Assembly: GCF_001194135.2 (NCBI RefSeq)
Contig: NC_069001.1
Coordinates: 11,936,687-12,000,686 of the forward strand
DNA from: Octopus bimaculoides
Taxonomy: Eukaryota
Direction: 5' to 3'
Length of the DNA stretch: 64,000 nucleotides
Shown here: positions 1 to 64,000 of the stretch, piece after piece
How positions within the stretch are numbered: position 1 is the first letter of the stretch
Layout: each line of letters begins with the position of its first letter
Program-made: the position numbers and the translations under genes
Notes under the pieces: generated by a model
What the model was told of the DNA's origin: nothing
What the model saw: only the letters and a program-made list of their open reading frames with translations
Database searches by the model: none

Positions 1-13998: not shown

Positions 13999-14180
13999 GA
14001 ACAGAAAGGGTGCCGAAAAAAAGCCGGGGTACGAAAGATCAGCTCTTAATTGATGATCTAATTATGAAGAACTGCAAGTGAAGACAGAGAAACCTGAGCA
14101 TGGCACGGGTTGACTATCGTAATGCATATGATATGATACCACACTCCTGGTTAATCAGAGCAATGGAAATGTATTCTGTT
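13999..14180 (+). mobile_element. R4/Dong RT fragment (N-terminal RT motifs)
   Basis: [58 protein letters not shown]; matches the EQKGC..[22 protein letters not shown] signature. Confidence 0.9.
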
Positions 14181-14722
14181 GTTATTCCATGGTGTTGGCA
14201 TTATTTCCCAACTCTGTCTTGTATGTCAATATATACCTTCTTAGCCAAGACTGGGCAGCCAGAGACAATATAGTTTCTGATTTCTTGTCCATCTCCACGT
14301 ATTCTGCAGTTACTACTTGTGATGGTTCTTTTCATTATATGCTTTTGGTAATTTCTGGTGGGAAGGCTTTGGTGTTGTACTGCAATTAAAAGTCCTTCAG
14401 TCTCTGCTTTAAATCCTGAGCTTCTCAGCCATTGTAGGGATTTTGCTTTGTCTATTTATTTCGCGCATAATTTAACTCAGTATTTGCCATCGTTTTATCA
14501 TTAACCTTTGCTGTCCCAGTTTTAGTTTGCCTTGCATCTGTTTTGCAGCTTTTGTTGTTTCTTCTTTTTCTTCATCGTTGTTAGGTACTATGACTTCTTT
14601 TTTATATTTGTCAGATTCCCTGAAGACTGAAAACAGTTTTTTTGGTTTTGTTCATGCTTTGTGGCTATCTGTGTTAGTTTTCCTTGCTTCTGAAGTAGGT
14701 ATCTTTGCAACCCTATGGTGGT
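14181..14722 (-). mobile_element. R4/Dong post-RT region with degenerate CCHC zinc knuckle
   Basis: Minus strand TTIGLQRYLLQKQGKL..KSLQWLRSSGFKAETEGLLIAVQHQSLPTRNYQKHI..CRIRGDGQEIRNYIVSGCPVLAKKVYIDIQDRVG. Confidence 0.85.
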
Positions 14723-14754
14723 TATTATTATTATAATTATAATTATAATTATTA

Positions 14755-14831
<77 letters not shown>

Positions 14832-14859
14832 ATTACAATTAGTATTATTATTCGCGTAT

Positions 14860-15045
14860 TCGTTAGCACGCCGGAGCAGAATGCAATCGTGGCATTTCAT
14901 CCGTCTTCACGTTCAAATTCCGACGTGGTTGACTTCGCCTTACATCCCTTCGGGGTCGATAAATTAAATACCAGTGAATCACTGGGGTCGATGTAAACTA
15001 GTAGTCTCCTCTCCCAAATTGTCTGACCTTGTGTGCTTTTAATAA
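14860..15045 (+). mobile_element. Octopus SINE (GGCGG-start family), 5'-truncated
   Basis: TCGTTAGCACGCCGG...TTCAAATTCCG...CCTTCGGGGTCGATAAATTAAATACCAG; homologous to 8704-8915. Confidence 0.8.
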
Positions 15046-15057
15046 AAATGATCATTG

Positions 15058-15126
<69 letters not shown>

Positions 15127-15427
15127 TAGTATTATGATTGTTCTTGCTATTGCTGTCGTAGATTTCTGTTTGTTATTTCTATAGACGATGATTATCGGTT
15201 CTTATCATTATCGAGATTTCTATTTCTTATGTATGTAAGATTCTGTTATTGGCAGTAATCACTTCTAAAGAACATTATATGTGCACAGACACAGACAAAG
15301 ACAAACACACACACATACACACACACATACACACACACACACGCAACATACACAAACAAGCAAACACAGACACAGGACACATACAGACACGCACACACGC
15401 ATATATATATATATATATATATATATA

Positions 15428-15972
15428 CAGGGTGTCCCAAAACTAAAGCAATCATATTGCTATATTTCTAACCGAGCGTTGCAATGCCTTGATAAAAGAG
15501 ACACAGTCAAGATACTACCACATTTATTCGATATCATCACGTATGTTTCAAATCACATTGTTAAGTCTTCGTGCAAATGCTTCACACGCGGCACGCAGCT
15601 GTTCTTGCGGAATCGAAGCCCATTTCTGGTGCAGTTGTGGTTTCAGTACGTCGAGCAAGGCATGAGCAATTTTTGAGAACCTCGTCTTCAAAATGGACAA
15701 AACAGAAAATTCCAACGCGTTCAGATCGGGGTTTCTTGAGATCTATACATCCTTGACTATCAACGACGGAATATTTTTCCGAATCCAGTGTTGTGTCTGT
15801 TTGGAAGCTCAACGTTGCGCTTTGAAAGTGGTCATTTGCCTATGGAAGCAGTTCATCTTCCAGAATCTCGCTAATGTACCGCTAGGTGTTAATGTGAATA
15901 CCAGATGGTACAAAATCGAACTAAGACCTTTCAGTGAGTATCACAGCCGCCCAAATCTTAACTGACTGTGGA
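15428..15972 (-). mobile_element. Tc1/mariner (maT/DD37D-like) transposase 3' half with one TIR
   Basis: Minus strand PQSVKIWAAV..DFVPSGIHINT*RYISEILEDELLP*..SFQTD..NPDLNALEFSVLSILK..KWASIPQEQLRAACEAFARRL. Terminus TA|CAGGGTGTCCCAAAA at 15426-15442. Confidence 0.85.
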
Positions 15973-16916
15973 TTTTGACGTCTACTCACTGTAGACTTGT
16001 AGCCTACACTCTAGACTTGTAGCCTACACTCTAAAGTCAATCATTCTGGTGGTTTATCGCTTGTGTGATGTCAAATTTCTTTTCATTTTTTACGATAGAC
16101 AAAGTAGATACTGAAGGAAAAGTAGCCCATGCAGGTATGAACCGTTTAATGAAACTATTGTTCTCTTAATTGTTCATATTAGCATCATATTTGATTCCAG
16201 ATGTATTTGTTTAGTTGTTTCTTTCAGGGTCTTTCTGTTTGTCTCAGAGTTGACGTGCTAAATTCATTTCTAAACGATAGAAGTATTATGTGTATAGAAA
16301 TGTTCTCTTTTTTAATACCTGCTATAAAAATAGTGAAGCTTTTATTTCAACTGTGATTTATGTCAACATTCATTTTACTAACAATACAATGCTGTATATA
16401 GCACACATTCAGATAATCACTTCAGCAAATCTGGAAAATTCTAGCAATATAGAGATTTTAAGAGCATCGAGGATTACACAATTCAATATTTTTCTTCCAT
16501 GCTTTGGATCTTTCCATTATTATTCTTATTGTTCTGAGAGCAATAAATCCTAAACGTTAACTCTTTTTGTAGTTAATGAGTTATTATATTAATAAATTCA
16601 ACAATTAATGCATTTCCCATCAGACGATAAGAAAGATATATATGGAAACACATCATTAATATTCCAGAGCGTTCATTTCAATAATTTCTAAATAATTTTA
16701 TGAGCCCATGAAATCATTTCATCAGTAAGAGTTAATCCAAATTAATCCAGTTATACGGATCGTTGTAATTGGTTAAGCGTAAGTTTGGGAACATTCGTTT
16801 TTAACGCGGCATAAATATGGAGTTGTAATGCTACTGGTAACGTGCCGTGCATTTAAAGCAAGTCATAGATTATGCATTCATACATGCATTCACACATACA
16901 TATATACATATGTATG

Positions 16917-16950
<34 letters not shown>

Positions 16951-17180
16951 TGTATGTATGTATGTATGTATAGTTATCGCCAAGCAAACATGGCAGTCCT
17001 AAAAATACGACNNNNNNNNNNAGTTATCGCCAAGCAAACATGGCAGTCCTAAAAATACGACGAATGCAGCCGTTGATTAGCTCCAAGAGGCCATCGCCTC
17101 TAGCTAGCCATGTGACACACGAACCTGTGTCCATTATAACTTTCGATCAGGGGAGGTCAGCCGCTTCCCCATGCTGGTCT

Positions 17181-17232
17181 GGCATCTACAGACTAGTTTC
17201 GGGGTATTGCCCCTTGTCAATGTAAAGCAGCC
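17181..17232 (-). ncRNA. Minimal type I hammerhead ribozyme motif, copy A (U3-A8 core variant)
   Basis: Minus strand: stem I UUUACA, core UUGACAA, stem II GGGG-CAAUA-CCCC, GAAA, palindromic stem III (A)CUAG(U), cleavage triplet GUC, stem I partner UGUAGA. Confidence 0.75.
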
Positions 17233-17288
17233 GAATTTAGGTAAATAATCCTTCGTACAAACGCTCCCTAGCAACGCCTGCTGGGTTC

Positions 17289-17340
17289 GGCTGCTCTACA
17301 TCGATAAGAGGCAATACCTCGAAACTAGTCTGTAGATGCC
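17289..17340 (+). ncRNA. Minimal type I hammerhead ribozyme motif, copy B (U3-A8 plus U4C core variant)
   Basis: Stem I UCUACA 17295-17300, core UCGAUAA 17301-17307, stem II GAGG-CAAUA-CCUC 17308-17320, GAAA, CUAG, UC 17329-17330, stem I partner UGUAGA 17331-17336. Confidence 0.7.
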
Positions 17341-17501
17341 AGACCAGCATGGGGAAGTGGCTGACATGGTTCTGGATTTAATCCCACTGCGAAATCCCTC
17401 TCGCCTAATATATCATGTCCTTTCTTTTCCAATTGTACTGTGTAGTCTGATGACAACACCGCGAACTAACGTAAATATTCATCTGAAAAAATTTGTCAAT
17501 A

Positions 17502-17772
17502 CAGTAATCCTCGCCATATCGCGGTTCACCTATCATGGTTCACCTATCATGCTTCACCTATCGTGGTTCACCTATCGCGGTATATTATTTACTTGTATAT
17601 AGTTGTATATTATTTAAGCTTACGTCGATTCCTCGGTGCTGTTGTTTTGCATTTATAATAAAAGAAATACAAATTATAAAAATTATTTTAAAAAATTATT
17701 TTTCTACTTCGCGAATTTTTACCTATCGTAGCGTTTCCGAACATAACACTCGCGATAGTCGAGGGATTACTA
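17502..17772. mobile_element. pogo/Tigger-like MITE with TIRs and TA flanks
   Basis: Left TA|CAGTAATCCTCG, right CGAGGGATTACTA|TA. Internal 14-bp unit GGTTCACCTATCAT x4 at 17523-17578. Confidence 0.8.
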
Positions 17773-18134
17773 TATATATATTTTTTCAAAATTTAAATCC
17801 ATGTATTCTATTGTATCATAAAAGCATGTTCTAACGACATACATAGTATAAACATTAATCCTCGACAAAACGAGTTGTCAATGATCGCAGTAAATGCTAC
17901 ATAAAGACACGTTATCCGAACTAAGTTTTTAATCTATAAATATAAAACTAACATGTACTTCATAATTAAATTATGCTCTACAGTTGTTTGAATTTTATAA
18001 TCATCATGATTTTTGTATTGGTGTAATTTGCTTACATCACTGATAAAAGCGATGTGTTAACCATTTGGGTTTAGAAATTTGTGCTAACCATACCGTCGAA
18101 ATATAACATAATCAAGTACCAATTACTGATTAAA

Positions 18135-18220
18135 TTGCAAATAATGTACACTTCTATTACTTTATGTTCGTCATAATTTGCAAATAATTTACACTCCTAT
18201 TACTTTATCTTAGTCATAAT
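18135..18220. repeat. 43-bp imperfect tandem duplication (2 copies)
   Basis: TTGCAAATAATGTACACTTCTATTACTTTATGTTCGTCATAAT followed by a copy with 4 substitutions. Confidence 0.85.
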
Positions 18221-18861
18221 TTTAACATAGCTCTATCGAATATTACTCGACTTGCCACTACTTCTAACCGGTAACAATTTGTGAATGGTTTTTTTTTTTG
18301 AAAAACCGTTTCTTTAGTATGTAATAATGATACAAATTACAAGAATTACTAATTGGTAAAATGGAATCAAAACTTAAAAGATTTTCAAGATTTTTAAAAG
18401 GTTCATTTAGATATAGACGTGCAGACATGTATACATTTACAAAAATGTTTTTGAAAGTATATTAATAAGCTACGTGATGGCGTGTACACTGTTATTTCAA
18501 AGAGGAAGTCGTATGAACATTTTATGTTCAAATAAAAAAAAACATCGTTAGTGGCTATACGCATTACTTTTTAATGTAGACTGACAAATATAGCTTTAGG
18601 ATTGACAGGAATATTTTTCTATGGTCTTTAAATGTCAAATATGATTCACGTTACATTGAAAATTGTACACTGATAAGAAACATTAAATTCGGTACCGTTT
18701 CAGTTGTTTCAAAACGTGATTAAGATTGTGCTTGTTAGAATTGCTTGTTAGTGTTGGTAACACTGTCTATGTATAAAGATAAACACACGCACATACACAT
18801 ATATATATATATAATCTTTATCTACACAACCAACATTTCTGTGCTTTTTCACCTTAAATCG

Positions 18862-18990
18862 GCAAAGTAGACCGATAGTGTAAATCCTAGGCTTACGAAG
18901 TATGAGTCCTGGAGGTCAATTTGCTCGACTAAAAGCAGTATTCCAGCATGGCCGCAGTCAAATGACTAAAGCAAGTAAAAGAGACTAAAA
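18862..18990 (+). mobile_element. Octopus SINE 3' half
   Basis: GACCGATAG...GTCAATTTGCTCGACTAAAAG...CCAGCATGGCCGCAGTCAAATGACTAAAGCAAGTAAAAGAG. Confidence 0.8.
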
Positions 18991-19435
18991 TAGAGGCAAG
19001 TCGAATAATATTCGATAGAGCTCTGTGAAAATTACGACGAACATAAAATAATAGAAGTGTTCATTATTATGTATTAAAATATTAATAGATGTATTCGTTA
19101 GCAATTTAATCTGTAATTGTTACTTGATAACCTTATATATCGACGTTATAATTAACACATCACTTTTATCTCTTATTTAAGCAAATTACACCAATACAAA
19201 AATCATGATGATTATAAAATTCAAACAACTGTAGAGCATAATTTAATTATGAAGTACATGTTAGATATATATTTATAGATTATAAACTTAGTTAGGATGA
19301 CGTGGTTTTACGTAGAATTTACCGCGATAATTGACAACTCGTTTTGTTGAGGATTAATGTTTATACTTTGTATGTCGTTAGAGCATGCTTTTATGATACA
19401 ATAGAATACATAGATTTAAATTTTGAAAAAAAAAA

Positions 19436-19558
19436 TATAGACTAATCCCTCGACTATCGCGGGTGGTACGCTCCAAAACCCCGCGATAGGTGAAAATCCG
19501 CGAAGTAGAAAAATAATTTTTAAAAATTATTTTTATAATTTATATTTCTTTTATTATT
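19436..19558. mobile_element. Truncated second copy of the pogo/Tigger-like MITE, inverted relative to 17655-17774
   Basis: TAATCCCTCGACTATCGCG...GCGATAGGTGAAAATCCGCGAAGTAGAAAAATAATTTTTT aligns to the reverse complement of the right end of the first MITE. Confidence 0.8.
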
Positions 19559-19647
19559 TTTTCAAAACACCACCATCGAGGGCCAATCTTTGCACGAATT
19601 TTTACTCGAAACATAACTAAGTTATACTCATATATACATACATATCT

Positions 19648-19698
<51 letters not shown>

Positions 19699-19777
19699 NN
19701 NNNNNNNNNNNNNNNNNNNNNNNNNNNNNNNNNNNNNNNNNNNNNNNNNNNNNNNNNNNNNNNNNNNNNNNNNNNNN

Positions 19778-19849
<72 letters not shown>

Positions 19850-19924
19850 CGCACACACTCTCACACACATATACACTCATATAAGCATACATACACACTC
19901 ACACCCACACAAATGTTCCTTCAA

Positions 19925-20592
19925 TCCTTAAATGATTATATGACCTGTATTAGACCTGTATCTCCCAATCTACACATCCTCGCAGACAAAACAAATAATA
20001 TTTACGAAACCAACATTTCCATACGCTCAAGACTCCTCGCAACACCATCACTAAAACATACAAAAGAACCTGTAATTCCAGAAACAATGATAAATACATA
20101 AGCAAAGAGCTGGTTACCTGTCTTAAGATACAGGATCACGTGGACCTTCTCGCCACGCGAACTCCCTCTCACACCGATATTATACTTAAGGAACATTAGC
20201 CTAATTTCAACCCTTTCAAAAGTGAAATAGGTATGATTAGCAAGTGTATTCTCGGTACTATCAACTCTGACATCAGACAGGCTACAGGGTTGAGTCAATG
20301 GCACTCTAGCACGGTATCGAGAATAAATCATCCTGCAAATTCATCCAGTTCGACATTGTTGACTTCTAGCCTTCCACATCTAAACCCCTCTTCCTGAAGG
20401 CCCTAGTTTTTTGCTGGACAATTTACCAGAATTAGTGATCTTTATGTCAGAATTATCATGAACACCAGACAGTCAATTCTGGTCCATTACGATTCCTTCC
20501 GGGTGAAGAGAGAAGGCAATCCAATGAATCATGTCTCTATAGGGAATTTTGAAGGGACTGAAATGGCCGGTCTAGTCCGGTTATACATATAT
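19925..20592 (+). mobile_element. Penelope-like element RT fragment (N-terminal RT motifs)
   Basis: LADKTNNIYE..ILKEH*PNFNPFKSEIGMISKCILGTINSDIRQATGLSQW..CKFIQFDIVDF*PS..IIMNTRQSIL..VSIGNFEGTEMAGLVRLYI; resembles the PLE FDIVDFYPSI and MGSYDGAEVCELVGLYI motifs. Confidence 0.85.
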
Positions 20593-20774
20593 AGAGGTCG
20601 GTCTTCTATAGAGACGGCGGCCTGGCTATCTCAAGCCATATGATAGTTCACCTTGGTAGACATCCCTTCACCACCACTCAGCTAGGCCATGTTCCGTGGA
20701 CCGTGCCTCCGTTCTTTCCCCCCGCAGCAGCCCCACCGTTACCCGTCTCCCGTTGTTCAAGAGGATATTGAACT

Positions 20775-20885
20775 CTTCCAGAGTATTTAGAGATTCTGTC
20801 CAGATTATGAAACAATCGTCAAGGTATCTCTTACATGCTTTTTCGATATAATTTCTAAATCCAGTGCTATCGTTTTCCTCTACTT
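20775..20885 (-). mobile_element. Penelope-like RT catalytic-motif fragment
   Basis: Minus strand GFRNYIEKACKRYLDDCFIIWDRISK (RYLDDCFIIW). Confidence 0.7.
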
Positions 20886-20989
20886 ATTGGCAGATTTCCC
20901 ATTAGATATCTCATTATATATAGATATCCCATTATATTAGATATCCCATTAGACATCCCATTATATATGTAGATATGCCATTATATATA

Positions 20990-21205
20990 AAGGGTCGGCC
21001 AAAATTATCCGACAGTGAATCAAAATTCCATAGATATTATTTGTAATCCTGTATTGACTCGTATGGAAAGATGCGTCGCTTAAGGACTTTAGTTTGAACA
21101 ATTTTCGTGATGTTTCGTATTTGGATGCATTTATTAAATTCACTCAATTGTTAAACATGAATAAATCGTTAGATTTACTGTGAGGTGACTTGTAGCCAAC
21201 CCTGG
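20990..21205. mobile_element. Possible small mariner-like MITE
   Basis: Imperfect termini AAGGGTCGGCCAAAA and, reverse-complemented, CAGGGTTGGCTACAA in TA-rich context; about 14 of 21 positions match. Confidence 0.3.
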
Positions 21206-22029
21206 GTGTATATATATATATATATATATATNNNNNNNNNNNNNNNNNNNNNNNNNNNNNNNNNNNNNNNNNNNNNNNNNNNNNNNNNNNNNNNNNNNNN
21301 NNNNNNNNNNNNNNNNNNNNNNNNNNNNNNNNNNNNNNNNNNNNNNNNNNNNNNNNNNNNNNNNNNNNNNNNNNNNNNNNNNNNNNNNNNNNNNNNNNNN
21401 NNNNNNNNNNNNNNNNNNNNNNNNNNNNNNNNNNNNNNNNNNNNNNNNNNNNNNNNNNNNNNNNNNNNNNNNNNNNNNNNNNNNNNNNNNNNNNNNNNNN
21501 NNNNNNNNNNNNNNNNNNNNNNNNNNNNNNNNNNNNNNNNNNNNNNNNNNNNNNNNNNNNNNNNNNNNNNNNNNNNNNNNNNNNNNNNNNNNNNNNNNNN
21601 NNNNNNNNNNNNNNNNNNNNNNNNNNNNNNNNNNNNNNNNNNNNNNNNNNNNNNNNNNNNNNNNNNNNNNNNNNNNNNNNNNNNNNNNNNNNNNNNNNNN
21701 NNNNNNNNNNNNNNNNNNNNNNNNNNNNNNNNNNNNNNNNNNNNNNNNNNNNNNNNNNNNNNNNNNNNNNNNNNNNNNNNNNNNNNNNNNNNNNNNNNNN
21801 NNNNNNNNNNNNNNNNNNNNNNNNNNNNNNNNNNNNNNNNNNNNNNNNNNNNNNNNNNNNNNNNNNNNNNNNNNNNNNNNNNNNNNNNNNNNNCTCTCTC
21901 TCTCTCTCTCTCTCTCTCTCCGTCCTTGTCTAACCACATTTGTACAGGTACCTCATCTCTTGCACAAAACGATATTAGAGAACATTGCTCCATAAATGAA
22001 CACTGTGCCGGCAATGATGAAAGCGGTTA

Positions 22030-22318
22030 TTGTTGTTATTTTTGGTGTTGTTGACGTTGGTGTTTTCGTTGTTGTTGTCATCATTGTTGCTTTTGTTATT
22101 GTTTTTGTTGTTGTTGTTGTTGATGTCCTTCGTTTTGTTCTTGTTCTTTACCTCCTCTTCCTCCCTTTCTATTCCTTTTTTTCTTTTTTTCTTTTTCCTC
22201 TTCTTTTTTTTCTTCTCATTATTATTTTTTGTTTTTGTTGTTATTACTAATACTACCACTACTACTACTACTATTACTACTGCTGCTGCTGCTGCTGCTG
22301 CTACTGTCACTACTACAG

Positions 22319-22400
<82 letters not shown>

Positions 22401-22415
22401 CAATACTACCACTAT

Positions 22416-22454
<39 letters not shown>

Positions 22455-22460
22455 CACTAT

Positions 22461-22534
<74 letters not shown>

Positions 22535-22620
22535 GATTTTTTATTGTTGCTGTTCTTATTCTCATTATTATTTTTATTGTTTGTACTGTCATTACTTGTA
22601 TTATTATTGTCATCGATATA
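22030..22620. repeat. Compound trinucleotide microsatellite (GTT)/(CTT)/(ACT)/(GCT)/(ACC)/(ATT)
   Basis: Directly visible; source of the poly-T/V/L/S ORFs. Confidence 0.95.
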
Positions 22621-22936
22621 TATTTGCATGATATCCTGCAGCTTGTCATCATCCATATTTAAAACTTTAAAATGACAGTTAAACGAGATAATGAATAAAG
22701 GAAGACATTGAACTGAGGCTATTAAAAATGCATCAGAACATATATTGATAACCAGGTAAAAATACATGGAGAGAGCAGGCCAGAGAGGATAAGATAGAGA
22801 AAGGGTGAGAGCGAAAGTGGGAGAGAAAGTGGGAGTAAAAGGGAGCATTTAAACGGGAGTAGGTTTTTCCAATATATTGTGTATTAAACGAAAAATGATA
22901 TTGCTTGAAAATATAAAGCATCACATAGGCAAACCC

Positions 22937-22975
<39 letters not shown>

Positions 22976-23135
22976 NNNNNNNNNNNNNNNNNNNNNNNNN
23001 NNNNNNNNNNNNNNNNNNNNNNNNNNNNNNNNNNNNNNNNNNNNNNNNNNNNNNNNNNNNNNNNNNNNNNNNNNNNNNNNNNNNNNNNNNNNNNNNNNNN
23101 NNNNNNNNNNNNNNNNNNNNNNNNNNNNNNNNNNN

Positions 23136-23191
<56 letters not shown>

Positions 23192-23244
23192 TATCCTGTA
23201 TATATGTGTATAGATAGATAGATAGATTGATAGATAGATAGATT

Positions 23245-23304
<60 letters not shown>

Positions 23305-24067
23305 TATAGATATGCATATACTCTCCATTTTTTTATTGGGATGTTTTTACTGTTTTGTGTTTGTTTGTTCTTTTATTTTTGCAGCCTTTTAAAACTCCAA
23401 CTGATATCGCTTGAAGATTCGTTTTTATTGCCGTTATATAGCCAGATTATAGTTTTACAAGATTTATATATCATTTTATCGGCATGTGTAGACATGTGCA
23501 CCTGCTGGGATGTTTGTGTACCGATTTGTGTACACATGCATATGTTTCTACATATACGTCCATTTACGACCACCCCAAACACTCATATATCACCAGACAT
23601 ACGTATAGATGTTTATGTATTTTTAGATGAATATATATATTTACATATACCCACATACATATACAGACACAAACATAAATATATATACAGACATGACTGT
23701 GCATGTTTGTGTATGCGTGTGTGTGAGTGCGTGCGTATGTGTGTGTGTGTGTGTGTGTCTGTTTGTTTGTCTGTGTCTCTGTACGTATTATTATGTTACA
23801 AAAGAATTATGGATGCTTATGAAGATTACACGGAAACCAAAAACAGAGTGTCACACAGTATGCCATCTAGCACACACTCAGCAGATGCAACAATGTATAC
23901 AGACGCATATAAGTATACTTGCATACATACATAAATACATATACACATACATATATATATATGTATGTGTATATATATATATATATATATACATATACAT
24001 GTACATATATATATGTATATGTATATATATATGTATATATGTATATATCTATATATANNNNNNNNNN

Positions 24068-24166
<99 letters not shown>

Positions 24167-25137
24167 ATATATATGTACCCGCTTTTCGAATACAGAAAAA
24201 ACGATTGTTGTAAGCCTAAAGTGAAACATGCATAAATCATTGAAGAACTACAGCTGTGTGACGAAACACTTACATATTAATGAATCATTTTAGTAATTTT
24301 TTTTTTTTTTCATTTTATTAACAATAAATTTGATATAAACCTGAACAGCTACAAGTATTGGTGTATATGTAGCATCACCTATCCAATCCACAATAGGCTT
24401 ATGTATATATGTGTGTGTGTACTCGTGTGTGAGAATTCAATGTGTGTGTGTGTGTGTGTGTATGTGTGTATGTGTATGTATTGAAACCAGGGTCAAGTCC
24501 ATTGTGTCAGATGTTGAGAGGCAGCCTCTGGAATTTTGGCACATCTAATGAAACTGAAACACTTACAAAACAGTAATTCTGGATATATTATTATTATTAT
24601 TATTATTAGTAGTAGTAGTAGTAGTAGTAGTTTCATCAGCATCTTCTTTCAATTCTATTATCATTTCTTGCTGTGTGTCTTCCTAACAAGAAACATAATG
24701 CCTCTCTCATCACGAAGGAAACCATCCAGATGAAGGGGGATTATGTTTCTGTATTTGGAATAGTTAAAACCTCATTTATATCCTTTACTCGAATTCCCCC
24801 GAATCTGTATATATTTATTTTATCTACCCGTTTATCCCTGAATTTTATAAATTTTGATCTCCCATCCGACATTTCGTATAAACATCAAATTCTTAATCGA
24901 TTCGGACATTTCCTTTTGGAAGCCCTTACCTCGATTTTTTCTCTCTTTATGTGTCACTCCTCCATTCGGTACCTGAGCACAACGTACATGATGCATAGTT
25001 TTCATTTATGACTCTTACGTGTAATTTTGTTCACTTGGGCATCCTCTCGGTTTTTTTTTACCAAATTCACCCACACTTTTCTCCTACCAAATTCAGCGAC
25101 ATCGGTGCTATAACAGACGTAATTGCTCCAAGCATAC

Positions 25138-25445
25138 CGTGCCCTGAAACTTAACCTCAAATCAGCAGCAGAAGATCTCCTTGGTTGTGTCGGGAACGAT
25201 GAAAACTTTTTGAAAACTTTGCGTAGTCCTCTGAGCAGGTACCGCCAAGCTTTTGGTAAATTCTGACACAGATTCTCTGGTCAACTTTCTCTGTCATTGT
25301 CAATGCGACGATCACACGCTACACACCTTCCTTCCAAGCACTGTTGTAAACAGCAAAAGTGAGCTAGAACGTTCAAACTTAAAGCACATGCACAACAGAG
25401 TTCAAGATCAATATTTGCCAAGCGGCTCTACTATGTGTGCCTAAA
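25138..25445 (-). mobile_element. mariner-derived remnant with internal inversion
   Basis: Minus 25297-25205: MTEKVDQRICVRIYQKLGGTCSEDYAKF (mariner N-terminal HTH). Plus 25138-25220: SAAEDLLGCVGNDENFLKTL (segment preceding the ITGDE motif). Confidence 0.75.
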
Positions 25446-27254
25446 AGTCGTTACTATAGCAACAGTCCAGGTACTTATTGATCAGACCAGCTACATGCCT
25501 ATACAGATACACATAAGCTCAGATTCATACAATTGTGCATAGGGGCAAGTGAACGAACTCACAATATACACTCATGCTTGCAAAGATGCATACAGCACGC
25601 CTCGAAGCATAGATATAAAGACTGACACTTGCAAAACACACCTACGGATGGATAGCCATCCCCATCGGGGCAAAACACTCACACACGCACGTATGTACTA
25701 TACCGAAAACACTTTCACGCATGCATACATACATACATACATACATTCATACATACATACATGCATACACATGAGGAGAAAAACGTGGAGACACATGGAC
25801 ACTGGCATACGGACTCACTTACAAATACCCATGCTTCAATATACAGGTTTACAAACTCAGATACATATATCTACTCTCTTAGATACACTTGCACGCAATC
25901 ACAAGCCACATATAAATATAAACACATTCACAGCCACATACACACGCACAAAGCAGCTCCCACATACACACATATTTGCTTACATACGTACACATACACA
26001 GACAAATATACCCAGATATGCAAACATTGACGCTAAAGCGCATGCGCGTTCGCTTATCCGTTAACCTACATATTATCTTGAAGCTGTATTTGTCCTACAC
26101 TTTCAACTGTCGCTTTATTTACCATGTAACCATATTACCCAATGTTTACTGAATCTCTACATATATTGAACTATAACAGCAAATAAACAGACATTCAGAT
26201 CAACGCCACTATAATCAGCAGTTTCACTATTATGACTTGGTAAACAAGCAAGACTATGCTCTTGCTCGATTTATTAGAAATGACAGCAAAGTTTCCTTTA
26301 AAATGTAGCATGCTGGATTTATATTTGCGAAGAGGATAAGTTCCGTCCGTTAGTAACTGTTTGAAGAATAAATATTGTTTGGCTTTTCTCCACTCAAACT
26401 ATTTTTCCCCGTATCTTTCCGATCAGATGACAAGTGTCCGAAACTTCGAGCCTACTATACATTTCTTTCAAACCCTACCGCCTTGGGATTCAGATTAAGA
26501 ACACAAAAGCCTAGGGGTTTCACTGCAGAGAAAAAAAAATAGCTATTTAGGCCAGCTTTTACGTGTTTTTCCAGGCAGTTACCGATAGAATAGAGATCTT
26601 TCGATCAATACTACACTTCTCGGGAGGTAGAATTTATCATGGATCGATGAAAGGATCTTTCTCTTTGACATCGAAAATTCTGATCCTGGATAATACACAA
26701 AATTTGCAAGCATAGAGCCATATTGCATCTTCTTTGCACAATTATCGTCTGCAGTGAGCATAATAGACCTCCAATTTCAACGACGATTACTGTATTTCCG
26801 GCAGACGAAGTTTGGATTTTAGGCGTGTATTTGATGATGAAAACCGCTACATGTGTACTTTCATCTCAGGTATATTGTAATTTTATATTCTTTGTGGATC
26901 TTTCATCACAAATGTGATCGTTGTCTTCACGGTCCCTTGAAAGACACATGCGTCTGCGAACGATTAAATGCAACCAATTTTCTGCATATATACATACAAT
27001 CCTGAGTGTATATATGGTATGTGAAGTATACGCGGTATTAACCACAAATTTCCGCACTGCTTCAGGGCAGGATCTTCCGTTCGTGACACCCTTTATAAAG
27101 TTCTTTATAAACAAAATGTTCTTTATAAACATGTATGTGTGTGTGTGTGTCTTTGTGTCTCTGTGTGTGTAATATATATATATACACGTGCATATGTGTG
27201 TGTGTGTGTGTGTTTGTGTGTGCGCGCGTGCGTGTGTGTACGGCGGGGTTATTT

Positions 27255-27365
27255 CAGTTTCCATTTACGAATTCCACTCACAAGGTTTTAGTCGGCACCA
27301 GCAATAAACACTCTCCACTTATGTACTGCGTAATGGGACTAAACACACGATCACATGTTCGCGAT
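27255..27365 (-). mobile_element. Degenerate OK-type SINE fragment
   Basis: AGTTTCCATTTACGAATTCCACTCACAAGGTTTTAGTCGG...GGGACTAAACAC is the diverged reverse complement of the 46486 SINE 5' region. Confidence 0.6.
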
Positions 27366-27841
27366 GCAATAGCTACATAGCTACAATTGCTTTTATCAAA
27401 CCCCAAAGAACGAAATCTATAGTTTCCTCCAGCGTGAATCAAATACATATCGCATAGAGCGAGAACAAGCTTCATAGAGCAAAGTATTCTTCGTTCTAAC
27501 GCCTCTGTTAATTCGGCTCTTAGAATTCGCTTTCATTGCAATATTTTGATATATTTTAGCTATTAATATTTTCCGTGCAGACTTCTTTTTTTCAAAATTA
27601 ATTAATTAAATATGCTTTTAACAATATTACAGCTTAGTTTCATTTTATTAGTACACTACACTGAAATATTAGTCCATCGAGAACTGGGAGATAAGTGCAT
27701 GGAGCGTAACCAAGTTAGAAAAAGTATATTAGCCAAACACGAATTAGGCAGGACATAATATTTTGTTGTTTGTTAAACAACACGACGAAAGATTATGATT
27801 TATGACTGAAACAAGCACAACACTAGTCATGTATGAATGGA

Positions 27842-27884
<43 letters not shown>

Positions 27885-28079
27885 GGTATACACACACACA
27901 TATATATAGCTGTATGTATATACGTATATGTGCATAAACATATACCTATATATACATATATATATATATATGTATATGTATATAATCACACACAAAGGCA
28001 TACACGTAAAAATATATGCATATACATACAAACACACAAATACGCACACACATACACACACACACACACNNNNNNNNNN

Positions 28080-28119
<40 letters not shown>

Positions 28120-28468
28120 TATACATGTACATCAATGTACTTGAATGCTCACGTTTGCAGACAGACGCTCTCGCACGCATACCCACCCACACCACAGACA
28201 CATATATGTATATACATAAGTAGATAGTAAATACATAGGTACAAATTTGTATAAAATATGCCTATATATATGTATATGCATAATATATAAACATATAACC
28301 ATATATGAAAATATATATATATATATATATGTATAAATATAAATATATATACATACATATAGGTATATGTGTATACACACGTACATACATATATATTTAT
28401 ATATTTGTATATATGTATGTATATATAGTGAAGTATATTTGCCATTTAAATGTGGCTGTATATATATT

Positions 28469-28527
<59 letters not shown>

Positions 28528-29227
28528 TCACACACTCACGCATGCACACTTGCAAGCGCACATACAATCACGCAGGCACACACACGCACACACGCACTCA
28601 CACAAGTACACACACACACACACACACGCACACACACTCACACACACACACGCACACACACGCACACACACGCACACACACACACATATGATACATAGCA
28701 ACGGTTAAGCCATTTTCCCAAACAACATACTCATGCATTGAGTTATTGATCTTTTACACACGCGAAGAATTCTCTCATAATTTCGTATATTCTGACGACA
28801 GGACTAGAGATTATTTTATCATGTACTCGTTGCGAGGAATAACTAGGAATCGTACAATATGTCTGGCAGTAGGAAATATGCTTTTATTGGTTATTTTGAC
28901 GTATTTATTACATGTATTCGACGTGGATGTATCAAATATTTATTTACATAATAGAAGCAGAGATGTTTTAATGATCCTTCTTATGGATCGTATTTCGTAT
29001 GAAATATCATCAATGGAAAACGTCATAATTGCTTAGTCGTTATCGTAGACATAATGCATATGCCCACACTTATGGATACATGCAAATATATAGAGATATA
29101 GAGATACATTCGCATACATATAGTTATATGCATATACAAATATACACATATAGATAGATAGATATAGATATACACAGACATATGTATATATATATATAAA
29201 CATATGTATACATATATGGAAATATTT

Positions 29228-29318
<91 letters not shown>

Positions 29319-30000
29319 CCATGTATGCTTTGATTCTTTTATGTATTTCAACCCGAAGGCTGTGACCGTACTGGAATACTGTCAATATTATCACCTCTTG
29401 AATAGCAATTCTTTTGTGGTTGGCTTCCATTCGGTGAAGGAGGAAGTTCACTATTCCCGCCGTCCTTTGAGATGTTTGTGGTGATACATGTACGTTTTGA
29501 ACCTTGAGCAACAGGAGGTCCGTTCTTTTCTCTTCAAACCATGTATACCTAGTCTGTTTAGAGCCCTCAGATGTTTCGACAAGGTATTAAGTTGCCGTGA
29601 GACTTTGAATCCCAAGATATTGTAACACACAGTACTCATTCTGGGACATTTTGAACAAATCAGTGACGTCTAGTTTGGCCCTGTATAACATTCAGTGCCA
29701 AATTTTGGTGCCATCCCCACTAAGATCACCCCTTGGCATATCCTAGCGTATTGATTGAATGCATGTAACTGTGTATCTCATATATGAGGATTTGCGTTTG
29801 AGGGACGTTACAAGGCCGCTGACGTTCAGCGGAAAATACTAGAATGACATATGCTGTCGGTGGTGCCCACTGGCCTCACGTTTGTAAAGGCGTCACAGGT
29901 TGCCACCCTGTATCTGTTGTTGTTTGCAGTTGTGTAAGTATGGATATAGTTATAAAAACTGAAACACTCACACTCATAGATGGAAATATGTACATATATA

Positions 30001-30050
30001 AGCAGAAATATGCAGAAATATGCAGAAATAGGCAGAAATATGCAAATATA
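30001..30050. repeat. 10-bp tandem repeat GCAGAAATAT, about 4.5 copies
   Basis: Directly visible. Confidence 0.9.
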
Positions 30051-30310
30051 TGCGCATAAATACGTGCATGCAGATATATCCAAACATATTTACAGGTACA
30101 CGCATACACACACGTGTAATCAAATATAGAAATATAAACACGTACACATATGTATGTATGTGTGTGTGTATATATATACATATGTACGTATACATAGATA
30201 GATTCATACATACATACATACATACACACACACATACATACAGACATACATATATACATACATATACATACACATACGCATATATATATATGTATATATA
30301 CGTATATATG

Positions 30311-30357
<47 letters not shown>

Positions 30358-30545
30358 GTATATATATGTATATATATCTATGTGTGTGCGTGTATATATA
30401 TATATATATATATATATACATGAAAATGATTGATATAGAAGAACACAGAAATATACACACATATAGGCAATTATGTAGGCATACACACATGTACACATAC
30501 ATATATGTGTATTTATATGTTTATACACATACGCAGACACAAATG

Positions 30546-30636
<91 letters not shown>

Positions 30637-31397
30637 TATGGACGAGCACGCGCATGTATGCGAATATATCCATGTACAAACGCGCAGGCACATTCATATA
30701 TATATATATATATACATGCATACACCGTGCGAATAGTCATATATACTGTTTACGAAAACAATGAGAAATCAGAAGACAATTACATGTGTATAATTAGCAG
30801 CTGTGTTTGAAATTTCAGTGTTTTCTTGACAACGAAAATAAACACATTGTTTCCATTTTTCTAATTTCTACGCTATTATTTTCATAACTTGTACTGAAAT
30901 TGCATCAAGAACAAACATCAAGCATAAGAAGGGAAAGGGCATAAAACACATTTAAATGTTTGATAAAATCTAGCAAAAACACGTTCCTGGAATATCTAAA
31001 CTGCTTCTTTTCTTTTAAATCCGTACGCGTTCATTTTCAATGACTGCATTCAGTGCGCGGACTGATATCGGTTTTGTGCCGTATACTTTATATTTTAATT
31101 ATCTGCATCATATTTTAATTATCCAATGTAGATAAAAATAATCAAGAATGTGAGACTTTGTGGAACCGGGGAATATTCAACAAGACCTCTTTGTCTAATC
31201 TACCTGCTCAACAAAATCTGAAAGTAAAAGGTTACGCTCTTCTTATGGTGTAGAAGCTTAACGCTTGTTCAAGAAATTCATTAACAAAAGTGTACTAGGA
31301 GTGGAAATCAGGTTATATTTATTCCATATATACAGTACTCTGAAGCGTCTTATTATGGATTGGCTCTTGTATTGAGATCGAAAGAGTGAGAAATATG

Positions 31398-31585
31398 CGA
31401 AGGTGCGTGGCCGAGAGGACAGGCTGTTGTTCCAGTTCCCCTTCGATCAGGGGTTTATTTGGCCTGCTCGTGTAGCCATCGGGACGGCGTCATATGAAGG
31501 CTAAAGCAATGCAAAAGCGCATTGTGACTAGCGATATGTAACATCTGTTACCTTGGTCAGTTCCTTTGATCACTTGATCACATGA
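31398..31585 (+). mobile_element. Octopus SINE-like element, different tail family
   Basis: GAAGGTGCGTGG head remnant; GGCGTCATATGAAGGCTAAAGCAATGCAAAAGCGCATTGTGACTAGCGAT...GATCACTTGATCACATG tail recalled from octopus repeats. Confidence 0.55.
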
Positions 31586-32639
31586 ATGACAAATGTACAC
31601 ATATTAAGGCACGAATTTCATCACCACTCGTATAACTCTCCACTAAACATTATTATTAAATGGTTCAAATAAATTGTCCTCATCAAGGAAGCAACATTAT
31701 GAAGTGAATATGTCCATTTTCATTCTCTCTATCATAAATGCAACGATGGAAGTTCAAATTGCATATCAGTAACAGAGTTGTAACCAGCCTCTATGTGCTA
31801 ATATATATGCTTCATACATATATAAGCTGAAGAGACGAGCTAGCTTAACCCTAGGCAGCCGGGTAAGAGCCACTAACGAACATTAATCAAAATGCGAAAT
31901 TACTACAGATCTGACTATACCCCGGATGCTGTAGGGAGATTGCCTCCCTTGTCAATCATAAGATAAGTTTGTTCTTGTAGCGAAGAGTTGTTTTGAATCT
32001 TGTTTCTAGCAATTCTGGAGCCAGCAAGTACAGTTACTCAGGTTAGTGAAGTCTATAATTCTGCCTTTCGGCTGTAAATTTTGAATAAGCCACCTTTATT
32101 ATATGTGTGAATGTGTGTGTTGGTGTGTGTGTGTTTCTAAGCACTCAGTAAAGGTCTGAGTCGCGTTAAATGTTTATGTATATATATACATATATATTCA
32201 TTGTTTAAACACAAAGAAACACGTTTACGCTTTTAGCTTAAATGGTAAATAATTTCAGATAATTTTATCTTTGGTGTTTATAAATCTGAAAATAAGAAAT
32301 ATAAGAATACGCTTTCCGCATAACAACTGTTTTTATTTCTTACCATTATAGTTTTCCTGAAAATATTTTGGCGTATGTATTGAAAAGATGAGTTTGACAT
32401 ACATAATGCAAGTAAAATTGAGAGAGGGTAAAAAGTATCATGTCTTTTTGAATATTTTGTACATAAAAATGGTTTTAATGTATACTTTTTATTGTGAATG
32501 TTACAACCAAATGAGTTTTGGCTGAAGGAGAAAAAAACCTAAGTTATCGGTTTGCATTAGTGTTCATGTTACCAAACTTTTTTGAGATATTCGGATATGT
32601 ATAGACAATGCCTGGTACTGTATAAATAGATACCTACAC

Positions 32640-32930
32640 CGCTCACGGTATTTCTACTCTGCCCAGTTCCTATTTTTCGTTCTTTCTTAGACTGGTCCTT
32701 TAGCTGACCAGTCGCAAATTCTGTCTCTCCGCATACCTTCGTTCAAATCATTTTCTAAGCGTTACCCATTATTCTAGTCTTCTTGGCTCCAAGGCCGTAT
32801 TTTGCTCGAATGATTCTCCTCGGGAACCGTCCTAGATCCCGCTCTGTGTCATTTTGCATGTTTTCGGTCTATCAGATCCTTCTGCTTGTCTTTGATCGGA
32901 GCATTTAACTGAAGACTCTTGTCCATGGTA
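32640..32930 (-). mobile_element. Possible highly decayed RTE-like LINE 3' coding end
   Basis: Minus strand RAGSRTVPEENHSSKIRPWSQED*..RLENDL loosely resembles RWAGHVxR..NRW...W.P.....RW.DDL. Confidence 0.3.
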
Positions 32931-33608
32931 ACATACAGTGAGACTGAAACTAGAAACTCTTCTCTGGGAAGCTAAATTCATAACACACCCTCCCTCCCCC
33001 ACACGCCTGTGTACGTATGCGCACGCGGGCGTATATATGTTTAGGCATATTAACTTTTTCCAATGCATCTCGGTTACAAATGGATATTTATATTCTCCAC
33101 GGCCATAATATACAAATATTTGTATCGTATAAAAACGCTTAGGAATCATGAGCCCCTTAATGTATTTTGTCCTCTTAATGTTTATATAGACAACAGCGAT
33201 TTTTTTTTTGTGTTCAACAATGTTTCATACTCACAAGCTCTCCACTCTGGTATATATGTAATATCATCGATGCGTTTATTTAATGTGTGTAATCTACTAA
33301 ACCTTGCGTTTACCTAATAGCATTCTTTGGCGATATATATTCACACAGCGAGGTGGTTCATAATTATAACACACACACATTCAGGCATATATCTACATAC
33401 TTGTATGTAAGCGTATACACGGATATATCGTGCAAAATACGATGATAGAATGGAAGTAAGCCATTAGTTATTCTCTACAACGGCCATTCTAAACCAATTT
33501 ATATAGACCGTGATTTTCTGTTCTCAACGCTTTTTAAATAGTTGCCACAAATGCAAATGACTTGTTGAGCTTGCAAATAATCCATTATTATTATTATCAT
33601 CATCATCA

Positions 33609-33658
<50 letters not shown>

Positions 33659-33688
33659 TTGTTGTTGTTGTTGTTATTATTATTATTA

Positions 33689-33803
33689 AGGCGGTGAGCT
33701 GGAGGAATCGTTATCACGTCGCAGAGAACAGTTTAGCGGTACCTCGTCAACCCGTCACGTTCTGAGTTCAAATTCCCACAGAGGACAAATTCCACCGAGG
33801 ACA
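33689..33803 (+). mobile_element. Octopus SINE head (GGCGG-start family)
   Basis: GGCGGTGAGCTGGAGGAATCGTTATCACG...CGTTCTGAGTTCAAATTCC, directly after (ATT)n. Confidence 0.8.
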
Positions 33804-33919
33804 GAGAAAAAAGCGTGAGAGAGCGAATGTGTGTATCTGTGTGTGCGCGTGTGTGTGTGTGAGTGTGTTTGTGTGTGTGTGTGTGCATGTGTGTGTGTAT
33901 GCGTGTCTTTTATTTTTGT

Positions 33920-34080
33920 GGTTGACCCCTCGAAAATCAGTGTTGTTTAGTATACTTTATCATAACTCATTGGTTCAGCACAACACACCAATAGCATAAC
34001 TATTGCAATCGATTTCTTCGACTTAAGATTCTAAGGGTTTGCCTAGATATGACCGCTGTCCAAATAATAAAACAAGTCAA
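33920..34080 (+). mobile_element. Degenerate SINE 3' half
   Basis: (GT)n, then CAGTGTTG..., AATCGATTTCTTCGACTTAAG...ATGACCGCTGTCCAAATAATAAAACAAGT. Confidence 0.5.
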
Positions 34081-34569
34081 TCATTCTAATCTCCCGGTTG
34101 ATCCGCATTGTGTACCGACCACCGTATGCATCTAGTGTGAGTAAAAGCCGTCTCTTACATTACAGCCGATAATTACAATTCTCACGAGTTAAATTCAACA
34201 TAACCACAACGGTAACAAGTTTACTGTCCGACGATTCAGACTTTCGAATGTTCATTGTCGTTCTGTTCAAACTATTGCAGTTCATATGATTTAAGACGAA
34301 TTGTCATTATTTAAATGCAGCCAGTTTCGCCACACAACGAATTTATAGTTCATTGACTTTTTAAATAGCTTCACAGATGTTAAAGTTGGCAGACTGAAAT
34401 ACACCGCTTATGTCAACTGCTGGCATATTGAAATACAATATGGCCATTGCAAAGCTATGACGCTTTGAAATAGCATTGTAAGAAATGCTACTGTCCGTCA
34501 ACCAAATTCCGCTCAGAAGACGGAGGCAATATTAAACGATACTTACCAATATTACCACATATTCCTTCA

Positions 34570-34647
<78 letters not shown>

Positions 34648-35819
34648 AATAATTGTAAGGGTAGCCAAAAAATTAAGAAATTTAATTACTACCAGTGGTG
34701 TAGCGAGAAGAAAATTAGTCAACAGACTATATATTATTCATGTAAAATAGTGTACATTTAATACACATTAGATATGCCCATAAAGGGCGTGTGTGTATAC
34801 ATATATGTGTGTATTATATGTATATTGTTGACAGAGATACAGGGACTACCAAGCAGGTTTTCAAAATTCAGTTTCAAGGAAACAATGTTCATGATTATCG
34901 TAGTTCATCAACTGTCATAAACCTGGTGAGGAAAAGAAAACATACAAAAGCAAAACGTGCCGCATTGGTGAGAAGAAACAACTCCCTTCTGGGCATTCGG
35001 ATGTATGAGGGAAACTTGCTAGAAATTAGCGAAATCCTATTATAAAATGGTTGAAGCAATTATAAAGCAATAAAGTAAAGTGTATATTTAAAAGCTGCAA
35101 TAGAAAATGAATAAAATAAAATGTACTTCACTCAATTTCGGAATAACCATGCAGCGGTGAGTATATCGGGTTCAAAGGAGTATATGGCACTTGGTGCCCA
35201 AAAATGAAATATTGGAAAATACATAAACCTTTCCTAAAACTCTTGAAGTTTGAAGTTTTAAACATTAATAACATTTTTAATGTGAACTATGAAATTGCTC
35301 TGGAAATTAATGATTCGAAATTGAAAATTTAAAATTAAACTTAAGAATAATAGTGTATTTTTTTAAAAGAAAAACTCATAATTATGGATTAAAAAATATA
35401 TAAAGTTAAATTAATAAAATTTAAATTCAGAAATAAAAATAAGATTAAAATGAAAACACAGAAATAAAAATTTTAAATGATTGAAAAAGAATTGAAAAAT
35501 ATTAATCAAAGAATTTAAAAGGTTAAAAGTGAAACGATAAAAAATACGAAAATTAAAATTAAAATGAACAAAATGAAGAAATTTAATTAAGAAATTAAAT
35601 TTAAAAAAACTGAATATAAGACGCTTAAAATTAAGATTGGTTTTTAAATTAGACAATTAAAAAATATCTAATTGAATTAAAAATTAACTGTAAGAAAGAA
35701 ACGCACACACATGATTTATACATATACCTAGATGCAGACACACAAGTATACATACATACAAACATAAATGTATTCATACATGCATACATACATAGATGTG
35801 TCCATAGCTTTTAGCACCA

Positions 35820-36480
35820 ACCTAATCATGGTCGATTTCCTGGACGTAACCTTAGAAATGAACACAGGTTTGTTCTGAGCCTACAGGAAAGCCAACGAGG
35901 GAAGTATATACGCCCACAAGAACTCGAACCTTCCTCGCTATAATTAGAATCTTTGTCGCAGGCATTAGAGCATGAATATCCAAACACTTCGCTGATTGGG
36001 AGATGTTTAAGATTCCCCATCCACTACAATGAAGCTTTGGCTAGAGGTGGGTCCACCGAGATGCTTACCCCTTCTCCGCATCTCAAGAGAATAAGGAAGA
36101 GGTAAATTATCTGGTTAAACCTAGAACTTTCCATTAACACAGCTATGGGCTTCCTGTTGTTAATTAAGAAGCATTTCCTGAGGTCACTAGTACAACAAGT
36201 TTCTCATGGTGAGTTACTACTACTTAGACAACAACGCATCTACTACCACAGACATAAATATGCACTCGCCCAGTCCCCAACTCCAACCTGCAAAACCCTA
36301 CCTGCTGCCCTCTAGGAGGATTCTCACCCTCACGAGCTGTAGTCGACAGAGCCACTCTCACACCACCGGATGGCATCATAAGGCTCTATACAGGTTTTAC
36401 AGACAACAGTTTCTAATGAAGATATTCAGAGCACACTCACTCGCTCAGATGCAGGAACAGAGAGAATTCTGCTTCTCTAT
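35820..36480 (+). mobile_element. Penelope-like element: RT C-terminus, linker and GIY-YIG remnant
   Basis: VDFLDVTLEMNTGLF*AYRKAN..HYNEALARGG..RKR*IIWLN..LLLIKKHF..CCPLGG..AVVDRATL..RLYTGFTDNSF**RYSEH. Confidence 0.8.
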
Positions 36481-38379
36481 CTCACTTCCTCTGGAGACAC
36501 CGTAGTTTTCGAAATAAAACTCCCAGCATCAAATGGACCAAGGCCTGCAGGGCTCCAGCTTACCCTGCGCCCATTGTTAACAGTTCTGTCTCCGCAAAAC
36601 ACTACGCATCCTCTACCAGCCTACAGTATCCATCAATAGGAAATACGAACTGTCATTTGCTGTCACCAGTGGTATGTCCTTCTGGTGAACTTCAAACTAC
36701 TGGCCAACGAGAGTTCGGGGAAACCACGTTAGCATCAGTTGTTCCCCTGCACTGGCTTCAGCAAGGATAGAGTTACCAACCTACAACAGCAGAACCGCCA
36801 AACATTAACTTCCAGTGTCTGCGTAGCCTGACACACCTGAACTTGTGCACCCACCCAAACCCTTAATTCCACCTGAAAAACCTGGGCGCGTATGCTTAAG
36901 CAACCGCATATGAACACACACACAAGCATGCACGTACACGCGCACACACCGCACACTTGCTAGCGCACCCGCAAATCCATGACAATCGTATGCGCATATG
37001 CACGCGATTATATATATATATATNNNNNNNNNNNNNNNNNNNNNNNNNNNNNNNNNNNNNNNNNNNNNNNNNNNNNNNNNNNNNNNNNNNNNNNNNNNNN
37101 NNNNNNNNNNNNNNNNNNNNNNNNNNNNNNNNNNNNNNNNNNNNNNNNNNNNNNNNNNNNNNNNNNNNNNNNNNNNNNNNNNNNNNNNNNNNNNNNNNNN
37201 NNNNNNNNNNNNNNNNNNNNNNNNNNNNNNNNNNNNNNNNNNNNNNNNNNNNNNNNNNNNNNNNNNNNNNNNNNNNNNNNNNNNNNNNNNNNNNNNNNNN
37301 NNNNNNNNNNNNNNNNNNNNNNNNNNNNNNNNNNNNNNNNNNNNNNNNNNNNNNNNNNNNNNNNNNNNNNNNNNNNNNNNNNNNNNNNNNNNNNNNNNNN
37401 NNNNNNNNNNNNNNNNNNNNNNNNNNNNNNNNNNNNNNNNNNNNNNNNNNNNNNNNNNNNNNNNNNNNNNNATATACACGCACACACTAGATAGATAGAT
37501 AGATAGATAAACAGACAGACAGATATGCAATACACCCATGTTATCTAAACATATATTCCTCACAATACAAATGAGTACACCAGTTTTCATCCAGTCACCT
37601 TGCTATTTCTTATTTGCACTAAGTCTTTACTGAGTAACTTCATTGGTTCTCGAATTCTGTTTGGATAGACATAGCTTCTTTTTGTTTTCTTTATTAATTT
37701 TTGTTCCCTTTCATGACTGCATATCTTTATAACAATGAAGGACTTTATACATAATTTTCTTTTTCCCAGTATGTTTCTCAATGCAGGATTTTCTTTCTGC
37801 AGAAATTTGCATTGTCGATATAGAATTTGTTGTGTGTCTTTTCATTTTTTATATGCTTTTATTCGTGTAGATTCATTTACATTTCACCCCATGTACAGCG
37901 TACGTGGAGTACACACAGTACATAGATCACATAGTTCACATCTTACTCACAATCGTATAAGATGATAATAGATTAAACGATATATTTATATGTCATATAT
38001 GTATATGTATATTATGTATATGTGTGCGTGTGTGTTTGTCTAAGTGTGTAAATATGTACATACACATACTCACAAGCATGTATATATGCATATATAAGTT
38101 TTACATTTACTTAATAATCCACCTATATACTAATGTTTTGAATTCCTTTCCTTGTTTATATCACCAAACATGTATGTGTGTGAATATATATATAATATTA
38201 TAACATATTATCAATAATAAATCTCTAAACGAGGTATAAACAGTAGCTGCACGCCATCCTGAAGTATATTTGCCACTTAAATGTGGCTAACCCTTAGGGG
38301 TGGATGCTACTGTAGCATGTAGCCCTAGATCACAGGAAATGGCAATGGACATTTTAGGGAATTTCGGTTTTTGCTAGAG

Positions 38380-39790
38380 AATATGGCACTCACACATCCT
38401 TGAGCTTGCCACTCTTATTGGCACCAGACTTCTCGCTCTGGCTTGTCTCTGGATAATGTCAATATAGTGGAGAGTGTCTATGAGGTGTCGTGCAAGCCTA
38501 GTTGGACCTAAAACTCTGGACAGACATTGTTGACCTCTGCGCGATATGTGCTGCTTTTTTTCCCTGTATATACTTATTTTATTTTTATTAGGAAGACCTG
38601 CGGCGATGGGAGATCGGCCAAGTATGCGGACCTGACGGTTTGGAAGTATGTAGTCAGCGACCTGCACGTAGGCTGCCCATGCCAGATATGAAGTAATCTC
38701 CTTGTCGCCCAAGACAAGGATAGGTTTCGATAATGCATGGGTGTCTGAGCAGCTCCATTTGCAGGGGGGACTGCGTGGAATTTAAGCAGTACATTGTGGG
38801 CATGGCACTTTACAATCAATAGTCACTGAACTTCAGCAACGTTTTCATCAAACGATTCTTTATTCTTTGTGTGTGGCAGTAGCATATCCCAGTGTTTCAG
38901 GTGCACTTTGAAGAACCTGGTCTCGAAAATCTTCCCATACCGTAGTATTTTCGATGCTGGACAAGCGAGTCTGAGGCGTTTCCCTCAACAAGGTATCATA
39001 TATTTTGTGGTCATTCAGACGCTGAGGAATGCCCACTGGCCCTCTGCACTTTTTCACTCTAATCATCATCCGAAACTTTGCTCCCACCAGACTGTGGTCT
39101 GTCCAGCATTCCGATCCATAAAAGGACTTGACATTAGAAATGTCATAAATGGTACGCTTGCGGATAATGACATAATCCAGCAAGTGCCTAACTTTAGATC
39201 TTGAAGGTATCCGTTGTTGCGTGATCACTTTCGTGCATAAAATCAGTGCTTGCGATGTAATGTCCATGTTAAATGCTAAGCTCCAGCGGCATGAGATCAT
39301 TGCTATTCATTTTCCCTACACTAAAACGTCTTAGAAAATTCCATGTTTGCATTGAAATCCCCCAGTAGAAATATTTAACAGAATTGGGGATTTCCCTAAG
39401 TATGGCTCTCAGCTGGGTATAAAAGATTGTTTTATCCTCATCACAACTAGTCAAGGTAGGTGCATAGGCACATATTAGAGTAGCAAACTGCCCACATTTC
39501 ATGTGCAATCGTAGAGCCATTAGACGTTTATTTATAGGAACAGGAAGCTCCTCCAACTTCTTAAGGATATCAGATAGAACTGCAAATCCAACATCAGCCT
39601 CTCTACGCTCCTCCTTCAGCCTCCCCTTCCAAAAAGGTGTATCCACCTCCTACTTTCTCAAACTCACCATTACCTTCTATACGAGTCTCTGAAAGTGTAG
39701 CTACATCAATGTTATAGCGGTTCAGCTCGCGAGCAACAAGTGCAGTGCGTCTTTCAGGCCTGAAATGGTTCGAGTTCCATCCAGATTTTG
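38380..39790 (-). mobile_element. RTE-clade LINE: APE endonuclease joined to the ORF C-terminus, RT core deleted
   Basis: RPERRTALVARELNRYNIDVATLSETR, FWKGR..DVGFAV, ICAYAPTL, LLDYVII, CWTDHSLV (APE motifs); ESFDENVAEVQ linker; then LAWAAYVQVADYILP and a decayed terminal zinc-finger-like segment. Confidence 0.85.
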
Positions 39791-40509
39791 TAAAACAAAC
39801 TCTCATTGTTTTTCGAGCGCAGGGTGGACATCTGTCAGTCACGCTAAACAGACCAGATATAGAAAGACAGGCAATTTTTGGTTCACCTTTTCTAGAAAAC
39901 AGAACAATGAAAACGTAAATATGGTATTACCATAGTATGGAACTGGAAAAGGTTTTATCAAAATCGATTCACAGAAAAACAAGAAATCATAAATTTCACT
40001 CCTAAGCTATTAGCGTAGTTCTGCGTGTATATGTATGCATGTTGATAGATAGATATACATATATATATATATATATATATAAGAGATTGAACAGACAGAG
40101 CACAAGCAGAAAAGTTTGACGAAAGCAAAGCAAACGAGAAACTAGACGAAAAGTTAACGGACGGGGAATATAGACAAAGGCATGATACACGGAATATTCC
40201 CAGCTGAGTTTTCCCCATCAGTCAATGAACCAAAATATCGTCGTGGTTTTGCACCATTATAATTGAGACAACTCAATCTTGTATGTGCCGTTATTAAACT
40301 ACTGGGGAAAAGCTAGTGAATGTATTCTAAAGACAGAAATAAACAAGTCTATATATAAATACAACAGACCGAAGAATTATGCATATATAACAATGTGAAG
40401 CCTTATGGCTAGATACAACGAAAGTAAGAAATAATAATAATTATATAAATACCACATACATATATATATATATGTGTGTGTGTGCGTATATATATATATA
40501 TACATACGA

Positions 40510-41810
40510 CAAAATAGAGTGAAAAAACTATAGAAGGCTTGTCTTATATGGTTAAAGAATATATTTAAATCGTTATGTTACAAAAATATTATGAAATTTT
40601 GCGTATAGTAACATTGTTTTTGGAGAAATAACCGGTTTCGTATTTTCTTTTCAAAGTTCTCAAATTTCTTTATCTATATTGTCATGTTTTCGCTATGTTG
40701 TGAAATTTGTAGTTCCAGAGAGGGGAAGGCAAACAGAGATTTTACGGTCAAAGGGAGATAATCAAACATTTTGGGAATGACTAGGTTTTATTAATTTAAC
40801 ATGATTTGGTTTAGAAGGAATAGAATGTTACAAGTGGCTAGGTTTTTGCTATATATTTTTTTTCAATGAGGTGAGTTTCCTTATTTAAAAATGCTATAAA
40901 TGGTTAAATGTTGGCTTATATTTTTCGATGAAATAGGTTTCCTTATTTAATCTAAGTTGTGTTGGTGTTCCAGTGGCACATTGATAAAATGGAAGATTAT
41001 TAATTGTGCTTTGCGCATTTCTCAATATATTCACTAAAGGGAGTCATTTTGTATTCCAGGAATGCAATCTGCTGTCGGTGCAGAGTGCATCTGCGTCTGA
41101 GCGTGGACCCTATGTGGTTTTGGTGGTAACCTGAACATCTTATAACATAAATCAGGTTTCCTGAAGCATAAGTAAAGTCAGATTTGATTGTCAGATTTGA
41201 TTTTGAATGTTTGCCCCTCTTTGAAAAGGAATTCTGATCCTTCTAGAAGGTTTGGGCATGTTGCGCAGTTTGGTCGACCACATGTTTCCACTTTTGCGTC
41301 CGTTATTTTAGAAAATAATTTTGCCTTTCTGAGGATCTTTTGTAGTGATTTCGGTTGTTTGTGGCTTTTAATGATTTTTTTTTGTGTGTGTAAAATTTCC
41401 TTTAATTTTGGGTCCTTATGTAGCATTGGAAAATTTTGGGTGATGATGGTGAAGGCTTCTTTGTTTCTGGGGTTGTATGTGGATATGCACGGCAGTATTT
41501 TCGGGGAAGGTGTGTTGCTGTGTTGAACTTTTCTTAAAGTTTCTATGTCGATTTGCGTTGCACGTCTGATTCCATCCTCTATGAGTTGAACTGGGTAGTG
41601 TCTGTCAATTAGGGTGTTTTTGAGTTCTTGCAGTCTAAACTTTCTGGTATTTTTTTCTGACACTATTGTGCATATCCTTCTTGCAAAGCTGAAGGTTATG
41701 TTTTAAATATATTCTTTAACCGTATAGCACAAGCCTTCTGTAGTTTTTTCACTCTATTTTGGCTTTTATACAACCAACCACGTCCTTTCACGTACCAACT
41801 CTCTCACCTA
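40510..41810 (-). mobile_element. 5'-truncated Penelope-like element with 3' pLTR and inverted pLTR segment at the 5' junction
   Basis: ORF remnant 41700-40895: NITFSFARRICTIVSEK..LPCISTYNPR..CGRPNCATCPNL..NLIYVI..TLRRRCTLHRQQI..RLNKETYFIEKYKPTFN*. 40510-40569 matches the reverse complement of 41702-41761 at 56 of 60 positions. Confidence 0.85.
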
Positions 41811-41822
41811 TGTATGTATGTA

Positions 41823-41862
<40 letters not shown>

Positions 41863-42883
41863 GACGAAATGGCTTTGAGAAGACTAACTGAATTGTTGAT
41901 CGACCGAATGATTAGTAAGACATTTTATTAGTTGCTTGGTTAAATAGTTAAGCAACTGACAAATAAATAATAGTAAAAGAAGTGTATAAGAATCTGTGTG
42001 TGTCTATTATTGGCATAATGAACCCTTCCCAAGATATAAAAAAAAAATATGATTCAATACAAGTAATCACGAGTATCTTGTAAACCAAATGCAAACAGAG
42101 AGTCTTCCTTCATAACAATATTTTCCGTTTAAGTCTCATGTACCTGCTTGATTAAGCATTTTCAATAAACAAACACAAAATCTTTGTATGCATAAAAATC
42201 ATTTAACTAGACGACCTTCACTTGCAGATATTCAGATTTCTTGTTATAGAATCCTTGAAAGCCAATACAGTAAAAATATTATTCGGGAGAATAATCCACC
42301 GTCACTCTGCACTTAATCTTTGCATTTATCGCTTGCACTAAGACACCGTTTGGTTTAGAGTCTAATGCGGCTTTACAGAAAAACTTGTCGTACTAAAGTC
42401 TTTAACAAATTCTTCGTTTTCAGTCGTATCCAGTCTTTGCCTTTCTGATTTGTTTTTTCTTTCTCCGCATTATTGGAATTTATGGAATTTCTTTCCAATC
42501 AGTTTCTTTTCCAGTCGACTGATTTCCTTATTTTGGAAAGTAGGTTATTCAACCACAAATATATATATTTTTTTCTATTTTATTTTTATAACATTATTTG
42601 ATTTATTCTGTTTTTTTTTATCGTTGTTTATGTTTTCTTTAATTTTTGGGCAATATTATAACATACATTTTTCTGTTCAATGTGTAGAGTGCATATAGAT
42701 AATACACAACACCAGATTTTTTCCTGCCATAACTGAATGGACTATATTTATACTGTATATATATATATGTGTGTGTGTGTGTATCTGTATGTGTGTGCAT
42801 GTGTATATATGTGTATGTGTGCATCAATAGATAGATACGAGTGTGTATGTAGTATCTATATTATGTATATGTGTGTGCATATA

Positions 42884-43330
42884 TTGGATCATCCCATAAA
42901 TAATGCGTTTTTTTTTCAATACTTATTTTATTTTTCAAAATTAAGATAAACAAAGTTCTTTGTTAATCTGAAATATAGTCTCCTTCATTTTCTACAATGC
43001 TCTTCCATCTAACTGGTAGACTTACGAGGTCCCTCTTCCAACATTCACTTGTCCGTGAGGAAAACTACTCCTCCACTACTGTTCTGATCTCGTCTGCAGA
43101 ATTCCTACTTTATCCGTCCAAATGATTTTGAAGACTACAGAATTAATGTTAATCAATGGAGCAATGTCCGGCGAATGTGGAGACCGTGGGTGTCGTTTCG
43201 CATTCAAACTGCTCCAGCCTTGTCGAGCCCTATAAATCTTCAAGGACTAGGTTCGTCTTCTAGGCTGTAGTTTCTCGTCCGATACCCATATACTGCATCG
43301 ATTTTTCTCGCGCGTTCCGTTTCAGTTTCA
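42884..43330 (-). mobile_element. mariner (DD34D) transposase 3' part with one TIR
   Basis: Minus strand RLEQFECET..PHSPDIAP..RTSECWKRDLVSLPVRWKSIVENEGDYISD*. Terminus TA|TTGGATCATCCCATAAATAATGCG resembles mariner TIRs. Confidence 0.85.
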
Positions 43331-43847
43331 CGTTGGCAATCCATATAATTAATATTTTGGATGGAAACTAACAGATGCTGCGTTTCACTCAATTTATATG
43401 TTGATATTTCATGAGGTGAAGAACGTAAAATGTTTCTATCTGCTCATCACACACTAAAGCAAACGATCTAGAATGCATTTTATTCTAAGCTTCCCTTCGC
43501 TATTAAATACGTACAGTATAATTAGTGGACATTCTGGCGGTTATTCACCCTAGACCCAATGATTTGCTGTTGGTTCTGTCCTTAGCGACAATGACTGTCT
43601 GTATGCGCATTGTGCTTTTGTGCTTCTGTGTGCTCCCCACCTCTAGCATTGTGTATAAACCTCCCACTCATATTTTTCCCTACTCCTCTTAATTTAGATG
43701 AAACCATTAACTTGTGAATTTGATCTCATATACATCAAACCAATGTTAGTTTATGGTTATAATAAATCCATCATATGTATATATGTATGTATATGTGTAT
43801 ATGTACACACACATATTCATATACATGTGTTTGCACCTATATGTAAC

Positions 43848-43894
<47 letters not shown>

Positions 43895-45675
43895 ATATAT
43901 ATATATATATATATATANNNNNNNNNNNNNNNNNNNNNNNNNNNNNNNNNNNNNNNNNNNNNNNNNNNNNNNNNNNNNNNNNNNNNNNNNNNNNNNNNNN
44001 NNNNNNNNNNNNNNNNNNNNNNNNNNNNNNNNNNNNNNNNNNNNNNNNNNNNNNNNNNNNNNNNNNNNNNNNNNNNNNNNNNNNNNNNNNNNNNNNNNNN
44101 NNNNNNNNNNNNNNNNNNNNNNNNNNNNNNNNNNNNNNNNNNNNNNNNNNNNNNNNNNNNNNNNNNNNNNNNNNNNNNNNNNNNNNNNNNNNNNNNNNNN
44201 NNNNNNNNNNNNNNNNNNNNNNNNNNNNNNNNNNNNNNNNNNNNNNNNNNNNNNNNNNNNNNNTATATATATATATATGCATACATATTTACATATGCAT
44301 AAGTATATACTTACACATTCAAACACTCATACACTCACACACAGTTACATAGGAAATTTGTGTTTTTGTGTGTGCGTGTATATATGTATGTATTCTAATG
44401 CGTATAGTCTAGAGCGTAGAATCTATGTGTACGTTTCTGTGCTGTTTTTGGTTGTCTGCAAGTATATTTCCGTGTATTTCAAACGACAGACGGCGATAAT
44501 ACGTGCTAGAGCAATAGTTCACTCTCTAAGTGGCATTTATAACCGGAAATGGGTTGGTATTAAGCAACGGATATTTCAGCTGCCGTGTGCTATATTTAAT
44601 CGAATCCAAACCATGAGAACGACAAATAAATATACAAAATGATAAATAACTAAATAAATTATAAAACATACACGTATAATATTATTGAAAGAAAACCATG
44701 AAAAATGAAAGTAATGTGATAGTTTGGGGTCATTCTACAATATTTTTGGTCATTGTAGTTGAAAATAATTTTCTCGCGAATTCTGGTAATTAGTTTTGCG
44801 ATTTCGTCTTCGTCTCACCTTAGATTTAGATTTCCTCATTTCTTTTTATTTTTTGGCATTTTTCGTTTTGTCTGTTACACACAAACACACACACACACAG
44901 ACATACGTACCCCCACACACACGCACACACAAAGACAATCACATACACATACATATGTATATATATGGTCGCAGACATCTGAACAATAGACATCCATTTC
45001 ATATACAAGTGTATATATATATATATATATATATNNNNNNNNNNNNNNNNNNNNNNNNNNNNNNNNNNNNNNNNNNNNNNNNNNNNNNNNNNNNNNNNNN
45101 NNNNNNNNNNNNNNNNNNNNNNNNNNNNNNNNNNNNNNNNNNNNNNNNNNNNNNNNNNNNNNNNNNNNNNNNNNNNNNNNNNNNNNNNNNNNNNNNNNNN
45201 NNNNNNNNNNNNNNNNNNNNNNNNNNNNNNNNNNNNNNNNNNNNNNNNNNNNNNNNNNNNNNNNNNNNNNNNNNNNNNNNNNNNNNNNNNNNNNNNNNNN
45301 NNNNNNNNNNNNNNNNNNNNNNNNNNNNNNNNNNNNNNNNNNNNNNNNNNNNNNNNNNNNNNNNNNNNNNNNNNNNNNNNNNNNNNNNNNNNNNNNNNNN
45401 NNNNNNNNNNNNNNNNNNNNNNNNNNNNNNNNNNNNNNNNNNNNNNNNNNNNNNNNNNNNNNNNNNNNNNNNNNNNNNNNNNNNNNNNNNNNNNNNNNNN
45501 NNNNNNNNNNNNNNNNNNNNNNNNNNNNNNNNNNNNNNNNNNNNNNNNNNNNNNNNNNNNNNNNNNNNNNNNNNNNNNNNNNNNNNNNNNNNNNNNNNNN
45601 NNNNNNNNNNNNNNNNNNNNNNNNNNNNNNNNNNNNNNNNNNNNNNNNNNNNNNNNNNNNNNNNNNNNNNNNNNN

Positions 45676-45766
<91 letters not shown>

Positions 45767-46485
45767 CAGATATGCATATTCATATATACATGTATATATA
45801 ATCTGAGGTGTCTATTTACTTCTGCTAAATGCTAACGTTCTTTTTCTTTCCGCTGTGTACTTATTCCATATGAAGATGTTGGAGGCGGAGATGATTATAG
45901 GATGCCTTCTTCGTGTTAAATTGCCCTTCGAGAGATTGTTAAATTGCAACGTATATTCTACTCAGATAGTCATCAGCATGAAAATTATATTTATAAAATT
46001 ATCAGGAGACCGGTCCGCTTGGCAAAGTCTACTGAGCGACGGTTGTCGATCGTGAGACCTATATAATTATAAGAGACGAGTGATGGCAGTAACTACGCAA
46101 CGTTAATATTCGTGTGAATGTCTTGGACACGTTGTGTATATTTAGAACTGGTAATCACATAGTGTGGAGGCTCAAGCCTGGCTTAAAATCTTTGGGTAGC
46201 TGGTAGTTGGTGCCGAGATTCTTACAAACGGTGTCTATTTCGATAAGCGTAAAAGCTAGAAAACTTGGTCTTGAAAAGATAGACAGCCAGTGTATAGCTG
46301 ATGACTAGAAATGAATTATAGCATGAAAAGAGACACTGCGTGTCTGGAGATGTTAAGTGGATAAATATTTACTGTGTGTACAAGATTAGCGGATAAAATG
46401 ATGCAAGTCTGAAGATGTGAAACGGTTATTTTAGGTTGTCTGATAAATTTGTTCGTCGTCTATTTTCCTCTTTTGTTTTCTACCT

Positions 46486-46617
46486 AGCTTAGCAACCACA
46501 TGGTTCCGGGTTCAGTCCCACTGCGTGGCATCTTGGGTAAGTGTCTTCTACTATAGCCTCGGGCCGACAAAAGCCTTGTGAGTGGATTTGGTAGACAGAA
46601 ACTGAAAGAAGCTCCTC

Positions 46618-46673
<56 letters not shown>

Positions 46674-46879
46674 GTTTGTGTGTGTATGTGTTTGTGTGTC
46701 TGTGTTTGTCCCCCCCCAACATCGCTTGACAAGCGATGCTGGTGTGTTTACGTCCCCGTTACTTAGCGGTTCTGCAAAAGAGACCGATACAACAAGTCCT
46801 AGGGTCGACTTGCTCGACTAAAGGCGGTGATCCAGCTTGGCCACAGTCAAAAGACTGAAACAAGTAAAAGAGTAAAAGA
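46486..46879 (+). mobile_element. OK-type octopus SINE with internal (AT)n/(GT)n, missing the A-box end
   Basis: CAACCACATGGTTCCGGGTTCAGTCCCACTGCGTGGCATCTTGGG...CCTTGTGAGTGGATTTGGTAGAC...GGGTCGACTTGCTCGACTAAAGGCGG...GAAACAAGTAAAAGAGTAAAAGAG. Confidence 0.9.
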
Positions 46880-47086
46880 GAAGCACTTCATCATCATATG
46901 TCTGAAAAGAGATAAATTTTATTGAAATGAAAAAAAAACAAAAAAAAAACGATAAACGAAATTTCTAGTGGAGAAATGGTGGAAGACAACCACAAAACAC
47001 TACGTAAAAAATATTTTTCGTGTTAATTCAGATATCATTAAAAATGATTAACTCATAATCATTTTCAATATTAATCATTAACTAAG

Positions 47087-47210
47087 ACGTTGGCAGAATC
47101 ATTAGCACTTCAGGCAAAACGATTAACGGCATTTCATCCGTCTACATGGTATCAGTTAAAATTCTGCCGCGGTCGGTTTTGCTTTTCATCCTTTCGCAGT
47201 ACCTGTTGAA
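47087..47210 (+). mobile_element. Octopus SINE (GGCGG-start family) fragment
   Basis: TGGCAGAATCATTAGCAC...AAATTCTGCCGCGGTCGG...TTTCATCCTTTCG. Confidence 0.7.
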
Positions 47211-47818
47211 CACCACCACCCCATCGAAATTACTGGCTTTCCGTCAAAATTTGAAACTAATGTTAATCATTAACATAAATGAGAAAAAAATAATGCAAAA
47301 ACACAAAAAAAAAAACAAGCTAATTCATCTGACAACTGAGTATAAATAGACGTGTTTATGGCGTTGGATTACAAATCGTAAGATCCACGAGGAAGTTACT
47401 TGCAAAACGGGACGCGTATTACGATCGAACCAGGAATCATGTGATTGCATCACGGATATCTTAACGGCACTCGCGTATCTCCTGAAAACTTTCAAATAAT
47501 TGAAATACTTTGCGTTGTGGTTGCGGTTGGGGTTGGTGTATACACATACTTAGTTCACTTGCAACTTTCGAGCACTCTTCGTTGTTTACATCATATGCTA
47601 ACTTTACACATAAAATATAATGGTAAAATGAGAAAAAAAAAGGTACAAACAAAAACAGTACAACAACAAATTAACAACAACAAGTTAACAAGACAGGATA
47701 ATTTCATAATAATAAATTGCTGTATTTCTAAAAACGTTCTGTCGAGTTCGTTATTGCATGCATATACCAGGATACAATACATTTACTTCAGCAACCAAAT
47801 GCACTTAAAATCCGACGA

Positions 47819-47888
<70 letters not shown>

Positions 47889-48503
47889 ATTATTATTACT
47901 ATTTGCCTTCAGACAATAGTGACAATTAAAACGCATTCAATTTAGTTCAATCACTGCATTATATGAATCTGCAACGGCAGCTATGCTATGCATTACATGT
48001 TGTTAGTTGCATGACAACAATTCTTTTTCTCTGAGTACATATAACGTTTTGTTAAAAATTAAAAATTTCCTCCTATTATATGTTTTTATTTCTGAGGGAT
48101 TTTAATTGCATACACAGCGCATTTAGTGTGACCAAGTAAACAGCTGTTGCAATTTTGAATGACAGATGTAATTGTTTAAAGCGACTTAAAGCGCATCTTT
48201 CAAAACAAGCAGTTATGCACATTCTTCTGTCATCTCCACTTTACTCTCTCAATATATATTCATTCACTCTCAACCCCGCATCCTGAGCTTCCATTCTATT
48301 CGTGTTGTGGCTAACAGCAGGAATTCATCAAATTGAAATTTTCCAAATCTTTTAATAACTTTAAAATCTAATATAGTTTTACTTCTTGTGACAGCCAGCA
48401 TTCATAATTGTCTTCGTTTATTATCTCTGATGATCTGATATCTCCTAGGTTTCGGATTGCAGCACGTATGTATGTAAGGAGAGTGTCTATCTATCTCTCC
48501 ACG

Positions 48504-48558
<55 letters not shown>

Positions 48559-48945
48559 ACATACTTATATATATATATATATANNNNNNNNNNNNNNNNN
48601 NNNNNNNNNNNNNNNNNNNNNNNNNNNNNNNNNNNNNNNNNNNNNNNNNNNNNNNNNNNNNNNNNNNNNNNNNNNNNNNNNNNNNNNNNNNNNNNNNNNN
48701 NNNNNNNNNNNNNNNNNNNNNNNNNNNNNNNNNNNNNNNNNNNNNNNNNNNNNNNNNNNNNNNNNNNNNNNNNNNTATCTATCGTTTTATCTTTCTATGT
48801 ATTTATCTGTTTGTCTACTTCTCTAACTACCTATCTACTACGAGTACGCATCAATCCATCGATCGATCTGTTGATCTATCTACTTCTTTATACAACCGTC
48901 TATGTATATGTGTCTGTCACAAACATGCATACACACACACACACA

Positions 48946-48995
<50 letters not shown>

Positions 48996-49005
48996 GATGT
49001 TATGT

Positions 49006-49190
49006 TTTAGTGATGAAGGGGTTGATTTCATGGATTGGCCACCTGAGAGTCCCTATCTCGACCCTATGGAAAGCATTTGGAAGATTATTGTAGATGAAAC
49101 GCGAAGGAGAAATCCAAAGAACTAAGATGAAATCTGGGAATTTTTGAGAAACGAATGAAACAATAATACTCCATCATTTTGCAAGAAATG
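49006..49190 (+). mobile_element. Tc1 transposase fragment around the third catalytic residue
   Basis: FSDEGVDFMDWPPESPYLDPMESIWKIIVDETRRRNPKN*DEIWEFL, similar to WPPQSPDLNPIENxW. Confidence 0.8.
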
Positions 49191-49283
49191 AATTCAGATA
49201 GATAGATAAATAGATAGATATATAGATAGAATGATAGATAGATAGATAAATACATACATACATACATAGATATACATAGATAA

Positions 49284-49315
<32 letters not shown>

Positions 49316-49345
49316 AATATAAGTATATATACATATAAAATATAA

Positions 49346-49417
<72 letters not shown>

Positions 49418-49629
49418 CTTATATAATATATAAGTATAATATATAGATATGTATATATTATTTATGCTGGGGCGTATTTGCATAGCTACACACGTACGTA
49501 TATACATACGTTCTTTCTCAAATGATGCGAATTTTACCTAGTTGAAAATACCATGCATTTGCTAATAAATTCATGTTCCTAAATATTTGCATACAAACAC
49601 AAACATCCTCTCGGTTACCCCATGACCCA

Positions 49630-49830
49630 TTATAACGTCACGTTGACACTGCATAAGAGCTGGAATGTGAGCGCTGATGTAAAATGGCATGTTCCCAGCT
49701 TAGTTCTACTACTTAGCTAAAGGGAATGGAATATCTTGAAATAAATTTGCATGTTCAATAATGCAACGTGTCGCCCGTTTGAGGAATAGAACCTAGGAAC
49801 GTAAGACCCCTAGACCACGTGTCATCGAAA
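49630..49830 (-). mobile_element. Highly degenerate tRNA-derived SINE
   Basis: Minus strand B-box-like GGTTCTATTCC followed by GGGCGACACGTTG and TTTATTTCA, similar to the 1995-2212 family. Confidence 0.4.
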
Positions 49831-50903
49831 TTAATAGCCAGCGAGTATTCCCGAGCGTTATACTAATACATCCATTTGTTGTTTACACCAACTGTCTTCG
49901 TCTGTTCTTTTTTCGTGAATTCTCCCTGTATATATACCCCCTACAAAACACATCCAGATACACTGCACATATAGGAGAGCGTCAGTATGTTATCACTTTG
50001 TCACATTTTCTACTACTCTAGCCGTTTCTTTCTCTCAAAAGATACCATCGTCGTTTAGGACACTGTCAACATCTAAGTCAACATTCATCGCAGAGTTTGA
50101 TATATGTATGTGTGTATATACATACATACATAAATACATATGCACACATGTATATATGTATATATGCCTATATATATATGCCCATATATATATATATGGG
50201 CATAAACATATGCGTGTATGTATATAAATGCAAGTTTGCGTGTTTGTTTCTGTGTATGTGTGAGTATGAGTTTGTGTATGTGTGTGAGTTTATATATGTA
50301 TATATATATATATAGATAGATAGATAGATAGATATAGATATAGATACAGATATATAAATATAAATATAAATATATATATAGATATATATATGTACATATA
50401 TATATGTATATTTGTATATTTATATCGCTCAGGCTTAAATGACACGGCCATTAACAGAAGCTAGAGATTTCTTCGTTATGCTCTTGCTTGAAATTGCGTA
50501 CATAGGTTGTTGATATATTATAAAAGTCATCCTGCAAAATGTTTGTTTTGTGTTTCTGTTTGTGTAACGAACAGAGAATACGATATTACGCACAAATTGG
50601 ATTGTTTTGAATCGCCTGCACCCAATGCAATCTTCTGAGAACACAAAACTGTTATTATAGCTATATGTCCGCGTAAGAACATTTATGCAAGCAATTTGTT
50701 TTTGTTTTTCCTACCTCTCTCCTATAATCATCATTAGGTTCACACTTAGCGAGCTTAACGATTGCGTACAAATATCACGACCGTTTGTGAGTATGTATGT
50801 GTATATATGTGTATGTGTGGATGTGTAAGTAGGTGCGTGTCCACGCGTGTGAATGTGCATGGGTTTCTGTACTTGTATGTGCCCATACAGGTGCGGAAGT
50901 GTG

Positions 50904-50943
<40 letters not shown>

Positions 50944-51427
50944 NNNNNNNNNNNNNNNNNNNNNNNNNNNNNNNNNNNNNNNNNNNNNNNNNNNNNNNNN
51001 NNNNNNNNNNNNNNNNNNNNNNNNNNNNNNNNNNNNNNNNNNNNNNNNNNNNNNNNNNNNNNNNNNNNNNNNNNNNNNNNNNNNNNNNNNNNNNNNNNNN
51101 NNNNNNNNNNNNNNNNNNNNNNNNNNNNNNNNNNNNNNNNNNNNNNNNNNNNNNNNNNNNNNNNNNNNNNNNNNNNNNNNNNNNNNNNNNNNNNNNNNNN
51201 NNNNNNNNNNNNNNNNNNNNNNNNNNNNNNNNNNNNNNNNNNNNNNNNNNNNNNNNNNNNNNNNNNNNNNNNNNNNNNNNNNNNNNNNNNNNNNNNNNNN
51301 NNNNNNNNNNNNNNNNNNNNNNNNNNNNNNNNNNNNNNNNNNNNNNNNNNNNNNNNNNNNNNNNNNNNNNNNNNNNNNNNNNNNNNNNNNNNNNNNNNNN
51401 NNNNNNNNNNNNNNNNNNNNNNNNNNN

Positions 51428-51488
<61 letters not shown>

Positions 51489-51848
51489 TTGTGGATGTAT
51501 TGCTGTGATTGTGTACCTATGTGCCTAGCATGTGTTTGTATATTTACATATGCATCTGTGCCTGTGTATCTATGCACCTAGCTGTGTATGTATATATATA
51601 TATACATGAATGCCTTGTTCATATTCACATATTTTGTGTAAATATTTACTACATTTGATGTAATAACACGCAATTATGTGCTTCGACAATTTAGGATATT
51701 GACAGTATTTTCTTTTGCTTTGAAACTCCAATGTTTACAAATACACATCAACAAATATGTTGATGTGTATTCCTGCTAATTCTGGAATTCATGAATTTAT
51801 ACATTCGTAAATACACACATGCACACACACACACACACACACGCACAT

Positions 51849-51884
<36 letters not shown>

Positions 51885-53029
51885 CTGTGTGTGTGTGTGT
51901 TTGTGTGTTTATATNNNNNNNNNNNNNNNNNNNNNNNNNNNNNNNNNNNNNNNNNNNNNNNNNNNNNNNNNNNNNNNNNNNNNNNNNNNNNNNNNNNNNN
52001 NNNNNNNNNNNNNNNNNNNNNNNNNNNNNNNNNNNNNNNNNNNNNNNNNNNNNNNNNNNNNNNNNNNNNNNNNNNNNNNNNNNNNNNNNNNNNNNNNNNN
52101 NNNNNNNNNNNNNNNNNNNNNNNNNNNNNNNNNNNNNNNNNNNNNNNNNNNNNNNNNNNNNNNNNNNNNNNNNNNNNNNNNNNNNNNNNNNNNNNNNNNN
52201 NNNNNNNNNNNNNNNNNNNNNNNNNNNNNNNNNNNNNNNNNNNNNNNNNNNNNNNNNNNNNNNNNNNNNNNNNNNNNNNNNNNNNNNNNNNNNNNNNNNN
52301 NNNNNNNNNNNNNNNNNNNNNNNNNNNNNNNNNNNNNNNNNNNNNNNNNNNNNNNNNNNNNNNNNNNNNNNNNNNNNNNNNNNNNNNNNNNNNNNNNNNN
52401 NNNNNNNNNNNNNNNNNNNNNNNNNNNNNNNNNNNNNNNNNNNNNNNNNNNNNNNNNNNNNNNNNNNNNNNNNNNNNNNNNNNNNNNNNNNNNNNNNNNN
52501 NNNNNNNNNNNNNNNNNNNNNNNNNNNNNNNNNNNNNNNNNNNNNNNNNNNNNNNNNNNNNNNNNNNNNNNNNNNNNNNNNNNNNNNNNNNNNNNNNNNN
52601 NNNNNNNNNNNNNNNNNNNNNNNNNNNNNNNNNNNNNNNNNNNNNNNNNNNNNNNNNNNNNNNNNNNNNNNNNNNNNNNNNNNNNNNNNNNNNNNNNNNN
52701 NNNNNNNNNNNNNNNNNNNNNNNNNNNNNNNNNNNNNNNNNNNNNNNNNNNNNNNNNNNNNNNNNNNNNNNNNNNNNNNNNNNNNNNNNNNNNNNNNNNN
52801 NNNNNNNNNNNNNNNNNNNNNNNNNNNNNNNNNNNNNNNNNNNNNNNNNNNNNNNNNNNNNNNNNNNNNNNNNNNNNNAATCAACGTATATATACACAAA
52901 TGTATCAATATATTTACATGAGCCCTAAACTTGAATTTGTGTAACGTTTGTACGTTTGTACAGAGGAAGATGTACCTTCAAAATTGAACAGTATTTTCTA
53001 CCCTTCAAAATATTCTTTCGTTTAGTTGT

Positions 53030-53175
53030 TTATTTCAGTCATTTCAGTGGTCATGCTGGAGTACCGCCTGTTGTCGAACGAATCGATCCCATGACCTTAT
53101 TCTTTATAAGCCTAGTACCTATTCTATCGGTTGTCCTTTACCGAGCCGCTGAGTCAAGGGGACGTAGCAGTTACG
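53030..53175 (-). mobile_element. Octopus SINE 3' half
   Basis: TTTCAGTCATTTCAGTGGTCATGCTGGAGTACCGCC...GAATCGATCCC...AAGCCTAGTACCTATTCTATCGG is the reverse complement of the SINE tail. Confidence 0.8.
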
Positions 53176-53409
53176 GATGTAATTCTCCTCCCTCAAACGA
53201 ATGATGTTTTTCCAAGCGAAAATGTGCATCAATGTTCAAATTCATCGTATTCACACACACACACACACACAAACGCGCACACACACATGCACGCAGAGAG
53301 CACGCGTACGTGCATATGAACCTTTACACTCAACTACCTCGAGATATACATCCATGTAGACATATCTACATGGACAGATACATTCCAGCATGCATAATCA
53401 AATTCAGAT

Positions 53410-54050
53410 ACACGGGTATCACTTTCTCATGCAACATTTCCCCATAAACGTCACTGTTGACAATGATCCCAGCATTAATGAAGATTAAAGGAGACTTAGA
53501 TCCTTCAGATGCATCTGCGGTCCACACCATGAGTGAAGCTGACTTCTGATGGCGTAAATGACCCCTGCTGTCTTCGGGCAAGGCTCCTGCATTACATGCA
53601 AAAACCTGTCATTCTGCCTATTGGTAACTGTTTCCACGGTAAAGATCTTCTCGTCGGACCAGATCAACAATTTGTTAGCGGCGCACTTCATCTCCGTTAA
53701 CATGGATTTACACCTGTCAAGCCGTTTCGTCTTGGAAGCTGCTGACATTAACTACCAGTAATGTTTCGTATATGCAATTTACTTTAAATCTTCTTTAAAA
53801 ACTTTCTGCATTGACGATTTCGAAATATCAAGAGCTTTTGCAGTTTTCTTGCACTGTTACGGGGATTTCAGTTTATTTGCTTTTTCACACCTTCAACTGT
53901 TTCTTTGGTACGAGGTAATCGTTTCCAACCAGCAATTGACTTGCAAGAGGCAGTAGCGGACTCCATATATCGTTGCCATGTATTCGACACCGTTGATCAC
54001 TCTAGTTGTTTCCAAAAAGATATACTTTAGTCACCTACTGAGTCACCCTG
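53410..54050 (-). mobile_element. Tc1/mariner (maT/DD37D-like) transposase 5' half with one TIR
   Basis: Minus strand KRLDRCKSML..LIWSDEKIFTVETVTNRQNDR..RHQKSASLMVW..SKSPLIFINAGIIVNSDVYGEMLHEKVIP. Terminus (reverse complement) TA|CAGGGTGACTCA at 54039-54052. Confidence 0.9.
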
Positions 54051-55715
54051 TATGTAGGATTTTGTGGTAATATTATTACGATGCAGAAGAATCTCACAAG
54101 CACTATGGAATACAGGATATAGTTATCGTCAGTTTCAATTTACCAATTTGCTCTGAATTTCTTACCGCGTTAATATAAGAGAAAATGTAATTTTTACAGA
54201 AATGTTGTATGTTTGTATGATTGCTATTACGTGGAATGTGCGCCTGAGTATGAATACAATATATATGTATATGTGTGCATACATATAAACACATGTGTAT
54301 GTATATATATATTTTTTCATATATATATACACACATATCTGCATATATGCATGTCCACATACACATATATATACTTATATATATGTATGTATAAATTTAT
54401 TTATGTATATATGTATGTATGTCTGTAAGTATGTATATATGTATGTACGTATGTATGTATAGATGCACACACATATATATCGTAAGCCAATATCTGGTTA
54501 ATGGAGAGCAAGTCTGTTTTGTAAAAAAAAAAAGTTAGAAAATAACATGGAGCGCGGGTTGAGCAATTTGCTTGTTATTTAAATTATTCTTTCTACAATT
54601 TTTGCCAAAGGTTGCCACATGGATTTTCTGTTTTCTTTGCTTTTTTTTTTGTTAGTTTTATTTCATTTTTTTTTATGCTTAACTCTTTCAATAATCTTCT
54701 AAAGAATTTTGACAATAATTTCCATGTCGTTAATTTAGCAAAATTTGGTCGTTTCCTTTTTAAAACAAAGATTACAAAGGATACACTTTTTGTGACCTTT
54801 TATTTGATAATATGACATTAGCTTCCTGCCTTGTGTTGTGCTATTGTTTTTTTTTCTTTCTCTTTTTTTTGTTTTTGAATACATATAAATTTATTTGTGT
54901 ATTCACTTTAAAATATCAGAGCAAAGTGTAAAAGCTAAACATGAAAATCAAAATAAAATACTAATGACCTTTTGATTCTGGAAAAGATAATGCGTTTTTT
55001 TTGTTTTTTTTTTTGTGTGTATGGCTCCTGCAGTGGTTAGTGGACATATCTCTTCTAGATTGTCAATTAGTTTGATATTTTCACATTGTTGGGTTTTTTC
55101 TTTGCATGTTGCATTAGTTAATAAATAGCCAATAGGGGGATAGTGCATAGATATATCATCTCATTAACGTGTGTTCAAATACCCAGCAGGTGTTAAACTG
55201 AGATTTACATACGTTATCGCAATAATCGTAATTCGAGTCACGGGTTAAATTCTTCGTTGTGAATATATTACAAATATATGGTCTTTGAATTTGGTTTATG
55301 AGATGAGATTCTTAATGGGAATTCGTGTAATGAAACATATTTTGCTGTAACTGGGGAGGGTCATTATTATATGACAGTAATAAACACACGCACTGATACT
55401 ATTACACTTAATTTTTTTTTCTGTTTTTCATCTGCTTAATTGGTCAGTTGGGTAACCACTAAAACAATTAACTAGTTGCTTCATTGATTAACTATTCGGT
55501 CTATCAGTTAGCATGGTTTACCAGTATCCTTCCGTCACCATTTATAACCTCATCAATGATCTGCCCTCTCTTCTCCATGTGTGACCATTCGTCGGCATTT
55601 GCAATCTCATCAATGGAATGCCATTCCTAATCCAGGTTTGACGAATAGACTCTTTAAGTAACACGAGGATCTACGACAACCTGTTACTGAATAAATCCAA
55701 AGACACACATGCACA

Positions 55716-55756
<41 letters not shown>

Positions 55757-55867
55757 GCACACACTCATGCACACATACACACACTTGTATATATTCGAGG
55801 CAGAGGAGGAGAAGAGTTGGAGAGTTCTGTCAGCTTGAAACTCCTGTTAATTTCGTAGGATCTCAAT

Positions 55868-56080
55868 GCTTCGAGCTGACAAGAACGTTACCACGTCGGG
55901 CGAAATGCGTAGCGCTATTTCGCCTATCTTTATGTTCTGAGTTCTAATTCCGCCGAGGTCGACTTTTACCATTCATCCTTTTGGGGTCGATAAATTAAGT
56001 ACCAGTTGCGCACTGGGGCCACTCTTTATCGACTGGCCCCTTCCCCCAAACCATCGGGCCTTGTGCCTAGAGTAGAAAAT
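55868..56080 (+). mobile_element. Octopus SINE (GGCGG-start family)
   Basis: GAGCTGACAAGAACGTTACCACGTCGGGCGAAATGCGTAGC...AATTCCGCCGAGGTCGAC...GGGGTCGATAAATTAAGTACCAG...GGCCTTGTGCCTAGAGTAGAAA. Confidence 0.85.
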
Positions 56081-56583
56081 AATTTGTTCGGATCTCGAAG
56101 TTTCAGAAGGCAGAAGAGACTGAAACATCCAAATGAATTCAAAAAAAGTATGATTTATAGAGACAGCTGCATTTTTATTTTCTAGCACATGTAAACCACG
56201 ATATCTAGGATTTTGTTTTGGTACTTCATTACAATCGCTACTGACTTTCGGTGGCCTCATATTTATTGGAGTCGAGCGATATACATAGGTGATGCATGAA
56301 TCATTATGAATTATAAAATCGTACATTACTCAAAACACAAATATGAGTTCTGGAAGTGAGATATCTAGCCAGGCTGAGAGACAAAAAAACAGCTGACCTA
56401 TTTATTTAACTATAACTGTATATTTTGCCATAAATTCAGAGACTCCATTAAGAGAAAATCTTAATGCAGTTCTTAGTATGTAGCAGTGTGTGTTCTGTAT
56501 CAATGTAGTCGTTGCCCATTAACAAAAAAATTACTTTAAAAAAAAAAATCTAAAGTGTATTAATAACAACAACAACAACAACG

Positions 56584-56670
<87 letters not shown>

Positions 56671-56678
56671 TGATAATA

Positions 56679-56882
56679 CAGACCAATACCTAACAAAAAC
56701 ACCTGGACTTACAAGTATATATAACATACAGACAATTGCACTAATGGGCACTGCACACATCCTACGCAAAGCACTTTCGATACAGTAACCATAAGAGCAT
56801 CACAGCAAACCACAGCACATACCCAAGGCGCACAGAGCTGCGCCCGGTAGTGAAGTGAAAGCACGCTATAAAAATAAAACTA

Positions 56883-56887
<5 letters not shown>
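56679..56887 (+). mobile_element. 5'-truncated R4/Dong LINE 3' end, second copy
   Basis: DQYLTKTPGLTSIYNIQTIALMGTAHILRKALSIQ* plus a 3' UTR nearly identical to 9200-9299; (AAT)n on both sides. Confidence 0.85.
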
Positions 56888-56972
<85 letters not shown>

Positions 56973-57574
56973 AGCAATAACGATTCTAATAACTAATTGT
57001 AATAATAATATCTTACAACAACTGTAATAGTCAGAATCATGAAGATGAAGATGATGATGATGGTGATGGTCATGATGATGAGGAAGCGATCGTTGATGAT
57101 GATGATGACGAATCAAATATGATTCCCGTTTGTTTGGTTTTATTTGTAAAATAATAATATTACTTGATATAAAAAATGAATTTTAAATATATACATAATA
57201 TATTTTAAAAAAAACACGTGATATATCGACCAAAAAACAAAGATTAAAAACAGAAAACAAATAACAAAAACAAATTCGCAATCATTTATCCATCGACAAA
57301 CGCATAAACCTACAAAATGGAGTTCGGTGGTGAGGGTCGTGACAGGAAGTGCATATTTTAAATCTATTTCTTTACATTTTCTTTTCTTTTTTTGTGTTTT
57401 AATATTTTAAAATAGAATTTAAGAATTTTGTTGCTTCAAAATATTGTTGCCATTAAAATATAACTCGAAAACTGTAACGATCTCTAACTAATACAAGAAC
57501 AAAACAAAAATCCCCTTGTTGTTGTAGCATCTAATGGTGTTGTTGTTGTTGTTGTTGTTGTTCTATATGTTCTT

Positions 57575-60420
<2,846 letters not shown>

Positions 60421-60769
60421 ATTTAACATTCGCTTTGAAGTGATTTTCATGAGAGTAACACGCCATACATTTCGTTACAATTCGAGAAACATAACGGTCA
60501 TTAAATAATAAGAAAAACAAAAACGAAAACCAAAAAAAAAAAAAAAGATTTTTGAAACATAAAAAAAAAATAATATAAACAAATCCAAATAATAATAAAA
60601 CAAAATAAGCAAAAAAAAAAATAAATAATTAGAATTTAAAAATTTAACAAAGGGAAAATTCGCAACCCGCTTTAATGAATTCAATTTGTCATCATTCTTT
60701 TGTAATATTATATTTTTTTAAACTAATAATAATACTAATAAAAAGAACTAACACCAACAGCCAACACTG

Positions 60770-60850
60770 ACAACAACTATAACAAGAACCACAACGCCAG
60801 GAACAACAAAAACAATATTATTATCACTATTATTATTATTATCATCATCA

Positions 60851-60926
<76 letters not shown>

Positions 60927-60940
60927 TATTATTATTATTA

Positions 60941-60981
<41 letters not shown>

Positions 60982-60998
60982 GTTATTATTATTATTAA

Positions 60999-61043
<45 letters not shown>

Positions 61044-61150
61044 CATCATCATCATCATCATCATGATCATTATTATTATTATTATTATTATCAACATTAT
61101 CTATCATCATCGTCATCATTATCATTATTATTGTTATTGTGGTTATTAAC
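60770..61150. repeat. (ATT)n/(ATC)n compound microsatellite
   Basis: Directly visible. Confidence 0.95.
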
Positions 61151-63231
61151 ATCGTCATTATATGTATCGCGTTTAATGTTAATTTTTGCGGCCTCTTGCG
61201 CCACACTATTTTGTGTTTCTAAGCTCTGAAACAGAATGGTTTTCCTATTAATTTCTACTAGAAATTATATCATACATATGTGGCACTGTTTGATGACTGT
61301 AGGCTATTTGTTTCTTGTGCCTGTTGGTATCTTGAGTTGTAGTACTGCTCTGGTTCCAAACTAGTAGTTATTTTGCATGCCACGGAATCAAATCTCTAAG
61401 ACCACCGCTAACAACACCGCTAAGAACACCACGACCACCACCACTCGCTCTCCGATTTAGAGAAGATGAAGGCCTCAACTTTTCTGCTTTTTATCTGCTT
61501 AATATCCTGCATCCTGATAAATACGAAGGCATACTTATACACAGACACACACACAAACACTGCTTTTGTAGATTTGGTATCTGTTATTTCTAATATTGGT
61601 TTATTAATATTCAGTTTGACTAAATATGTATATATATACGTCTATATATGTACATAATTGTATATATAACAATAAGAAAATGGAGGGGAATATGTGGTAC
61701 TCATCAACTTGCAGACATTGTATTATGTCAATTTAACTGTTTATGTTTCAACTAACAGGACAGGGCAATAAAAAACAATATACAAACACATATGACATAT
61801 TATGTCATATAAGTAATAAAAATTAAAAAGGACATCTAGTGACCGAAGAAGGGACAATGTCTTACAGCTGTTTCAGACTAGGGGTGACATGCCTCATTCT
61901 ATCTATATAACTCCAGTAAGCTGGAGTAATTGATACATGAAATGGCTGAAAATAGAGGTACATGTATGGTTCTCTAGGCCTCTTCAGAGAATTACAAAGC
62001 TCATGGAGTTATATTGGATAGATATTAATTCCTTAGTGGGTTGGATTCACAACCCCTAACTTTCTTGGATTATAATTGTGTATATATATATATATATATN
62101 NNNNNNNNNNNNNNNNNNNNNNNNNNNNNNNNNNNNNNNNNNNNNNNNNNNNNNNNNNNNNNNNNNNNNNNNNNNNNNNNNNNNNNNNNNNNNNNNNNNN
62201 NNNNNNNNNNNNNNNNNNNNNNNNNNNNNNNNNNNNNNNNNNNNNNNNNNNNNNNNNNNNNNNNNNNNNNNNNNNNNNNNNNNNNNNNNNNNNNNNNNNN
62301 NNNNNNNNNNNNNNNNNNNNNNNNNNNNNNNNNNNNNNNNNNNNNNNNNNNNNNNNNNNNNNNNNNNNNNNNNNNNNNNNNNNNNNNNNNNNNNNNNNNN
62401 NNNNNNNNNNNNNNNNNNNNNNNNNNNNNNNNNNNNNNNNNNNNNNNNNNNNNNNNNNNNNNNNNNNNNNNNNNNNNNNNNNNNNNNNNNNNNNNNNNNN
62501 NNNNNNNNNNNNNNNNNNNNNNNNNNNNNNNNNNNNNNNNNNNNNNNNATATATATATATATATATATATATAACTATTTTATACTACACTGTATCATAC
62601 TCCTCTATTATACACCACAACATGCTGATTCGAATAAATAGTATAACATACGAGCAGATGAAATATACTTCTCTCCAGAAACGTCTTTAATTAGCTCTAT
62701 TCAGATATTTAAAGAAGACCCTGGGGCGTGGGAGTGGAGAACACCAAAGCTGGGTCATGCGAATCTGAATGAGATTTAGAGTCTAATTAATGGTTACTAT
62801 GGATCATGTGAGTTTGATCTGAAAGTTCAAGGTTGGCTATTTTAAATTTCTTACATATTAATGCGCATACGTATAATTATACAAATTAAACAAATATAAA
62901 TGTTGTGGTTTACTGCCTAAATATATATACAAAGGCATGTGAACGTGTGTGTGGATACTTGGAACTATATATTTTCAGAATATTCTTTGAAAATACAAAT
63001 TGGAATATACGTTACTTTATTGGTACTGAAATAATTGTAGATCTATATATAAGACATATAAGAAATTTACATTCGTAAAAGTACATGTAACTGCAGCACT
63101 TAAATATAAGCACACTTGCTATAGCATTTTGCGCTTCCATATATATATTTATACACATATTTATACGCATAGAAAGTATTTACAAAGAAGTATTTACATT
63201 CATCAAGATGTCTATATCCTTATCTCTATCC

Positions 63232-63281
<50 letters not shown>

Positions 63282-64000
63282 TTATCTATCCATCTATCTA
63301 TCTATCTAGCTAGCTAGCTAGCTATCGATCTAAGATAGTTTAAGCTAGTTTAAGCGGCCATCAAGTAAAATTTGTTCATTACTACTGGTGCTCCTCTCCT
63401 TCGAGGAATTTAGAAAGCATAATCTTCTCGCCCTTGAAATCAGGAAAGCTTCCAACTGTGCCAGACACTTAAATACGTATCCTCTAAGTCTCACATACAC
63501 AACTTTTGGTTGCAGAGGAGATATGAGAGAACGTGGGGAGTATATAACTTGTGAGGATTGGGAAGCTGTGAGATGCTGGTAAATTGTGGATGAGAGGTAT
63601 GTGCAATAGCAATCAATCATGAAAAGGATTAATCGAGTCGAAAAGGTGGTATTAGTGGCGGGAGTAAGTTGCTAGAAAAACCTAGGTTAATTGTAAGTAA
63701 GGATAATCATACAAGATTACATAGACCTAATAAAAAGAGCAAATGACGAGTTAATCTGTGTTTACAAGAAAGTATTACATCCGAGGCCCGAGAAGCTTAT
63801 AACACTTTACTTCTGCACTTTTAAATTTCTCGTTTGTACTTCGTGTAAATTTGATCTGTTAGTATATATATCTATATATTTATACTTAAACATTCATCAT
63901 TATAAAATCTTCAGTTTGTGCCTTCACACTTGCATGTATACTTTCTGCATGCTGTCTGTCTTGCATGCATACATATATGCATATTTTGTATATCGAACCG

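What the first reader, a model, noticed from the sequence alone, without database searches (positions are those of the whole stretch)
17181..17340. Back-to-back pair of minimal hammerhead ribozymes with a U3-A8 variant core and a compensatory stem II change
Seen in sequence: copy B (+, 17289-17340) reads UCUACA / UCGAUAA / GAGG-CAAUA-CCUC / GAAA-CUAG-UC / UGUAGA. Copy A (-, 17232-17181) reads UUUACA / UUGACAA / GGGG-CAAUA-CCCC / GAAA-CUAG-UC / UGUAGA. All stems pair. Between the copies stem II swaps G-C for A-U, and stem I swaps G-C for G-U. Established knowledge: the hammerhead core is C3UGANG8A...GAAA...UH; C3-G8 is a tertiary pair that the U3-A8 double change can rescue; minimal type I hammerheads with a short palindromic stem III occur in Penelope-like terminal repeats and are thought to cleave as dimers. 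Inference: this is a PLE- or retrozyme-like family whose ribozyme uses U3-A8 and would be missed by CUGANGA searches. Predicted cuts are 17330|17331 (+) and 17191|17190 (-). Copy A keeps U4 and is the better candidate for activity. I cannot tell whether this family is already described.
Basis: partly seen in the sequence, partly recalled or inferred. Interest (0 to 1): 0.85.

Follow-up and report, generated by a model that had tools for sequence, protein, structure and literature searches.

The report
Inverted Penelope-type hammerhead ribozyme remnants
Two mirror-image 80-base copies of the tail end of a Penelope-type retrotransposon each carry a small self-cutting RNA motif with a rare core variant that was already published, so this is an ordinary transposon relic and not a new kind of ribozyme.

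Summary
The motif is real. Two 42-nt type I hammerhead-like sequences sit at 17295-17336 (+) and 17226-17185 (-). Each has a 6-bp helix I, a 4-bp helix II with a CAAUA loop, a 1-bp helix III with the palindromic loop CUAG, and a U3/A8 core. A relaxed descriptor finds nothing else like them in the window, in 150 shuffles or in 40 Mb of simulated sequence.

The two copies are not independent. They are the arms of one inverted repeat (17156-17235 / 17286-17365, 80 nt, 93% identical, 50-nt spacer). This repeat is a 51% GC island in about 31% GC DNA, with both 3' ends facing outward.

That head-to-head layout of 5'-truncated copies is the published signature of Penelope-like element (PLE) insertions. 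The same window holds a second example at 40.5-41.8 kb. That one is a PLE reverse transcriptase/endonuclease remnant with an inverted 60-nt copy of its own 3' end. About 225 nt past its stop codon it has another U3/A8 hammerhead-like motif.

U3-A8 PLE hammerheads and opposite-strand pairs were described in 2014 (PMC4209133). Copy B has C4 and is probably dead. A read-through transcript would fold into an 80-bp hairpin. The compensatory helix II change is weak evidence (p about 0.02-0.05). No other family member could be retrieved, so the family consensus remains untested.

The parts
17156..17235 (-). Left arm of the inverted repeat. It is an 80-nt 3'-terminal fragment of the element in minus orientation, with its 3' end at 17156.
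   Evidence: the repeat finder I1/I2: 80 nt, 93% complementary to 17286-17365. GC is 54% against about 31% in the flanks.
17185..17226 (-). Hammerhead copy A: helix I UUUACA/UGUAGA (one U.G pair), core U3 U4 G5 A6 C7 A8 A9, helix II GGGG/CCCC with loop CAAUA, G12AAA, loop 3 CUAG, U16.1, C17. Predicted cut at 17191|17190.
   Evidence: Sequence; descriptor hit; fold with MFE -9.2 kcal/mol, z -1.6.
17156..17184 (-). 29-nt 3' tail after helix I of copy A (UGCCAGACCAGCAUGGGGAAGCGGCUGAC). Its last 10 nt can pair with the 10 nt just 5' of the hammerhead.
   Evidence: Identical in both arms except one CpG transition. The outer 10-bp stem appears in the 80-nt MFE, z -3.2. 371 of 20000 shuffles reach this run length.
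17236..17285 (.). 50-nt spacer between the arms. It is not palindromic and is 48% GC, so it is probably the extra 5' sequence of the longer of the two truncated copies.
   Evidence: Spacer against its own reverse complement scores no better than shuffles. GC content.
17286..17365 (+). Right arm of the inverted repeat. It is an 80-nt 3'-terminal fragment in plus orientation, with its 3' end at 17365.
17295..17336 (+). Hammerhead copy B: helix I UCUACA/UGUAGA, core U3 C4 G5 A6 U7 A8 A9 (U4 replaced by C, creating a CpG), helix II GAGG/CCUC, loop CAAUA, GAAA, CUAG, UC. Predicted cut at 17330|17331.
   Evidence: Sequence; descriptor hit; fold. The B+B cofold forms an intermolecular ACUAGU helix III.
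40624..40669 (-). Independent PLE-linked hammerhead-like motif: AGAAAU/UUGAGAA/17 nt A-rich with no helix II left/GAAA/CCGG/UU/AUUUCU. It also has U3/A8.
   Evidence: Besides copy A, it is the only hit of the descriptor without a helix II requirement; 0.003 hits are expected per window. It lies about 225 nt 3' of the PLE stop codon, on the same strand.
40894..41747 (-). 5'-truncated PLE ORF remnant (thumb, CxxC linker and GIY-YIG endonuclease; about residues 460-744 of 744-aa relatives).
   Evidence: phmmer gave 719 hits, with best E 2e-41. tblastn of 150 PLE proteins. Relatives carry RVT_1 and GIY-YIG domains.
41702..41761 (+). Inverted 60-nt copy of that PLE's own 3' terminus (40510-40569), abutting its 5' truncation point. 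It has the same head-to-head geometry as the repeat at 17.2 kb.
   Evidence: blastn: 60 nt at 93% identity in inverted orientation. Sequences read.
20743..20898 (-). Short PLE reverse-transcriptase fragment (motif 5, RYLDDCFIIW), 3.4 kb from the repeat and not contiguous with it.
   Evidence: Pfam RVT_1 at E 0.008 for one ORF segment. tblastn hits of about 30 PLE proteins.

Best explanation
The 210-bp locus is a dead, head-to-head doublet of two extremely 5'-truncated copies of the 3' end of a hammerhead-bearing Penelope-like element, or of a short non-autonomous element (retrozyme-like) that PLE enzymes mobilise.

**How it arose (inferred from published PLE biology).** The GIY-YIG endonuclease nicks both target strands. 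Reverse transcription is primed from both nicks, each starting near the RNA 3' end. The two short cDNAs meet head to head. This leaves a minus copy on the left and a plus copy on the right, with both element 3' ends at the outer borders.

**What each copy carries (shown).** Each copy has the element's type I hammerhead and a 29-nt tail.

**What the hammerhead would do in the parent element (established knowledge).** In the parent transcript the hammerhead would act as a dimer. The palindrome A15.1-CUAG-U16.1 of two hammerheads pairs into a 6-bp helix III, and each cuts after C17.

**The core variant.** The C3-G8 tertiary pair is replaced by U3-A8, a natural covariation already reported in PLE hammerheads.

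**At this locus.** The ribozymes are most likely inert (inferred). They lie on opposite strands. Copy B has lost U4. Any read-through transcript folds into an 80-bp hairpin instead of a hammerhead.
For: **The motif is genuine.**
- It is far above chance.
- G5, A6, A9, G12-A14, A15.1-U16.1, C17 and G10.1-C11.1 are intact in both copies.

**The repeat looks like an insertion.**
- One inverted repeat with sharp borders and outward-facing 3' ends.
- A 51% GC island in about 31% GC DNA, spacer included.

**The geometry matches PLEs.**
- Published PLE architecture includes an inverted 5'-truncated copy abutting the 5' end, hammerheads near the 3' end and a 30-40 bp tail (PMC8557442).
- The PLE protein cleaves and extends both strands, and reverse transcription starts a short way 3' of the hammerhead (PMC11167929).
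- A precedent sits in the same window. The PLE remnant at 40510-41747(-) has an inverted 60-nt copy of its 3' end at 41702-41761. No obvious duplication was seen on reading its flanks.

**PLE hammerheads of this type occur where expected.**
- The motif at 40669-40624(-) is about 225 nt after the stop codon.
- The relative L003 has canonical min-hammerheads in both flanking repeats, the 3' one 288 nt after the stop.
- The relative L002 has CGCUAA/CUGACGA/.../GAAA/CCGG/UU/UUAGCG about 275 nt after the endonuclease C-terminus.

**U3-A8 is a recurrent paired change.**
- It occurs at two independent loci in the window. No C3-G8 or mixed 3:8 candidate was found.
- L002 and the window PLE share CCGG/UU but differ as C3-G8 against U3-A8, with fully covarying helix I.
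- It is published for S. mansoni.

**Dimer potential.** B+B cofolding gives an intermolecular ACUAGU helix III.
Against: - No PLE coding sequence adjoins the repeat. The nearest fragments are 3.4 and 23 kb away.
- No other copy of this 80-nt sequence was found in the window. None was found in viral, metagenome or prokaryote-genome collections, or among predicted proteins. The parent family is therefore unidentified.
- There is no target-site duplication.
- Helix dimensions of 6 bp / 4 bp fit the 'canonical metazoan type I' retrozyme hammerhead. They fit less well the PLE 'min-HHR' with a 6-8 bp bulged helix II. The parent may therefore be a non-autonomous element and not an autonomous PLE.
- There is no Rfam hit.
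- Catalysis is untested.
Confidence: 0.7

Rival explanations
1. U3/A8 is not the family's core but private decay. The parent family has canonical C3-G8, and the source copy had picked up two AT-biased transitions (C to T, G to A) before it was duplicated.
For: - The genome is about 30-34% GC.
- All six differences between the arms are transitions, and two are at CpG sites.
- The other U3/A8 motif, at 40.6 kb, has an A-rich helix II that no longer pairs, so it has clearly decayed.
- Its relative L002 has C3-G8.
- Both arms descend from one event, so their shared U3/A8 counts only once.
Against: - Both partners of the 3:8 pair changed while the other eleven conserved core positions, G10.1-C11.1 and all helices stayed intact in copy A.
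- A second independent locus shows the same paired change, and no locus shows a half change.
- U3-A8 is a documented natural PLE variant with about 1,300 instances in one genome.
Confidence: 0.3
2. The locus is a remnant of a tandem non-LTR retrozyme array. The inversion arose from a replication or repair-based inverted duplication and not from PLE twin priming.
For: Hammerhead dimensions (helix I 6 bp, helix II 4 bp, helix III 1 bp plus a palindromic tetraloop) match the canonical metazoan retrozyme type, for example axolotl HHR_Amex1 and the general description.
Against: - There is no tandem repeat of 150-450 bp and no second unit in the window.
- The arms end only 35 nt past the cut site, at identical outer borders, as expected for reverse transcription from a fixed 3' start.
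- A 2026 preprint argues that animal retrozymes are PLE derivatives anyway, so this rival overlaps the main explanation.
Confidence: 0.15
3. The inverted repeat is a functional locus in its own right. For example, it could be a hairpin RNA or small-RNA precursor, or a pair of active ribozymes that trim divergent transcripts.
For: A plus-strand transcript folds into a near-perfect 80-bp hairpin of -167 kcal/mol. Five of the six arm differences are compatible with the hammerhead fold.
Against: - No conservation or expression data could be obtained.
- Copy B carries C4 at a position that is invariant in active hammerheads (established knowledge).
- There is no Rfam match.
- A 7.5% divergence between the arms fits neutral ageing. 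Random transitions break no hammerhead pair 46% of the time.
Confidence: 0.05
4. A chance hammerhead-like string sits inside an unrelated inverted repeat or MITE.
For: The descriptor was relaxed at positions 3, 4 and 8. The first-stage scan looked at many windows.
Against: - 0 hits in 150 shuffles and 0 hits in 40 Mb of simulated sequence.
- The loop 3 palindrome, G10.1-C11.1 and the placement near an element 3' end all match known PLE hammerheads.
- PLE remnants with the same motif type lie in the same window.
Confidence: 0.03

Closest known systems
Minimal hammerhead ribozymes in the pseudo-LTRs of Penelope-like elements, including the U3-A8 variant of Schistosoma mansoni Cercyon PLEs (Cervera & de la Pena 2014, PMC4209133)
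   Same: - Type I topology.
- A palindromic helix III/loop 3 that allows dimer formation.
- A conserved G10.1-C11.1 pair.
- A U3-A8 core covariation.
- Frequent occurrence as solo motifs, or as two motifs 100-700 bp apart on opposite strands, attributed to truncated PLEs.
   Different: - Here helix II is 4 bp without the unpaired base after A9, and helix I is 6 bp. The published min-HHR has a 6-8 bp bulged helix II and a 4-5 bp helix I.
- The two motifs here are only about 70 nt apart.
- The host genome is unidentified but is probably not Schistosoma. No canonical hammerhead reached the Rfam gathering score anywhere in the window; that Sm-alpha hammerheads would be expected in a Schistosoma window is my own knowledge, not tested here.
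Canonical metazoan type I hammerheads of non-LTR retrozymes or satellite repeats (for example newt/axolotl HHR_Amex1; Cervera & de la Pena 2020, PMC7229834)
   Same: Helix I of 6 bp, helix II of 4 bp, and helix III of a single base pair capped by a palindromic tetraloop. These hammerheads are poorly active as monomers and active as dimers.
   Different: - There is no head-to-tail tandem array here.
- The core is U3/A8 instead of C3/G8.
- Loop 1/loop 2 tertiary contacts cannot be assessed.
- Retrozyme monomers are 150-450 bp, whereas only 80-130 nt survive here.
Complex head-to-head PLE insertions (an inverted 5'-truncated copy next to the main copy, plus a 30-40 bp tail; Craig et al. 2021, PMC8557442; Mob DNA 2024, PMC11167929)
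   Same: Two inverted copies share the same 3' terminus at the outer borders. The truncation is variable. A short tail follows the hammerhead. A (TATG)n microsatellite lies about 185 bp away. A second example lies in the same window at 40.5-41.8 kb.
   Different: Both copies are truncated to 130 nt or less, so no coding part survives to prove the PLE origin.

Membership tests
Hammerhead ribozyme (type I) | Conserved core C3 U4 G5 A6 N7 G8 A9 ... G12 A13 A14 ... A15.1-U16.1, H17 | tested here: inconclusive
   Copy A keeps every position except C3/G8, which are replaced together by U3/A8, a Watson-Crick-compatible swap published as a natural variant. Copy B additionally has C4 in place of the invariant U4.
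Hammerhead ribozyme (type I) | Three helices around the core, open helix I, and a G10.1-C11.1 closing pair | tested here: met
   Helix I is 6 bp, helix II is 4 bp starting with G10.1-C11.1, and helix III is A15.1-U16.1 plus loop CUAG.
Hammerhead ribozyme (type I) | Match to the curated covariance models (Rfam clan CL00010) | tested here: not met
   No hit at gathering score or at E<=10 on 241 nt. The control canonical PLE hammerhead in L003 reaches only 19.9 bits against a 52-bit gathering score, so the test has low power for this class.
Hammerhead ribozyme (type I) | Mg2+-dependent self-cleavage 3' of position 17 | not testable with these tools
   This needs in vitro transcription of monomer and dimer constructs.
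PLE pseudo-LTR hammerhead / PLE insertion | Lies in a repeat flanking an RT plus GIY-YIG ORF | tested here: not met
   No PLE coding similarity lies within 3 kb (Pfam scan of 82 ORF segments; tblastn with 150 PLE proteins). This is expected if both copies are truncated to 130 nt or less, but the defining linkage is not shown.
PLE pseudo-LTR hammerhead / PLE insertion | Palindromic helix III/loop 3 allowing a double hammerhead | tested here: met
   ACUAGU is self-complementary. The B+B cofold forms it between molecules.
PLE pseudo-LTR hammerhead / PLE insertion | Head-to-head inverted 5'-truncated copies sharing the element's 3' terminus | tested here: met
   Arms 17156-17235(-) and 17286-17365(+) have outward 3' ends. 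The same geometry is seen at the bona fide PLE remnant 40510-41761.
PLE pseudo-LTR hammerhead / PLE insertion | min-HHR proportions (helix II 6-8 bp with an unpaired base after A9, helix I 4-5 bp) | tested here: not met
   Helix II is 4 bp with no bulge and helix I is 6 bp. These are the 'canonical metazoan' proportions.
Metazoan non-LTR retrozyme | Head-to-tail tandem repeats of 150-450 bp, each with one type I hammerhead | tested here: not met
   There is no direct repeat of the unit and no further copy in the 64 kb.
Metazoan non-LTR retrozyme | Expression as linear and circular monomer RNAs | not testable with these tools
   No transcriptome of the source organism was available.

The most novel reading that the evidence does not exclude
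This unidentified, AT-rich, microsatellite-laden animal genome may carry PLE or retrozyme lineages whose working hammerhead consensus is U3-A8 in a canonical-size (6/4/1 bp) type I scaffold. In that case CUGANGA-based censuses and Rfam would systematically undercount its ribozymes, and the C3-G8 to U3-A8 switch would have arisen repeatedly within PLEs. Two unrelated U3/A8 motifs in one window, and a C3-G8 relative in L002, point that way.
Probability: 0.35. Interest if true: 0.35.

Novelty: new member of a known kind. Interest (0 to 1): 0.2.

Why it matters
The finding matters only modestly. It adds an example of the natural U3-A8 hammerhead core outside the flatworm in which it was first reported, this time in a canonical-size scaffold. 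It also shows that standard covariance models miss both this variant and ordinary PLE hammerheads. For annotation, the locus should be masked as a PLE-type retroelement fragment. It does not open a new question, because the variant core, the dimer architecture and the opposite-strand pairs are all in the 2014-2024 literature.

Tried and rejected
**Searches for other family members. All were empty.**
- blastn of 17050-17450 against the window.
- Exact-pattern scans of viral contigs, metagenome contigs twice and prokaryote genome contigs.
- A chimeric protein query made of the three open frames of both arms.
- A full-text search of papers for sequence strings, which returned only unrelated primers.

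**Organism identification failed.**
- The exact-protein look-up of the PLE ORF is not on record.
- The word-indexed search with it found nothing.
- A LINE fragment gave four unnamed hits.

**Other attempts that led nowhere.**
I replaced it with 82 stop-free segments.
- The search for extension of the inverted repeat, a target-site duplication and a palindromic spacer was negative.
- A MAFFT alignment of the five hammerheads misaligned the helix II region. I did not run a formal pair count and compared the motifs by hand.
- PLE loci L004-L009 had 3' flanks that were too short or held no motif.

**Rejected reading.** The Rfam 'miRNA' hits at 16868-16990 are low-complexity matches to the (TATG)n microsatellite.

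Full report
**What is in the sequence**

The window is a draft eukaryotic assembly. It has 18 runs of N, about 34% GC and dense microsatellites.

- Copy B occupies 17295-17336 on the plus strand.
- Copy A occupies 17226-17185 on the minus strand.

Each 42-mer reads: helix I (6 bp), Y-Y-G-A-N-A-A, helix II (4 bp, loop CAAUA), GAAA, CUAG, U, C, helix I.

Against the hammerhead consensus, G5, A6, A9, G12-A14, A15.1-U16.1, C17 and G10.1-C11.1 are intact in both copies. C3/G8 is U3/A8 in both. Copy B has C4 where U4 is invariant.

**Is it more than chance?**

Yes. My own descriptor allowed Y3, Y4, R8, helix II of 3 bp or more, helix I of 5 bp or more and a palindromic loop 3. It hits only these two sites on both strands of the 64 kb. 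It hit nothing in 150 dinucleotide-preserving shuffles and nothing in 40 Mb of Markov sequence.

Folding energies alone are unremarkable, with z about -1.6. This is normal for hammerheads with a one-pair helix III.

Rfam finds nothing. As a control, a textbook C3-G8 PLE hammerhead in locus L003 gets only 19.9 bits against a gathering score of 52. The Rfam negative therefore says little.

**The two copies are one event**

The repeat finder shows that the copies are the arms of a single inverted repeat. The arms are 17156-17235 and 17286-17365, 80 nt each and 93% complementary, with a 50-nt spacer.
- The repeat does not extend further.
- The spacer is not palindromic.
- There is no target-site duplication.
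- The whole 210 bp is 51% GC in about 31% GC surroundings, as expected for inserted foreign sequence.
- In hammerhead sense, both copies point outward. Each ends 35 nt past its cut site at the same terminal sequence, ...GGCUGAC.

The six differences between the arms are all transitions, and two are at CpG sites. They fall as follows.
- One pair of differences is the G-C/A-U swap in helix II.
- One is U.G/C-G in helix I.
- One is at the free position N7.
- One is in the tail.
- One is U4/C4.

Under random transitions, a doubly hit base pair is expected in 2% (helix II only) to 5% (any helix) of trials. No pair is broken in 46% of trials. The 'compensatory change' is therefore suggestive but weak, and it is a single observation.

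**Context: Penelope-like elements in the same window**

A phmmer search of 1.8 billion representative proteins with the ORF at 41178-41663(-) gave 719 hits. They include 740-760-aa proteins with DKGG, RFLDDCF and GIY-YIG motifs that carry RVT_1 and GIY-YIG Pfam hits.

tblastn of 150 of these proteins against the window maps two PLE remnants.
- 40894-41747(-) is the C-terminal third of the ORF.
- 20743-20898(-) is a fragment around RT motif 5.

Neither remnant touches the repeat at 17.2 kb. A Pfam scan of 82 stop-free segments between 10.4 and 24 kb found nothing else.

About 225 nt downstream of the 41-kb ORF's stop codon, on the same strand, lies AGAAAU/UUGAGAA/17 nt/GAAA/CCGG/UU/AUUUCU (40669-40624). 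Its helix II no longer pairs. With a descriptor that ignores helix II, this site and copy A are the only hits in the window, against 0.003 expected. With any Y3/R8 combination allowed, there are three hits against 0.055 expected, and all three are U3/A8.

Related PLEs fetched from public contigs carry hammerheads at the same relative place.
- L003 has CUGAAGA...GAAA-GCGC-UU in both flanking repeats, the 3' one 288 nt after the stop.
- L002 is the closest relative of the window's element in the endonuclease region. It has CGCUAA/CUGACGA/.../GAAA/CCGG/UU/UUAGCG.

L002 and the window motif share loop 3 (CCGG) and U17. They differ as C3-G8 against U3-A8, and their helix I sequences are entirely different yet fully paired.

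**The architecture has a precedent 23 kb away**

The 41-kb remnant is flanked at its 5' truncation point by an inverted 60-nt copy of its own 3' terminus: 41702-41761 against 40510-40569, at 93% identity.

The order is: minus copy on the left, plus fragment on the right, with both 3' ends outward. The repeat at 17.2 kb has the same geometry.

The literature describes this layout for PLEs.
- 5'-truncated copies often have an inverted 5'-truncated copy abutting them, a 30-40 bp tail and hammerheads near the 3' ends (PMC8557442).
- A purified PLE protein nicks and extends both DNA strands and starts reverse transcription internally, a short way 3' of the hammerhead (PMC11167929).

**Most likely explanation (confidence about 0.7)**

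The locus is a twin-primed, doubly 5'-truncated insertion. It derives from the 3' end of a hammerhead-bearing PLE, or from a short element that PLE enzymes mobilise.

- **Shown:** the motif, the inverted repeat, its composition, and PLE remnants with the same geometry and the same core variant.
- **Inferred:** the integration mechanism and the identity of the parent.

**How the ribozyme would work**

In the parent RNA, the hammerhead would work as the published double hammerhead. ACUAGU pairs between two copies; the cofold of two copy B molecules shows this helix. Cleavage follows C17.

At this locus the two motifs can never be in sense on one RNA. A read-through transcript forms a hairpin of -167 kcal/mol. 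Copy B lacks U4. The locus itself is therefore probably inert.

**What remains open**

I could not retrieve any other member of this 80-nt family. I also could not identify the organism. Three points therefore remain untested:
- whether U3/A8 is the family consensus (my estimate is about 0.65) or private to the source copy;
- whether the parent is an autonomous PLE or a retrozyme-like derivative;
- whether the RNA cleaves.

The helix proportions (6/4/1 bp plus a tetraloop) fit the 'canonical metazoan' retrozyme hammerhead better than the PLE 'min-HHR'. A 2026 preprint argues that these retrozymes are PLE derivatives.

**Comparison with the known, and verdict**

U3-A8 PLE hammerheads (about 1,300 in S. 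mansoni) and pairs of hammerheads 100-700 bp apart on opposite strands were reported in 2014 (PMC4209133). Dimeric action of hammerheads with palindromic helix III is long established.

This is a new member of a known kind, and it is a relic. I score its interest as low (0.2).

Noticed in passing
window 40510-41761: A PLE remnant on the minus strand (ORF part 40894-41747) has an inverted 60-nt copy of its own 3' end at 41702-41761. A U3/A8 hammerhead-like motif with a decayed helix II lies at 40669-40624. The element's 3' end abuts a (TA)n/(TG)n microsatellite at about 40460-40505.
   Followed up: yes
L002 1231-1269 compared with window 40669-40624: Two related PLE hammerheads share loop 3 CCGG and U17. 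They differ as C3-G8 (L002) against U3-A8 (window). All six helix I pairs differ in sequence yet remain paired, which is a between-element covariation of the 3:8 pair.
   Followed up: partly
window 16972-17061: A 10-N gap (17012-17021) is flanked by a perfect 40-bp direct duplication (16972-17011 = 17022-17061). This looks like a scaffolding or gap-closing artefact and lies 95 bp left of the inverted repeat.
   Followed up: no
window 17631-18263 and 18988-19581: A large inverted repeat has arms of about 600 nt at 80-90% identity and a spacer of about 720 nt. It starts 265 bp to the right of the hammerhead repeat and ends at a (TG)n/(TA)n microsatellite. No hammerhead motif is detectable in it. 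The 14-bp tandem array at 17517-17586 (TATCGCGGTTCACC) is the reverse complement of a motif inside its arms. The element type is unknown.
   Followed up: partly
window 17156-17235 (and 17286-17365): Within each arm, the first 10 nt (UCGGCUGCUU) can pair with the last 10 nt (AAGCGGCUGA), enclosing the hammerhead. The 80-nt fold of copy A has z -3.2, and 1.9% of shuffles reach this run length. An AUG in a strong Kozak-like context (CCAGCAUGG) sits in the tail, which recalls PLEs whose ORF starts at the hammerhead. The significance of both features is unknown.
   Followed up: partly
window 20743-20898 (-): An isolated PLE reverse-transcriptase motif 5 fragment (RYLDDCFIIW...). A possible continuation (FTFE...LMFL) lies at 20005-20340(-), separated from it by about 330 bp.
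   Followed up: partly
window 14082-14455, 15551-15742, 38860-39842: Other transposon debris: LINE-type RT fragments on both strands at 14.1-14.5 kb, a possible transposase C-terminal fragment at 15.55-15.74 kb(-), and an AP-endonuclease (RTE/CFDP2-like) fragment with frameshifts at 38.9-39.8 kb(-). The types were assigned by eye from motifs. Pfam gave no significant hit.
   Followed up: no
window 16868-16990: Dozens of sub-threshold Rfam 'microRNA' matches (mir-3149, mir-1277 and others) all fall on the (TATG)n/(TATA)n microsatellite. They are low-complexity artefacts.
   Followed up: yes
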